Source: an uncultured Nitrospinota bacterium (lineage in GTDB: Bacteria > UBA8248). From it: DNA of 42,728 nucleotides. The position numbers were made by a program, and so were the translations under genes. The stretch covers positions 1-42,728 of the forward strand of contig CAMYJL010000001.1 of NCBI GenBank assembly GCA_947258645.1. The letters run 5' to 3'. Positions 1 to 42,728 of this stretch are shown here, piece by piece. The notes beneath the pieces were generated by a model, which was not told where the DNA came from, searched no databases, and saw nothing but the letters and a program-made list of their open reading frames with translations. How positions within the stretch are numbered: the first letter of the stretch is position 1; every line of letters starts with the position of its first letter.

Positions 1-34
1 AAGAATAAACGACGACATCTTTCACATCGCTCAA
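1..34 (-). CDS. possible 5' end of a gene continuing beyond the left window edge (MSDVKDVVVYS...)
   Basis: AAGGAGA Shine-Dalgarno 7 nt upstream of TTG at 34..32. Only 11 codons are visible, so no identity can be assigned. Confidence 0.2.
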   Translation of the reverse strand, partial: MSDVKDVVVYS

Positions 35-185
35 TCTGGTTTCTCCTTATTCATCACAGTTTAAAAAACGAAATTGGTTCTCCCCACCCAGAGGGAAGAA
101 TCCATACTACAACCCGTACTTAGGTACAGAGTCAAGGCATGCACTGCCCGGCGTCTTACCTCCCCTCAGGGCGCCGGGCGGTGTG

Positions 186-208
186 GGTTCCGGGCCAGGC
201 CCGGAACC
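186..208. terminator. GC-rich hairpin GGTTCCGGGCC-A-GGCCCGGAACC, candidate terminator after merT-like copy 1
   Basis: Perfect 23-nt inverted repeat about 26 nt past the TAA at 236..234. There is no clean U-tract on the minus strand; a T-rich run follows on the plus strand. Confidence 0.4.
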
Positions 209-233
209 GGATATCATATTTATATTCAATACC

Positions 234-713
234 TTATGTGGCACACGGATTCGCTTTAGCTCGCCCCGTGCCCACGTCGCAGGGGTTCCGGGGGCTTTTC
301 CGCAATTCCTCGACAACTTCCCTGGGCCACGGATTCTGAACCGCGCAAGGGTTCGCGGGGCTCAGGAGATACGTCACGCTCCAGGGCGGAAGCATGATCG
401 TCGCGGCGAGGATCAAAACGCCCAGATAAAGATAGGTGTCGCAGACCGTCCTGGGCCTGAGTGAGGCGAATATTCCGGAAACGCCCCCTTTCCGCCCAAT
501 CTGAAGACGCGTTTTAAAATTCCCGAAAAACGTCCACGCAAGCGCCACGGCCGCGAACGCGATGAAATAAGGCCGGTAGAAAAACAAACTCCCCAACCCG
601 CCGACAATCGAAGCCCCGAGACCCAGGGCCAGCCTGAAGGTCCATCAGGCGGATGAAGCGGACCCCGGAATAACCGACCCGGAAAAACCGGATTTTCGAT
701 GCTCCTCTCCCAT
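234..713 (-). CDS. merT: MerT-family membrane protein, copy 1, with one in-frame TGA (647..645; candidate selenocysteine, or else a pseudogene)
   Basis: GGGGAGAGAG SD plus ATG at 713, then 22 sense codons, TGA, then TGG. The same frame continues into the listed TTG ORF 234..596. The product ...GSASSA-U-WTFRLALGLGASIVGGLGSLFFYRPYFIAFAAVALAW...LYLGVLILAATIMLPPW resembles MerT (ASACCLGPLVLIALGFSGAW..EPYRPIFIG..LGFPYV). Confidence 0.6.
612..630 (-). other. SECIS-like hairpin GGCCCU-GGGUCUC-GGGGCU inside merT-like copy 1
   Basis: 6-bp stem with a 7-nt loop containing GGUCU. It starts 14 nt after the TGA at 647..645, which is 11 nt after the following TGG codon. The stem differs from the copy-2 hairpin only by pair-preserving changes. 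Confidence 0.5.
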
Positions 714-774
714 CTCTCTCCCCTCTTTTTGATAGGACGCATCCCCATGCGCCATCATTTACGGACAAGGGAAA

Positions 775-805
775 AGCTACACTCCGTACCGTGGTACGTG
801 GTCAA
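775..805 (-). promoter_or_regulatory. MerR-type operator/promoter upstream of merT-like copy 1
   Basis: The minus strand reads TTGACC-ACGTACCACGGTACGGAGT-GTAGCT: a -35 box, a 19-nt spacer and a weak -10 box. The spacer contains CGTAC-N4-GTACGGA. Compare the Tn501/Tn21 merOP, TTGACT-CCGTACATGAGTACGGAAG-TAAGGT, with dyad TCCGTAC-N4-GTACGGA. It also holds a perfect CGTACC-AC-GGTACG palindrome (785..798). Confidence 0.6.
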
Positions 806-867
806 CCGGAAAAACCGGGGCTGTCTGGCCCGTTCCGGCCGAACCCTCGTTTTGCCTGTTTTTTCAG

Positions 868-1314
868 CTACTTTTGCGCACAGGGATTTTGGGGGGCGCG
901 CGGGTTTTTCGGAGCACAGGGATTTGCTGAAGCGGGGCCAGGGCTTTTGGCCCTGACAAGGAGAGGGCGCCCCCAGTGGGGAAACGCCATCAAAGCGATC
1001 ACAGCCACCACGCCCAGGTAGAGGCGCAGGTCTTTTCCGGTCCTGGGCCAGAACTCGCCGATCACCGCCGCCGCGCCGCGCGGCCGGGCAAGGCGGACGC
1101 GATTCTTGAAATGGCGGGAGAGCGTCCACCCGAGCATCAGGATCGCGAACGCGATGAAGTAGGGACGATAGGGGGTCAGGCCGCCCAGCCCGCCCAACAC
1201 CGAGGCCCCGAGACCCGGAGCCAGCGCCGGGGCTCATCAAGCAGAGCAGGCCGCACCCGAAAAAATGGATCCGATCCAGCCGAATTTTTTTGCCTTGTCC
1301 GCATCCGCCATCAT
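868..1314 (-). CDS. merT: MerT-family membrane protein, copy 2, with two consecutive in-frame TGA codons (1239..1234; candidate Sec-Sec in place of the MerT Cys-Cys)
   Basis: GAGGAGA SD plus ATG-ATG at 1314, then 25 sense codons (MMADADKAKKFGWIGSIFSGAACSA), TGA TGA, and 121 further open codons in the same frame (the listed ORF 868..1200). APALAPGLGASVLGGLGGLTPYRPYFIAFAILMLGW...LYLGVVAVIALMAFPHW matches MerT TM1-TM3. SA-TGA-TGA aligns with MerT SA-C-C. Confidence 0.7.
1204..1222 (-). other. SECIS-like hairpin GGCUCC-GGGUCUC-GGGGCC inside merT-like copy 2
   Basis: It starts exactly 11 nt after the second TGA. Numbering the U of that UGA as 1, the loop carries G22 G23 U24 C25 U26. This is the same sequence at the same positions as the apical loop of the E. 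coli fdhF SECIS (UGA-N11-GGUUGCAGGUCUGCACC). Confidence 0.6.
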
Positions 1315-1361
1315 CGCTCTCCTCTGCGACTTGCCGCCGGGAACCACTCTCCATGCGTAAA

Positions 1362-1393
1362 AGGATACACGCCGTATTATGGTCCAGAGTCAA
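1362..1393 (-). promoter_or_regulatory. candidate promoter of merT-like copy 2 with an over-long spacer (TTGACT-N20-TATCCT)
   Basis: -35 TTGACT (1393..1388) and -10 TATCCT (1367..1362). The spacer CTGGACCATAATACGGCGTG contains only an imperfect dyad (CCATA-A-TACGG). Spacers of 19-20 nt are typical of MerR-family-controlled promoters. Confidence 0.35.
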
Positions 1394-1419
1394 GCGGTTT
1401 CGTGCGGAAAAATAGAGGC

Positions 1420-2502
1420 TCAACTCCCGTTCAGCTTCCGGTAGGCCTTCTGCATGATGAGGGCGTCGTATTCGAGGGCCGGGCTTTCGCAGACGACCCT
1501 TCCCACGACGCCGAAGTCGATCAGCGCCCGGAAGAGATCCGGGTAGTTCATGTCGGACTCGTCCAGCTCGAGGTGATGCGCCTCGCCCTTTTCGGTGTAG
1601 GCGATGCCCGAAAGATGAATGTGCATCGAGGCGAGCGCCGCTTTCCCCGCCTTGTTCTTGATCTGCTCGAGCTGGGCGGCGAATTCATCGTAGGTGTTTT
1701 TCGCCCCGGCCGATCGGGCGTGCATGTGGGCGAAGTCCACCGTCATGCCCACATTTTTCCCCTGAAGCTCCCTGGTCATCCCGGTCAGCTCATCGAGCGA
1801 GCCGAACTGGCTCCCCTTCCCGGTCGTCTCCGGGTCGAGCCGCACCGGGCACCCTTCTTCCGCCAGAATGTCGGCCAGCTCGCCGACCTGCTTTGTCATG
1901 AACGCGTACACCTCGGCGGCGTCGCGCTTTTGATAAAAGCCGGGATGAAAACACGCGCCGTCGCCGCCGCAGGCCTGGAGCGCCCGCGCCGTGTCGAGGA
2001 CGCGCTTCCGGCTCGCCTCGAGCTTTTCCGCTTCCAGCGAATAGAGGTTGATGTAGTAGGGCCCGTGCGCCGTCACGCGGACACCCGTTTCTTTCCGGGC
2101 CGCCATCACCTCTTCGCAGGTCTCGGGCCGGATGCGCACGCCGTGGACGAACTCCATCTCGTACACGCCGAGGCCGAGCTCGTGCAGGCGCTTGATCGCG
2201 CCGGGATGGCTCTGCGGTTTGGCCGAATGGGGGACGCCCCCCGTCCCGAAAAAGATGCGGTCGGTTTTTTTGGGCCTGGCGTTCACGCTGAGCGGCCCGT
2301 CGTAGACGCGGCCCTTGGGCTTTTCCTTCGGAACGCCGGGGGCCCAGCCCATGACGTTCGCGGGCGCTTTTTTCTTGGCCGGTTTTTTCTTCGCGGCCGT
2401 TTTCTTAACGGCGGTCTTGGTCTTCGCCGCCGGTTTTTTAACTGTCTTCGCGGCCGATTTGGCGGCCTTTTTCTTGAGCGGCAAAGGAACCTCCGTCTTC
2501 AA
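1420..2502 (-). CDS. endonuclease IV-like / xylose-isomerase-like TIM-barrel protein with a Lys/Ala-rich histone H1-like N-terminal tail
   Basis: The N-terminus is KKKAAKSAAKTVKKPAAKTKTAVKKTAAKKKPAKKKAP. It is followed by AP-endonuclease-family-2-like motifs (HGPYYINL, FHPGFY, DFAHMHA, HIHLSGI..E). Confidence 0.7.
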   Translation of the reverse strand: MKTEVPLPLKKKAAKSAAKTVKKPAAKTKTAVKKTAAKKKPAKKKAPANVMGWAPGVPKEKPKGRVYDGPLSVNARPKKTDRIFFGTGGVPHSAKPQSHPGAIKRLHELGLGVYEMEFVHGVRIRPETCEEVMAARKETGVRVTAHGPYYINLYSLEAEKLEASRKRVLDTARALQACGGDGACFHPGFYQKRDAAEVYAFMTKQVGELADILAEEGCPVRLDPETTGKGSQFGSLDELTGMTRELQGKNVGMTVDFAHMHARSAGAKNTYDEFAAQLEQIKNKAGKAALASMHIHLSGIAYTEKGEAHHLELDESDMNYPDLFRALIDFGVVGRVVCESPALEYDALIMQKAYRKLNGS

Positions 2503-2580
2503 GGGGAGCGAAAAACGAGTCTCGTCAAGGACGCAAGAACCATATCAAATCGGCGGGTGCCATGCACCGGAGCGTGCCTC

Positions 2581-3276
2581 TTACCGCGAACCACCCCGCA
2601 TTCCCTGTGGCGGCATATCAGGAAAATCGCCGTAAACTTTCGCTCGGCGGATCACGCCGCCATCGGACGGAACGCTTTCCTCCAGCCACTCATCAAGCTG
2701 GGCCAGGAGCTCCTTCCGCCCCCAGCCCTTCTCGGCGCTGGTGAGGATGGGCCCGGACCACCGTCCATAGCGAGCGCCGCCCTCCATCAGGGTCTTAATC
2801 AGATCGTCCGCCGCCTTTTTCCGCTCGCCCTGCTTGAGCTTGTCGGTCTTCGTGAGGGCGAGACAGGCGGGCAGATTGGCCTCGGCCAGCCACTCGAGAA
2901 GGTCGAGGTCCATTTCCCTCGCGCCGCGCCGTGAATCGATCAGGACGATCACGCCCCGAAGCGCCTCACGCTCGCGGAGGTACTGATCGACCATGCGCTG
3001 CCAGTTTTTCTTTACGGCGATGGGAACTTTCGCGAAGCCGTAGCCCGGCAGATCGACGAGCACGAAGGTGTTGTCGATCCGGAAAAAGTTGATGAGCTGG
3101 GTCTTGCCGGGCGTACCGCTCGTCTTGGCGAGCTTCTTCCGGCGAGTGAGCGCGTTGATGAGAGAAGACTTGCCGACGTTGCTCCGGCCGGCGATGGCGA
3201 TCTCAGGAACTTCAGCGAGGATCCATCCGCGCTGGTCCGCCGCGCTGGTGATGAACTCGGCCTGCTCGATTTTCAT
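2581..3276 (-). CDS. engB: ribosome biogenesis GTP-binding protein YsxC/EngB
   Basis: G1 motif AGRSNVGKSSLINAL, DLPGYG, and TKTDK (NKxD-like). Confidence 0.9.
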   Translation of the reverse strand: MKIEQAEFITSAADQRGWILAEVPEIAIAGRSNVGKSSLINALTRRKKLAKTSGTPGKTQLINFFRIDNTFVLVDLPGYGFAKVPIAVKKNWQRMVDQYLREREALRGVIVLIDSRRGAREMDLDLLEWLAEANLPACLALTKTDKLKQGERKKAADDLIKTLMEGGARYGRWSGPILTSAEKGWGRKELLAQLDEWLEESVPSDGGVIRRAKVYGDFPDMPPQGMRGGSR

Positions 3277-3300
3277 GAGCCCATGAGCCGGAGGGCGCGC

Positions 3301-4608
3301 CTAACCCGACGCGGGCGGAGCGAAGGCGTGGATGACGAGCCCGGTGCGGAGCTTGGGAAAAAAGTAGGTCGATTTGTGCGGCATTTTGCCGCCCGCCTTG
3401 GCGATCCGCACCACCGATTCGACCGGTGTGGGGTTGAGCAGCAGCGCGACGGCGCACTCTCCCGCCCGAGCGGCGGCGAGCGCGAGTTCGGGATCAGGCG
3501 TGAAAGCGATATCGACCTCATCATGCGAGGCCTTAAACGCCCCGTCGATCACATCATCCGAAAGGCGACTCACGTCGAGCGAAGATACGGCTTGAGCGAT
3601 GGTGTCGCCGTCGCCAGGCTCATCCGCTTTTCTCGTGAGATAGCGGAGCGGGCCTTTTCCGTCATAGAGGCAGAAGACGGTTTTGCCGCCCCCGGCCATC
3701 TCGCTCAGGCGCTCCGAAACAGCAATCCCCTCGCCCCCGGCGGGAGCGGGGGCTTCGGTGATCTCGTAAGAATCGGCCAACCGGGCGAGGGCTTCATCCA
3801 CCGATGCACCCAGTTTTTTCAAAAGCCGATGAGTGGGAAGCACCGCCATGCCGGGGTCAGATGCGTTCGCGAGACACATGAGCGTGTAATCGGCCTCGCC
3901 GCTTAAGGCCGTTCCGTTTTGACGAGCTGCTTCCTGAAGATTGAGCGAGGTTTCGTAGCGGTGATGGCCGTCCGCGATGAACGCCTCCTTGTCGGCCAGG
4001 GCCCGCCGGACCGCCTCGATGGCCGCCGGATCGTCGCAGCGCCAGAGGGTGTGACGCACGCCGTCGTCCTCGAAGTCGGCAATGGGGTCTCCATTCATCG
4101 AAGAGGAAAGAGAGGAAAACGCCGTATCTTCCGAGTCGCTGTAGAAGCTGAAGATGGGCCCGAAGTGCGCGCCGCACTTTCCGTAAAGGCCGAACAAAAA
4201 GCCCTTGGGCTTGGGAAAGGTCTGCTCATGGGGATAGATTTTCCCCTCGCCATACTTTTCCAAGCGGACGGCCGCAAAAAATGTGCGGCGCTCCAGACGT
4301 TTTCCGCCGGGAAGGGTGAAACTCTGGAGGTAGGGATATACTGCGGGGCTGGGGTCCGCGGCAAGAATTCCCTCTTTGAGCCAGTTGGAAATAAATCCGG
4401 TTGCGCGGCCGATGCGCCCCTCGTCATCGGCCTCGCCCTCTAGAATTTCCCCCTGGATGAGGCGGACGACGTTGTGCGGGTGCCGATCGTAAAAAGCCCG
4501 CTGAAGTTCGGGCGTGAACACATCATAAGGAGGGGATGTGACCTCGCCCATCTCTTCGGGAGAAACCTTGGCGTGACGTATTGCCCGGAACGGGCGGATA
4601 TCGACCAC
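3301..4608 (-). CDS. DUF1015 family protein
   Basis: The N-terminal signature IRPFRAIRH...SPPYDV and the length (435 aa) are typical of DUF1015. Confidence 0.75.
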   Translation of the reverse strand: MVDIRPFRAIRHAKVSPEEMGEVTSPPYDVFTPELQRAFYDRHPHNVVRLIQGEILEGEADDEGRIGRATGFISNWLKEGILAADPSPAVYPYLQSFTLPGGKRLERRTFFAAVRLEKYGEGKIYPHEQTFPKPKGFLFGLYGKCGAHFGPIFSFYSDSEDTAFSSLSSSMNGDPIADFEDDGVRHTLWRCDDPAAIEAVRRALADKEAFIADGHHRYETSLNLQEAARQNGTALSGEADYTLMCLANASDPGMAVLPTHRLLKKLGASVDEALARLADSYEITEAPAPAGGEGIAVSERLSEMAGGGKTVFCLYDGKGPLRYLTRKADEPGDGDTIAQAVSSLDVSRLSDDVIDGAFKASHDEVDIAFTPDPELALAAARAGECAVALLLNPTPVESVVRIAKAGGKMPHKSTYFFPKLRTGLVIHAFAPPASG

Positions 4609-4723
4609 GGAAACAGCCCTTTCAAAATAGAAGAAATGAATAGAACGATCCGGTCCGGCTGAACCTTACCGCCGGGCGGGGAAGGGTGTCAAAACGAGGG
4701 GAAAAAGTAAATCGGGGTCGCGT

Positions 4724-4746
4724 AAAAATAAAGCCGGCACGCGGCT
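4724..4746 (-). terminator. intrinsic terminator (AGCCG-CGUGC-CGGCU followed by UUAUUUUU)
   Basis: Hairpin at 4732..4746 and a U-run at 4731..4724 on the minus strand, about 100 nt downstream of the small ORF stop. Confidence 0.6.
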
Positions 4747-4847
4747 ATAGAACGGAGGAGCCCTCCGGGCACACAACCAATACTCTCATCGGAGCCCGTT
4801 GACCCTGATTGGCTTTTGGAATTCGAAAATTGTCCGGAAATATTAAC

Positions 4848-5096
4848 CTATACGCGTATGTTCAGTTTCTGCCCCCGGGAGGCGCCCGCCGGGGCGATGG
4901 GAGTGCTGGTTTTTTCGACGGACCCTACCTGAAACGCACGTTTCGCGAAAATCCGGGCTACATCCGCCTCAACGCCCGTGGGCTTTTCCGGCAATTTAAC
5001 CTCGAATTTTTCGCCCCCGGCGGCCCGGCTCGTTCGATTGTCCGCCGCTGGAGAAACCGCCCGGGAAATCGCCGCGTCCATCCGTGTTTCAACCAA
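4848..5096 (-). CDS. small hypothetical protein (82 aa)
   Basis: TTG start 8 nt after GGGAGA, sigma54-type promoter upstream and terminator downstream. No family recognised. The overlapping plus-strand ORF 4809..5102 is Arg-rich and looks non-coding. Confidence 0.45.
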   Translation of the reverse strand: MVETRMDAAISRAVSPAADNRTSRAAGGEKFEVKLPEKPTGVEADVARIFAKRAFQVGSVEKTSTPIAPAGASRGQKLNIRV

Positions 5097-5154
5097 TTTT
5101 AAGTCTCCCTTGTTGATTCAAGCTTGAGCGCACCTTTTTCCTCAGTAAAGAAGA

Positions 5155-5170
5155 GCAGGATTGGTGCCAA
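5155..5170 (-). promoter_or_regulatory. sigma54 (-24/-12) promoter TGGCACCAATCCTGCT
   Basis: GG and GC elements sit at the exact consensus spacing (TGGCACG-N4-TTGCW), about 60 nt upstream of the TTG at 5096. Confidence 0.55.
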
Positions 5171-5198
5171 TTCGTGATAATTAAATAAAACATTTTAT

Positions 5199-5211
5199 AT
5201 CAATGACTTAT
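5199..5211. promoter_or_regulatory. IHF-like site TATCAATGACTTA preceded by an A/T tract
   Basis: Matches WATCAA-N4-TTR, 30-40 bp upstream of the -24 element, the usual position in sigma54 promoters. Confidence 0.35.
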
Positions 5212-5443
5212 TTGGGTAATTCCACCGATTGAGACGCCCAACCCCACCTCAAAACGAGGGAAAAATGACGCCCGGAGGACCGCCAATTGACACACTCCGC
5301 CACCAGCTGATCCGGGAAACAAAGACACCAGCCCCATGCTACAATCCCGCCAAAATCCCGTGGATAGGCTTTGATCCCTTTATCTCCCCCTCCGGCGAAA
5401 TTGAGAAATTTCAAGCCGGGAAAATCACACGGAAAAAAGAAAA

Positions 5444-6403
5444 ATGAAATCGGAAATCAAGTTCGGTATCACCTTTGGCATGCACCCCGATCGTCCGACC
5501 CCGCCGGACGAGATGTTCTCGCTGGTGGAGAATATCGAACGGATGGGTTTCGATTCGCTCTGGATCGGGGATCACATCGCTTTCCACGGCGGCTATTTCT
5601 CGGAGAGCCTGACCACACTGGCGGCTTTTGCGGCCCGGACCTCGCGACTCATGATCGGCTCGGCCGTTTATCTCCTGCCTCTTCGCCGGCCCGGCGTTGC
5701 GGCCAAAATTGCCTCGACGGTGGACTACCTTTCGGGCGGCGGACGCTTTGTCTTCGGGATCGGCGTCGGCGGGGAAGGAAAAGAAGAGTTCCAGCTCAGC
5801 GGCGTTCCCATAAAGGAGCGCGGCGCACGGACGGACGAATCCATCGAAATTATCCGCAAGCTGTGGACCGGTGAGGCGGTGAGCCACCACGGGCGTTTCT
5901 GGAAATTCGAGGGAGCGCATCAGCGGCCGAAGCCGCTTACGCCCGGCGGGCCGCCCATCTGGATCGGAGGCCGTAGCGAGGCAGCTCGAAAGCGCGCGGC
6001 GCTTGCGGGAGATGGCTATGTATCTTACCTCTATACGGCAAAACGCTTCGCCGAGGGCTTGGCGCAAATTCAGGATTGGGCCGGGGAAGGGGGACGGACG
6101 CTTTCTATCGACGAAGGAAAATGGACACCCGCCCATCATGCCTTTATGTATGTCGACGGGGACTCCGAGCGCGCTTTGCGAACGGGAACGGAATATCTAT
6201 CGAAGCGCTACAACATGGACTTTAAGGGCATTGCAGATAAATACCTGATTCACGGCTCAACCGAACAGTGCATCGAGCAATTTGAGGCGTTCAAGAAAGC
6301 GGGCGCGAGGCACTTTATCCTAAGGCCCACCGGAGAGCCTGAAGAGGACATGGATCAAATGAGCTATCTCATTGAGGAAATCATCCCAAAGGTGCGAAAT
6401 TGA
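5444..6403 (+). CDS. luciferase-like (LLM class) flavin/F420-dependent oxidoreductase
   Basis: FGITFG..., MGFDSLWIGDHIAFHG, overall LLM TIM-barrel pattern, 319 aa. Confidence 0.8.
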   Translation: MKSEIKFGITFGMHPDRPTPPDEMFSLVENIERMGFDSLWIGDHIAFHGGYFSESLTTLAAFAARTSRLMIGSAVYLLPLRRPGVAAKIASTVDYLSGGGRFVFGIGVGGEGKEEFQLSGVPIKERGARTDESIEIIRKLWTGEAVSHHGRFWKFEGAHQRPKPLTPGGPPIWIGGRSEAARKRAALAGDGYVSYLYTAKRFAEGLAQIQDWAGEGGRTLSIDEGKWTPAHHAFMYVDGDSERALRTGTEYLSKRYNMDFKGIADKYLIHGSTEQCIEQFEAFKKAGARHFILRPTGEPEEDMDQMSYLIEEIIPKVRN

Positions 6404-6762
6404 AAACGGGCGAAGAAAAACGAAGCGGTCTCAAATGGCCAGTATGCACCCTTCTTCTTCTGATCGGTTTGGGTATGCTGGGCTACTGGACCTACTCGAA
6501 ATACCAGGAAGAGCAAGCAATCATCGCCACCCGCCAGTCCGCTCCGGCGTCCGCCGTCCCGGGCAATATCACCGTCGGACCCATCGGCCAGGGAACCCAT
6601 TCATACAGATCCGGACTACCACCGGCTTTACTCGTCGGTTTCGCCGCCACGATGATCGCCATCCTGGGAACCATTCTCTATCTGTGGTGGTCGCTCAAGG
6701 ACTGGGAGGGTGGGAAGAAATACGGAGAAAGCGAAGAGTCCCGGACCGAAAAGCCATCCTGA
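6400..6762 (+). CDS. hypothetical two-TM membrane protein
   Basis: TTG start overlaps the LLM stop (TTGA). Two hydrophobic helices. The start is uncertain. Confidence 0.45.
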   Translation: MKTGEEKRSGLKWPVCTLLLLIGLGMLGYWTYSKYQEEQAIIATRQSAPASAVPGNITVGPIGQGTHSYRSGLPPALLVGFAATMIAILGTILYLWWSLKDWEGGKKYGESEESRTEKPS

Positions 6763-6816
6763 CTCAACTCACATTTCAACCTGACGAGACAACCCGGGAC
6801 GCACCCCGCAGTACCG

Positions 6817-7284
6817 TTATTTTGGTATGGCTTTCGTCCTGTATCTTCTCCGTTCATCGGAAAACGTAATCTCGGGTTCCATTGGAACCTTGATGTGAAG
6901 CGGCTCATCGCTTTCCACCGGCTCATCCCGGAACGTGTTTGTGAAATAATTCACCGCCCTTCGGGCCGCTTCCTTCAGGCTTCCAGGAGGCGGTGAATGA
7001 TATACCCGTCCCTCGACAACAGAGACTATTTTCCCGAATCCCGGTTTTTCACACGTAACGATCAGGGGAAACGCGTTTTTTCGAACCGCGATGACGTCCG
7101 GAGTACGCCGCCAAAAGTAGGTGCGCCCGTTTCGTCCTTCTCCGCGGCAAGAAGCTCCTCTGACATTCATCGTATCCATCCGGACCGCGCGCGTGTTTTC
7201 AGGCAAATAAACAACCGTGCATGCAGAAAGGAATACCGGCAAGGCAATCAAGAAAATGGGGTTTCTCCGTCCGCGCCGGCTCAT
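6817..7284 (-). CDS. hypothetical lipoprotein
   Basis: Signal peptide with lipobox (IALPVFLSAC). Lies directly downstream of the Tim44-like gene. Confidence 0.55.
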   Translation of the reverse strand: MSRRGRRNPIFLIALPVFLSACTVVYLPENTRAVRMDTMNVRGASCRGEGRNGRTYFWRRTPDVIAVRKNAFPLIVTCEKPGFGKIVSVVEGRVYHSPPPGSLKEAARRAVNYFTNTFRDEPVESDEPLHIKVPMEPEITFSDERRRYRTKAIPK

Positions 7285-7286
7285 CT

Positions 7287-8399
7287 TCAGCCTTGTCCGA
7301 TGGCCGACAAGAACCAGCTGCCGGGGCCCGAGCGCCTTGCCCAGGTCCAGTATTCGATGAAATCGACGGGTGTGTTCGGATTGCCTTCCAAGACATCCCC
7401 GGTAGGCTCCGAAATCACGTAATCCAAAAGACTCGCCTCGTAGCTCACGGTGATGAAATCAAAGCCCTCTTCCTGCCAACTCTCGACGATATCGATACGG
7501 CGAATTTCCACATTATCGAGCTTATTCACCCGGCCCTCGCTTCGAAGGACGGCGAGGTCACGCTCACACTCCGCATAAATATCCTTATCCAGCAGGGAGC
7601 GAACCGACTCCAAATCGCGCGCCACCCAAGCTTTCTGAAAGGCGAGAAAATTCTCGCGACAATCGAGCAGGAAATTCTCACGTGAAAAAGAAGAATCCTC
7701 CCGTACAATTCCCGGCAGGCCCTCCTCCGCCCGGGAGTCGGCCGAATAGCTCGCCGCCACCGGTCCCGAGCCCCTGCCATAGCCGGAGGAAGATTCTCCC
7801 CGCGATCCAATGTCGGGACCGCGATAAACCCTTCCCCCATAATTCTCTCCTGTTTCGTAATGATCGCCCACGCCATAGGGATCGGAGGCGCTGTAATCCG
7901 CTCCCGCCCGGCTATAGGCCGGTGCGCTCCGGTTCCGCAAGAACCGGAGAAGGAGAAATATCCCGCCACCGATCAGCAGAATTTCAAGCAGTCCGATTCC
8001 TCCGAAACCGCCGCCGGAACCCATGCCGCCATAGCCGAAGAGGGCTCTTCCCAGCATGCCGCCCAGAAGCATTCCGCCCAACCCGGCCATAAAGCCCCCG
8101 CCGAACCCCCAGCCGCCACCAAACGCACCGCGGCCGAACGGTCTCTGGGTAGGACGAAATGTCCTTCTCCCAGCTCCGAAACGTGATCGGGGCGTTCCAA
8201 ACCCCCTGGAGCCGAATCTCCGCGAGCGGAAACTGCCCCGCGATCCGCGAAAGCCGAACGACCGCATCCGGCCGAAGCGGGCGTGTGCCTCATCCGTCTC
8301 CCAGCGAACGCCGCCCGGCCCGAGATTCGGTATACCGATATATGGAGGCAGAAAAAAGAAAACAAGGAGGAGAACAATCGTTATCAAAGCACGTCGCAT
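7287..8399 (-). CDS. Tim44-like domain protein with an N-terminal TM, an RG/FG-rich region and a glycine-zipper TM
   Basis: The C-terminal FLLDCRENFLAFQKAWVARDLESVRSLL...VEIRRIDIVESW...FITVSYEASLLDY...WTWAR matches the Tim44-like fold pattern. Start taken at MRRALITIV (ATG 8399); the ORF extends to 8504. Confidence 0.7.
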   Translation of the reverse strand: MRRALITIVLLLVFFFLPPYIGIPNLGPGGVRWETDEAHARFGRMRSFGFRGSRGSFRSRRFGSRGFGTPRSRFGAGRRTFRPTQRPFGRGAFGGGWGFGGGFMAGLGGMLLGGMLGRALFGYGGMGSGGGFGGIGLLEILLIGGGIFLLLRFLRNRSAPAYSRAGADYSASDPYGVGDHYETGENYGGRVYRGPDIGSRGESSSGYGRGSGPVAASYSADSRAEEGLPGIVREDSSFSRENFLLDCRENFLAFQKAWVARDLESVRSLLDKDIYAECERDLAVLRSEGRVNKLDNVEIRRIDIVESWQEEGFDFITVSYEASLLDYVISEPTGDVLEGNPNTPVDFIEYWTWARRSGPGSWFLSAIGQG

Positions 8400-8634
8400 G
8401 GCTTCCCCTGCATCCGGTGTCCGGGAGCGGCTTCCCGGCTCCTGACAATACGATCCGCTGGATAAATTATCCCAACTCCCGGCCGGGAAGTCCATGGCCG
8501 GCATTTCGGGGTTGGTGTCCAGAAATAGCGTCTGCTACCATGAGGGAAAATTCAGCTCATTCGTCACCCTGACCGATCGTGCCGCGCGGATTCCCTCATC
8601 GCGAAGGGCTTCCGCTTGCGTGTGGAGCATATCC

Positions 8635-9837
8635 GTGCCCCTTCAACCAAAATCCCTGCCACTCGAAGGCGTCACTGTCGTAGACATCGGGACACTATTC
8701 GCAGCGCCCTGGATAGCGACTTTCATGGCCGATTTCGGAGCGGAAGTGATCAAGGTCGAACATCCGAAAGGCGACTCGCTCCGCAATTTTGCGCCCCTGA
8801 AGGACGGTGTTTCTCTATGGTGGAAGTACACGGGTCGGAACAAAAAATCCGTGACCCTGAATATCTCCAGTCCGGAGGGGCAGGAAATTTTGAAGAAACT
8901 CTGCAGGAAGGCTGATGTACTTGTCGAGAATTTCCGGCCAGGAACACTGGAAAAATGGGGGCTTTCCTGGGAGACGCTCCATGCGCTGAATCCAAAGCTG
9001 GTTTTGATGCGTACGAGCGGCTTTGGACAGGAAGGCCCCTACGCCAAGCGGCCGGGCTTCGGCACCCTCGCCGAGGCCATGAGCGGTTTCGCGCACATCA
9101 CCGGTTCCCCGGACGGGCCGCCGACACTTCCCGCGTTTGCCCTCGCGGACGGGATCAGCGCGATGTGCGGCACCTACGCTGTCATGATGGCGCTCTACCA
9201 CCGCGATGTGCACGATGCGCCCGGGCAGGTGATCGACAACGCCATATACGAGCCGATTACGACCATTCTGGGCCCCCAGTCCCTGATGTACGATCAGCTC
9301 GGAACCATCCAGACGCGCACGGGAAATTCCATTCCCTTCGTCGCACCCCGGAACTCATACCGCTGCAAGGACGGCCGTTATGTCGTCATTTCCGCGAGCG
9401 CCGAAAGCATTTACCGGCGAATCATGCAGGCCATCGACCGCGCCGACCTGGCGGACGACCCCCGAATGCAGACCCAAGAAGGGCGCGTGGCCCACATGGC
9501 CGAGCTTGACAAGGCGATCCAGGGCTGGATCGGGGCGCACACGCTCGACGAAACCGTCCGGCACTTTCAGGAGTTCGAAGGCGCCCTGGGCCCCATCTAC
9601 GACATCGAGCAACTGCTCAATGACCCTCATGTCCAACACAGAGAAACTTTTACCCAGGTAGAAGACGAGGAGCTGGGCACTCTTCGCATGCAAAACGTTA
9701 TCCCCCGGATGAAGGACACGCCGGGGCGCATCAAGTGGGCAGGCCCTCCGAAAGGAAAACACACTGACGAAATACTCGGTCAGATGGGCTACACCCCGGA
9801 AGAACTCACCTGTTTTCGTGAAAAAGGTGTTATCTAG
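8635..9837 (+). CDS. family III CoA-transferase (CaiB/BaiF)
   Basis: LEGVTVVDIGTLFAAPWIATFMADFGAEVIKVEHPKGD. GTG at 8635 has GGAG 7 nt upstream and gives 400 aa, like the paralog. The ORF is open from 8494, so the start is uncertain. Confidence 0.8.
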   Translation: MPLQPKSLPLEGVTVVDIGTLFAAPWIATFMADFGAEVIKVEHPKGDSLRNFAPLKDGVSLWWKYTGRNKKSVTLNISSPEGQEILKKLCRKADVLVENFRPGTLEKWGLSWETLHALNPKLVLMRTSGFGQEGPYAKRPGFGTLAEAMSGFAHITGSPDGPPTLPAFALADGISAMCGTYAVMMALYHRDVHDAPGQVIDNAIYEPITTILGPQSLMYDQLGTIQTRTGNSIPFVAPRNSYRCKDGRYVVISASAESIYRRIMQAIDRADLADDPRMQTQEGRVAHMAELDKAIQGWIGAHTLDETVRHFQEFEGALGPIYDIEQLLNDPHVQHRETFTQVEDEELGTLRMQNVIPRMKDTPGRIKWAGPPKGKHTDEILGQMGYTPEELTCFREKGVI

Positions 9838-9877
9838 CCGTGCGGATCTTACGGCACCCTCCAGACGAGGATAACCT

Positions 9878-10762
9878 GTGGCCGTATTTGTCTTTCACCC
9901 CGATTACCACGCCGATATCGGCCCGCACGTCCTCCAGGTGGAAAAATTCCGAAAAACCTACGAACGACTCCGCGAAGCAGGAATCCCCGAAAGCGCCTTT
10001 GCCCGGCCCGAGGAAGCGACGGAAAAAGAGCTTCTTCTTGTACACTCCGCTGAATACATTGCAGATATACGCTCTTACGTTCATACGGAACGGACCCTGC
10101 CCAGCGAACTTCCACTCACACCCGAAATTGTCCGGTGGTGCCTTCTCTCCACGGGGGGCACCACACTCGCGGCCCATCAGGCGTTGAAAAACGGGCTGGC
10201 ACTGAACCTCTCCGGCGGTTTTCACCATGCCTTCCATGATTGCGCCGAAGGATTCTGCTATGTCAACGACCTCGCTGTGGCCGTTTGCGTACTTCGGAGC
10301 AAAGAAAGGATTTCACGCGCCGCCGTGATCGATTGCGACCTTCATCAGGGAAATGGAACCGCGCATATCTTCCGGAACGACGAGAGCGTTTTCACATTTT
10401 CCATCCACCAACAGAACATCTATCCACCAAAAAGAAAAAGCGATTTGGATATCGGCCTTAGCGATTTGACCGGCGATGCGGATTACCTTTCCAAGCTTCA
10501 TGAGCATATCCCCGGCATCCTCGATCGCCACAGGCCCGACATCGTAGTTTATCAGGCAGGGGCCGACCCCTACATGGACGACCAGCTCGGGACTCTGAAG
10601 CTGACAAAGGAGGGGCTTCGAGAGCGCGACGATTTCGTATTGAGAGAATGCAAGCGCCGATCGGTTCCCGTGGCTGGAACGCTCGGAGGAGGGTATGCGA
10701 AAAACCCTGAAGATACGACGGACATTCACTTCCAGTCGGCGATGGCCTTCTGGGAGGCATAA
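9878..10762 (+). CDS. histone deacetylase family protein (HDAC / acetoin utilisation type)
   Basis: SGGFHHAFHDCAEGFCYVND, DCDLHQGNGT, GADPY; GTG start. Confidence 0.85.
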   Translation: MAVFVFHPDYHADIGPHVLQVEKFRKTYERLREAGIPESAFARPEEATEKELLLVHSAEYIADIRSYVHTERTLPSELPLTPEIVRWCLLSTGGTTLAAHQALKNGLALNLSGGFHHAFHDCAEGFCYVNDLAVAVCVLRSKERISRAAVIDCDLHQGNGTAHIFRNDESVFTFSIHQQNIYPPKRKSDLDIGLSDLTGDADYLSKLHEHIPGILDRHRPDIVVYQAGADPYMDDQLGTLKLTKEGLRERDDFVLRECKRRSVPVAGTLGGGYAKNPEDTTDIHFQSAMAFWEA

Positions 10763-10898
10763 AAATCTTAAACCGTTTGCTTTTTTATCATCAAGGCATA
10801 TTATCAGCCTTCGTATCTCCACCGTACAAACTGAATCAAACACCTGATATTTTTGTCCGGCTAACCTTATTTTATTCTTGCTGTTTAGGGTATTTTTC

Positions 10899-12218
10899 AT
10901 GACGATAAACTCTGCCGCACCTCGCATCAAAGCACCCCGGATTTACTACGGCTGGATCATCGTCGGCCTGGGGTTCTTCACCCTCGCATTCCAAATCATA
11001 TCCCGCTTTTCCTTCGGTATTTTCCAGGTTCCCCTCATTGAGGAATTTAAATGGAGCCGAGGCCTTCTCGGCGGCGCGTTTTCTCTATCGCTTCTCGTCT
11101 ACGCGGTCACGGCACCATATGTGGGCTCTCTTTTGGAGAGAAAAGGCCCGCGCGCAATTATGCCCTGGGGCTGCGTGGTGGTGGGACTCAGCTTCATGGG
11201 CGGCTACTTCATCAGCTCTATCTGGCACATCTACCTTCTCATCGGCCTCTTCGGGGGAATCGGACTCGCCCTGAACGGCTTCGCCACCAACACTTCCATC
11301 ATGCCCCGATGGTTCCTCCGGCAGCGCGGGCGTGCCACGGGAATTGTCCTCTCCGGCATCGGTTTCGGGATGCTGGCTCTCTCCCCGCTCATCGAGCGCA
11401 TCATCACCGCCTATGGCTGGCGTGCCGCCTATTTTTTGTTTGGGCTTTTCGTTCTGATCATCATCGCCCCAACCAGCTTTTTGCTATTGCGGGATCGGCC
11501 GGAGGATGTAGGCCAGGGCCGGGACGGTCAGCCCTACTCTCCGGATGAAAGCACGGCCGGTTCCGCCGAAAACGGCTCCGCGGAAAACGGGACGGACAAA
11601 AGCGTGAGAAGTGTTTTTCACACCCTGAAAGGGGACATGCGGTTCTGGGCCATGATGTTTCTGTATTTCACCATTGGCTTCAACAACAATACCATTCTGA
11701 GCCAGCTGCCGAGCTATCTGATAGATATCGAATTCTCTACGGCCGCCGCCGCGTTTATATTTGGCATGGTCGGATTTCTGCGTGTCGTGGGGAGCGTGGT
11801 TGGAGGTCGAATTGGGGACGCTATCGGTCGAGGGCTTGCCACGGCCGTTTTCGCGATGGTCATCAGCGTGGGGCTCGTTTTGCTGCTGCTGTTGCCTTTG
11901 CTGGGGGGCGGACTTCCGCTGGCCTATGTTTTCGTGCTGATTTACGGGACGGGGCTGGGAGGCATGAGCGCCTGCGGCTCCGCCATGAACGGAGACATCT
12001 TCGAAGGACCGACGTTCGGCGTGATCGTCGGCTTCGTCGAGATTTGCTACGGCCTGGGTGGGGTGGTCGGTCCGCCACTGGCGGGCATCATGTTCGATCT
12101 CACCGGAAGCTACGTCATTCCCTTTTCGATCATCATCGTCGTCCTGGTCCTGTCCGTATTCTCTTCGCTCTGGCTGCACCGTCAGATACCCGCGCGGAAA
12201 AACCCGATTGCGGCCTGA
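10899..12218 (+). CDS. MFS transporter (oxalate/formate antiporter-like)
   Basis: About 12 predicted TM helices and a central loop. ATG at 10899; the ORF is open from TTG 10878. Confidence 0.75.
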   Translation: MTINSAAPRIKAPRIYYGWIIVGLGFFTLAFQIISRFSFGIFQVPLIEEFKWSRGLLGGAFSLSLLVYAVTAPYVGSLLERKGPRAIMPWGCVVVGLSFMGGYFISSIWHIYLLIGLFGGIGLALNGFATNTSIMPRWFLRQRGRATGIVLSGIGFGMLALSPLIERIITAYGWRAAYFLFGLFVLIIIAPTSFLLLRDRPEDVGQGRDGQPYSPDESTAGSAENGSAENGTDKSVRSVFHTLKGDMRFWAMMFLYFTIGFNNNTILSQLPSYLIDIEFSTAAAAFIFGMVGFLRVVGSVVGGRIGDAIGRGLATAVFAMVISVGLVLLLLLPLLGGGLPLAYVFVLIYGTGLGGMSACGSAMNGDIFEGPTFGVIVGFVEICYGLGGVVGPPLAGIMFDLTGSYVIPFSIIIVVLVLSVFSSLWLHRQIPARKNPIAA

Positions 12219-12230
12219 ACCTATTCTGAA

Positions 12231-13100
12231 CTATTTAATTTTTTCGGGAAATTTTTTGACTTTGTAATCACTCTTTAGTTTGACAATCAAATCTTCAATG
12301 GCCTGCGTGCGCTTCTTGTCTCCCAAATCCTTTTCCAGTGTGGGCCTGGCCTCGTCAAAAGACATTTGACGAGCGTCGTTTTTCGCCGACGCGTAAACGA
12401 CATGCCAGCCATACGGGCTTTTCACAACTCCGCTGTAGCCGCCGGGCTTGAGGGAAAACGCGGTCTGTTCGATCACTTCCGGCAGACCCGTTGTTTTGTG
12501 GTGTCCCCGGGCCATCTCCCCCAGACTCCCGCCGTTCGCACGTTCAGGTGCAAGCGAATATTTTTTGGCCAACTCAGCAAATTTGGATCCCTTCTCCAAC
12601 TTTGATATGAGATCCTTTGCCTCTTTCTCGGACGCCACCATGATATGGGAGGCTGTCACCTTTCCTCCCTCCTGGAATTTTTGTTTATTCTTCTGATATT
12701 CTGCTTTCAGTTCTTTCTCGGTCGGCTTCGCGCTTTTTTCAATTTCCTGAACCGCGACCTGAATCATAATCTCCCGGCGTGCGCGCCTTATGTAGTCTTT
12801 CACGGCTTTCTTCTCGCCGTATTTCTTGTTTTTCGCGTACTCGAATATCATCCGGCGACTGAGCAGGCTGTCCAGCATCTCCGCCTTCCGGAGCCGGGCA
12901 ATTGCCTGAATGTTCTCCGGAAGACCGTCGAGAAAATTATCCAGCTCTTCGAGGGTAATTTTTTCGTCTCCATAGGTGGCGATCACGATTTTATCAGGGG
13001 AAGGGGTTTTCTTCTCCGCGCCGAAGACCACCGAAGCCGGCATCAAAAAAATCGAGACGACGAGAGACGAACAAAGAATGACCCGTTTATCAAGACGCAT
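12231..13100 (-). CDS. parvulin-type peptidyl-prolyl cis-trans isomerase (PrsA/SurA-like), secreted
   Basis: Signal peptide; PpiC domain ASHIMV...FAELAKKYS...GGSLGEM. Confidence 0.8.
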   Translation of the reverse strand: MRLDKRVILCSSLVVSIFLMPASVVFGAEKKTPSPDKIVIATYGDEKITLEELDNFLDGLPENIQAIARLRKAEMLDSLLSRRMIFEYAKNKKYGEKKAVKDYIRRARREIMIQVAVQEIEKSAKPTEKELKAEYQKNKQKFQEGGKVTASHIMVASEKEAKDLISKLEKGSKFAELAKKYSLAPERANGGSLGEMARGHHKTTGLPEVIEQTAFSLKPGGYSGVVKSPYGWHVVYASAKNDARQMSFDEARPTLEKDLGDKKRTQAIEDLIVKLKSDYKVKKFPEKIK

Positions 13101-13216
13101 GCGAAGGCTCCTTGCGGTAAAGGGTAGCTGGCCGGGAGATGCGTATATCGCTTTCCCTTATTGTAACATCTGACGATGGGAATATCTTCCCGGAAGATAG
13201 CAGGGGGCAATCCGGG

Positions 13217-13930
13217 CTAAGAGGCCTTTTCCTCCATTCGCTTCGGCCCGATCAGCAACACACACTCCCCCTTCACGGCTTTTCCCTTTAATTGACCAGC
13301 GAGCTCCGAAGCGGTTCCTCTCAGTATCTCCTCGTGGAGCTTGGTGAGTTCGCGGGCGACAGCCAAGGGACGCCCCGGTGCTCTTTTCGATATTTCATCG
13401 ACCAATCGGCCGACCCGGTGGGGGGATTCATAGAGGATCACCGTGCGCTCTTCCTCTAAAAGCGCCTCCACCCGGCGCCAGCGGCGTTCACCCTTTTGAG
13501 GCAAGAACCCTTCGTACACATATCGATCCGTCGGAAGTCCGGAGGCGACCAGCGCAGATATCGCCGCCGACGGCCCCGGAATCGGGACGACCGGAACCCC
13601 CTTATCCACGGCGGCGCGCACGACGCGGTAGGCCGGGTCCGAGATGCCGGGCGTTCCGGCGTCTGAGACGACGGCGATTCGCCCGCCCGCCTTGGCTTTT
13701 TCCGATATCTGCTCCGCCCGTTCGCGTTCGTTGTGCTCGTGATAGCTCAGGAGAGGTTTCTTGATTCCGATGCGGGAGAGCAGGAGGCCTGTCCGCCGGG
13801 TATCTTCGCAGGCGATGAGATCGCAATTTTCCAGAATTCGCTTCTGCCGGAATGAAATATCCTCGAGGTTACCGATTGGGGTCGCCACAAGGTAAATCCC
13901 GGCGGGCAACGGCTCCGAATCCTGTGGCAT
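13217..13930 (-). CDS. rsmI: 16S rRNA (cytidine1402-2'-O)-methyltransferase
   Basis: GIYLVATPIGNLEDISFR, CEDTR, and SDAGTPGISDPG-like motifs. Confidence 0.9.
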   Translation of the reverse strand: MPQDSEPLPAGIYLVATPIGNLEDISFRQKRILENCDLIACEDTRRTGLLLSRIGIKKPLLSYHEHNERERAEQISEKAKAGGRIAVVSDAGTPGISDPAYRVVRAAVDKGVPVVPIPGPSAAISALVASGLPTDRYVYEGFLPQKGERRWRRVEALLEEERTVILYESPHRVGRLVDEISKRAPGRPLAVARELTKLHEEILRGTASELAGQLKGKAVKGECVLLIGPKRMEEKAS

Positions 13931-13967
13931 GAGGGTTCCTCCCGGGCAACTGCGGGGAGAAGCGGGA

Positions 13968-15170
13968 TCAGACTAAAACGCCTTCGCTTCGAAGACGCTC
14001 GATATCTTCGTCGCTCTTTCCGATTTCCTTGAGAATTTCGTTGGTGTGCTGGCCCAGCAAGGGCGAGGGCCGACAAACCCCCCCCGGCGTCTCGGAAAGC
14101 TTGGGCGGCAGGCCGAGGACTTTTATTCGACCGGCAGTGGGATGATCCACCTCAACGGCCATTTCGCGCGCCTGTATCTGGGGATGGTCGAAAGCTTCCT
14201 GCATATCGAGTATCGGGCCGCAGGGAACCTCCGCTTTTTCCAGAATCGCGAGCCATTCGTCGCGATGTTTTTTCACAAAAACTTCGTTGAGTTCTTCTGC
14301 CAGCGCGAGGTAATTGCCCGCGCGATCCTTGTCGGTTTTGTATTCGTCCCGATCCATGAAGTCTTCTCGACCAATAGCCTTGCACACCCGTACCCAGTTC
14401 GGCTGGTTCGCCGCGCCCAGCACAAGATATCCGTCGGAACACTTAAAGGCCTGATATGGTGCGGTCATTTCATGGGCCGAGCCACGCGGAGTCGGCACCT
14501 CGCCCTCGGGAAAAAACTGGGAGGCTTGCCAGAAAGTATAGCCGAGGCCGGCGTCTACGAGAGCAGTATCAATCTTCTGGCCTTTTCCGGTCCGTTGCTT
14601 ATAAATGTAGGCGGAAAGTATCGAGAATGCCGTGTAGATGCCGGCGTTCAAATCACAGACGGGAATGGGAATTTTCACCGGGGGACGGCCCGGCTCTCCG
14701 GTGAAGCTCATCAGGCTGGAGAGGCCCTGTGCCACGAGGTCGAAGCCGCCCCTCTCGCGATAAGGACCCGTGTGGCCGTAGCCCGAGATGGAAGCATAGA
14801 TGAGGCCGGGGTTTATCCTTTTCAGGTCTTCGTAGCCGTAGCCGAGGCGTTCCATCGTACCGGGACGGAAGTTTTCGATCAGGGCATCGGCGCTGGCGGC
14901 AAGCTCGAGAAAGAGGGCGTAGCCTTTTTCGGACTTCAGATCAATAGCAAGGCTCCGCTTGTTTCGATTGAGGTTCATGAAACCGTGGCCCTCACCCCCA
15001 GAAAAGTAGCGGCCGATGTGGCGGGCGTCGTCGCCACCGTTGGGCTTTTCGACCTTGATCACATCGGCGCCCATATCGCCCAGAAGGGCTCCGCAAAAGG
15101 GGCCCGCCATGATCTGACACACCTCCAGAACGCGTACGCCCTCGAGGGCTTTTTCCTGGCCGGACGTCAC
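13968..15170 (-). CDS. family III CoA-transferase (CaiB/BaiF), paralog of 8635..9837
   Basis: LEGVRVLEVCQIMAGPFCGALLGDMGADVIKVEKP; 400 aa. Confidence 0.85.
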   Translation of the reverse strand: MTSGQEKALEGVRVLEVCQIMAGPFCGALLGDMGADVIKVEKPNGGDDARHIGRYFSGGEGHGFMNLNRNKRSLAIDLKSEKGYALFLELAASADALIENFRPGTMERLGYGYEDLKRINPGLIYASISGYGHTGPYRERGGFDLVAQGLSSLMSFTGEPGRPPVKIPIPVCDLNAGIYTAFSILSAYIYKQRTGKGQKIDTALVDAGLGYTFWQASQFFPEGEVPTPRGSAHEMTAPYQAFKCSDGYLVLGAANQPNWVRVCKAIGREDFMDRDEYKTDKDRAGNYLALAEELNEVFVKKHRDEWLAILEKAEVPCGPILDMQEAFDHPQIQAREMAVEVDHPTAGRIKVLGLPPKLSETPGGVCRPSPLLGQHTNEILKEIGKSDEDIERLRSEGVLV

Positions 15171-15176
15171 CGCTTA

Positions 15177-15989
15177 TTATCTCCCCTCAAACTTTGGCGT
15201 CCGCTTATCAAGGAACGCGTCTACGCCTTCCCGAAAATCCTCCGTGTCGAAACATTCAAATTGCATGGCGATGTCTTTTTCGCTCAGGTCCGACAGGGCC
15301 GGATCGCGAAGGATGGTCTTGACGAAATATTTGTGCCATTTCTGGACGAGCGGAGCGAGTGATGCGATGCGATCCGCCGTCTTATAGGCGGCGCCTTCCA
15401 CTTCTTCATCGGAAACCACCTGGGCCAGAAATCCCGCGTTGAGCATCTCCTGAGCCGTAAACAGGCGCGCGGTCAGGAGCATGTCCATCGTCCGAGCGGG
15501 ACCAATGGTGTGAACAAAGCGGCGAAGCTCCGAATATCCAGCCACCAGGCCCAGCTTGGCCACCGGAACGCCGAAACGGCTCGTTTCACCCGCGATCCGG
15601 TAATCCGTGGCTGCGGCGAGCTCTACGCCACCGCCCACGCAGGCGCCCCGGATGAGCGATATGGTGGGCTTGGAGAAATCCTCGATGGCATCGAGTCCGG
15701 TCAGGAATCGCTTCGAGTATTCTCGTGCCTGGGTGGAGTTTGAGCGTTCTTTCTCGAAGCGGGAGATGTCTGCGCCCGCAGAAAAGGCCCGCTCTCCCGC
15801 ACCGCGAAACACGAGCACGCGAACGGATCCGTTCGCGTCCAACTCGGGGACAACTCGGCCAAGCTCCGACCACATCTCCAGCTCGATGGCGTTCATGCGC
15901 TCGGGTTGATTGATCGTAATGGTGGCAATCACACCATCTCTATCGAGAAGAAGACTCCCCCCCGCAAGCTTCTCTTCCACTCCGGCCAT
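15177..15989 (-). CDS. enoyl-CoA hydratase/isomerase (crotonase) family protein
   Basis: ITINQPERMNA...VLVFRGAGERAFSAGADI. Start taken at MAGVEEK (ATG 15989); the ORF extends to 16082. Confidence 0.8.
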   Translation of the reverse strand: MAGVEEKLAGGSLLLDRDGVIATITINQPERMNAIELEMWSELGRVVPELDANGSVRVLVFRGAGERAFSAGADISRFEKERSNSTQAREYSKRFLTGLDAIEDFSKPTISLIRGACVGGGVELAAATDYRIAGETSRFGVPVAKLGLVAGYSELRRFVHTIGPARTMDMLLTARLFTAQEMLNAGFLAQVVSDEEVEGAAYKTADRIASLAPLVQKWHKYFVKTILRDPALSDLSEKDIAMQFECFDTEDFREGVDAFLDKRTPKFEGR

Positions 15990-16260
15990 TGAACTCCCTC
16001 CCCATGACACGGGGTTCATCCTACTTTGAGTATTGCGAGGTGAAACCGGGGACATCCTAGCCCATCGGTCACAGCCCGCCAACGGTCCGGACCAATGCCC
16101 TGCCTCTCGAGTGGGCGCGGGTTTCGAAAAAATACCACCACAAGTTAACTGAAAAGAATGTCGAAGGAATTGCGGAAAATATCAAATGTTTTTCGTTACC
16201 GCGGAACCGGGAAGCCGCCCGGATTTCCTGCTTCGACTTCAGCCGAGGACGAACGAATCC

Positions 16261-16479
16261 CTAGCCGCCGTGCTCGTCTTTCCACTCTTCCAGCCAGGCC
16301 ATCTGAATCGCTTCGAGCTTTCCTTCAGTTGATTTCATCGGATCGTCTTCGAACTCTTCCAGATCCAGCACCCACTGATGGAGATCCGTAAACCGCACCT
16401 TCAGGGGATCCGCTTCGGGGTGAATTTCTATCAGCGCGATACCGATATCCTCAGCGTCATCCCAAGTCAACTTTTCCAA
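16261..16479 (-). CDS. iscX: Fe-S assembly protein IscX
   Basis: LTWDDAEDIGIALIEIHPEADPLKVRFTDLHQWVLDLEEFEDDP resembles E. coli IscX. The TTG at 16479 has AGGAGA 8 nt upstream. The ORF is open from the TTG at 16503, which abuts the fdx stop. Confidence 0.85.
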   Translation of the reverse strand: MEKLTWDDAEDIGIALIEIHPEADPLKVRFTDLHQWVLDLEEFEDDPMKSTEGKLEAIQMAWLEEWKDEHGG

Positions 16480-16503
16480 AGCACTTTCTCCTGCAAAAAA
16501 CAA

Positions 16504-16854
16504 TTAGTGGGCCTGGTGGGCCGCGTCGGGCCCCTCTTGTACAAGATTCACGTTCCAGAGAGGAATCTCGACCTCGATCACCTGGTCCGTTTCTTCCTGG
16601 AGCGTGCACTGGCAGGCCAGACGGCTGCACAGCTCGATGTCCCGCGCGTCGTCAAGTTGGTCCTCTTCCTCTTCCTCAGCCTCGGGAAACAGGTCGAACC
16701 CCTCCCGGATCTTGATGTGGCAGGTCGAACAGGCGCATACGCCGCCGCAGGCGTGGTCGAGGTCGATTTCATTCGCCAGGGCAGCCTCAAGGATGTTCTG
16801 CCCTACCTGAATATCTATCGTTTTGTCTTCATCTTTAAAATGCAGCTTGGCCAT
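16504..16854 (-). CDS. fdx: ISC-type [2Fe-2S] ferredoxin
   Basis: CGGVCACSTCH...C cluster ligands; position between hscA and iscX. Confidence 0.9.
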   Translation of the reverse strand: MAKLHFKDEDKTIDIQVGQNILEAALANEIDLDHACGGVCACSTCHIKIREGFDLFPEAEEEEEDQLDDARDIELCSRLACQCTLQEETDQVIEVEIPLWNVNLVQEGPDAAHQAH

Positions 16855-16893
16855 CTGATTTCCCCACATGAAATGCCCGCCCCGGAGGGAGAA

Positions 16894-18729
16894 CTAATCT
16901 TTCATCGCCTCGCTCAACTTTTTGTTGGTCAATGCTTCTTTTAAAACATCGTCCATCATTCGCTCGGCAAGAGAATGCGTAACATCGTTCAGCGCGTCGA
17001 TTTTATCTCGAATGGCGCTGTGATCGTCACCCTGCATGGCTTCCTCCGCGCCCAATATGGCGGTGGAAATCGCCGCAAATTCCTTTTCGCCGATCTGATC
17101 TTTTCCGTATTCCCGAAGCGCCCGAGCGGCCGCCGTGAGAATGCTCTCCGCCTCATTCCGCGCTTCGAGAAGCTGCCGCTGCCGGATGTCCTCTTCGGCG
17201 TACTCAAACGATTCAAGGAGCATCTGCTCGACCTGCTCATCGGTCAGACCATAGGAAGGCTGAACCTCGACCGAGGCGGCTTTTCCGCTCCGTAGGTCCC
17301 GTGCCGTCACGTTCAAAATTCCGTTGGCGTCGATGAGGAAAGTTACCTCGATCCGCGCCATCCCCGCCGGGGCGGGATCGATGCCCAGCCGGAACTTCGC
17401 AAGTGAGCGATTGTCCTTCGCCAATTCCCGCTCGCCTTGGAGCACCTGAATGTCCACCCCGGTCTGGTGGTCCTTGAAGGTTGTATAAATTTCCCGCTTG
17501 CTGGTCGGTATTGTCGTGTTGCGCGGAATGATCCAGCCCATCGCGCCGCCCATCGTCTCGATTCCAAGCGAAAGGGGCGACACGTCCAGAAGAAGCATGT
17601 CTTTTCGCCCACCCGCGAGGATATCGGCCTGCACCGCCGCGCCGAGCGCAACGACCTCGTCCGGGTTCAGCTCTGAATGGGCTTCTTTGCCGAAAAGATC
17701 ACTGACCATCCGCCGGATTAGGGGCATCCGGGTGGAGCCGCCCACCAGAACGACATCGTCCACCCCGCTTTCAGGCAGGTCCGCGTCCAACAGGGCCCGG
17801 CGGCACGGTTTAAGCGTCCGCTCGGCGATGGGTAGAAAAATCCGCTCCGCCTCTTCCCTCGTAAGCGTTCCTTTCCAAGAGACGGAAACCCCACCCGGAT
17901 TCTCCAGGACAATTTCGGTTTCCTCCTTGTCCGTAAGCTCGCATTTGGCTTTTTCGGCTGCCAGCACAACGGCACCCACCACCGTCGAATCGGTTCTCAG
18001 ATCGATGCTGGAATCTTCTTTCACCCGAGCAATGAGATGGTCGGCCAGCGCACGATCAAAATCGTCTCCACCCAGATGCGTATCGCCGCCCGTCGACAGA
18101 ACCTCGAAAATACCGTCCTTCACGCGGAGGATGGAGATGTCGAACGTCCCGCCTCCCAGATCGTAAACGGCGATGACGCCTCGATCCCGTTGTTGCAAGC
18201 CATAGGCCAGCGATGCCGCCGTAGGCTCGTTGACAATCCGGAGAACCTCCAGCCCTGCCAGCCGCCCGGCATCTTTCGTCGCCTGGCGCTGCGCGTCGTT
18301 GAAATAAGCAGGGACGGTGATCACCGTCCGCAGGACGGGATGGCCCAGCTCTTTTTCTGCCCGTGCCTTCAGCTTGCGGAGAATGAGCGCGCTGATCTCC
18401 GGTGGACTGTAGGAGCGCCCGCGGGCGAGGACAAAAACGCTATGCTTATTGTCCGGATCGACCTCGAATGGCAGGTGGCGCAGCTCGTCCGCAACATCAT
18501 CGTAGCCGCGCCCCATAAACCGCTTGATCGAAAAAATGGTATTCCGGCTGTTATCCGTTTTACCGGACTGGGCCTCATCACCCACGTTCACCCGGTCGGA
18601 CTGAAAGCTCACGATCGAAGGAACGATGTTGCGCTCTCCATCCGGCGCCAAAATGACCGGCTGGCCATCTTTCATGACGGCGACAAGACTGTTCGTGGTC
18701 CCCAGGTCGATACCGATTATGATGTTCAC
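16894..18729 (-). CDS. hscA: Fe-S cluster assembly chaperone HscA (Hsp70)
   Basis: IGIDLGTTNS, DLGGGTFD, and operon context. Confidence 0.95.
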   Translation of the reverse strand: MNIIIGIDLGTTNSLVAVMKDGQPVILAPDGERNIVPSIVSFQSDRVNVGDEAQSGKTDNSRNTIFSIKRFMGRGYDDVADELRHLPFEVDPDNKHSVFVLARGRSYSPPEISALILRKLKARAEKELGHPVLRTVITVPAYFNDAQRQATKDAGRLAGLEVLRIVNEPTAASLAYGLQQRDRGVIAVYDLGGGTFDISILRVKDGIFEVLSTGGDTHLGGDDFDRALADHLIARVKEDSSIDLRTDSTVVGAVVLAAEKAKCELTDKEETEIVLENPGGVSVSWKGTLTREEAERIFLPIAERTLKPCRRALLDADLPESGVDDVVLVGGSTRMPLIRRMVSDLFGKEAHSELNPDEVVALGAAVQADILAGGRKDMLLLDVSPLSLGIETMGGAMGWIIPRNTTIPTSKREIYTTFKDHQTGVDIQVLQGERELAKDNRSLAKFRLGIDPAPAGMARIEVTFLIDANGILNVTARDLRSGKAASVEVQPSYGLTDEQVEQMLLESFEYAEEDIRQRQLLEARNEAESILTAAARALREYGKDQIGEKEFAAISTAILGAEEAMQGDDHSAIRDKIDALNDVTHSLAERMMDDVLKEALTNKKLSEAMKD

Positions 18730-19373
18730 GATGCCATTTCCAGCGCGTTTTGCACGCTTCTCAAAATATTATCGATATAGTTCCGAAGCCCCAGAATCGA
18801 ACGCAATTTCTGAACGACCTCGGCCGGGGGCGGCTCTCCCGCCTCGACCGCCCTGTCCCACCTTTCCCCCAGGTCCTTGAGGGCCGCTCGTTGCCCCGAA
18901 CGCTGGGCCTCGAAGCATTCTTTCGCCGCCTCGAGGTTGCGAAGAAGGCTTTCGGCCTGTTCTTCTTCTTCACAACACTTGAAATCGACCACGGCCTCCT
19001 GGGCCTCCAATATCTCTTCCAGCATATCGGCCGGAGGCGTAGAATCGTTCTCTTGCAACTTTCCGCTTTCCAGCTCAACGAGGTACACAGCCCTTTGAAT
19101 CGGATCCTTAAGCGTTTTGTAGGCCTCGTTCAGGCGGGCGGAGGCTTCCAGGCTAAGGATGCGCTTCGACGCCGGGGCGTTCATGAAAAAATCCGGATGA
19201 AGCTTCCGGCTCAGCTTGAAATACCTGGACTCCAGATCAAATTCGTCGAGCTCCATCTTTCGCGGCATGGAAAAAAAGGCAAAGTAATCCGTTTCGGCGG
19301 GAATGGGACAAATCTCTCCGCTTTCATCGAATATGGAAAACGCCGTTTTTTTGTCCGCCTCGCAACCACTCAT
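18726..19373 (-). CDS. hscB: co-chaperone HscB (J-domain)
   Basis: DYFAFFSMPRKMELDEFDLESRYFKLSRKLHPD (HPD motif). Its stop overlaps the hscA start by 4 nt. Start taken at ATG 19373. Confidence 0.85.
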   Translation of the reverse strand: MSGCEADKKTAFSIFDESGEICPIPAETDYFAFFSMPRKMELDEFDLESRYFKLSRKLHPDFFMNAPASKRILSLEASARLNEAYKTLKDPIQRAVYLVELESGKLQENDSTPPADMLEEILEAQEAVVDFKCCEEEEQAESLLRNLEAAKECFEAQRSGQRAALKDLGERWDRAVEAGEPPPAEVVQKLRSILGLRNYIDNILRSVQNALEMAS

Positions 19374-19485
19374 CTTTTCACCGGGAAAATATTGTCGGCC
19401 GGAACTTCGCTGGGCATTCTCAAAAAAAACGCGTCGCGCAGCCTCATTCAAAGAACGGGGGCGCGGCGCGTTCAAGAGGACCGTG

Positions 19486-19839
19486 CTAGGCCGAAAAACT
19501 TTCTCCGCAACCACAGGACTGACGAGCGTTGGGGTTTTTAAACGTGAATCCCTTTCCCGAGAGCCCATCTTCGTAGTCCAGGGTCGTTCCCGCCAGATAG
19601 AGCATGCTTTTTTTATCGACGACGACCCGAACGCTGTCTTTTTCGATGACGTGATCCATCAACCCAACGGTATCGGCACTCTCGAACTGAAGAACATAGG
19701 AAAGGCCCGAACATCCGCCGCCGCGAACACCCACACGGACAACCGCGTCCGTCTTTCCCTCTTTTTCCATAAACCGCTTGACGTGCTCGACAGCAGCGTC
19801 CGTCACTTCGATAGACAATTTTTTCTCAGATGTTGTCAT
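19486..19839 (-). CDS. iscA: Fe-S cluster carrier IscA (HesB family)
   Basis: VGVRGGGCSGLSY...CGCGESF; start at ATG 19839. Confidence 0.9.
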   Translation of the reverse strand: MTTSEKKLSIEVTDAAVEHVKRFMEKEGKTDAVVRVGVRGGGCSGLSYVLQFESADTVGLMDHVIEKDSVRVVVDKKSMLYLAGTTLDYEDGLSGKGFTFKNPNARQSCGCGESFSA

Positions 19840-19907
19840 GGCCTTCTTCCCATTCTCTTTTCCGCCAAGCAGGCCAAAAAACCTCCCGCCGCATGGCGCG
19901 ATAAAAA

Positions 19908-20321
19908 CTAGACCGCCGAGCGCGAATCGCCTACTGCCGGCTGGCCGTTCTTCTCGCGGTAATCGTTCAGCGCCGCCTTGATGGCATCTTCCGCCAGGAC
20001 GGAACAATGAATCTTGACCGGCGGAAGGTTAAGTTCTTCGACAATTTGCGTATTTTTGATCTCTTGCGCCTCGTCAACCGTTTTTCCCTTCAGCCATTCC
20101 GTGGCCAGAGAGCTCGACGCGATGGCACTGCCGCAACCGAAGGTCTTGAACTTGGCGTCCTCGATAACACCTTCTTCGCTCACCTTGACCTGAAGCTTCA
20201 TGACATCGCCGCACTCGGGAGCTCCGACGACGCCGGTTCCGACGGAACCGTCTTTCTTGTCCAGGGATCCCACATTGCGTGGATTGTTATAATGGTCAAC
20301 CACTTTGTCACTATATGCCAT
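19908..20321 (-). CDS. iscU: Fe-S cluster scaffold IscU
   Basis: MAYSDKVVDHYNNPRNVG, GAPECGDVMKL, FKTFGCGSAIASSS, IHCSVLAEDAIKAAL. Confidence 0.95.
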   Translation of the reverse strand: MAYSDKVVDHYNNPRNVGSLDKKDGSVGTGVVGAPECGDVMKLQVKVSEEGVIEDAKFKTFGCGSAIASSSLATEWLKGKTVDEAQEIKNTQIVEELNLPPVKIHCSVLAEDAIKAALNDYREKNGQPAVGDSRSAV

Positions 20322-20406
20322 TTTCGGTTCTTCCTCCCAAAGCGCCACGCACGGCGCGAAATGTCATCCGACAACCAGTCCCAATTTCAAAAGATGCGTG
20401 CCCCTT

Positions 20407-21627
20407 TTAATGGTGGGCCCATTCCACCGTTGAGAGGTCGATCCCCTCTTTGACCATTTCGTAAAGCGGGCTCATCTCACGAAGGCGGTTTACGACATCC
20501 ACCAGTTTTTCCGCCACGTAATCCACTTCTTCCTGCGTGGTAAACCGGCCAAAACCAAAGCGAATGGACGAATGCGCCAGTTCATCGCCGCGCCCCATCG
20601 CCTTGAGAACGTAGCTCGGTTCAAGACTCGCTGATGTGCAAGCGGAGCCCGAGGATACGGCCACGTCCTTGATGCCCATGATGAGGGATTCACCCTCGAC
20701 ATAAGGGAAGCTCAGGTTCAGGTTGCCCGGAATGCGCTTCGTTTCATGGCCGTTGACGTGAACCTCTTCGAGACTTTCCATCATAGTGGCTTTGAATTTG
20801 TCGCGCATATTGGAGAGTCGGATGGCCTCTTCTGCCATCTCCTGCTGGCAAAGCTCGGCGGCCTTGCCGAAGCCAACAATCCCGGAGACGTTCAAGGTGC
20901 CAGAGCGCATGCCGCGCTCATGTCCGCCCCCGTCGATCAAGGCCGCGAGGCGCACACGGGGCTTCCGCCGCCGGACGTAAAGAGCGCCGACGCCTTTGGG
21001 CCCGTAAATCTTATGCGCGGTAATCGACATCAGGTCGATGAAGTCTTCATTTACGTCGATGGGGATTTTCCCGTAGCCCTGGGTGCCGTCGGTATGGAAC
21101 AGGATTCCCTTGGAGCGACAGAGCTGGCCGATCTCCCTGATCGGATTGATGACACCAATTTCGTTGTTAACGGCCATGATGGAAACCAGGATGGTGTCTT
21201 CCCTGATGGCGTCCTCGACCATTTCGGCCGTCGTGATGCCATCTTCGGGAGGCTCGATGTAGGTCACGTCATAGCCCCATGTTTCGAGGCGCTTGGCCGA
21301 GTCGATGATGGCCTTGTGTTCGATCATGGAGGTGACGATGTGTTTGCCTTTGCTCTTGTACATCTCGGCGACGCCCTTGAGCGCCATGTTGTCGGACTCG
21401 GTCGCGCCACTCGTGAAAATAATCTCGCGGGGATCCGCTCCGATCACATTCGCCAGTTTCTCGCGGGCGATATCCACCGCTTTTTCGGCCTCCCAGCCGT
21501 AGCTGTGGTTTCGGCTCGCCGCGTTGCCAAATTTTTCGTTGAAGTAAGGAAGCATTTCTTCCAGCACGCGCGGATCAAGCGGCGTGGTGGCCTGGTAATC
21601 CATGTAAATGGGCAACTGAATGCTCAT
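20407..21627 (-). CDS. iscS: cysteine desulfurase IscS
   Basis: [35 protein letters not shown]; the ATG at 21627 overlaps the iscR stop (ATGA). Confidence 0.95.
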
Positions 21628-22049
21628 CGAATCACTCCCACTGGTGTTTCGGACATATCCAGAAGGGTCATCCCCCTGAGAAGGTCCACGACCTTTTGCT
21701 GGATACGCTCCATTGGCTGAAGTAAGGGACATTTGCTGAACTGTTCACAACTCGAATCCTCGCCCACCTGGCAGTTTGCCATGGCGACGTGACCTTCTAT
21801 GGCCTGAATCACCTCAAAAACCGATATGGAGTCCGGGCTTCGGGATAGGACATACCCTCCCTTGGGTCCGTTCCTTGACTCCACAATCCCGCTTTTGGCC
21901 AACAACTGCAGGGTTTTGGCCAGAAGCTCGGGTGGAATTTCATATTGGGTTGAAATCGTCTTCGCATTCGTCGCCTCGCCGTCCTCCTGCGAGGCGAGAT
22001 GAGAAAGGGCGATCAATCCATAATCCATTCTTTTTGAAAAGGTTATCAT
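21624..22049 (-). CDS. iscR: Rrf2-family transcriptional regulator IscR
   Basis: [19 protein letters not shown], wHTH region, Cys cluster C-x8-C-x5-C, first gene of the isc operon. Confidence 0.85.
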
Positions 22050-22074
22050 CGCCCACTCCCCTCCGGACAACAAA

Positions 22075-22111
22075 ATACGACAAATTTTGTCGCCGATATA
22101 TTTTGTCGTAT
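22075..22111 (-). promoter_or_regulatory. palindromic Rrf2/IscR-type operator
   Basis: The plus strand reads ATACGACAAATTTTGTCGCCGATATATTTTGTCGTAT. It has an inner perfect palindrome CGACAAA-T-TTTGTCG (22078..22092), a third TTTGTCG half-site (22102..22108), and an outer inverted repeat ATACGACAAA...TTTGTCGTAT. Confidence 0.55.
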
Positions 22112-22139
22112 ATATATGGGTTTCCTTCCAATTTGTCAA
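22111..22139 (-). promoter_or_regulatory. sigma70 promoter of the isc operon (TTGACA-N17-TATATA)
   Basis: Consensus -35 (22139..22134), 17-nt spacer, -10 TATATA (22116..22111), about 60 nt upstream of the iscR ATG. Confidence 0.65.
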
Positions 22140-22249
22140 CGGATCTGGTGAATTTTTCGGAGATTTTCCGGGGGATTGGCCCCGATTGGAGCTTTCGGAG
22201 CGCCAAAAAACATTAGTCTTTTGTTTTATCAATAGTTACATAGAAATTC

Positions 22250-22268
22250 GCGGGCGGTCCCAGCCCGC
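22250..22268 (-). terminator. hairpin GCGGGC-UGGGACC-GCCCGC immediately after the binding-protein stop
   Basis: 6-bp GC stem starting 2 nt after the TAA (22273..22271). The following sequence (GAAUUUCUAU) is only moderately U-rich. Confidence 0.45.
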
Positions 22269-22270
22269 CA

Positions 22271-23485
22271 TTATTTTCCTTTCCGGGCCCCCTTGTCCAA
22301 GGTCCATTTCCCCTTCCAGATCCTCACCATCACCAGCGAATCCGCGCGGAGACCACTGTGGTCCGATTTCGAGAAGTAGAACGAGCCAGTCAACCCCTCG
22401 AACGGCTGCATTTTTTCGATGCTATCGCGGACTTGCCTGCGCCGGAGGCTTCCTCCTTCCAAGGCCGCTTCGACGATGCGTAGCGCGTCCGCCGCGCTGC
22501 CCGACAGCCCATCGGGAAAATGGCCAATCCGGTTCCTGAACGCCGTCCGGAACGCCTGAATGGATTTCAGCCCCGGCGTTCCCTTCGGGAGCAGATCCGC
22601 CGCCAACACCCTCGAAGCCGGAAACACGACACCTTCCAGCGATCGGCCCGGGTTTTTCAGGTTAATCGTTCTCACCGAAACGAGCGCCATATAAATCGGC
22701 AGCCTGATGTCCAGCGCCAGCCGTGCCCGGACTAGCGCTAACCGCGAGGGCCCCTGCGCCCAATGGACAAACACCTCGGCTCCCCGCATGTGCGCCTTTT
22801 GAAGATAGGGAAGGAGGTTGTGTTCGTTTTCGCGATGCCGACTATTAAGAAGAAGCGATATTCCCATCTCTGGAGCCATCTCGCTCAGGTTTTCACGACC
22901 CTCCGCTCCGAATCCGTCATCCGACACAAGAACGGCGGCCCGCTGGTACCCCTTCGCCTGCATGTGCGAAAGCGTACGGCGGGACGCCAGCGATACCGGA
23001 TTCGCGGTAGAGAAAACCCAGCGCCGGACGGGCCGGAGTATGGTCTCGGGCGCTGACAGCGAAATCATCGGTATCTTCGCTCGTTCGGCCACCTTCGCCG
23101 CAGCAAGCGCCGAGGTTCTGTCCGACGGCCCGATGATAGCGACGGCGCCATATTCGCTCGCAAGACTCTCGACTCCCAATGCGGCGGCCTCGGGCTTTCC
23201 GGCAGAGTCGATTGTCACCAGAAGGATCTGGGCCGACCCGCTCTTCCCCCTTATTTGGTTGATGCGCTGCTCTTCCAGAAACAGTGCGTCGCGGGCCTCT
23301 CGGCCCCTCGCGGCTCCCTGCCCGGTGATATCCAAAATCGCACCGATGACAATTCGGTCCCTCGGCGAGGGCTGGGCGGGGGCCGCGCGGGCGGCGGCGA
23401 ACAACAAACCCGCGAGAGCGGCCGTTCCGACGAAAAAGGCGAGAATCCTGAAAAACCTGCCACGCCCGCGATTTTTTTTCATCAT
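22271..23485 (-). CDS. periplasmic substrate-binding protein (type 1 PBP, branched-chain amino acid ABC type)
   Basis: Signal peptide; IVIGAILDITGQGAARGREARDALFLEEQRIN pattern. Start at ATG 23485 or 23482. Confidence 0.65.
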   Translation of the reverse strand: MMKKNRGRGRFFRILAFFVGTAALAGLLFAAARAAPAQPSPRDRIVIGAILDITGQGAARGREARDALFLEEQRINQIRGKSGSAQILLVTIDSAGKPEAAALGVESLASEYGAVAIIGPSDRTSALAAAKVAERAKIPMISLSAPETILRPVRRWVFSTANPVSLASRRTLSHMQAKGYQRAAVLVSDDGFGAEGRENLSEMAPEMGISLLLNSRHRENEHNLLPYLQKAHMRGAEVFVHWAQGPSRLALVRARLALDIRLPIYMALVSVRTINLKNPGRSLEGVVFPASRVLAADLLPKGTPGLKSIQAFRTAFRNRIGHFPDGLSGSAADALRIVEAALEGGSLRRRQVRDSIEKMQPFEGLTGSFYFSKSDHSGLRADSLVMVRIWKGKWTLDKGARKGK

Positions 23486-23582
23486 TTCACTACAATACCG
23501 ACTCATCGTTCGCCCTATTCACTTTCACGCAGGACCGGGAAGGCATTACCGGCTCCCGCCAGATTTCCACAGTCATGAGAGC

Positions 23583-24746
23583 ATGGCAAATTCGAGAGCA
23601 AATACAAACTCCCGGCAACAGGATTTGCGGACACCTCCGTCCCTCCGACGGAAAATTCGCGCGAAGCTCCTCCGGTGGTACGATACCGAAAAGCGGGAGC
23701 TCCCCTGGCGCGGCGAAACCGATCCGTACCGAATCTGGGTGTCCGAAGTTATGCTTCAACAAACCCGCGTTGACACTGTTTTAGGTCGCTATTCTCAGTT
23801 CCTCTCCCGCTTCCGATCAATATCTTCACTCGCGGACGCCCCCCTCGAAGCCATCCTCTCCGAATGGCAGGGCCTCGGTTACTACAGCCGCGCGCGAAAC
23901 CTCCACCGCGCCGCCCAGCTCGTTGCCGAATCCCCCGAGCGCCAACTCCCGCGGGATCGCCGTTCCCTCGCTCTCCTGCCAGGCTTTGGTCCCTACATGA
24001 CTGGCGCCGTTGCGAGCATTGCGTTTGGGGAGCGGGCGGCCGCCGTGGACGGAAACGTGATCCGCGTCCTGAGCCGCCTGCTCGACTCCGAACGTCCCGT
24101 CGACACGCCGGCAAATAAAAGGGCGCTGGAAGAAGAAGCGGAAGCGCTCGTCCCCCCATCCCGGCCTGGCGATTTCAACCAGGCCATGATGGATCTGGGC
24201 TCCACGGTCTGCCTTCCGAAACGCCCCCTGTGCCGGGCGTGTCCTCTCGCGCGGGAGTGCCAGTCATTTGCAATGGGAACGGTCCTCCTCCGCCCTGTCA
24301 AAACAAAAAAGAAACCCCCAAAAAACGTGACCGTTTTTCAACTGTGGGCCAAGCGCCGAATTGCACTCCGGATGGTCCGCCGGGAAGAAGATGGCCTGTT
24401 CGGCGGAATGTGGGAATTGCCCGGATGGATGGAGGACGGCCACCGGGAGCGACCTGACAAGAAAACCCTCGAAAAATTTTGCCAGAACGCTCTCGGTCCC
24501 GGCTGGCGACCGGTCGGCGAAATTGCCCGCGTCAGCCGCACCCTCACCCATCGAAAGATTCTTTTCGTCGTCCTGAACACCCTCGCCCCAAAGGAAAAAC
24601 CGGGGCGCTTCCGCTCCAGCGACAAAACCATCTGGGCGAAAGAAGAAGATCTCGTCACGCTACCGATCTCCACCGCCCAGCGAGCGGCCATCAAAGCGGC
24701 GAGCAAAGCCCTTGAAGACGGACAAGAAAAATTGTTCGAAAATTAA
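23583..24746 (+). CDS. mutY: A/G-specific adenine DNA glycosylase MutY
   Basis: LLRWYDTEKRELPWR, YRIWVSEVMLQQTRV, GLGYYSRARNLH, 4Fe-4S loop C-x6-C-x2-C-x5-C, NUDIX-like C-terminus. The ORF upstream of ATG 23583 is antisense to the neighbouring gene. Confidence 0.9.
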   Translation: MANSRANTNSRQQDLRTPPSLRRKIRAKLLRWYDTEKRELPWRGETDPYRIWVSEVMLQQTRVDTVLGRYSQFLSRFRSISSLADAPLEAILSEWQGLGYYSRARNLHRAAQLVAESPERQLPRDRRSLALLPGFGPYMTGAVASIAFGERAAAVDGNVIRVLSRLLDSERPVDTPANKRALEEEAEALVPPSRPGDFNQAMMDLGSTVCLPKRPLCRACPLARECQSFAMGTVLLRPVKTKKKPPKNVTVFQLWAKRRIALRMVRREEDGLFGGMWELPGWMEDGHRERPDKKTLEKFCQNALGPGWRPVGEIARVSRTLTHRKILFVVLNTLAPKEKPGRFRSSDKTIWAKEEDLVTLPISTAQRAAIKAASKALEDGQEKLFEN

Positions 24747-24752
24747 ATCCGA

Positions 24753-25058
24753 TCACGGCCCCCAAAATATCGTCAGCGGCCAGACGATCACAGCAATTCG
24801 CGCGGCGATGGCCCAGCCTGTTCCGCCTGTGAATCTGGCAGCACTCTGCCAGACGGCAACCGCAACAAAGGCGGAATAAGCGATTGCCAACGCACTCAGA
24901 GCCAGATAAGCCGGGCCTTCGGAGTAGCCGTACTTTTCGACCGTCCGCATCACCCATTTAAACCCCAACACACCCGCGAAGGCATACATCCAGAACGCGG
25001 ACTTCAGGGGAGTCTCCCCGGTCCAGAGCGCGCGCACGGTTTTCGCCACGTTATCCAC
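24753..25058 (-). CDS. hypothetical small membrane protein
   Basis: Three hydrophobic helices; no family recognised. Confidence 0.45.
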   Translation of the reverse strand: MDNVAKTVRALWTGETPLKSAFWMYAFAGVLGFKWVMRTVEKYGYSEGPAYLALSALAIAYSAFVAVAVWQSAARFTGGTGWAIAARIAVIVWPLTIFWGP

Positions 25059-25066
25059 AAAACTTC

Positions 25067-25765
25067 CTACTCAACTTCGAATACCGCCTTAACCGACAGG
25101 TGCAGGGCACCTTCGCCCGGCGCAACCGGCGTTGACCCCAGTGCTTTCGCTTGCTCGGCAAACATGGGCCGGGGTCCTGGAACAAGGACACTTTCCTCGA
25201 CGATCTGTATCGCCCTGCCAAGCTTCATGCCAGCCGATTCGGCAAGAATCCGCGCCTTGCGCTCGGCGTCCTTGACGGCGGCTTTTCGTAATTTATCCAG
25301 CCGCTCCCGTGTTTTTTCGACGATGAAGCGAAGGCCATGAAATTGGTTGGCGCCTCGACCCGCCACTTTGGCTATGAATTCTCCGATTCGGGAAAGATCG
25401 CGCAGCTTGACGGTTACGCTGTTTCGAACCGAATAACCGACAATCCGTCTCGCCCGTCCGCCTTCGTATCGGGGACTCACATTGAATCCGCTGGTCTGTA
25501 CATTTTTATCCGAAACTCCAAATGCCTTGATCGTCTCGAACAATTTCCTCATGGATTGGTTATTGGCTTCCAGTGCGGAGGCCACCTGCGGTGCCTGAGA
25601 GATCGCCCCGAAGGTGATGGCCGCAAGGTCAGGCTTGGCCGAAAGAGATGCCTTGCCCCGGACCGTGACGGACCGTCGCTGCTCATGGGCCGGGGAGGCA
25701 GCCGCCGCCGCGCCCGATATGAAAACGGGCAGGAGAACGCTGGAAACCGTTGCGAAGGTGACCAT
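25067..25765 (-). CDS. SIMPL domain (DUF541) periplasmic protein
   Basis: Signal peptide MVTFATVSSVLLPVFISGAAAAA. Pattern of a 26-kDa periplasmic immunogenic-protein family member. The ORF is open to 25825. Confidence 0.65.
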   Translation of the reverse strand: MVTFATVSSVLLPVFISGAAAAASPAHEQRRSVTVRGKASLSAKPDLAAITFGAISQAPQVASALEANNQSMRKLFETIKAFGVSDKNVQTSGFNVSPRYEGGRARRIVGYSVRNSVTVKLRDLSRIGEFIAKVAGRGANQFHGLRFIVEKTRERLDKLRKAAVKDAERKARILAESAGMKLGRAIQIVEESVLVPGPRPMFAEQAKALGSTPVAPGEGALHLSVKAVFEVE

Positions 25766-26073
25766 ATGGCGATTCAAGGCTCGTTTCTCCCTTTTGTTTT
25801 CAATGCCGGCCCCATCCGGCATCATTCGCTCCCAGCACCTGCCCGCCAGCCGGTTTAGGGAGGGCGATCAAGGGCAGACGGCAGACAAGAAGATTTCAAT
25901 TTCAATATAGCGTATTCGTCTCCGGACGGGCTGTCATCTGCCCGCCAGCACGGCTTTCAGGCAAACCCCGCGGCCGGGAGTGGCGCCCAATAAAAATAAA
26001 TGTTTTAGTGGGAAAGTCAAAAACCGGGAAAATTTATCTGGCGTCAATCAAATCATCTGGGGGCCAAAGAAGA

Positions 26074-27591
26074 ATGACAGACGGAAAAGAGCGGTTCGAC
26101 GTGGTGGTCGTGGGCTGCGGCAATGCGGCGCTCTGTACGGCCCTATCCGCCAAGGAGAACGGGGCGAATGTCCTCGTGCTGGAAAAAGCGCCGCAGGAGT
26201 GGCGCGGGGGTAATTCCTATTTTACGGGCGGGCTATTTCGCTTCGGATTCAACAGCGCTGAAGACATTTTCGATCTCGTCGGCGACCTATCCGAGCAGGA
26301 AAAAGCCGGGGTTGAGATCAAGCCCTACACCACCGACGATTTCTTCGACGACATGCTCCGCCTGACGGACAACATGACCGACGGCGATCTGGCGAACACG
26401 CTGATCTTCCAGTCGCTTCCGACCATGAAATGGCTCCGGACCAAAAACGTGCGATTTCTCATGGCTTCGGGTCGGCAGGCTTTCAAGGTCGGGGACAAGC
26501 TCCGCTTCTGGGGCGGTCTGATTTTAGAAGCGGTTGGCGGCGGCGTTGGTCTCGTGGACATGGAGATCGAACAGGCCGAAAAAGAAGGGATTGAGATCCG
26601 CTACGCCTCGAAGGCGACGCGCCTCCTGACCGATCGGATGGGAAAGATTACGGGTATCGAGGTTCGCGGCCCGGAAGGGCCTTATGAAATCGAGGCGGCG
26701 GCCGTGGTGATGGCGGCGGGCGGCTTTCAGGCGAACACCGAGATGCGCTGCCGCTATCTGGGCCCGGACTGGGAGCTCGCCAAGGTACGCGGCACCCCCT
26801 ACAACACGGGCGAAGGCATCCAGATGGCGCTTGATATCGGTGCACAGTCGCACGGCCACTGGAGCTCGTCTCACACCGTGCAGTGGGATATCTGCGCGCC
26901 TCCGTTCGGCGACCGAAAGGTAGGAGAGAGCTTCCAGAAGCACTCCTATCCCTTCGGCATCATCGTGAACATCAACGGTGAGCGCTTCGTGGATGAGGGC
27001 GCGGATTTTCGAAATTACACCTACGCCGAATACGGCCGGCGGGTGTTGAGACAGCCCAGCCGAACCGCTTGGCAGGTGTTCGATCAAAAATGCATCTCTC
27101 TCATGCGAGACGAATACCGTATCCGAGAGGTCACCAAGTGCAAGGCCGACACACTCGAGGATCTTGCCAAACAGATGGACATCGATTCCGAGGTCTTCGT
27201 GAATACCATGAAAGAGTACAACGCCGCTGTTCAGGACACGGAATTCAACCCGACGATTCTGGACGGCAAGAAAACAATGGGAATTGATCCCCCGAAGTCC
27301 AACTGGGCACAGCGGATCGACAAGCCGCCCTACGAAGCCTACGGCGTCACCGCCGGAATCACCTTCACTTTCGGCGGCCTCAAAACCCGGAACACGACAC
27401 AGGTCCTCGACACCGAGAACAATCCCATTCCGGGGCTTTACGCCTGCGGGGAGCTGATGGGTGGTTTGTTCTACTACAACTACCCGGGAGGATCGGGTCT
27501 CATGTCGGGCGCCGTATTTGGAAAGATCGCGGGTGAGAACGCCGCCAGGCACGCGGCGGACACTGAGAAAAATATCGGCCGGTCAAACTGA
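26074..27591 (+). CDS. FAD-dependent tricarballylate dehydrogenase TcuA-like flavoprotein
   Basis: FDVVVVGCGNAALCTALSAKENGANVLVLEKAPQEWRGGNSYFTGG and a C-terminal GLYACGE motif. No tcuB is adjacent. Confidence 0.7.
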   Translation: MTDGKERFDVVVVGCGNAALCTALSAKENGANVLVLEKAPQEWRGGNSYFTGGLFRFGFNSAEDIFDLVGDLSEQEKAGVEIKPYTTDDFFDDMLRLTDNMTDGDLANTLIFQSLPTMKWLRTKNVRFLMASGRQAFKVGDKLRFWGGLILEAVGGGVGLVDMEIEQAEKEGIEIRYASKATRLLTDRMGKITGIEVRGPEGPYEIEAAAVVMAAGGFQANTEMRCRYLGPDWELAKVRGTPYNTGEGIQMALDIGAQSHGHWSSSHTVQWDICAPPFGDRKVGESFQKHSYPFGIIVNINGERFVDEGADFRNYTYAEYGRRVLRQPSRTAWQVFDQKCISLMRDEYRIREVTKCKADTLEDLAKQMDIDSEVFVNTMKEYNAAVQDTEFNPTILDGKKTMGIDPPKSNWAQRIDKPPYEAYGVTAGITFTFGGLKTRNTTQVLDTENNPIPGLYACGELMGGLFYYNYPGGSGLMSGAVFGKIAGENAARHAADTEKNIGRSN

Positions 27592-27624
27592 AAAATTGAG
27601 GGCTCAGTCCTCTTTCCACCCCCG

Positions 27625-28057
27625 TCAAGGGACTCCAGCTCCCGAAAATCGGATCGCCATTCCCATTTCCTGGTATATTCCGGCGGCAACGGCGTGTTCG
27701 GCATGCGCCTCATCCGCCCGTCCCATCCGATTATGCAGCCAGCCCAGACCCTGGCGGCAATGGGCCGCCAGGGGGCGCATGTCAATCTCATCGGCCCGGG
27801 AAAGGGCCCGGCTATAGTGCACTTCCGCTTCCTCGTCGTTTGGGGAATCCAGGCCTGCATGAAGATCGCCGAGCAGCCGGAGGATCCAAGCCTCGTGTCC
27901 CCGCACACCGTGTTCTCGGGCGAGGTTCAGGGCGCGCCGGGCGATGATCGATGGCAACTCTGACCTTCTCCTCTCTGCCGGGGTCCGGCAACTCTTTCCA
28001 TGCCTCAAGCAGCAGATCCAAGGACTTCATCCTCGCGGTCCCCACCAGGCAAATCAA
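27625..28057 (-). pseudogene. decayed, frameshifted C-terminal fragment of a cyclase-STAND-TPR paralog
   Basis: Frame b KSLDLLLEAWKEL resembles ESLDLLEESVKKA. Frame a ARRALNLAREHGVRGHEAWILRLLGDLHA...PLAAHCRQGLGWLH resembles GERALVLSREHKERGNEGWALRLLGEIHS...PLVAHCRRGLWNLY of the 28248..31640 protein. About 15 residues are missing between the two pieces. Confidence 0.65.
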
Positions 28058-28212
28058 CGAAATTACAGACGTGAACGAGGAAAGTATATCCCGGGGTTAT
28101 TTAATTAAATTCACATTTTGCTGACTTGTCTAAAAACATGCACGAATCGTTATTTCCCCCTTAATTGGTCTCCCAGGACGAAAGCATACCGAAATTCCTA
28201 TCATTTATAATC

Positions 28213-28239
28213 AATGGGCTTGAGTTTTCGGGAGGCACA
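28213..28239. repeat. 27-nt repeat copy A (AATGGGCTTGAGTTTTCGGGAGGCACA)
   Basis: 25/27 identical to 33308..33334, same orientation. Lies just 3' of the large gene's stop. Part of it forms GGAGG-N7-CCTCC (28231..28247). Confidence 0.7.
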
Positions 28240-28247
28240 ATACCTCC

Positions 28248-31200
28248 TTACTCACTCTTTCCGAATTGCTCACCAACCTCTGCCATCGCCTCCTCCACCT
28301 TCTTCAGCCAGAAGGTCATCTCCATCGACCGGTACAATTCAACCGCTTGGGTGAGATGGTCCTGCGCTTCATCTTCTCGGTTCGTCTTCTGGTAGAGATT
28401 CCAGAGTCCCCTACGGCAGTGAGCCACGAGGGGGGGTCTCCCGAGTTCTTGGGCGAGGGAAAGTGCCTGAAGATAAAATTCTTCGGCCTTTCCGGGGTTC
28501 ATGAAGTCCGCGTGAGAGTGGATTTCGCCGAGAAGCCGGAGGGCCCACCCTTCGTTTCCCCGTTCTTTGTGCTCTCGGGAAAGAACAAGTGCACGCTCTC
28601 CGCATTCCATCGCTTTGTCATGTTTGCCGTCCTGGAGGTAAGCCCCGCCCAGCCATGTCACCTGGAGCGCCTGGAAGTTCATAAAATTCAGGGAATCCGC
28701 TTTCTTCACGGATTCTTCAAGGAGGTCAAGGCTTTCAGAGGAGGTCCCATGAGCAGACGACAGGGTGTAAGCATAGCCTAAGGCAGCCGCGGACCGTGGA
28801 GCGCGAATCGTGATATTTTCATCGCGGCAGACCTCAAGGCTGCGTTTGAGACTTTGGATGGCATTGTCGAATTCCCCCTTCCGGAGATGCAAAAATCCAA
28901 CGCTAAAATAGGCTACCGCCTGGCTAAACGCTTGTTTGGCCTTATCGGCAATCTGGACCCCCTCTTCTCCATAGGCGAGCCCTTCAGTGAATTTCCCCCC
29001 GGCGGAAAGGGACAACGCCAAAACACAGCGGGACAGAACAGAGGGCAGACCGGCCATGCCGAGCCGTTCATAGAGCAGGTCCCCTTCAAGTGTGCGCACG
29101 ACAACTTTGGCAAATTCTATCGCCCGTTCCAGGTCGCCTAGAGCGTGATAGGCCCTGGACAGGCGGTAATTCGTCAAGACCTTGAGATCCAGATCTCCGA
29201 AGCGCTCGAGCAAGCCCAGAATCCGCTCGCCCGAGGCAATGGCCTTGTCGGGCATGCCTGCCCGCCAGTAATAATTGCTCAAACAGCTCGAGACCTTCCC
29301 GAGTCGACCATGATCTTCCAGAGCCACCGAGAGGGTTTCAGCCTCGTGAAGATATTGGAGCATTCGATCGTTCTCCCCAAGGAGAAGGAGAGCGTTACGC
29401 AGGTCCAAACGGACATCAACGCCTTTCTCGAGCGTTTCACGCGTCTTGGGGAGGCGCTGAAGAGTGGCGAGCAATTGCTCAAAGTAATTCGCTGCATCTT
29501 GGTTGGCCGATCGCGCCATCGTCTTCTCGCCCGCCTGCTGCAAGTAGATCGACGCCTTGTCCCAGATTTCGCCATTGAATGTGTGATGGGCAAGTCTTTC
29601 GATATATTCATCCAATTGGTCGCCCGCCAATTTCTCCAAAGCCTCCGCAACTCGGCCATGGAGAGCGCGTCTTTTCTCATGAAGGAGGCTTCCGTAGGCG
29701 ACCTCGAGGGTGAGAGAGTGCTTGAATGTGTATTCCAGCTCGGGGAATAGGCTTGTCTCGTATAAAAATTCTGCAGCTTGCAAGTCCGAAAGACACCGGC
29801 ATAACTCATCCTCAGACAACTCGGAGACGGTCTGCAACAGAGAAAAGGACACGTTCTTGCCGATAATGGATGCGGTCTGGAGAAGACTTTTTTCTTGAGG
29901 TGGAAGCCGATCGATCCGAGCATCGATTAGTGAATGGACCGTGGCCGGCACCTTGATGGCAGGGAGCGCCTTCGTCAGGCGACGGCTACCCGGCTCACCC
30001 ATCAAGGCTCCTGTTTCCACTAAAGTACGGACGCTTTCCTCTAAAAACAATGGATTGCCTTGCGCCCGTTCAATGAGGAGGGAAAAAAGCGGTTCGAGGC
30101 TGGAATCATCCCCCAAAAGGTTCAGAAGAAGTTCCTCTGCGCTTTCGGGGGGCAGTGAGTCGAGCCGGAGCTGGGCATAGTAGGTTTTGTTCGCCCATTT
30201 GTGTTTGTAATTAGGGCGATAGTTGACCAAAAGGAGAAGACGGGCGGTCGGGATACTTTCAACGAGGGTGTCGAGCAGTTCTTGGGTTTCCAAATCGATC
30301 CAGTGAAGATCCTCAAAGATCAGAATCAAGGGTTGAACCTGGCTCTCCCGCAGAAAGAGGTGTTTCAAAGCATCCAGGGTACGTTTCTGGCGTTGATGGG
30401 GATCAATGGCTTTCCACGCCGGGTCCTCCACCGGCACCTCAAGGAGCTCAAAATAGGCCGGAAGGAAAGGGCCCAATGTTCCATCAAGCATGAAGATCTT
30501 CCCGGTTATCTTTTCCCGTATTCTTCGGGAATCATCAGGATCCTCAATCCCGAAGTAGGTCTTGAGAAGATTGATGACGGGAAGATACGCGGTGGCCATT
30601 CCGAATGAAACGGAGCCGCTTTCGAGCATAAACCACCCATCCACCCATTTTGAACGCGTAAATTCCCAGTAAAGGCGGGATTTGCCGACGCCGGCCTCCC
30701 CCACCACCGCCATGACCTGGCCGTTTCCCGCGCCAGCCTGATCGAGAGCCTCTTTGAGGGATGAGAGTTCATTTTGGCGCCCGACGAAACGGGCCAGCCC
30801 ACCCGTCGCGGTTGCTTGGAAGCGTGTCCGGGTGGGCGTGCCACCGACCAGCTCGAACACCTCCACGGGCTCGGCAATTCCCCTTACCGGTATCGGGCCA
30901 AGAGGTTCGACCCGGAGGAACCCCTCCGCCTGATGGAGGGTCTCGGCGGTCAAGCGAATGCTCCCAGGCGGAGCATGCTGTTCCATCCTCGCAGCCAAAT
31001 GTGTGGTCTGGCCGACAGCGGAGTAGTCCATGTCCAGATCGCTGCCAATGGAGCGGACAACCACCTCTCCGCTATTGAGTCCGACTCGAACTTGAACCTC
31101 CACCCCATGTGACCGGCGAACTTCGCTGCTATAGCTGCGAATGGCGCCCTGTATGGCAAGCGCGGCATAACAGGCTCGAAGCGCGTGATCCTCCATGGCC

Positions 31201-31640
31201 AGCGGTGCACCAAACAGCGCCATGATGCCGTCCCCCATCACCTGATTGACCATCCCTTCGTAGCGATGAACGGCCTCCATCATTCGCTCCAAAACCGGAT
31301 CGAGGAGATCCTTCGACTCCTCGGGATCCCGGTCGGCGAGGAACTCCATTGAACCCTTCATGTCGGCAAAGAGGACGGTTACGTGCTTGCGCTCGCCCTC
31401 TAGAGCCGCCTTTGAGGTCAGAATGCGCTCGGCCAGGTATTTGGGGGTGTAGGTGCCGGGGGAGCCAAAACGTATTTCCGGGTCGCTGATCGACGAAAGG
31501 TCCTGGCCGCACTGGTGACAGAACTTGTTGGAAGGGGAATTGGTGGTGCTGCAGGCGGGACAGACAACCTCGAGTTTCTTCCCGCACTCGCTGCAGAAGT
31601 TCACTCCATTCGGGTTCTCGTGGCCACAGCTGCATCGCAT
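28248..31640 (-). CDS. double zinc-ribbon / class III adenylate-guanylate cyclase / STAND P-loop NTPase (AAA_16-like) / TPR protein
   Basis: CSCGHENPNGVNFCSECG...CPAC...FCHQCG. Cyclase motifs VLFADMKGS, VMGDGIMALFGAP, GLNSGEVVV, GQTTHLAARME. Walker A GEAGVGKS and Walker B LILIFEDLHWID. About 450 aa of TPR-like repeats. ATG at 31640 has GAGG 6 nt upstream; the ORF is open from TTG 31676. Confidence 0.85.
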   Translation of the reverse strand: MRCSCGHENPNGVNFCSECGKKLEVVCPACSTTNSPSNKFCHQCGQDLSSISDPEIRFGSPGTYTPKYLAERILTSKAALEGERKHVTVLFADMKGSMEFLADRDPEESKDLLDPVLERMMEAVHRYEGMVNQVMGDGIMALFGAPLAMEDHALRACYAALAIQGAIRSYSSEVRRSHGVEVQVRVGLNSGEVVVRSIGSDLDMDYSAVGQTTHLAARMEQHAPPGSIRLTAETLHQAEGFLRVEPLGPIPVRGIAEPVEVFELVGGTPTRTRFQATATGGLARFVGRQNELSSLKEALDQAGAGNGQVMAVVGEAGVGKSRLYWEFTRSKWVDGWFMLESGSVSFGMATAYLPVINLLKTYFGIEDPDDSRRIREKITGKIFMLDGTLGPFLPAYFELLEVPVEDPAWKAIDPHQRQKRTLDALKHLFLRESQVQPLILIFEDLHWIDLETQELLDTLVESIPTARLLLLVNYRPNYKHKWANKTYYAQLRLDSLPPESAEELLLNLLGDDSSLEPLFSLLIERAQGNPLFLEESVRTLVETGALMGEPGSRRLTKALPAIKVPATVHSLIDARIDRLPPQEKSLLQTASIIGKNVSFSLLQTVSELSEDELCRCLSDLQAAEFLYETSLFPELEYTFKHSLTLEVAYGSLLHEKRRALHGRVAEALEKLAGDQLDEYIERLAHHTFNGEIWDKASIYLQQAGEKTMARSANQDAANYFEQLLATLQRLPKTRETLEKGVDVRLDLRNALLLLGENDRMLQYLHEAETLSVALEDHGRLGKVSSCLSNYYWRAGMPDKAIASGERILGLLERFGDLDLKVLTNYRLSRAYHALGDLERAIEFAKVVVRTLEGDLLYERLGMAGLPSVLSRCVLALSLSAGGKFTEGLAYGEEGVQIADKAKQAFSQAVAYFSVGFLHLRKGEFDNAIQSLKRSLEVCRDENITIRAPRSAAALGYAYTLSSAHGTSSESLDLLEESVKKADSLNFMNFQALQVTWLGGAYLQDGKHDKAMECGERALVLSREHKERGNEGWALRLLGEIHSHADFMNPGKAEEFYLQALSLAQELGRPPLVAHCRRGLWNLYQKTNREDEAQDHLTQAVELYRSMEMTFWLKKVEEAMAEVGEQFGKSE

Positions 31641-31935
31641 CTTGTGCCTCGACCCTTCTATTCGAATTTGTAGCAACTTACAATTGAATTTATATCATCA
31701 GAACAAAGCCTGCTCTCGTCAATAGCGTAAAGGGAAACCTCCGAAAAGCACATGCTCGGCCCAATTAACCGCCAAATCTGCGCGTTTTCAGCGGGACATT
31801 CTCGAGTGGCTTATTTAGATTTTATAAAGGGAGGCTCCCTCAAGGGAATATAACGGAATTTGAGAGGTATGTTATTTCTCGAAAGGTGAGGCAGATGACG
31901 CCGGTCGGGATTTCTCCGCCCCGCCTGGCCTCGTG

Positions 31936-33147
31936 CTAGGGAGTAGATGTGCGGGCGGCTGCTTCGATTTTCCTTTTAAGCGTCTCCATTCCCAGTTTGT
32001 TGGCCAGAGACTTGGCCTGATCGTGGGACGATATTCCTCGTTTCGGCTGAATTTTGTTCAGAAAATTGCCTAGATGATAATTGGCCCATGCTTTGTTTCC
32101 CTCTTCATTGTGATCTTCCGAAATTCTGATGGCACGGATGGCGGGCTGGATCGCTTTATCTAAATCTCCTTTTCTCTGATAAGCCTCACACAACCAAGCC
32201 AACTGTAGTGATTGAGAGTTCTTGAATCGCATGGAATCAGCCTTTTTTACCGCTTCCTCAAGAAGAGAAATTCCTTCGTTGATATTTCCGGACCCGGACC
32301 TGGCATATGCATACCCCAAAGCTGCGGCTGTTCGGGGGAGCCTAGTTGCGATGTTCTCCTCCTCGCAAATTTTATGAGACTTCTTGAGGTCATCAATGGC
32401 GCCCGGGAAGATATCTCTTCGAATGTTTAAGATTCCGCGGCCAAAATACGCCACGCAACGAGTGAACGGTTGGCTGGATGCATCGGCCTTCTTGATGGCT
32501 TCTTCCGCGATGGGATTCGCCTGGGTGAATTTACCAAGTTCGGCAAGAGACAATACCCTAACGGTACAGGCGAGAACGTAGGGAAGGCCGGCCAAGCCTA
32601 GGCGGTCATTGGCCCTGTTATTCCCTTTCGCCTCTAGCGTCTCCATGGCCTTCGCGGCGTTGTAATCCGCGTCTTCATATCTACCCAGTGCATGATATGC
32701 CCTGGAAATGCGGTAATCACTCAAAACTTCAAGGGAGGATTTCTTGAATGAACCCTCGACGGATTCGATGGATTGTTTGACCTCATTACCCGAATCCAGA
32801 GCGGATTGAGGTTGGCCGCTGCGCCAGAAATAGTTGCTCATATGACCAGAGATCTCGCCAAGCCGATTTTTATCATCGAGTTCCCGGGCAAATTCATCCG
32901 CTTCCCGAAGACACTTGAGGATTCGCCCAAATTCACCAAATGGAAGAAGCGCCGTGCGCAGATTTAACCGAATATCGATGGCCTGTTCCAGGTATTTAAT
33001 CTTTGTCTCAGGTTTCTTGGGGTCATACGTCAGTGCGTTCAGCGCCTGATCGTAACACTCTACAACTTCGCGGAGTGGGGACCTCGCAGCTGCATCCTTA
33101 CCCGCATCCTGCGAACTGGTGAAAACATGTTGCCAGTCAATAGGCAT
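31936..33147 (-). CDS. stand-alone TPR protein, paralog of the C-terminal about 440 aa of the cyclase-STAND-TPR protein
   Basis: IDIRLNLRTALLPFGEF...HMSNYFWRSGQP...RISRAYHALG...LGLAGLPYVL...PRTAALGYAY is collinear with the large protein from about residue 700. AGGAGA lies 7 nt before the ATG. Confidence 0.8.
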   Translation of the reverse strand: MPIDWQHVFTSSQDAGKDAAARSPLREVVECYDQALNALTYDPKKPETKIKYLEQAIDIRLNLRTALLPFGEFGRILKCLREADEFARELDDKNRLGEISGHMSNYFWRSGQPQSALDSGNEVKQSIESVEGSFKKSSLEVLSDYRISRAYHALGRYEDADYNAAKAMETLEAKGNNRANDRLGLAGLPYVLACTVRVLSLAELGKFTQANPIAEEAIKKADASSQPFTRCVAYFGRGILNIRRDIFPGAIDDLKKSHKICEEENIATRLPRTAAALGYAYARSGSGNINEGISLLEEAVKKADSMRFKNSQSLQLAWLCEAYQRKGDLDKAIQPAIRAIRISEDHNEEGNKAWANYHLGNFLNKIQPKRGISSHDQAKSLANKLGMETLKRKIEAAARTSTP

Positions 33148-33307
33148 GCCAAGGTCTCCTGGGGACCAAACTGACCATTATTTATTAATAAACTATATAT
33201 ATATCTAAAGGATGAAAAGGACAAACTGGAAGCCCGTCTTTCACAAAAACTCATCTGTCTTTTGACGTGCCCTCTGTGAATGGCGAATTGCTATTTCAGC
33301 CAATTTA

Positions 33308-33334
33308 AATGGACTCGAGTTTTCGGGAGGCACA
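33308..33334. repeat. 27-nt repeat copy B (AATGGACTCGAGTTTTCGGGAGGCACA)
   Basis: 25/27 identical to 28213..28239. Located in the 394-nt AT-rich spacer between the SDR gene and the TPR-only gene. Confidence 0.7.
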
Positions 33335-33541
33335 CCCTTCGTGGCTTCACCCATTGGGTGTTCCCCGCCAGCGGGCTGAAGGAATGATTAACTCTTTGAA
33401 ACATAACTCAAAAGAAGGTCACTCGGTGGGCAAATTGCAAATCTAAATGGGAAATGCGGGATTTAATGAGTCAATATATCCAGGGGTCCTGGAAAGGAAA
33501 TACCGGATAGATATGTTTTTTTTTGGCGCCAATGGGGCATC

Positions 33542-34480
33542 TTACGCCGTGGGGGCTGTTTTTGCGGATATTGCGGGCGTTTTGCCAAACCGCTCTCTCA
33601 TATAATCTTCCATCGGCCGGAGGCTGACTCCGAATGTGCTCTTCAGGGGCCCGGGGTCGCAAACGTTGTCCTCGCCCAGCATGGTGATTTGATCCTCGGT
33701 GAACGGCGGCTTGCCGGGCAGGAGGTTGAACAGCCTCGCCTGAAGCCGCGCAATTGACACCGGAAGATGCAGAAACATCCGCCGCTTTCCCATCGACGCG
33801 ACAAGAAGCCGCATTATTTCCTCGACAGAGTAGGCCTGATCGCCTCCCGTTTCATAGATCTGGCCGATCGTCTCGGGAAGCTCCAACGCCTTCGCGAAAC
33901 ACCTGGCGACATCTTCCACCCAGATGGGCTGAAGCTTCCCCTTTCCCGGCCCAATGATGGGAAGCGCGGGGGCGATGCGGGCGATGCCCGCAAACGTGTT
34001 CAAAAACTCGTCCTTCTCTCCGTATATGATTGACGGCCGGAAGATCGTCCAGTCCAGCCCGCTTTCGCGGACAATCTGCTCGGCGGCGAATTTCGTTTGA
34101 TGGTAGCGGGCAACAGCGTTTTCGCGCGTCCCGAGAGCGCTCATGTGAATGAAGCGCTTGAGCCCCGCCTGCTTCGCCGCTTCGACCATGCGGCGCGCGC
34201 CCTCGACGTGGACGGCGTCGAAGCCAGGTGTTCCCTTTTCTATGATGATGCCGACCAGATGAACCACCGCCTGACTCTTGGCCATCAGAGCGGCCAACAG
34301 GTCGATGGAAATGTTCGTGATGTCTCCCCGTACGGGATAAACGCCCGGAATCGTCGTGAGGTGTGCCTTGACCAGCTCGGGGTCGCGCGAAAGTGCGCGG
34401 CTCTCGTGGCCCGCCTCGGAGATCAGGCGAAGCACACTCTCGCCGACGTGGCCCGAGCCTCCCGTCACAAATACCTTCAT
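33542..34480 (-). CDS. NAD(P)-binding SDR / NmrA-like (complex I NDUFA9-like) protein
   Basis: MKVFVTGGSGHVG Rossmann motif, 312 aa; its start overlaps the truD stop by 4 nt. Confidence 0.75.
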   Translation of the reverse strand: MKVFVTGGSGHVGESVLRLISEAGHESRALSRDPELVKAHLTTIPGVYPVRGDITNISIDLLAALMAKSQAVVHLVGIIIEKGTPGFDAVHVEGARRMVEAAKQAGLKRFIHMSALGTRENAVARYHQTKFAAEQIVRESGLDWTIFRPSIIYGEKDEFLNTFAGIARIAPALPIIGPGKGKLQPIWVEDVARCFAKALELPETIGQIYETGGDQAYSVEEIMRLLVASMGKRRMFLHLPVSIARLQARLFNLLPGKPPFTEDQITMLGEDNVCDPGPLKSTFGVSLRPMEDYMRERFGKTPAISAKTAPTA

Positions 34481-35829
34481 GCCTTTTCTTCTCCTCTTTT
34501 ACTTCGCAACAATTTTTCCGCCCGGAATGTTACATCAAGTCGGGCCACCGCGCCCACCGGAGGATCGTTTTTGGTGACTTCCCTCAGGACTTCGCTCGCG
34601 TAGGCGCCGGGGGAAAGAACGAACCGGAGAATCAGATCGCCTTCCTCCTCCCGGAAATCAAACTTCTCCAACCGGGTGCGGTAAGGGCGGCGTCCGCCCC
34701 GAAGGCCCAGTTCCGCAAGACTCGCTGCCGCGGCTTCCGGCGATGGGCCAAGCGCCCGAAAGGCCTCCTTCTCGATCTCGCCCGGCTCGCCCCGGGCATC
34801 CAGCGTTCCCTCGCCCGGGAGCGGGCCTGAGGGACTTACCTCAAACCGGGCCCACGCATCGGCCTCTTTGCCGGGATCGCCGATGCGCCGCGCATTTCCG
34901 CCCTCGTGGCTCACGGCCACATCGCCCGGGAGAAAGCGGTCGTAATGATCTCTCTCGATTCTTTTCGCCAGACATGCGTTAAAAATCGCCGCCTGAAAGG
35001 CGGAGCCGTAAAGTACTCTTTCCCGGCGGGGGATCGCGCGCATCGCCTTTTCCGGCGGCGCGCCCTCAATGAGGCGGGACAGAACACGCCGCTCTGCCTC
35101 CCAACCAGGGGGATAACACCGGAGTGCGCGGGCAAAATCGCCTGTCCTGTATTTTTGAACCGCCTCGCGCAGCCAGCCGCTCTCTTCATCGCCCGGGCAA
35201 GAGGCCTTTTGCCCTGAGTCGCTTCCGAGCAAAAAATCGGCCGCCCGCCTCCACTCTCCGAGTACCAGAGCACACCCCACGCAGGCAGAATGGCCGCGCG
35301 ATCCAAATCTTTGATCTCCGAAAGCGTTCGGCAGACCCCGCGTCTGAAGGACTTCCAGAATCGCGCCCGCACGGGCGAAGCCGCCTGCGCCGGCGTCCCG
35401 GACTCGAACTTCGAATCGATTTCCCCGCAACGCCCCCCTCCGGAGTTTCGAGCGCCCACGAACGGCGCGAAGCACCCGGAGCCCTCCGGGAAAAGCCTTC
35501 TCCGCCTGAGCCATGCGGCGCTCCGCTTCGCTTCCGGGGAGATAAACCGATATCCACTGCCGCGTAACCGCTCGGGCGTCCTTCATGCCGGCATAGCCAA
35601 GGTCGGATTCGGGAACCTTCAGACCGCGTCCGATTGCCCGGACCGTCGCCAGCGTCGGCAGACCGGTTTTCTCCACCCAGAGGTAAAGATGCTCCCCCAC
35701 CCCTTCCGGCTCGGCGAGCGGAATTTCTTCGACGCAAAAATCCGCTGGTTTGACACGCACGCGTCCACCGGTTCCCGGGAGATCCTGGGTGACATATTTT
35801 CCCCGGCCTTTCGAATCAAGCTCGATCAT
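34477..35829 (-). CDS. truD: tRNA pseudouridine(13) synthase TruD
   Basis: MIELD... start like E. coli MIEFD. PADFCVEEIP, GEHLYLWVEK, YAGMKDARAVTRQW, NAFGDQRFG. The ORF is open to 35898. Confidence 0.85.
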   Translation of the reverse strand: MIELDSKGRGKYVTQDLPGTGGRVRVKPADFCVEEIPLAEPEGVGEHLYLWVEKTGLPTLATVRAIGRGLKVPESDLGYAGMKDARAVTRQWISVYLPGSEAERRMAQAEKAFPGGLRVLRAVRGRSKLRRGALRGNRFEVRVRDAGAGGFARAGAILEVLQTRGLPNAFGDQRFGSRGHSACVGCALVLGEWRRAADFLLGSDSGQKASCPGDEESGWLREAVQKYRTGDFARALRCYPPGWEAERRVLSRLIEGAPPEKAMRAIPRRERVLYGSAFQAAIFNACLAKRIERDHYDRFLPGDVAVSHEGGNARRIGDPGKEADAWARFEVSPSGPLPGEGTLDARGEPGEIEKEAFRALGPSPEAAAASLAELGLRGGRRPYRTRLEKFDFREEEGDLILRFVLSPGAYASEVLREVTKNDPPVGAVARLDVTFRAEKLLRSKRGEEKA

Positions 35830-35921
35830 GGACATATTATATGCAACTCCGCCCACCGGGCGGCGTAGAATATGGAAAATTGTTCCTCGGGAATTCAAAA
35901 AATAGTCGAAAGGAAGAAAAC

Positions 35922-36434
35922 ATGAGTGGATTTATGGATAAAACGACTTTTTTCATCGCAGGTATGGCCATTGTTCTTTACTACTTTTCGTTTCACCAGA
36001 CGGGCGAATTTCCATGGGCTGCTACCCAGAGGGCGGGAGGTTATGTTCTGGAAATCATTCCGAAAATCCTTCTCGGATTTCTGATCGGGGCGATACTTCC
36101 CGACATCCTTCCCAGGGAAATTGTCGAGAGTTGGCTATCCGCCCGATCGGGAGGGAGGGGAATTCTCGTCGGATGGATCATCGGGGGCGTGATGCCGATG
36201 GGCGCTCCTTTTGTTCTCTATCCGATGGCCATCGGGTTGATGAAAGGAGGCGCTGGAATCGGCCCCATCGTGACCATGCTCACCAGTTCCGCGTTGATGG
36301 GGCCTTTCCGGATCGTGATTTTTGAAATACCGATCATGGGGTGGGAATTTTTCACCGCGCGCATGCTGTCGGTTTTCTGGGTTCCGCCCGTAGCAGGATA
36401 TCTGGCCCAGACCGCAGGAACCTACATCAAGTAG
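35922..36434 (+). CDS. small permease-like membrane protein (about 5 TM)
   Basis: Hydrophobic profile; loosely DUF318/ArsP-like permease half-size; ATG 35922 after AAAGGAAG. Confidence 0.5.
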   Translation: MSGFMDKTTFFIAGMAIVLYYFSFHQTGEFPWAATQRAGGYVLEIIPKILLGFLIGAILPDILPREIVESWLSARSGGRGILVGWIIGGVMPMGAPFVLYPMAIGLMKGGAGIGPIVTMLTSSALMGPFRIVIFEIPIMGWEFFTARMLSVFWVPPVAGYLAQTAGTYIK

Positions 36435-36441
36435 GTTCGGC

Positions 36442-37335
36442 TCAGCGTTTGGGAATCTCGATGGGCAAATCGGTCCTGTCTCCCCATTCTTTCCATGAGC
36501 CCAGATAGTTTCGCGCCCGCGGATAACCAAGAAGCTTGTAAACCATATAGGCGTGGGCCGATCGATAGCCGCCCTGGCAGAGTGGAACCATTTCCTTGTC
36601 GGGCGTGAAGCCCTGCGCCTCCAACATGCGCCGCAACTCATCCGCTTCCTTGAGCGAGCCGTCCTCGTCCACAAAATCGAGCCACTCAAGATGGACAGAA
36701 CCCGGGATCGCGCCACCTCTCGCCGCACGGATGTTCTCGGCGAAATATTCCCCGTCGCTACGTGTATCATGGATGGCCACGTCCGGATCTTTGAGATGAT
36801 CGAGAATGTACTGCGCGGTAGCAATGCGCTCTTCAACGGGTTCTTTCAAATGGCTGGCGAAAGAAGAACGCACAATCCGCCTCGTGCCTTGAGGCCCGCC
36901 CATCAGCGGGCTTTGCGCCATCGGCCACGCATCACGCGTTACTGGAAATTCGGCCCTTTTCCAGGCGTTCATTCCGCCGTCCAAGACATGGACATTTTCG
37001 TGGCCGAGATATTCAAGAAACCAGAATCCCCTGGCACAACGGAAGCCGGTTATGTCTTCGTAAAAAACGACCGTCTTGTCGTAGTCGACGCCGCGGATCT
37101 CCATGAGATAAGCGAGCATCCAGGTAAAGGCCGCGAGAGCCTGGGGACGCGTGTCGTTCAGCGAGACGCCGTAGAGATCAAAATGCGCAGCGCCTTCGAT
37201 GTGGCCAGAACAAAAATCCGGCGCGGGACGCGTGTCGATGATGATGAGATCGTCACCCTTCTGGCCGCCAATACGATCTCTGAGTCGCTGCGGAGACCAA
37301 GCAAGATCGGGATCGGTGTAATTCTTATAGGCCAT
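36442..37335 (-). CDS. two-domain rhodanese (thiosulfate / 3-mercaptopyruvate sulfurtransferase)
   Basis: Two rhodanese repeats; active-site loop CQGGYRSAH. Confidence 0.8.
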   Translation of the reverse strand: MAYKNYTDPDLAWSPQRLRDRIGGQKGDDLIIIDTRPAPDFCSGHIEGAAHFDLYGVSLNDTRPQALAAFTWMLAYLMEIRGVDYDKTVVFYEDITGFRCARGFWFLEYLGHENVHVLDGGMNAWKRAEFPVTRDAWPMAQSPLMGGPQGTRRIVRSSFASHLKEPVEERIATAQYILDHLKDPDVAIHDTRSDGEYFAENIRAARGGAIPGSVHLEWLDFVDEDGSLKEADELRRMLEAQGFTPDKEMVPLCQGGYRSAHAYMVYKLLGYPRARNYLGSWKEWGDRTDLPIEIPKR

Positions 37336-37378
37336 CGATTCGCTACCCCTCTGTTACGAAACCAAAGCAGCCCGGTCG

Positions 37379-37870
37379 CTACCGGTATTCACGCGGGCTG
37401 AGTGGCTCAAGACGCTCGTCGAGCTTCCGGGACGGCGCCGAGGGCTGAATGACACGAACCTGAACCCTCTCCCTGCCTTCCGGTGTGACAAAACGATAGC
37501 TTAGCTTGGCAATTTGCGAAAAATTGTACCAGACATGCGTATTGCGCTCGCCGCCAGCGATGAGCACAAGGTGCACCATCTCTATCCGCCCATCGGGAAA
37601 TGTAACGACCTCCAGCCGATCGACTTCACGCGCGAACGTCTCGGATTTGCCCGTACTCATCGTGATGGTCACGACCAGATCGAGCGTTCGCTGGACCCGG
37701 GAAACGGGGGCGGAGGGCAGCGTTTCGCCCGCCTGAGGAGAACTGCCGGGGGCGGCCGGAGGGACAGGCGGCAGTCCTGGAACGGGTTGCGCAAAAGACC
37801 CGGATACACCGACGCACAAAACGGCCATCGCCGCGAGAATTGCCGCAATAAAGGATTTGATCGGTATCAT
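37379..37870 (-). CDS. hypothetical secreted protein
   Basis: Signal peptide MIPIKSFIAAILAAMAVLCVGVSGSFA, Pro-rich linker; no family recognised. Confidence 0.5.
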   Translation of the reverse strand: MIPIKSFIAAILAAMAVLCVGVSGSFAQPVPGLPPVPPAAPGSSPQAGETLPSAPVSRVQRTLDLVVTITMSTGKSETFAREVDRLEVVTFPDGRIEMVHLVLIAGGERNTHVWYNFSQIAKLSYRFVTPEGRERVQVRVIQPSAPSRKLDERLEPLSPREYR

Positions 37871-37935
37871 TTTGCTTTTTCCTCCATCCGCCAAGAATCA
37901 GCCTGGATATTCGAGAGGCAATTCCGCCAAATTTC

Positions 37936-39291
37936 TCAAGAAGCGTCCGCCGCACACCTGAAACCGTAAACAGGCAAGCGCCGTCCGGGAACGTCTCCGG
38001 TCCGGCTTCCCACCATCATCGCCCATTTGCTATTCACCCACGAGCCCCCACGAAGTGTTCGAAACACCGTGCCGTCCCGAACAACCGGGCGCGACTTGGC
38101 AGGATCGGAGCGAAAGGCATCCTGCACCCATTCCCAAACGTTTCCCGACAGATCCTCCACGCCGTGAGCGCTCGCTCCGCCCGGCCTTCGGCCAACAGCC
38201 TTGGGACCCCCGCGATCGGGTCGCAAGCCGAATACAACATTCCGTTCCTCAAATTTATTGCCCCAGGGGTACCGGTGGCGTCTGTTATTTCCCCGAGCGG
38301 CAAATTCCCATTCCGCTTCCGTGGGAAGACGCTTGCCCGCCCAATTGCAATAGTCCCTGGCCTCGTTCCAAGTTACGCCCACGACGGGAAGGTGCGGGCC
38401 GGAAAACCGGGGCCTTTTCCAGAAAGGGGGTTCAGCGTCGCCCGTTGCCCGGACAAAGGCCGCGTACCAGGCATTTGTCACCTCAAATTTGTCGATCAGA
38501 AAACTTCGGACCTCCGGTTGTGCTGATTTTTTATCGCCAACCGCCCCTCCGGGAATCAACACCATGTTGTGAGAGGTTGGGCGCCGGGAATACGAAAGAA
38601 CTTTACTTCTTTTGGGTTTCGCCGGAGATAATTCGGCTTTGGATTTCAATGTCTGGTCGGTTTTTTTTTCTTTCTCTTTTTTCTTCGCAGACCCAGCCCC
38701 AAAAACCTCCTTGATAATTTCAGGAACGATGAATTTTAAATTCTTCGGGGGAAGCCGGGGAGGCGGAAGGCCTCGAGACGCCCTCGCCTGCAACTCATCG
38801 TCGATATTCGTGAGTTCAGGCCATCGTTCCTTGTCGAGCGATCCCAGCAATTCGCGGGCTTTTTCAGAATGTCCGTAGCGGTAGAAAAGGTAGGCCAACC
38901 CCCGGCGCGTGCTTCCATCTTCCGGGTAAAGCGCCTGGGCCCTCTCAAACACCGGGAACGCTTCGTCCGGACGCCCGGAATCATACAAAGTCCAGCCCAG
39001 ACCGGAGAGAGCGTGCAGGCTGTTCGGCATCATGCGGAGCGCTCTCCGAAAGTGGAGGTCTGCAGTTTTATAGCTTTCCCTCCGGTAGGCGCGCTCACCT
39101 TTTTTGCTTTCGGAGGCCGATAAAACCATCCTCGAGGACTGCGGCTCGGAGGATGGCTTCGGAGACTCCAACACAGACTCCTCCGTCTCCGGGCTTTTTT
39201 CCGCACCAAGGGGGCCGGACAGGTGCTCTTGCTCCAAAGCACATCCTGAAAGACTCAAGAAAACCGTCAATATCGAAGCAGCATACCGCAT
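37936..39291 (-). CDS. lipoprotein with TPR repeats and a formylglycine-generating-enzyme (SUMF1/FGE-sulfatase) domain
   Basis: Lipobox LSLSGC. FGE motifs MVLIPGG, FLIDKFEVTN, PVVGVTWNEARDYCNWAGKRLPTEAEWEFAARG, YPWGN, LRGGSW. Confidence 0.8.
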   Translation of the reverse strand: MRYAASILTVFLSLSGCALEQEHLSGPLGAEKSPETEESVLESPKPSSEPQSSRMVLSASESKKGERAYRRESYKTADLHFRRALRMMPNSLHALSGLGWTLYDSGRPDEAFPVFERAQALYPEDGSTRRGLAYLFYRYGHSEKARELLGSLDKERWPELTNIDDELQARASRGLPPPRLPPKNLKFIVPEIIKEVFGAGSAKKKEKEKKTDQTLKSKAELSPAKPKRSKVLSYSRRPTSHNMVLIPGGAVGDKKSAQPEVRSFLIDKFEVTNAWYAAFVRATGDAEPPFWKRPRFSGPHLPVVGVTWNEARDYCNWAGKRLPTEAEWEFAARGNNRRHRYPWGNKFEERNVVFGLRPDRGGPKAVGRRPGGASAHGVEDLSGNVWEWVQDAFRSDPAKSRPVVRDGTVFRTLRGGSWVNSKWAMMVGSRTGDVPGRRLPVYGFRCAADAS

Positions 39292-39381
39292 GGGAGAAAT
39301 ATACACGCCGGAGAGCGAATCGGTAACCCCGAAGAGGCCTCCGGACGGAAAGACGTAGTGACGCCTGAAAGGTGTGGATCG

Positions 39382-39409
39382 AAAAAGCGGACGGCGCGGT
39401 CAGCCCGCT
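39382..39409 (-). terminator. intrinsic terminator after gyrA (AGCGGGC-N10-GUCCGCU-UUUU)
   Basis: 7-bp stem starting 2 nt after the gyrA TAG, followed by a U4 run. Confidence 0.55.
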
Positions 39410-39410
39410 C

Positions 39411-41834
39411 CTAGTGGTCGTTGTTCTCTTCGATCCGCCCCAGGGCCACAACGCGATCCTTGCCCTTAACGTCGATGAGGCGAACGCCCTGCGTCGCCCG
39501 GCCGATGACCGATACGTCTTTTGCCTGGGCGCGAATCATCTGGCCGCCGGTGGTGATCAGCATGTATTCATCGTCTTCGCTCACCCGCCGAACGCCAACG
39601 ACTTTTCCGTTTTTTTGTGCCACTTTGAGATTGATGACACCCTTGCCGCCCCGGTTCGTTACGCGGTAGTCGTCGATCAGGCTCCGTTTGCCATAGCCCT
39701 TTTCGGTGGCGGTGAGAATTGTGTCGCCCGGGGATACAATCTCCATTCCGACAACATGATCGCCTTTCCCGAGCGCGATGCCCCGGACGCCGTGTGCCGT
39801 CCTCCCCATTGCGCGCGCGGCGCTTTCCGGAAAGCGAATGGCTTTTCCGTCATGCGTCCCAATGAATATCTCACGCGTACCGTCGGTCTGGCCCACGCTG
39901 ATTAGCTCATCGTTTTTTCCGAGACCGATGGCAACGATACCTCCGGCGCGGGGACGACTGAAAGCCGTAAGCTCGGTCTTTTTGATGGTGCCCTCTTTTG
40001 TAACCATGAAAATATAGCGGTCGGGTTCGAACTTGCGGACCGGCATGACGGCCGTTATTCGCTCCATCGGGGCCAATTGCAGAACATTGATCACGGCTTT
40101 CCCCCGGGCCGCCCGACCCGCCTGCGGTACCTCGTGAACTTTCAGCCAGTGGCATCGGCCGGTGTTCGAAAAGAAAAGAAGATAATCATGCGTCGATGCA
40201 ATGAACAAATGCTCGACAAAATCTTCTTCCTTGGTGTTCATCCCCACAACGCCCTTTCCGCCGCGCTTCTGCGATCGGTAAAGGCTGACCGCGTTCCGTT
40301 TGATGTATCCCAGATTGGAGATGGTGACCGCCATGTCTTCTTCGACGATCATGTCTTCCAGCGCGATCTCGCCCGACTCATCAAGGATCTCCGTTCGCCT
40401 GTCGTCGCCGAACTTTTTCCGAACTTCTTCTACCTCTTCCCGGATGATTTTCGTCTGAAGCTTTTCCTCGACCAGGATACGCTGAAAGTATTTGATCGAT
40501 TTTTGAAGCTCTTTGTGCTCCGTTTCGATTTTATCGCGTTCCAGCCCGGTCAGCCGCTGGAGGCGCATCTCCAGAATCGCCTGGGCCTGAATCTGCGTCA
40601 GCTTGAACTTTGACATCAGCCCTTCACGCGCAGCTTCCGGTGTTTTGCTGGCGCGGATAAGCTTGATGACGGCATCGATTTTGTCGAGCGCAATCCGGTA
40701 ACCCTCGAGAATGTGTGCTCTCTCTTCAGCTTTCCGGAGGTCGAAACGGGTCCGCCGAAAAAGAATTTCCCTGCGGAAGCGCAGGAAGTGCATCATCATT
40801 TCCTTGATCGATAGGACCCGGGGCTGGTTGTTCACGAGGGAAAGCATGATAACGCTGAAAGTTGTCTGCATCTGGGTCTGCTTGTAGAGGCGGTTCAGTA
40901 CGGCCATGCCGACGGCGTCGCGTTTGAGCTCGATGACGATGCGCATGCCGTTGCGATCGCTTTCGTCCCGGATGTCTGAAATTTCCCTGGCCTTTCCTTC
41001 CCGGACCAAATCGGCAATCTTTTCGATCAACCGGGCTTTGTTCACCGTGTAGGGAATTTCGGTGATGATGATCTTCTGGCGATTTGTCCGCTCGTCGACT
41101 TCCAAGCCCGCCTTGGCGCGAACCTGAAGATGGCCCCTTCCCGTACGGTAATACTCGTGAATGCCTTTTCGCCCGTAAATAACCCCGGCTGTGGGAAAAT
41201 CCGGGCCCGGAATCACCTTGAGCAACTTCTCTACGGAAACATCCGGCTCGTCCAGAATTAGCATGAGAGCGCTACATAGTTCACGCAGATTGTGCGGAGG
41301 GATGTTCGTTGCCATCCCGACCGCGATCCCGGTCGAGCCGTTAAGAAGGAGGTTGGGGATTCGAGAGGGAAGAACGGACGGTTCTTTTCGCGTGTTGTCG
41401 TAATTGTCCACAAAATCGACGGTTTCCTTGTCGATGTCCGTGAGCATATTTTCGGCAACCTCGGTCATGCGTGCTTCGGTATAGCGCATCGCCGCGGGCG
41501 GATCGCCGTCGACGGACCCGAAGTTCCCCTGACCGTCCACGAGAATTCCGCGCAATGAAAAGTCCTGTGCCATTCTCGCCAGCGCGGGATAGACAACCGC
41601 CTCGCCATGGGGGTGATAGTTTCCGCTCACATCTCCGGCGATCTTGGCGCATTTCCGGAATGGCTTCGTGTGGCCAAGCCCCAGATCGTTCAGCGTAACC
41701 AGTATCCGGCGATGGACCGGCTTGAGCCCGTCGCGAACATCCGGAAGAGCGCGGGCAATGATGACGCTCATGGCATAGTCCATGAACGAAGTGCTCATTT
41801 CGTCTTCGATGTTGACGTTATGCAAACTGTCCAT
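39411..41834 (-). CDS. gyrA: DNA gyrase subunit A
   Basis: [37 protein letters not shown]-terminal beta-pinwheel repeats; 807 aa. Confidence 0.97.
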
Positions 41835-42165
41835 TCCCGTGGTTCTCTCCTTACCAGCGTCCCATGTCGGTGATATGACGGGCGCGGGCGGGCAAAAATC
41901 GGCCTAGGGCTAAGTGACGCAGGGCGGGCATCTCACCGAAAAAGCAATGTATCACATCATACAGCGCAACACACTGGAAAACAACGATTTGCGGGGGATT
42001 TTCGGCTGTATTTCTCCCCACTTTTCAAAGGCTTGGAAAGGGTGATTTTTAGCCGCCCGGCTGGCACAATTTCCCCTCCGCCCGGGAACCAGGCGGACCG
42101 CTCTCGGCGCTTATTTCCGGGTTCCGTCAGCTCAACCAGGTGACCTCCATAACGCCCTTGTAGGC

Positions 42166-42728
42166 TCAGGCAAGCCCCCGGTCACGAATGGCGGACATGA
42201 TCATATCCGCCGTCTCATTTACGCTGCTTCGCTCATTATTAAAAACAAAATCGTAGTTCAGGGGGTCGGTGATGTCCTTTCCGGTGAAATCCCGCACAAA
42301 ACTGAGCCGGTCCTTCCCCTCCCGTGTCACGATCGCCTCCGCTTCGCCGGCGCCTATGCCCCGCTCCCTGGAGACTTTTTCTGCCCGCCAGCCGAGCGGG
42401 GCGATCAGCCGGACATGAATCCCGCGCTCGAGCCCCCCGCAAACGATAGCGCTCCCCCGACCAACCAAGATAACCCGTCCCGCGTCCGCGAGGGCCACCA
42501 GAGACCTCACCAGTGTTTCGTAGGCCTGATATTCCGTAAGCTGGCGGCCGAAAAGGACTTCGACGGTTTGTTGAATAAAGCCCCGGCGGCTGTGCGAAAG
42601 TGCATCCACAAATTCTGCAGCCGCGCCTTCTTTTTGGGCAATCGCCTCTATGATCTCCTTTTCCATCACCACCCATGGGGTCGATTCCGCTCCAACCTGG
42701 TTGAGCCGCCCGGCCAACTCCCGGGCAA
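42166..42728 (-). CDS. cytidylate kinase-like family protein (5' end beyond the right window edge)
   Basis: ILVGRGSAIV..., HVRLIAP...R, DFTGKDITDPLNYDFVFN pattern. The frame is open to the window end. Confidence 0.6.
   Translation of the reverse strand, partial: ARELAGRLNQVGAESTPWVVMEKEIIEAIAQKEGAAAEFVDALSHSRRGFIQQTVEVLFGRQLTEYQAYETLVRSLVALADAGRVILVGRGSAIVCGGLERGIHVRLIAPLGWRAEKVSRERGIGAGEAEAIVTREGKDRLSFVRDFTGKDITDPLNYDFVFNNERSSVNETADMIMSAIRDRGLA

Follow-up and report, generated by a model that had tools for sequence, protein, structure and literature searches.

A MerT-like gene of an uncultured Nitrospinota bacterium with one in-frame UGA: a probable selenoprotein with a Sec-Trp pair

Nitrospinota have been linked to the cycling of mercury in the sea. 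A stretch of DNA from an uncultured member of this phylum (GCA_947258645.1, contig CAMYJL010000001.1, 42,728 nucleotides, hereafter the window), belonging to a MAG of 509 contigs, carries near its beginning two adjoining genes for MerT-like membrane proteins with in-frame UGA codons. One of them, copy 2, has two UGAs in succession; the other, copy 1, keeps the first and reads UGG at the second. The locus thus raises the question whether the remaining UGA of copy 1 is still decoded as selenocysteine (Sec), and a preliminary description of the sequence left three answers side by side: Sec decoding at this codon, decay of a duplicate, and translation of the distal part alone from an internal TTG. 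Comparative evidence makes it likely that the gene of copy 1 is intact and encodes a MerT-like membrane selenoprotein with three helices, a member of a distinct type-B lineage, in which Sec would be inserted at the retained UGA by means of a downstream hairpin. The features on which the argument turns are as follows.

1..135, minus strand: third MerR-type promoter (135..104) and start (TTG 32) of a gene for a Grx-like selenoprotein, truncated where the contig ends
234..713, minus strand: copy 1 coding sequence, 159 aa, one in-frame UGA; "type B" paralog, predicted to be a MerT-like membrane selenoprotein with three helices
243..353, minus strand: C-terminal tail with three Asn-Pro-Cys motifs (345..353, 279..287, 243..251)
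612..630, minus strand: SECIS-type hairpin, stem 630..624 with 618..612, loop GGUCU at 623..619, starting 21 nt after the UGA
642..644, minus strand: UGG codon 24 (Trp), position 2 of the pair; UGA in type-A paralogs, UGC in type-B genes of the sister genus
645..647, minus strand: UGA codon 23, predicted to be read as Sec, position 1 of the MerT Cys-Cys pair
718..725, minus strand: Shine-Dalgarno sequence GAGGGGAG upstream of ATG 713, kept ahead of the ATG in the orthologs L017, L018 and L019
774..805, minus strand: MerR-type promoter/operator TTGACC-ACGTACCACGGTACGG-AGTGTAGCTT, spacer of 19-20 nt, dyad CGTAC-N-GTACG
868..1314, minus strand: copy 2, "type A" paralog, UGA-UGA at 1239..1234, hairpin as in copy 1

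Copy 1 and its predicted product

The minus-strand frame opens with ATG (713..711) and reads, around the pair, GCC TGA (647..645) TGG (644..642) ACC TTC AGG CTG GCC CTG GGT CTC GGG GCT, ending with a stop at 236..234, so that with TGA taken as U the 159-residue translation is MGEEHRKSGFSGSVIPGSASSA-U-W-TFRLALGLGAS.... The start codon, UGA, UGG, hairpin at 630..612 and its spacing of 14 and 11 nt from the two codons, all noted in the preliminary description, were recovered base for base, and the lack of any indel relative to copy 2 was confirmed between the pair and the hairpin. In canonical MerT-like proteins the residue aligned with UGA 23 is the leading C of the CC pair.

Hydropathy delineates three segments (residues 22-46, 47-66 and 88-115) and AF2 three helices (22-39, 44-74 and 90-107; mean pLDDT 62, that is low to moderate confidence), and in this respect copy 1 agrees with MerT, defined by three transmembrane helices within about 116-160 residues. 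Profile scores are lower than family membership demands: 18.8 bits against Pfam MerT PF02411 (cut-off 32.9; copy 2 reaches 31.1) and 19.7 bits against NF010314 (cut-off 150). Of 15 members of the family 14 match PF02411 at E<=0.01, and distant matches of the profile are CC-type MerT/MerTP proteins. Searching PDB sequences returned no relative, chance antibody matches only.

Like MerT of Tn501/Tn21 (PF02411, NF010314), copy 1 specifies a small protein of the inner membrane with three helices, in which the site of the metal-binding vicinal pair opens TM1 and a Gly-rich helix and a YRPYF-like turn (EPYRPIF in MerT) come next; it also shares a MerR-type promoter with long spacer and a CCGTAC-N4-GTACGG dyad. 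It differs in that the pair is Sec-Trp instead of Cys-Cys, leaving a single chalcogen; both prolines of CCxxP are gone, and Arg27 lies within the helix, so that the canonical site is degraded. This Arg (TFRLAL), pointed out earlier, is indeed present and is retained by the closest ortholog, L017, as TVRLTL. The second Cys pair of MerT is likewise missing: the TM2-TM3 loop (67-90, KTRLQIGRKGGVSGIFASLRPRTV) has no Cys, and a lone Cys91 stands at the start of TM3. The C-terminus, in contrast, is extended by the tail of three NPC repeats, in which N121, N143-P144-C145 and N155-P156 are invariant across the UW/UY clade; such repeats also occur at the ends of type-A proteins. Copy 2 and its type-A relatives, 43% identical to copy 1, have in common with it the hairpin, the "FSG...A-U" lead-in, the NPC tail and the MerR-type promoter, but carry two adjacent UGAs and keep both prolines (UUAPALAPGLGAS).

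Selenoproteins of the MerT family have been described before. The "putative mercuric transport protein" ABB16073.1 contains one Sec in a C/SxxU context (PMC9312934, PMC13188914), and CU-type proteins are exemplified by WP_250634603.1 (bioRxiv 10.1101/2022.07.06.499078). Together with NF045683, a MerT/CopZ fusion-like selenoprotein, they resemble copy 1 in being MerT homologs that place Sec within the metal site of TM1 and have an in-frame hairpin, while copy 1 differs by having Sec at the first rather than the second position of the pair and an aromatic partner. It does not belong to NF045683: the profile finds no match in copy 1 (copy 2 obtains only 28.6 bits where 375 are required), whose C-terminus is the NPC-repeat tail with neither HMA domain nor CopZ fusion. 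Copy 1 and its relatives are a new form within already known MerT-family selenoproteins. No description of U-W, U-Y or U-C MerT variants was found in the literature searched, nor anything relevant on adjacent or tandem Sec codons. Catalogued members of the family have one Sec, in CU or C/SxxU context only; here one phylum displays the pair in five states (UU, UC, CU, UW and UY) and exact deletions of the pair besides.

The hairpin and its distance from the UGA

The preliminary description drew the hairpin as GGCCCU(G)/(C)GGGGCU; it is better represented by 7 bp closing a GGUCU loop, which is also the minimum free energy (MFE) fold. The changes of the stem relative to copy 2 were rightly described as pair-preserving: three pairs differ (G-C to G.U, U.G to C-G and C-G to U.G) and all remain paired. 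Taken alone, the structure does not exceed shuffled sequence in stability (z = 0.16 over 48 nt, -1.19 over 27 nt); what makes it significant is conservation together with covariation. In an alignment of 18 sequences 98.4% of stem cells are paired, a value reached by 7/500 shuffles, with two compensatory pairs (C-G to U-A and G-C to A-U), and the loop GUCU is invariant in 18/18. A Gly to Ser replacement (GGU to AGU) is tolerated in the family with the GU of the loop kept. The lineage devoid of UGA (L021, L051, L052) has its hairpin destroyed by synonymous changes, retaining the peptide PGLGA but not the structure (GGC CUG GGC).

The model of bacterial SECIS elements formulated in PMC13188914 comprises a loop of 3-9 nt, an upper stem of 4-16 bp, MFE <= -7.5 kcal/mol, a G at one or both of the first two loop positions and a distance of 16-37 nt from UGA to apical loop. 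The putative element of copy 1 falls within all four constraints of this model: a 5-nt loop (GGUCU) on a 7-bp stem; GG at the loop start, with the second G and the following U invariant in 18/18; 21 nt from UGA to loop, made up of a 14-nt spacer and 7 nt of stem; and -11.4 kcal/mol for the 27-nt element, a value that is yet not better than that of shuffles. Scanning positions 1..1500 against Rfam retrieved no SECIS family and nothing else significant.

In genes of the same genome recognized by Pfam matches spanning a UGA (MerB-like, UGSC, DUF1573, DUF411, CMD, rhodanese and multihaem cytochrome genes), the loop begins 16-21 nt after the UGA, with one case at 29 nt (16, 17-18, 18, 18, 19, 21 in four CMD-type genes, and 29). 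Copy 1, at 21 nt, has exactly the distance of the four CMD-type selenoprotein genes, and its UGA-hairpin distance is ordinary for the host genome. In E. coli fdhF (reviewed in PMC8659212) the minimal upper stem-loop lies 11 nt from the UGA, and its loop contains G23/U24. The fdhF element and that of copy 1 are alike in being short G+C-rich hairpins just past the UGA with a GGUC(U) loop, and counted from the UGG of copy 1 the G23/U24 positions fall exactly as in fdhF; the UGA of copy 1, however, lies farther upstream by one codon, which puts the stem 14 nt away and the loop at +21, and no bulged U is evident. The figure of 11 nt, put forward in the preliminary description as canonical, therefore stands for the minimal SECIS of E. 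coli but is no rule here, and is unfit for judging SECIS candidates in other phyla. Its suggestion that the two copies make a natural experiment on spacing is borne out at the family level, where UGAs at 11, 14 and 17 nt ahead of the stem all share one invariant hairpin; since these values are within known tolerance, they are less surprising than was implied. They nevertheless provide a ready construct set for SelB spacing tolerance outside E. coli.

Orthologs, selection and competing readings

In phylogenetic reconstruction type-B genes, copy 1 included, form a monophyletic clade (support 100/99) on a long branch, the terminal branch of copy 1 itself being short (0.075). The closest relative, L017, comes from a metagenome contig of another sample (Logan SRR29850979), is 60% identical (dS 0.86) and has U-W followed by TVRLTL, with codon 24 UGG as in copy 1. 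U-Y occurs in two other lineages (L018-L020 with UAU, L049/L050 with UAC) and U-C, encoded by UGC, in type-B genes of four sister-genus genomes; CU-type proteins also exist in the phylum (L011, L012). In the codon comparison proposed earlier, position 1 is UGA in 10/10 distinct type-B sequences that keep the pair, with a sense codon in none, while position 2 is UGG, UAU, UAC or UGC and has changed at least three times. This invariance of the presumed Sec next to a labile partner furnishes a clean comparative argument for the selenol as the functionally essential atom. In other type-B lineages (L030; L021/L051/L052) the pair is deleted altogether, which implies that the site is dispensable in some backgrounds. 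The UGG, one substitution from UGA as the preliminary description remarked, most likely descends from a Cys codon, the more parsimonious source judging from the orthologous codons (UGC, UAU, UAC). Reading of UGG itself by tRNA-Sec (anticodon UCA) through U.G wobble was considered and rejected as unsupported, because sister clades have UAU or UAC at this place.

By these data type B is a rare, conserved Nitrospinota subfamily that keeps one predicted Sec and has replaced its Cys partner by Trp or Tyr. Only about 14 type-B sequences, many of them related, are available in very large databases. Scanning genome contigs with the type-B alignment produced no match, and with the type-A alignment only four Nitrospinota MAG loci, all also reached by genome search; on metagenome contigs a protein pattern had no match and a DNA pattern of UGA plus hairpin had four chance matches, none of them family members. 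In public protein databases MerT-like UGA genes of this family are all cut off at the UGA.

The ten type-B sequences combining UGA with the same hairpin favor the reading in which Sec is inserted 14 nt before the hairpin, and the distribution of substitutions points in the same direction. The 17 codons directly past the UGA, encoding TM1, have omega of 0.27 in the UW pair and 0.16-0.19 in UY pairs; being under purifying selection and translatable from the upstream start only through the UGA, they support Sec decoding. The 20-25 codons preceding the UGA are near neutral in the UW/UY clade (omega 0.63-1.19, with only 2-6.5 synonymous differences), the corresponding type-A segment being more strongly constrained (0.18-0.31 versus 0.63). 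The dN/dS of the N-terminal segment, whose measurement the preliminary description recommended, thus gives no evidence of selection there.

The near-neutral start of the gene might be taken for decay, with the UGA now a stop and the remainder drifting, and the same could be said of the weak MerT score (18.8 bits against 31.1 for copy 2), the loss of the second Cys/Sec and prolines, the Arg in TM1, the long type-B branch and the deletion of the pair in other type-B lineages. We regard this as very unlikely, since the whole gene shows dN/dS of 0.31 (versus L017) and its post-UGA part 0.28 at dS 0.86-0.92, the same U-W-T-x-R-L recurs on an independent metagenome contig, the terminal branch is short, and promoter, Shine-Dalgarno sequence, ATG, UGA and hairpin are all kept. 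The stops or frameshifts that decay was predicted to leave in 648..713 of relatives occur in no ortholog, and the frame as a whole is open everywhere, free of frame-breaking indels. Highly improbable is also that only a two-helix protein is made from the TTG at 596, the upstream 22 codons and the UGA acting as a leader or uORF. A table-11 ORF (234..596) does open at this TTG, database gene callers annotate orthologs from internal starts, and the N-terminal segment is weakly constrained; still, the site is not conserved (TTG at U+17 in the window, CTG in L017, TTA in L018), callers settled on four different positions, and in type-B genes of the sister genus no ATG, GTG or TTG occurs within 30 codons past the UGA. 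Moreover, the 17 codons that such a start would skip are those under purifying selection (omega 0.16-0.27) and hold the best-conserved motif of the family, LGLGAS/PGLGAA, and the conserved Shine-Dalgarno sequence precedes ATG 713, not the TTG.

A subtler possibility, which we also consider very improbable, is that UGA and hairpin serve mainly as a selenium-dependent gate, full-length protein being made only with Sec-tRNA and Sec having no chemical role. The free exchange of the partner among C, W and Y, the deletability of the pair and the richness of the MerR-controlled set in selenoproteins would suit it, but a pure gate could be placed anywhere in the gene, whereas position 1 falls in the alignment exactly on MerT's first metal-binding Cys and is never another residue while the segment exists. 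As to an assembly or sequencing error, UGG is one base from UGA or UGC and the MAG is fragmented into 509 contigs, yet UGA UGG recurs in L017, a contig obtained independently from a different sample, although the gene there differs in 40% of its residues, which leaves this explanation a negligible chance.

Regulatory setting and possible origin of type B

Three MerR-type sites were found in the window, and the rest of the genome added none, while chance alone would give 0; the element is also located upstream of type-B genes in L017, L018, L019, L008 and L009. A generic promoter/terminator scan, which by design misses spacers of 19-20 nt, yielded nothing relevant. The Grx-like selenoprotein gene truncated at the contig end continues on another contig of the same genome (C213, through a 55-nt overlap with its end), where MerR, MerF-like and MerE-like genes follow, so the MerR gene is in the same locus. 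Neither merP nor merA adjoins copy 1, and no MerA above the family cut-off is present in the 92%-complete MAG (best 383.5 bits versus 454), which makes the mercury pathway incomplete by textbook standards. SelA, SelB and tRNA-Sec are encoded in the genome; the co-occurrence of SelA cannot discriminate, since SelA is found in 49/51 genomes of the phylum.

We suggest that the type-B lineage arose from the adjoining UU-type MerT-like gene. Copy 1 would be transcribed from its own MerR-type promoter, the three such promoters together controlling two MerT-like genes and a Grx-like selenoprotein/MerF/MerR/MerE/TrxR-like operon. Translation would start at ATG 713, and the UGA at 647..645 would be recoded by SelB and Sec-tRNA under direction of the hairpin at 630..612, whose GGUCU loop, 21 nt past the UGA, has a spacing used in other selenoprotein genes of the host. 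UGG would be a true Trp codon in place of the ancestral Cys partner, so that the selenol at the beginning of TM1 would stand alone. With an aromatic residue next to it and an Arg close by in this clade, it is probably positioned at the membrane interface. Actual Sec insertion we infer from the conservation of UGA, hairpin, promoter and frame, from selection past the UGA and from the presence of Sec machinery. The protein may have a role in soft-metal binding or transport, be it Hg(II) or an organomercurial needing one ligand.

A bolder version of this scenario sees the U-W/U-Y type-B proteins as a neofunctionalised MerT-like class built on a single interface selenolate, whose Cys partner was convergently replaced by an aromatic residue, Trp once and Tyr probably twice. 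We hold it to be rather unlikely; if true, such a single-selenolate site would suit soft-metal species requiring one ligand, for instance CH3Hg+.

The same genome has a gene for a MerB-like selenoprotein as well.

Sequence and relatives of copy 1

Copy 1, a MerT-like gene, starts from the ATG at 713 on the minus strand, just downstream of GAGGGGAG (725..718), and with TGA taken as selenocysteine (Sec, U) its frame is open over 159 codons up to the stop at 236..234, reading ...GSASSA-UGA(647..645)-UGG(644..642)-ACC UUC AGG CUG GCC CUG GGU CUC GGG GCU.... The elements of the locus are as follows:

234..713, minus strand: copy 1, UGA-UGG pair
868..1314: copy 2, the type-A neighbour, UGA-UGA at 1239..1234
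630..612: hairpin with 7-bp stem and loop GGUCU, the stem lying 14 nt after UGA and 11 nt after UGG
736..753, minus strand: 5′-UTR hairpin GGCGCAT-GGGG-ATGCGTC, between the promoter and the SD of copy 1
805..774: MerR-type promoter of copy 1, TTGACC-ACGTACCACGGTACGG-AGTGTAGCTT
1420..2502, minus strand: AP_endonuc_2 gene (TIM barrel of the xylose-isomerase-like kind), immediately upstream of copies 2 and 1

Both codons and their distances to the hairpin proved to be as given in the preliminary description, and alignment confirmed the lack of any indel between pair and hairpin in the two copies, which share 43% identity. Pfam MerT scores (18.8 bits for copy 1 and 31.1 for copy 2) fall below the cut-off of 32.9, and 14 of 15 family members match this model at E<=0.01. 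Among 1.84 billion representative proteins the copy-1 subfamily profile matched no more than 16 clusters, the more remote being ordinary CC-type MerT/MerTP proteins (...SACCIGPALLAL..., ...TSCCILPLV...), where the first Cys of the pair aligns with the UGA of copy 1.

The window covers the initial 42.7 kb of C1, a contig of a 4.29 Mb MAG (92% complete). In this genome contig C57 encodes SelA as well as SelB (a 640-aa frame), and a tRNA-Sec passes the Rfam threshold with 74 bits; of 51 genomes from the phylum, 49 have SelA. Judged by this gene content, the organism decodes Sec. Six-frame searches in the same 51 genomes detected the family in five genera, and further copies were collected via contigs encoding database proteins that end at UGA. 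In the maximum-likelihood tree of 24 sequences, type A comprises the UU genes with copy 2 among them, while type B, including copy 1, is monophyletic (support 100/99); more distant members have C-U (loci L011, L012) or U-U (L013) pairs.

Table. State of the pair in type-B genes (pair; second codon; loci)
U-W; UGG; copy 1 and L017, the closest ortholog locus (60% identity, dS 0.86; Thr-x-Arg-Leu after Trp in both)
U-Y; UAU; L018, L019, L020
U-Y; UAC; L049/L050, other half of the clade
U-C; UGC; four sister-genus genomes
absent; exact 6-nt deletion of UGA UGC relative to sister L010; L030
absent; N-terminal segment lost; L021, L051, L052

UGA occupies the first position in all 10 distinct type-B sequences having the pair, with no exception, and the second position was altered several times. 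Together with the decoding machinery this favors the proposal that Sec is inserted at the 14-nt UGA conserved in both paralogs. Starting from Trp or Tyr would take more codon steps than an ancestral Cys codon (UGY) converted to UGG once and to UAY once or twice, so the Trp of copy 1 probably replaced Cys rather than arose from a mutated Sec codon. MerT-family selenoproteins with one Sec in C/SxxU or CU context are already catalogued (PMC9312934; PMC13188914; bioRxiv 10.1101/2022.07.06.499078), and the Sec-first type of copy 1 adds to them; an NCBI model for MerT/CopZ-fusion selenoprotein exists, which copy 1 does not match, and no description of Sec-first MerT variants with Cys, Trp, or Tyr partner was found in the literature searched.

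Several loci deserve separate mention. In L030 (4998-5447, compared with L010:1441-1914) the gene deprived of its Sec-Cys pair is otherwise intact and keeps the SECIS hairpin; its protein is carried on three contigs, and no type-A neighbour is seen. The type-A gene of L017 (448-1040) is apparently frameshifted near a G-run in the C-terminal part, the NPC tail going on in another frame, which reflects either an assembly error of the Logan contig (SRR29850979) or a real lesion. Type A precedes type B in the window and L017, and the order is reversed in the sister genus and L049. The UU form extends beyond tandem-paralog loci, since in L047 (2405-2839; GCA_027294925.1, a MAG labelled “bacterium”) a UU MerT-like gene (..MSSV-UU-APALAPGLGAS..) is placed beside luciferase-like and OsmC genes.

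Spacing and conservation of the hairpin

The preliminary description took 11 nt as the canonical UGA-hairpin distance. This figure belongs to the minimal element of E. coli fdhF (PMC8659212), whereas the current bacterial SECIS model accepts 16-37 nt from UGA to the loop (PMC13188914), and the genome-wide scan for in-frame UGAs having a downstream hairpin whose loop contains G/GU, with candidates checked using Pfam, gave 16-29 nt.

Table. UGA-to-loop distance in own-genome genes (gene; contig; distance). The Pfam match spans UGA; of the four CMD-type genes, two are Pfam-confirmed
multihaem cytochrome; C86; 16 nt
DUF411 (UGCC); C126; 17-18 nt
UGSC; C410; 18 nt
DUF1573 (GCU); C260; 18 nt
MerB-like; C85:5440-6150, minus strand; 19 nt
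four CMD-type (CMD/AhpD-like) CxxU genes; C3, C141, C177, C379; 21 nt
rhodanese; C191; 29 nt

As these genes and the model both cover the 21 nt separating UGA and loop in copy 1, the retained codon occupies an ordinary position for this organism, and the spacing puzzle dissolves. What stands is the series itself: across the MerT-like genes one and the same hairpin is combined with UGAs at stem distances of 11, 14, and 17 nt, which, along with the invariant Sec versus its labile partner, keeps value for experiments. It is plausible that 11 nt would be the minimum placing the hairpin at the mRNA entrance with UGA in the A site, extra codons being tolerated.

The stability of the hairpin is no better than that of shuffled sequence (z = 0.16 and -1.19), so its meaning must come from relatives. 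All three stem differences between the copies preserve pairing, as had been noticed. Over 18 UGA-bearing genes the loop GUCU is invariant and 98.4% of stem cells are paired, with compensatory changes at two stem pairs (C-G to U-A and G-C to A-U); this level was reached by just 7 of 500 shuffles, and sliding the 3′ partner collapses pairing. Gly was changed to Ser (GGU to AGU) four times, each time with loop GU kept. The clade of L021, L051, and L052, which lost UGA long ago and was counted as one independent lineage, retained the peptide PGLGAA with codons GGC CUG GGC, loop GU and stem being abolished; after the recent deletion in L030 the hairpin is still present.

The genome is selenoprotein-rich, with at least nine further candidates having GGUC- or AGUCU-type hairpin loops (C3, C141, C177, C379, C410, C260, C126, C191, and C86), and several candidate families are metal-related. 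The C85 gene, located outside the window, probably encodes a MerB-like selenoprotein: it matches PF03243 (alkylmercury lyase) with 67.6 bits, has the in-frame UGA within the domain (..NLPYS-U-SRMNLF..) followed by a GGUC-loop hairpin, and has no MerR-type operator ahead.

Translation through UGA, decay, or internal start

Copy 1 might be a decaying duplicate, or it might be translated only from the internal TTG (596). The 20-25 codons before UGA are indeed near-neutral in the UW/UY clade (omega 0.63-1.19, from very few substitutions); the same segment shows 0.18-0.31 in type A and 0.07 in the close sister-genus type-B pair L007 and L009. Decay is nevertheless unlikely given dN/dS relative to L017 (0.31 for the whole gene, 0.28 downstream of the pair), the short terminal branch, and open ortholog frames, as stops and frameshifts before UGA are absent from all orthologs and the sole length difference between clades there is an in-frame 3-codon indel. 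Initiation at TTG is likewise improbable: for the 17 codons from UGA to TTG omega is 0.27 (UW pair) and 0.16-0.19 (UY pairs), and the triplet itself is replaced by CTG in L017 and by TTA in L018. For orthologs, gene callers disagreed, picking four different internal starts, and sister-genus type-B genes lack any ATG, GTG, or TTG in the 30 codons 3′ of UGA. Selection on the codons of the first transmembrane helix (TM1) and the lack of a conserved internal start therefore argue that TM1 is translated and is reachable solely by UGA readthrough. A sequencing error at copy 1 and a regulatory-only role of its UGA are both unlikely, and the gene most likely encodes a functional MerT-like protein with a single Sec. 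For the seven codons that follow the pair, omega exceeds 1 (2.5-5.4, small counts) when the UW and UY clades are compared, and inside each clade these codons are conserved, which fits a burst of change once the Cys partner was lost.

Genomic context and possible function

The window has three occurrences of motif TTGACNNNGKACCNNNRTACGG (0 would be expected by chance), one each before copy 2, copy 1, and the gene truncated by the contig end; the rest of the genome has none. This promoter element, with a near-perfect CCGTAC-N4-GTACGG dyad, is located ahead of type-B genes in L017, L018, L019, L008, and L009. Since positions 1..55 match the end of contig C213 (6189 nt) exactly, the locus continues there and the contigs could be joined. 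C213 encodes:

Grx-like selenoprotein (VYSSSTUTPCK, UxxC)
LysW-like zinc ribbon
MerF-like protein
MerR, 90% identical to that of L017
MerE-like protein
TrxR-like reductase

Neither MerA above the family cut-off nor HgcA was found in the 92%-complete genome.

Copy 1 would be induced through MerR to give a three-helix membrane protein (hydropathy; AF2 helices 22-39, 44-74, and 90-107, pLDDT 62) whose single Sec lies at the N-terminus of TM1. Membrane interfaces are typical sites of Trp and Tyr, and the residue four positions after Sec is Arg in the UW clade or Asn in the UY clade, which would mark a shifted helix start; because of both features the selenol may reside at the interface, not in the bilayer interior. 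Further thiols would come from the C-terminal NPC motifs, which do not vary in the clade. Homology and regulation suggest binding or passing on of a soft metal, Hg(II) or one-ligand CH3Hg+.

The AP_endonuc_2 gene is likewise upstream in sister-genus loci (L030, L048). The 5′-UTR hairpin (736..753) is conserved near base-for-base in L018 and L019; its frame reads “MAHGDA.YQKEGRE” and contains TGA in L018, so this conservation is probably RNA-level or operator-proximal, not coding.

Follow-up and report, generated by a model that had tools for sequence, protein, structure and literature searches.

The window analyzed here, a stretch of 42,728 nucleotides, harbors near its left end a group of minus-strand genes that resemble parts of a mercury resistance system. 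Gene A (868-1314, minus strand) encodes a MerT-like protein of ~148 aa and contains a tandem in-frame TGA TGA (1239-1234) at the site that the Cys-Cys pair occupies in MerT. Gene B (234-712, minus strand) encodes a MerT-like membrane protein of ~159 aa, starts with an ATG at 712 preceded by the ribosome-binding stretch GAGGGGAGAG, and has an in-frame TGA (647-645) followed by TGG at the MerT Cys-Cys position. The third gene, which is glutaredoxin (Grx)-like (Pfam Glutaredoxin, 54 bits), leaves the window start on the minus strand, such that only its first 32 nt (1-32) are present, with a TTG start at 32-30 and the N-terminus MSDVKDVVVYS..., which we compared with those of the related contigs L012, (M)SEDVKEVIVYSS, and L006, MNEGVKEVIVYSSTT-U-PPC. 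The flanking genes encode an EngB-type GTPase and an AP_endonuc_2-fold protein ('EndoIV-like'), as recognized in a first-pass annotation made from the sequence alone, and that annotation's statement that the window has no merR, merP, merA or merB holds. Two long open reading frames, at 976-2934 (plus strand; 652 aa) and 755-1423 (minus strand; 222 aa), lie over the real genes but in the opposite strand or a different frame; they are high-G+C artefacts, not genes. Rfam and tRNA scans of the 42.7-kb window returned no match.

Upstream of gene B lies a promoter/operator element, P2, at positions 774-805 of the minus strand. The string that the first-pass annotation had quoted for it (minus strand, 805 to 775; TTGACC ACGTACCACGGTACGGAGT GTAGCT) is letter-exact, but the parse offered with it, a 19-nt spacer followed by a -10 box GTAGCT, is better replaced by one in which the -35 hexamer TTGACC (805-800) is followed by a 20-bp spacer (799-780) and a -10 hexamer TAGCTT (779-774), one base farther from the -35. 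The 19-bp parse was rejected because the essential -11 position would then hold T in place of A. Of 17 distinct related sites, 16 have the -11 A and the -7 T in the 20-bp register and 14 have the full TANNNT, and all three copies of the element in the window read TANNNT in this register (TAGTAT in P1, TAGCTT in P2 and TATCCT in P3). Spacers of 19-20 bp are a hallmark of MerR-family and mer promoters, and shortening of the spacer abolishes regulation in MerR-family promoters (PMC9909328, PMC4551924).

The spacer of P2 holds a dyad composed of CACGTAC (800-794), CACG (793-790) and GTACGGA (789-783). We verified the reference operator TCCGTAC-N4-GTACGGA on the R100/Tn21 record (plasmid R100, merR-merT gap, CTTGACTCCGTACATGAGTACGGAAGTAAGGT, a 45-mer shared identically by 2,211 plasmid records), and against it the right half-site of P2 matches at 7/7 and the left at 5/7 positions, just as claimed before, giving 12/14 identical positions with the dyad in the same register to the -35 as in R100. 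The two arms of P2 match each other at 5/7 positions, while those of the corresponding sites match at 7/7 in L006 and at 6/7 in L002, L005 and L008. P2 has two features by which MerR-class promoters are recognized, namely a dyad-symmetric operator inside the spacer and a -35/-10 separation of 19-20 bp in place of 17 +/- 1, and it also has the half-sites of the strict Tn21/Tn501 mer operator, abutting the -35. Taken at the level of sequence, these features support assignment of P2 as a putative sigma-70 promoter of the MerR class, its spacer filled by a dyad of the mer-operator type.

Scanning of the window revealed further copies of the element, with three sites of the full architecture in all; a second dyad with at most two mismatches lies at 113-130. 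P1 (104-135, minus strand; TTGACT-CTGTACCTAAGTACGGGTTG-TAGTAT) has the same architecture as P2 and is placed to drive the Grx-like gene that leaves the window start. P3 (1362-1393, minus strand; TTGACT-CTGGACCATAATACGGCGTG-TATCCT) is placed to drive gene A, and retains the -35, the 20-bp spacer and the -10, with a degenerate dyad whose arms match at 3/7 positions. Each of the three elements P1, P2 and P3 thus precedes a single gene, the Grx-like gene, gene B and gene A, respectively. Gene B had been described as an 'orphan' merT-like gene; it is instead the middle unit of a three-promoter cluster, the window being cut 32 nt into the next gene. P3 also shares TTGACTCTGGA and GTGTATCCT with the Escherichia coli zntA promoter. 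Where the A-type gene comes second in a relative's cluster, the promoter before it is likewise degenerate and has lost TANNNT, and the gene may then rely on read-through from the upstream promoter.

The cluster was found in three homologue contigs, four MAG contigs (three labelled Nitrospinota and one 'bacterium') and one metagenome contig. Across the relatives, contigs of Nitrospinota and of uncultured bacteria related to them, the element conforms to the consensus TTGACT-CCGTAC-N4-GTACGG-GGTG-TAGGTT, and 17 distinct sites (L001-L006, L008, L011-L016 and the window) precede, on the coding strand, genes of the same three types. For the first 14 sites, each column of the 32-nt core carries 1.0 bit of information on average, versus 0.15-0.16 in the 30-nt flanks. 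The closest relative, L003, keeps P2 at 29/32 positions (TTGACCGCGTACCACGGTACGGAGTGTAATTT), its -10 becoming TAATTT, and sites equivalent to P1 precede the Grx-like gene in L001, L004, L005, L006, L008 and L012-L016. The operator of L006 is a perfect CCCCGTAC-CATA-GTACGGGG palindrome, and L002 carries the 18 specified Tn21 bases in TTGACT-CCGTAC-ATGA-GTACGG unchanged, the N4 being unspecified. In L011-L016, ~90 kb of sequence, the operator occurs only upstream of MerT-like and/or Grx-like genes.

The gene neighborhood is conserved as well. The order DUF1015, EngB, EndoIV-like gene, island is identical in the window, L006, L011 and L013-L016, and in L011-L016 the EndoIV-like gene is followed by a merR-bearing island, a MerE-like gene and a TrxB-type reductase. 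Seven further syntenic contigs, obtained by searching with the regulator of the relatives, agree with this arrangement. Judged by the synteny with L006, the window very probably derives from a Nitrospinota relative. Related islands hold genes for MerT-like, Grx-like, Zn-ribbon, CopZ-like zinc-finger, MerR and MerE proteins, and then comes the reductase, which matches the TrxB model and not MerA. The insertion site of the island is fixed between the EndoIV-like gene and a TrxB-type reductase/Fer4/QRPTase block (L006, L011 and L013-L016; in the window by synteny), and its gene content varies, L011 holding a RES-Xre toxin-antitoxin pair. None of merA, merP or merB is present in any island seen, which is odd for classical Hg resistance and is a caveat on a mercury reading of the locus; the strict mer operator controls a merA operon, usually with merP, and the element here does not.

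Both UGA-containing genes score below the cut-off of the Pfam MerT model (PF02411; 31.1 bits for gene A and 18.8 for gene B versus a cut-off of 32.9), and neither combines a sufficient score with a Cys-Cys pair in the first transmembrane helix, so we refer to their products as MerT-like and not as certified members of the family. An in-frame TGA occupies the identical codon in 13/13 homologous genes seen. All nine A-type homologues seen carry TGATGA (1239-1234 in the window; L001-L008), which implies a putative adjacent Sec-Sec pair in place of Cys-Cys in the product of gene A. In B-type genes the pair is TGATGC (Sec-Cys) in L005 (1187), L006 (6487) and L007 (106) and TGATGG (Sec-Trp) in the window (647-642), where the second metal ligand thus appears to have been lost or replaced in this genome. 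Eleven nucleotides past the UGA UGG of gene B lies the hairpin GGCCCUG-GGUCU-CGGGGCU (612-630, minus strand), and eleven past the UGA UGA of gene A the hairpin GGCUCCG-GGUCU-CGGGGCC (1204-1222, minus strand); both resemble a bacterial SECIS element. The hairpin recurs in the homologues with the consensus GGYYCYG-(G/A)GUCU-CGGNGCY at a fixed distance after the UGA, and its stem survives G-U and A-U changes.

The C-terminal tails of the MerT-like proteins contain NPC(A) repeats (868-930 and 234-370 in the window, minus strand, e.g., ANPCAPKNPRAPQNPCAQK; up to five NPCA at 2090-2190 of L005), which are probably extra thiol metal-binding sites. Close homologues of these proteins number only three among 5.8 billion clustered proteins, in all three of which the annotated start codon lies past the UGA, so that the gene is truncated, and a metagenome scan with the MerT-like alignment found only one additional locus. 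The family is either rare or missed due to the UGA. Other selenoproteins accompany it in the relatives. The Grx-like gene encodes SSTT-U-(T/P)PC (L001 580-825, L004 885-1130, L005 2354-2599, L006 7653-7898 and L008 693-938), and gene callers begin it after the UGA. The LysW-like Zn-ribbon gene beside it encodes CPV-U-G in L005 (2614-2910), L006 (7913-8209) and L008 (953-1249) and CPTCG in L004 (1188-1442) and L001, a Cys/Sec swap in a zinc-ribbon ligand. Lastly, a fusion of a MerT-like and an HMA domain is encoded at 3084-3760 of L004. Its reading frame holds two TGA codons (GMS-U-PFT-U) and seems to be shifted near 3190, and against the NCBIfam model for UxxU metal-binding selenoproteins it reaches 60 bits, below the cut-off.

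Searches of the window by tblastn with MerR, CueR and ZntR sequences and with Nitrospinota MerR found no MerR-family gene, and only genes A and B were matched, as they were when Nitrospinota MerE, Grx, Zn-ribbon and TrxB proteins served as queries. A MerR homologue is, however, present in 10/10 related contigs that are long enough (L004-L006, L011-L016 and L018). In L004 (2595-2999), L005 (2950-3357) and L006 (8250-8699) it is located on the same strand as the Grx-like gene, 0.6-1.7 kb downstream of the start of that gene, and the gap between the Zn-ribbon gene and merR is ~40 nt in the relatives, which makes it probable that the regulator is transcribed together with these genes from the Grx promoter and controls its own expression. 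Since the window breaks off after 32 nt of the Grx-like gene, the absence of merR is probably an edge effect, and synteny would place the merR of this genome ~0.6-2.5 kb beyond the left edge. L018, where the gene context differs, encodes a MerR homologue that is more distant (62% identical to the L004 protein), and the sequence TTGCCC-CCGTACTTAGGTACAGGGTT-TATATT stands in front of its operon.

The regulators of the relatives are 36-39% identical to R100 MerR. Their best NCBIfam match is TIGR02051 (MerR) with 128-132 bits, which is below the equivalog cut-off of 150.85 and exceeds the best ZntR, CueR or CadR/PbrR model by 21-32 bits, and their best solved structures are Tn501 MerR (5CRL) followed by Bacillus megaterium MerR (4UA1). 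Aligned with R100 MerR, they all retain Cys82, Cys117, Cys126 and Pro127 at identical spacing, and their recognition-helix segment GVNVETxRYYxRxGL hardly differs from that of R100 MerR, in line with binding to the same half-site.

Taken together, the core claim of the first-pass annotation, that this is a MerR-type long-spacer operator-promoter of a functional UGA-containing merT-like gene, holds on sequence comparison, carried by the three copies in the window, the conservation of the element in more than ten contigs whose flanks are not conserved, the merR gene close to it in the related contigs, and the UGA with its hairpin in all homologues. We consider it quite probable that the element is a MerR-class switch bound by the MerR homologue of the island. 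In such a mechanism, the -35 TTGACC and the -10 TAGCTT, 20 bp apart, would be too far from each other and out of phase for RNA polymerase, a dimer of the island-encoded MerR homologue would occupy the dyad, and the apo-regulator would keep the promoter off without metal. Binding of a soft metal, most likely Hg(II), would then kink and under-twist the spacer, such that the hexamers align and RNA polymerase can open the -10. The transcript of gene B would be expected to start at ~767, ~55 nt ahead of the ATG at 712, and the sister promoters at 1362-1393 and 104-135 would act likewise on gene A and the Grx-like gene. With merR downstream of the Grx-like and Zn-ribbon genes and co-transcribed with them, the regulator would feed back on itself.

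Two other explanations must be weighed against this switch. Chance likeness to a mer operator, or a plain constitutive promoter without a dedicated regulator, with the GTAC dyad being incidental or a weak hairpin or terminator after gene A, is highly improbable and already largely refuted by the comparative data. It could draw on the imperfect left half-site (5/7), on the lack of enrichment of the dyad when three mismatches are allowed (2 seen versus 1.0 expected), and on a standard sigma-70 scan that called none of the three sites, P2 included; that scan, however, allowed spacers of 16-18 bp only, which explains its miss. When at most two mismatches are allowed, TCCGTAC-N4-GTACGGA has two matches (113-130 and 783-800) versus 0.07 expected in 42.7 kb, a number reached in 0/100 shuffles, and GTAC-N4-GTAC has two versus 0.02 expected in the 42.7-kb window. 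The full architecture, searched as TTGAC-N21-TANNNT, has three matches where 0.3 would be expected, and every one of them is a minus-strand site in the leftmost 1.4 kb (104-135, 774-805 and 1362-1393). Scored with a weight matrix built from the related sites, the three window sites included, these three reach 36-47 bits and the next-best window position 14.8. Moreover, the motif is kept in many contigs amid unconserved flanks and always together with a merR gene. We also rejected a role of the dyad at the RNA level, as a hairpin or terminator; it precedes the predicted transcript start, its arms are only 5-7 bp, no T-run follows it, and a terminator scan found none between genes A and B.

The alternative that concerns the signal retains the architecture and has the sensor answer, in place of Hg(II), a different soft or thiophilic metal (Cd, Pb, Zn, Cu(I), Ag or Au) or a selenium or redox signal, the island then serving general metal handling. 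We regard this as unlikely, and it draws on several features of the locus. The score of the regulator falls short of the MerR equivalog cut-off, and the ZntR, CueR and CadR/PbrR models still give it 94-108 bits; the spacer of 20 bp, and in P3 also the ending GTG-TATCCT, recall E. coli PzntA (TTGACTCTGGAGTCGACTCCAGAGTGTATCCT); CopZ-type zinc-finger or iron-sulfur chaperones and HMA domains occur in some islands; and merA occurs in none. A similar three-cysteine site serves the PbrR/CadR-type sensors of Pb and Cd, so the triad would also be compatible with these metals. On the other hand, the half-sites (CCGTAC/GTACGG) are those of the mer operator and not of PzntA, the best family and structure matches are Hg-responsive MerR proteins, and the cysteine spacing of 35 and 9 residues is exactly that of Tn21 MerR. 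An 8-residue loop between the last two cysteines suits tridentate Hg(II), the loop of CueR having 7 residues (PMC4551924), and by alignment the regulators of the relatives have the 8-residue loop. The neighbors, finally, are MerT-like and MerE (Pfam MerE, 38.9 bits versus a cut-off of 22.8). On the strength of the half-sites, the family and structure matches, the cysteine triad and these neighbors, we lean toward Hg(II) as the inducer, with less confidence than we place in the switch itself.

The element is an addition to the known MerR-class operator-promoters, and its proposed mechanism is textbook. What is unusual is the arrangement and the cargo, namely three single-gene operators, putative Sec-Sec MerT-like proteins and a selenoprotein-rich, reductase-less island, in a phylum, the Nitrospinota, in which to our knowledge mer regulation has not been dissected. 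The UGA-interrupted merT-like genes, which gene callers truncate, emerge as real, separately regulated units, and the operator consensus TTGACY-CCGTAC-N4-GTACGG-N4-TANNNT allows in silico mapping of the Nitrospinota MerR regulon. A mer-like island that lacks merA and is rich in selenoproteins bears on mercury handling by abundant marine nitrite oxidizers. As a speculation that we ourselves hold to be doubtful, the three operators could form the regulon of a Nitrospinota MerR for selenium-based, mercuric-reductase-free mercury handling, in which Sec-Sec carriers, a Sec-glutaredoxin and, in some lineages, a Sec zinc-ribbon would bind, traffic or sequester Hg(II) by Hg-Se chemistry, leaving it unreduced. 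Nitrospina has been proposed to be the main Hg methylator of the oxic ocean, and a merR is reported to adjoin its hgcA-like genes (bioRxiv 10.1101/648329; see also PMC12484752), so the operator could link Hg sensing to methylation genes. A regulon map could therefore include hgcA-like loci, whose control by MerR is hypothesized; the HgcA cap-helix motif had no match in six-frame translations of the window and L001-L010.

The closest known counterpart of P2 is the PmerT/merO region of Tn21/Tn501, with which it shares an over-long spacer and a TTGAC(T/C) -35 abutting, in identical register, a CCGTAC-N4-GTACGG-type dyad; the islands of the relatives share with Tn21/Tn501 the Cys82/Cys117/Cys126 triad, the near-identical recognition helix and a MerT-like gene downstream. 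The spacer is 19 bp in Tn21/Tn501 and 20 bp here, with the -10 one base farther, and mer promoters with spacers of 19-20 bp have been described (PMC4551924). In Tn21/Tn501, merR is divergent with an overlapping PmerR, whereas in the relatives merR is co-directional and downstream, leaving no overlapping PmerR, and thus the strict arrangement of a 19-bp spacer with a divergent, overlapping merR promoter is not the one seen here. Tn21/Tn501 uses one promoter for merTPCAD, whereas here there are three operator-promoters with one gene each, and the cluster has no merP, merA or merD. Tn21/Tn501 operators are carried on a transposon, while the present locus is chromosomal and at a fixed syntenic site.

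The E. coli promoter PzntA, controlled by ZntR and found immediately ahead of zntA in 5,414 E. coli genomes, has the same geometry (TTGACT-CTGGAGTCGACTCCAGAGTG-TATCCT), with a 20-bp spacer in which the dyad center is 8 bp from the -35 and 12 bp from the -10, but its half-sites are CTGGAGTC/GACTCCAG in contrast to CCGTAC/GTACGG here. In Gram-positive mer operons of the Bacillus RC607 and Staphylococcus aureus pI258 type, merR is co-directional with the structural genes and is transcribed from a MerR-controlled promoter; the MerR of B. megaterium (4UA1) is the second-best structure match of the regulators described here. Unlike the present island, those operons begin with merR, include merA and are not known to encode selenoproteins.

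MerT selenoproteins with a CU motif have been reported (Haft, bioRxiv 10.1101/2022.07.06.499078), a Carboxydothermus MerT selenoprotein has been listed (PMC9312934), and the NCBIfam family NF045683 (MerT_CopZ_Se) likewise comprises MerT-like membrane proteins with Sec at the metal site of the first helix. The proteins encoded here are far below the cut-offs of the known MerT selenoprotein models (28.6 bits versus 375). Whereas the known MerT selenoproteins have C-U at this site, the pair is predicted to be U-U in gene A and its homologues (nine genes) and U-W or U-C in genes of the B type, and the proteins described here differ further in bearing NPC-repeat tails.

Follow-up and report, generated by a model that had tools for sequence, protein, structure and literature searches.

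In the stretch of DNA analysed here (42,728 nt from an uncultured Nitrospinota bacterium, hereafter the window), we identified a minus-strand gene, designated copy A, that we interpret as encoding a MerT-like inner-membrane protein in which two adjacent UGA codons are both recoded as selenocysteine (Sec, U) by way of a single hairpin, as part of a Sec-rich mercury-handling system that lacks merA. We put the probability of this reading at roughly 70 %. The features of the gene are as follows.

868..1314, minus strand: copy A, putative gene of a MerT-like selenoprotein with 148 codons, two of them in-frame TGAs; translation possibly begins at the ATG at 1311
1318..1324, minus strand: Shine–Dalgarno sequence GAGGAGA of copy A
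1234..1239, minus strand: tandem in-frame TGA-TGA, proposed Sec26-Sec27; present in 7/7 distinct orthologs, with CC in 24 Cys-type relatives and U-C in the paralog at locus L039
1204..1222, minus strand: SECIS-like hairpin of copy A, GGCUCCG-GGUCU-CGGGGCC, 14 nt past the first UGA (UGA1) and 11 nt past the second (UGA2)

The reading frame put forward in the initial annotation was recovered in full. The Shine–Dalgarno sequence (1324–1318) precedes an ATG (1314–1312) that opens a minus-strand frame reading MMADADKAKKFGWIGSIFSGAACSA, followed by TGA (1239–1237), TGA (1236–1234), 121 open codons and a TAG at 870–868. A second ATG at 1311–1309 has a better, 6 nt spacing from the Shine–Dalgarno sequence and coincides with the starts of the orthologs, which carry GGAGGAG or GAGGTGA ahead of their ATG. 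Hydropathy analysis of the product gave three hydrophobic segments (about residues 11–46, 50–68 and 93–116) and a basic loop between TM2 and TM3 (residues 69–92, with six K/R residues). Two MerT motifs are present, PYRPxFI at the opening of TM2 and FP(x)W/Y at the close of TM3, and the protein is extended at its C-terminus by an additional tail containing NPC[AS] repeats.

In every assembly examined, gene callers annotated a truncated ORF that starts at GTG 1200 (a codon mistaken for TTG in the initial annotation), and no NCBIfam model recognises copy A or its tandem paralog, copy B; for these two reasons, the family is invisible to current pipelines. The truncated ORF is exactly the gene expected if the TGAs were a true double stop, closing a 25-residue leader peptide ahead of a two-helix protein without a Cys/Sec site. 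One natural clade member, L035/P0024, resembles such a protein: it has an ATG of its own immediately ahead of PGLGA, and neither the first half of TM1 nor a Cys or Sec is present. The comparative evidence nevertheless makes a double stop very improbable. Our ortholog set comprised seven distinct sequences from at least nine independent assemblies (NCBI, JGI, ENA and Logan). Over the 24 codons 5′ of the TGAs, pN/pS was below 0.5 in all ortholog pairs in the copy A frame (pS 0.31–0.93, pN 0.02–0.32), whereas pN equalled or exceeded pS in the two shifted frames. The upstream region is thus under purifying selection in the copy A frame only, and the possibility that it is non-coding, which had been left open initially, no longer stands. 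These codons are in frame with the downstream ORF in 12/12 genes, and the upstream and downstream parts jointly rebuild the MerT TM1 motif at a point where the Cys-type relatives are uninterrupted. Synonymous sites are frozen over the hairpin, which would moreover occlude the GTG 1200 start.

The TGATGA hexamer and the hairpin were kept in all seven distinct orthologs, at near-saturated synonymous divergence. A sequencing error can be excluded as the source of the TGAs, because at least nine independent assemblies carry the same hexamer. Nothing beyond the in-frame stops themselves speaks for an artefact, a pseudogene or a UGA codon reassigned in this organism, and we regard this explanation as effectively refuted: purifying selection is strong on both sides of the TGAs, the hexamer is conserved among the orthologs, and 15 of the 31 long ORF segments in the window terminate in TGA. 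As initially claimed, TGA is a normal stop here, so there is no change of genetic code.

Constraint on the hairpin extends to the RNA level. Stem pairing was found in 98.6 % of cells, against 29–66 % in slid registers, and the fourth pair occurred as U-A, C-G or U-G but never as C-A. Third-codon-position entropy was 1.10 bits upstream, 0.24 bits over the hairpin and 0.87 bits downstream, and conservation of the element in relatives, on which the original proposal depended, is therefore supported by both measures. The test for covariation suggested at the same time was less informative: the pairing itself is kept, but the signal was not significant (77 of 500 shuffles reached the observed value), the sequences being few and related. 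Since covariation is not significant alone, we rely on the suppression of synonymous variation and on a negative control, in which a SECIS-compatible hairpin was detected in 10 of 12 Sec-type genes but in just 2 of the 24 Cys-type MerT genes. The clade is very small, with nine representatives at E ≤ 1e-10 among 1.84 billion entries in an exhaustive profile search. That search returned no close full-length Cys-type clade member, and a scan of a genome-contig collection found only distant Cys-type MerT genes and no close ortholog.

The position of the hairpin (1222–1204, starting 11 nt past the second UGA) was confirmed by coordinates, and counting the U of that UGA as 1 reproduced the loop numbering G22 G23 U24 C25 U26 of the initial annotation. 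We assume that all five bases are identical to those of the Escherichia coli fdhF loop, on the strength of the fdhF sequence quoted in that annotation. The stem consists of 7 uninterrupted base pairs, the apical loop lies 21 nt from UGA1 and 18 nt from UGA2, and the predicted energy is −14 kcal/mol (fold of a 27 nt context). Published criteria for bacterial SECIS elements (loop of 3–9 nt, stem of 4–16 bp, G in the first two loop positions, 16–37 nt to the loop and MFE ≤ −7.5 kcal/mol; PMC13188914) are satisfied for both UGAs. The loop reads GGUCU or AGUCU on a stem of 7 bp. When the window was scanned over its full length on both strands for SECIS-like elements, only the merT UGAs at 1239, 1236 and 647 matched, plus one out-of-frame site. 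Rfam scans (the window at gathering threshold, positions 1–1500 at a permissive E-value) returned no SECIS and no other meaningful family.

As for the capacity to decode Sec, none of selA, selB, selC and selD was found in the window or in the related loci examined, and ARAGORN detected no tRNA-Sec in the window or in 16 loci. Support for this capacity is only indirect and comes from the neighbouring Sec genes described below and from BSepDB, where metagenome-assembled genomes labelled Nitrospinae/Nitrospinota rank in the top ten bacteria for selenoprotein content (PMC13326102).

The paralogs bear on whether both UGAs are decoded as Sec, beginning with copy B.

234..713, minus strand: copy B, tandem paralog in which only one in-frame TGA occurs, directly ahead of a TGG (Sec-Trp)
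645..647, minus strand: in-frame TGA of copy B, proposed Sec23, kept in L032, L033, L034 and the L039 paralog
612..630, minus strand: SECIS-like hairpin of copy B, GGCCCUG-GGUCU-CGGGGCU, 14 nt past the UGA

The first position is read as Sec in all 12 clade genes, and the second varies among paralogs between U, W, Y and C; in the copy-B-type genes, the residue after Sec is Y in L032 and L033, W in L034 and C in the L039 paralog. This pattern would also fit a protein in which only UGA1 is Sec, as in the copy-B paralogs, with UGA2 either skipped by a +3 hop of peptidyl-tRNASec onto the identical codon or misread by a near-cognate tRNA (Trp, Cys). Hopping of a tRNA classically takes place between neighbouring codons that are identical, and the UGG (Trp) of copy B is one transition from UGA. 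The other Sec codons examined in the clusters stand at 14–15 nt, or at 24 nt in the case of the first UGA in the HMA UxxU motif, and not at the 11 nt of UGA2. We nevertheless judge a single-Sec product unlikely. UGA2 is invariant in seven diverged orthologs, though UGG or UGC would be far more efficient had Trp or Cys been selected; a hop would leave one residue fewer between Sec and the conserved LG motif than is found in any paralog; and the U-C paralog marks the second position as one for a chalcogen ligand. Furthermore, 11 nt is the canonical E. coli distance (PMC8659212).

Stem spacing is 14 nt in all of the single-Sec paralogs of the clade, and the range tolerated in the lineage spans 11–24 nt, including 15 nt in the glutaredoxin gene. 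The initial annotation considered the service of two adjacent Sec codons by one SECIS to be mechanistically unusual. The use of one hairpin by two UGAs is not unprecedented, however: those of the HMA UxxU domain in the same gene island, at 15 and 24 nt, share a single hairpin.

With U written as C, copy A scored 31.1 bits (E 2.6e-07) and copy B 18.8 bits (E 1.7e-03) against the Pfam MerT model PF02411 (cutoff 32.9); the E-value of copy A makes homology to MerT clear, with the gathering threshold marginally missed. A PDB sequence search returned only noise. All 24 Cys-type relatives carry CC-x-x-P, and copy A has TGA-TGA followed by A-P. The expectation that Cys-containing orthologs would carry CC in the UGA-UGA columns was met by all of the distant relatives, and the L039 paralog has U-C, but the exact column is uncertain by one residue: in Cys-scored alignments UU falls on CC, and in a Sec-masked profile alignment the first U falls on the second Cys and the second U one residue past it. 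The first UGA finds its Cys counterpart in CC-type MerT and the second in the L039 U-C paralog. The cytoplasmic-loop Cys pair of MerT, which we take to be C76/C82 in Tn501 numbering, has no equivalent in copy A, whose loop (residues 69–92) contains no Cys; the loop of copy B has one Cys that varies among orthologs. At the level of sequence comparison, we have demonstrated the continuity of the copy A gene across the UGAs, the conservation of the UGAs and hairpin, RNA-level constraint and a correspondence between Cys and Sec, along with the MerR-type operators and neighbouring mer genes described next.

The genomic context of copy A includes three MerR-type sites and the start of a further putative selenoprotein gene.

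1365..1393, minus strand: MerR-type operator/promoter-like site upstream of copy A, TTGACTCTGGACCATAATACGGCGTGTAT, degenerate, with three mismatches to the motif
777..805, minus strand: MerR-type operator/promoter upstream of copy B, exact motif match, kept in L003, L032, L033 and L034
107..135, minus strand: third MerR-type operator/promoter, upstream of the glutaredoxin gene, exact motif match
1..34, minus strand: start of a glutaredoxin-like gene (TTG 34–32) that runs off the end of the window and whose orthologs encode UxxC selenoproteins

The motif, TTGACYNNGTACNNNNGTACGGNNTGTAG, occurs at these three sites in the window against none expected by chance, and is also present in eight related loci. 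It has the features of MerR-type promoters, namely a TTGAC −35 box, a GTAC-N4-GTAC inverted repeat and an over-long spacer of ~19–20 bp before the −10 box, and because of these spacers the promoters were not detected by a standard sigma-70 scan (16–18 nt spacers). The motif resembles the Tn501 merO dyad.

Syntenic contigs with the source label Nitrospinae/Nitrospinota add a Sec-glutaredoxin, a Zn-ribbon protein, MerF/MerE, MerR, a MerT-HMA fusion bearing UxxU, and a thioredoxin reductase; the island also encodes a CopZ N-terminal-like Fe-S metallochaperone. The glutaredoxin orthologs read MNEGVKEVIVYSSTT-U-PPC in L013 and ...STT-U-TPC in L002, with a syntenic copy in L034, and the Zn-ribbon gene offers a Sec/Cys pair (CPV-U-G versus CPT-C-G). 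Genes for MerR, MerF and a MerE-like protein were located in the syntenic loci L034, L036 and L038. The UxxU HMA domain is fused to a CC-type MerT, and assignment of this fusion to NF045683 was rejected (31 bits against a cutoff of 375). Neither merA nor merP was found in the syntenic cluster loci, and the window does not reach the remainder of the cluster; their absence from the cluster leaves the fate of imported Hg(II) unexplained.

The missing merA and merP, together with the CopZ-like metallochaperone and the thioredoxin reductase, would also suit a Sec-Sec protein that handles something other than Hg(II), such as Cu(I), Ag, Au, Cd, organomercury or selenium. The score of copy A just under the Pfam MerT threshold points the same way, as does the regulator, which falls just short of the Hg-MerR model (145 bits against the TIGR02051 cutoff of 151) and also matches the ZntR and CueR models at ~100–110 bits. 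We consider such a substrate a possibility, albeit an unlikely one. TIGR02051 remains the best regulator match, MerF scored 93 bits against an equivalog cutoff of 50, and a MerE-like gene is present. By our reading, the MerR also has all three Hg-ligand Cys positions of Tn501 MerR and, as noted, the operators are merO-like.

In the Sec-Sec reading that we prefer, translation of copy A would require Sec at both UGAs and would yield a three-helix MerT-like inner-membrane protein, the topology being inferred. The hairpin at 1222–1204 would act as a bacterial SECIS: with UGA1 in the ribosomal A site, its stem would start 14 nt downstream, and SelB-GTP-Sec-tRNASec bound to the GGUCU loop would deliver the first Sec. 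One translocation would then bring UGA2 to 11 nt from the same stem, the spacing of E. coli fdhF, where a second SelB ternary complex could deliver the second Sec. The resulting vicinal Sec-Sec is predicted to lie in the first transmembrane segment, at or no more than one residue from the MerT Cys-Cys Hg(II) site. Expression would be driven from the MerR-type, putatively mercury-responsive promoter. Copy A may operate in a Sec-rich, merA-less mercury set with the Sec-aromatic/Sec-Cys paralog, UxxC glutaredoxin, Zn-ribbon protein, MerF/MerE, MerT-HMA UxxU fusion and thioredoxin reductase, in which selenolates would stand in for thiolates as soft-metal ligands. There is no experimental evidence for SelB-dependent decoding of both UGAs, for Hg(II) as the substrate, for the membrane topology, or for periplasmic metal-catching by the NPC-repeat tail, all of which are inferred. 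Two successive low-efficiency recoding events would also result in a low protein yield, which is a point against the model.

According to the prevailing view, bacteria need a tightly positioned SECIS to insert Sec. A UGA-UGA that is natural, conserved and equipped with one hairpin offers a test case for the spacing tolerance of SelB and for the reloading of a SECIS on consecutive codons. A vicinal Sec-Sec would hold Hg(II) much more tightly than Cys-Cys, and release of the metal would then need explaining; the Sec-glutaredoxin, UxxU HMA domain and thioredoxin reductase encoded alongside hint at how this might occur. The gene set points to merA-less, selenium-dependent mercury handling in an uncultured, selenoprotein-rich lineage. 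We lean, though only slightly, towards the broader view that copy A is the first natural bacterial selenoprotein with adjacent Secs, in which a single in-ORF SECIS supports two SelB deliveries (at 14 and then 11 nt) to build a vicinal diselenol Hg(II) site in a membrane transporter, and that it forms the entry to a MerA- and MerP-free selenolate relay (UU transporter, U-aromatic/U-C paralog, UxxC glutaredoxin and UxxU HMA domain).

Copy A shares with Tn501/Tn21 MerT (PF02411; NF010314) a length of about 115–150 residues, three hydrophobic segments with a vicinal chalcogen pair in the first, PYRPxFI at the start of TM2, FP(x)W/Y at the end of TM3, and a MerR-type promoter. It differs in having a proposed Sec-Sec in place of Cys-Cys, a spacing from the pair to Pro that is one residue shorter, no loop Cys pair, no merP or merA partner, and the additional NPC[AS]-repeat tail.

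Selenoproteins of the MerT family are already known, and what appears to be new, judged from sequence, is the adjacent UU motif. A ‘putative mercuric transport protein’ with one Sec in a C/SxxU motif has been catalogued (ABB16073.1; PMC13188914, Table 1), as has a small MerT group with a CU motif, for example WP_250634603.1 (Haft & Gwadz, bioRxiv 10.1101/2022.07.06.499078). These proteins and the NF045683 MerT/CopZ fusion-like selenoprotein resemble copy A in replacing a metal-ligand Cys with Sec through an in-ORF SECIS. The catalogued proteins have one Sec, as CU or C/SxxU, whereas UU is proposed for copy A. NF045683 matched copy A at only 28.6 bits (cutoff 375), through the MerT part alone (profile positions 13–121 of 235), and copy A lacks an HMA/CopZ domain. 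The UU motif is not listed in a 2026 catalogue of 119 prokaryotic selenoprotein families.

We found no report of adjacent Sec-Sec from one hairpin in any bacterium. The only report of consecutive Sec residues that we found concerns a eukaryotic algal protein disulfide isomerase, PDI_e, in which a GUGUU motif is encoded with adjacent TGA codons (Jiang et al. 2020, PMC7539508). That protein is a soluble oxidoreductase of the thioredoxin fold, in contrast to the membrane metal transporter-like copy A, and the distance between UGA and SECIS is not constraining there, because the eukaryotic SECIS lies in the 3′ UTR.

The E. coli fdhF SECIS comprises a 17 nt upper hairpin 11 nt past the UGA, with conserved apical-loop bases G23 and U24 and a bulged U17 (PMC8659212). 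The copy A hairpin likewise lies inside the ORF, 11 nt past UGA2, with G23 and U24 present. It differs in that position 17 is a paired C within a perfect 7 bp stem, with no bulged U17, and in that it must also serve a second UGA, 14 nt upstream. Another parallel is the UxxU metal-binding (seleno)protein NF041115 (‘putative mercuric reductase’, from an Olavius symbiont study), which similarly combines two Secs, a soft-metal site and one downstream hairpin. In NF041115, the Secs are two residues (9 nt) apart in a soluble HMA fold, whereas those proposed for copy A are adjacent and transmembrane.

The data support the view that the adjacent in-frame UGAs of the MerT-like gene copy A are a real feature, and that they reflect local selenocysteine (Sec, U) recoding as the initial annotation had proposed: the UGAs and the hairpin that follows them are conserved and the region upstream is coding, although experimental demonstration is lacking, as is evidence of Sec machinery in the source genome. 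The frame reads MMADADKAKKFGWIGSIFSGAACSA, followed by TGA TGA (1239-1234), 121 open codons and a TAG at 870-868. All of the coordinates first proposed for the Shine-Dalgarno (SD) sequence, ATG, TGA TGA, TAG and hairpin were confirmed on the minus strand, and the sole slip concerned the internal ORF at 1200, which starts with GTG and not TTG. The second ATG has better SD spacing than the first, and agrees with the ortholog starts. TGA terminates 15 of 31 long ORF segments in the window and is, as had been argued, an ordinary stop; therefore, the genetic code is not reassigned.

1324-1318, minus strand: Shine-Dalgarno sequence GAGGAGA of copy A, from sequence reading
1314, minus strand: ATG start codon of copy A, with a second ATG at 1311, from sequence reading
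1222-1204, minus strand: copy A hairpin GGCUCCG-GGUCU-CGGGGCC, with a folding energy of -14 kcal/mol in a 27-nt context

When the read-through products were used as protein queries, the only hits were gene calls cut at the hairpin, and every close member of the clade was a truncated gene call. The clade is rare: a profile search gave 9 cluster representatives (E up to 1e-10) out of 1.84 billion. Ortholog DNA was taken from the loci of those gene calls, from one metagenome scan and from contigs reached via the neighbouring Zn-ribbon gene. This yielded seven distinct copy-A orthologs (the window and, from other assemblies, L001, L003, L013/L039, L034, L002/L036/L037 and L040), and the TGATGA hexamer was present in 7/7, invariant despite near-saturated synonymous divergence. 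Over the 24 codons 5′ of the TGAs, the orthologs gave a pS of 0.31-0.93 and a pN of 0.02-0.32 in the proposed frame, whereas pN was equal to or greater than pS in the two other frames. The region upstream of the TGAs thus behaves as coding sequence in the same frame as the downstream part, and we conclude that translation includes the N-terminal piece, in frame with the C-terminal piece.

The claim that the hairpin is a conserved, SECIS-like element was borne out by pairing and by synonymous-site constraint, and only weakly by covariation. Stem pairing was retained in 98.6% of cells, compared to 29-66% in slid registers, and one stem pair occurs as U-A, C-G and U-G, never as C-A; formal stem covariation was reached by 77/500 shuffles. 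Third-codon-position entropy was 1.10 bits upstream, 0.24 over the hairpin codons and 0.87 downstream, and four consecutive four-fold-degenerate sites over the hairpin codons were invariant. As a negative control, Cys-type MerT genes carried a SECIS-compatible hairpin at this place in 2/24 cases, against 10/12 Sec-type genes, with mean energies of -3.2 and -10.5 kcal/mol, respectively. Judged from these sequence comparisons, the putative SECIS is tracking the UGA, not the encoded peptide. Both UGAs satisfy the published bSECIS model, lying 21 and 18 nt from a 5-nt loop with G first.

Run over both strands of all 42.7 kb, a crude scan for SECIS-like elements returned only the UGAs at 1239, 1236 and 647, plus one out-of-frame match. 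The UGA at 647 belongs to a tandem paralog, copy B, that was absent from the initial annotation.

713-234, minus strand: copy B, ATG 713 to TAA 234, directly downstream of copy A and about 45% identical to it
647-645, minus strand: in-frame TGA of copy B, followed by TGG (Sec-Trp), from sequence reading
630-612, minus strand: copy B hairpin GGCCCUG-GGUCU-CGGGGCU, with the GGUCU loop of copy A, from sequence reading

The single UGA of copy B aligns to the first UGA (UGA1) of copy A, and its stem begins 14 nt further on. In five copy-B-type genes the TGA is followed by TGG (two genes), TAT (two) or TGC (one, in L039), giving U-W, U-Y and U-C.

Scored against Pfam MerT with Cys in place of Sec, copy A reached 31.1 bits (E = 2.6e-07), just under the 32.9-bit gathering score, and copy B reached 18.8 bits; a search of solved structures found none that is related. 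Hydropathy indicates three MerT-like hydrophobic segments in copy A, and UU falls midway along the first. The loop between TM2 and TM3 is basic and free of Cys, whereas canonical MerT carries its second Cys pair there.

That Cys-type homologs would have CC in the UGA-UGA columns held true in substance: CC-x-x-P occurs at this point of TM1 in all of the distant MerT relatives recovered (24 genes). The exact column is ambiguous by one residue. When Sec was masked as X and aligned to the profile of the 24 relatives, the Pro and LG anchors matched the first U to the second Cys, leaving the second U one residue past it. Alignments in which U is scored as C instead match UU to CC and need a one-residue deletion. 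Either way, the pair lies in the same helical turn. The L039 paralog has U-C-A-P where copy A has U-U-A-P, and so supplies a Cys counterpart for the second UGA (UGA2). The main rival explanation is that only UGA1 is decoded as Sec, with UGA2 being misread or skipped by a hop. Two observations argue against this: UGA2 is invariant across orthologs, and the U-C paralog has Cys at the second position.

The copy A tail comprises 32 residues with NPC[AS] repeats. Such repeats follow the last TM in copies A (868-966) and B (234-365), with 2-6 repeats per tail depending on the ortholog, and are also noted for the protein records P0029, P0031-P0033 and P0035. Long arrays of them occur in signal-peptide proteins that are otherwise unrelated, in some cases beside a CxxCH cytochrome c domain, which fits a periplasmic tail given the N-in, three-TM topology that we infer. 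NPC[AS] may represent a repeat, not yet described, that binds soft metals in the periplasm. One clade member (L035 660-1085; P0009/P0024) starts at its own ATG just before PGLGA, without the first half of TM1 or any Cys/Sec site, and retains the NPC tail and a MerR-type promoter.

The motif TTGACY-NN-GTAC-N4-GTACGG-NN-TGTAG has exactly three occurrences in the window, where 0 are expected, and is also present in eight related loci. It combines a TTGAC -35 box, a dyad and an over-long spacer, as is typical of MerR-family promoters, and we take it to be similar to Tn501 merO. One operator precedes each of three small genes, which therefore appear to be individually MerR-controlled and not one operon.

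1393-1365, minus strand: MerR-operator-like site before copy A, degenerate with 3 mismatches, from the motif scan
805-777, minus strand: MerR-operator-like site before copy B, from the motif scan
135-107, minus strand: MerR-operator-like site before the glutaredoxin gene, from the motif scan
34-1, minus strand: start of the glutaredoxin-like gene, first 11 codons (TTG, then SDVKDVVVYS), running off the left edge of the window

Glutaredoxin (grx) orthologs in L002, L013, L034, L036, L038 and L040 have an in-frame TGA in UxxC and their own SECIS-like hairpin. The L034 cluster encodes copy A (UU), copy B (U-W), grx (UPPC), a LysW-like Zn-ribbon protein, MerF (93 bits, cutoff 50) and MerR (TIGR02051, 145 vs 151 bits). 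The cluster in L036, L037 and L038 encodes a CopZ-N-terminal-type metallochaperone, a CC-type MerT-HMA fusion, a MerE-like protein, thioredoxin reductase and ferredoxin; neither merA nor merP was seen in the syntenic contigs. The fusion (L036 3073-3750, L038 1320-2015), annotated as two truncated genes, reads through TGA into an HMA domain with GMS-U-PFT-U (UxxU), with a single hairpin 15 and 24 nt past its two UGAs. It passes neither NF045683 nor NF041115.

Evidence for Sec use in the lineage comes from the Zn-ribbon gene and from BSepDB. The Zn-ribbon gene itself has CPV-U-G in L013 (953-1249)/L039 and CPT-C-G in L002 (841-1137), such that TGA replaces the second Cys codon of the first CxxC in some relatives and TGC stands there in others. 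No sel genes were found in the window. The related contigs are labelled Nitrospinae/Nitrospinota by their sources, and BSepDB counts MAGs with this label (GTDB phylum UBA8248) among the ten known bacteria richest in selenoproteins (PMC13326102).

The remaining window is chromosomal housekeeping (gyrA, isc operon, CoA-transferases and truD). A xylose-isomerase-like TIM-barrel/AP-endonuclease-2 family protein (1420-2502, minus) has a Lys/Ala-rich, histone-H1-like N-terminal tail of ~50 residues. At 36442-39306 (minus), a rhodanese-type sulfurtransferase adjoins a protein weakly matching SenA (selenoneine synthase)/EgtB, in the C-terminal domain only (86 bits, far below cutoff); the pair may be relevant to the metabolism of sulfur or selenium. 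A 1142-residue protein (28248-31676, minus) scores 324 bits against the TOMM-system kinase/cyclase fusion family, short of the 706 cutoff, and ~800 bp at ~4610-5440 has a G+C of 0.50-0.55 against ~0.62 in the flanks, with no convincing ORF.

By inference alone, Sec insertion at both UGAs of copy A is most likely served by one hairpin. UGA1 would be decoded at 14-nt spacing, as used by all single-Sec paralogs; one translocation later, UGA2 would lie 11 nt from the stem with G23/U24 in register, and a second SelB complex would bind the same hairpin. The E. coli fdhF element has the same 11-nt distance and G23/U24 (PMC8659212). Across its predicted elements, the lineage clearly tolerates different spacings, with a UGA-to-stem distance of 15 nt in grx, and 15 and 24 nt for one hairpin in the HMA UxxU. 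In TM1, the product would offer Hg(II) a vicinal diselenol, with the other Sec proteins of the cluster as plausible acceptors or reductants.

As a MerT-family bacterial selenoprotein, copy A is of a known kind, albeit without experimental demonstration. Catalogued examples include the single-Sec ‘putative mercuric transport protein’ ABB16073.1, with C/SxxU (PMC13188914 Table 1), a small CU-motif group, e.g. WP_250634603.1 (Haft & Gwadz), and NCBIfam NF045683. Copy A falls outside the last of these (28.6 bits, cutoff 375). The adjacent Sec-Sec with one in-ORF SECIS, and the paralog series U-U, U-C, U-W and U-Y, appear to be undescribed. A 2026 inventory of 119 prokaryotic selenoprotein families and subfamilies contains UxxU, UxxxxU and multi-domain double selenoproteins, and no UU. 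The only consecutive Sec-Sec in the literature we found is that of algal PDI_e (GUGUU), which is eukaryotic and has a 3′-UTR SECIS (PMC7539508).
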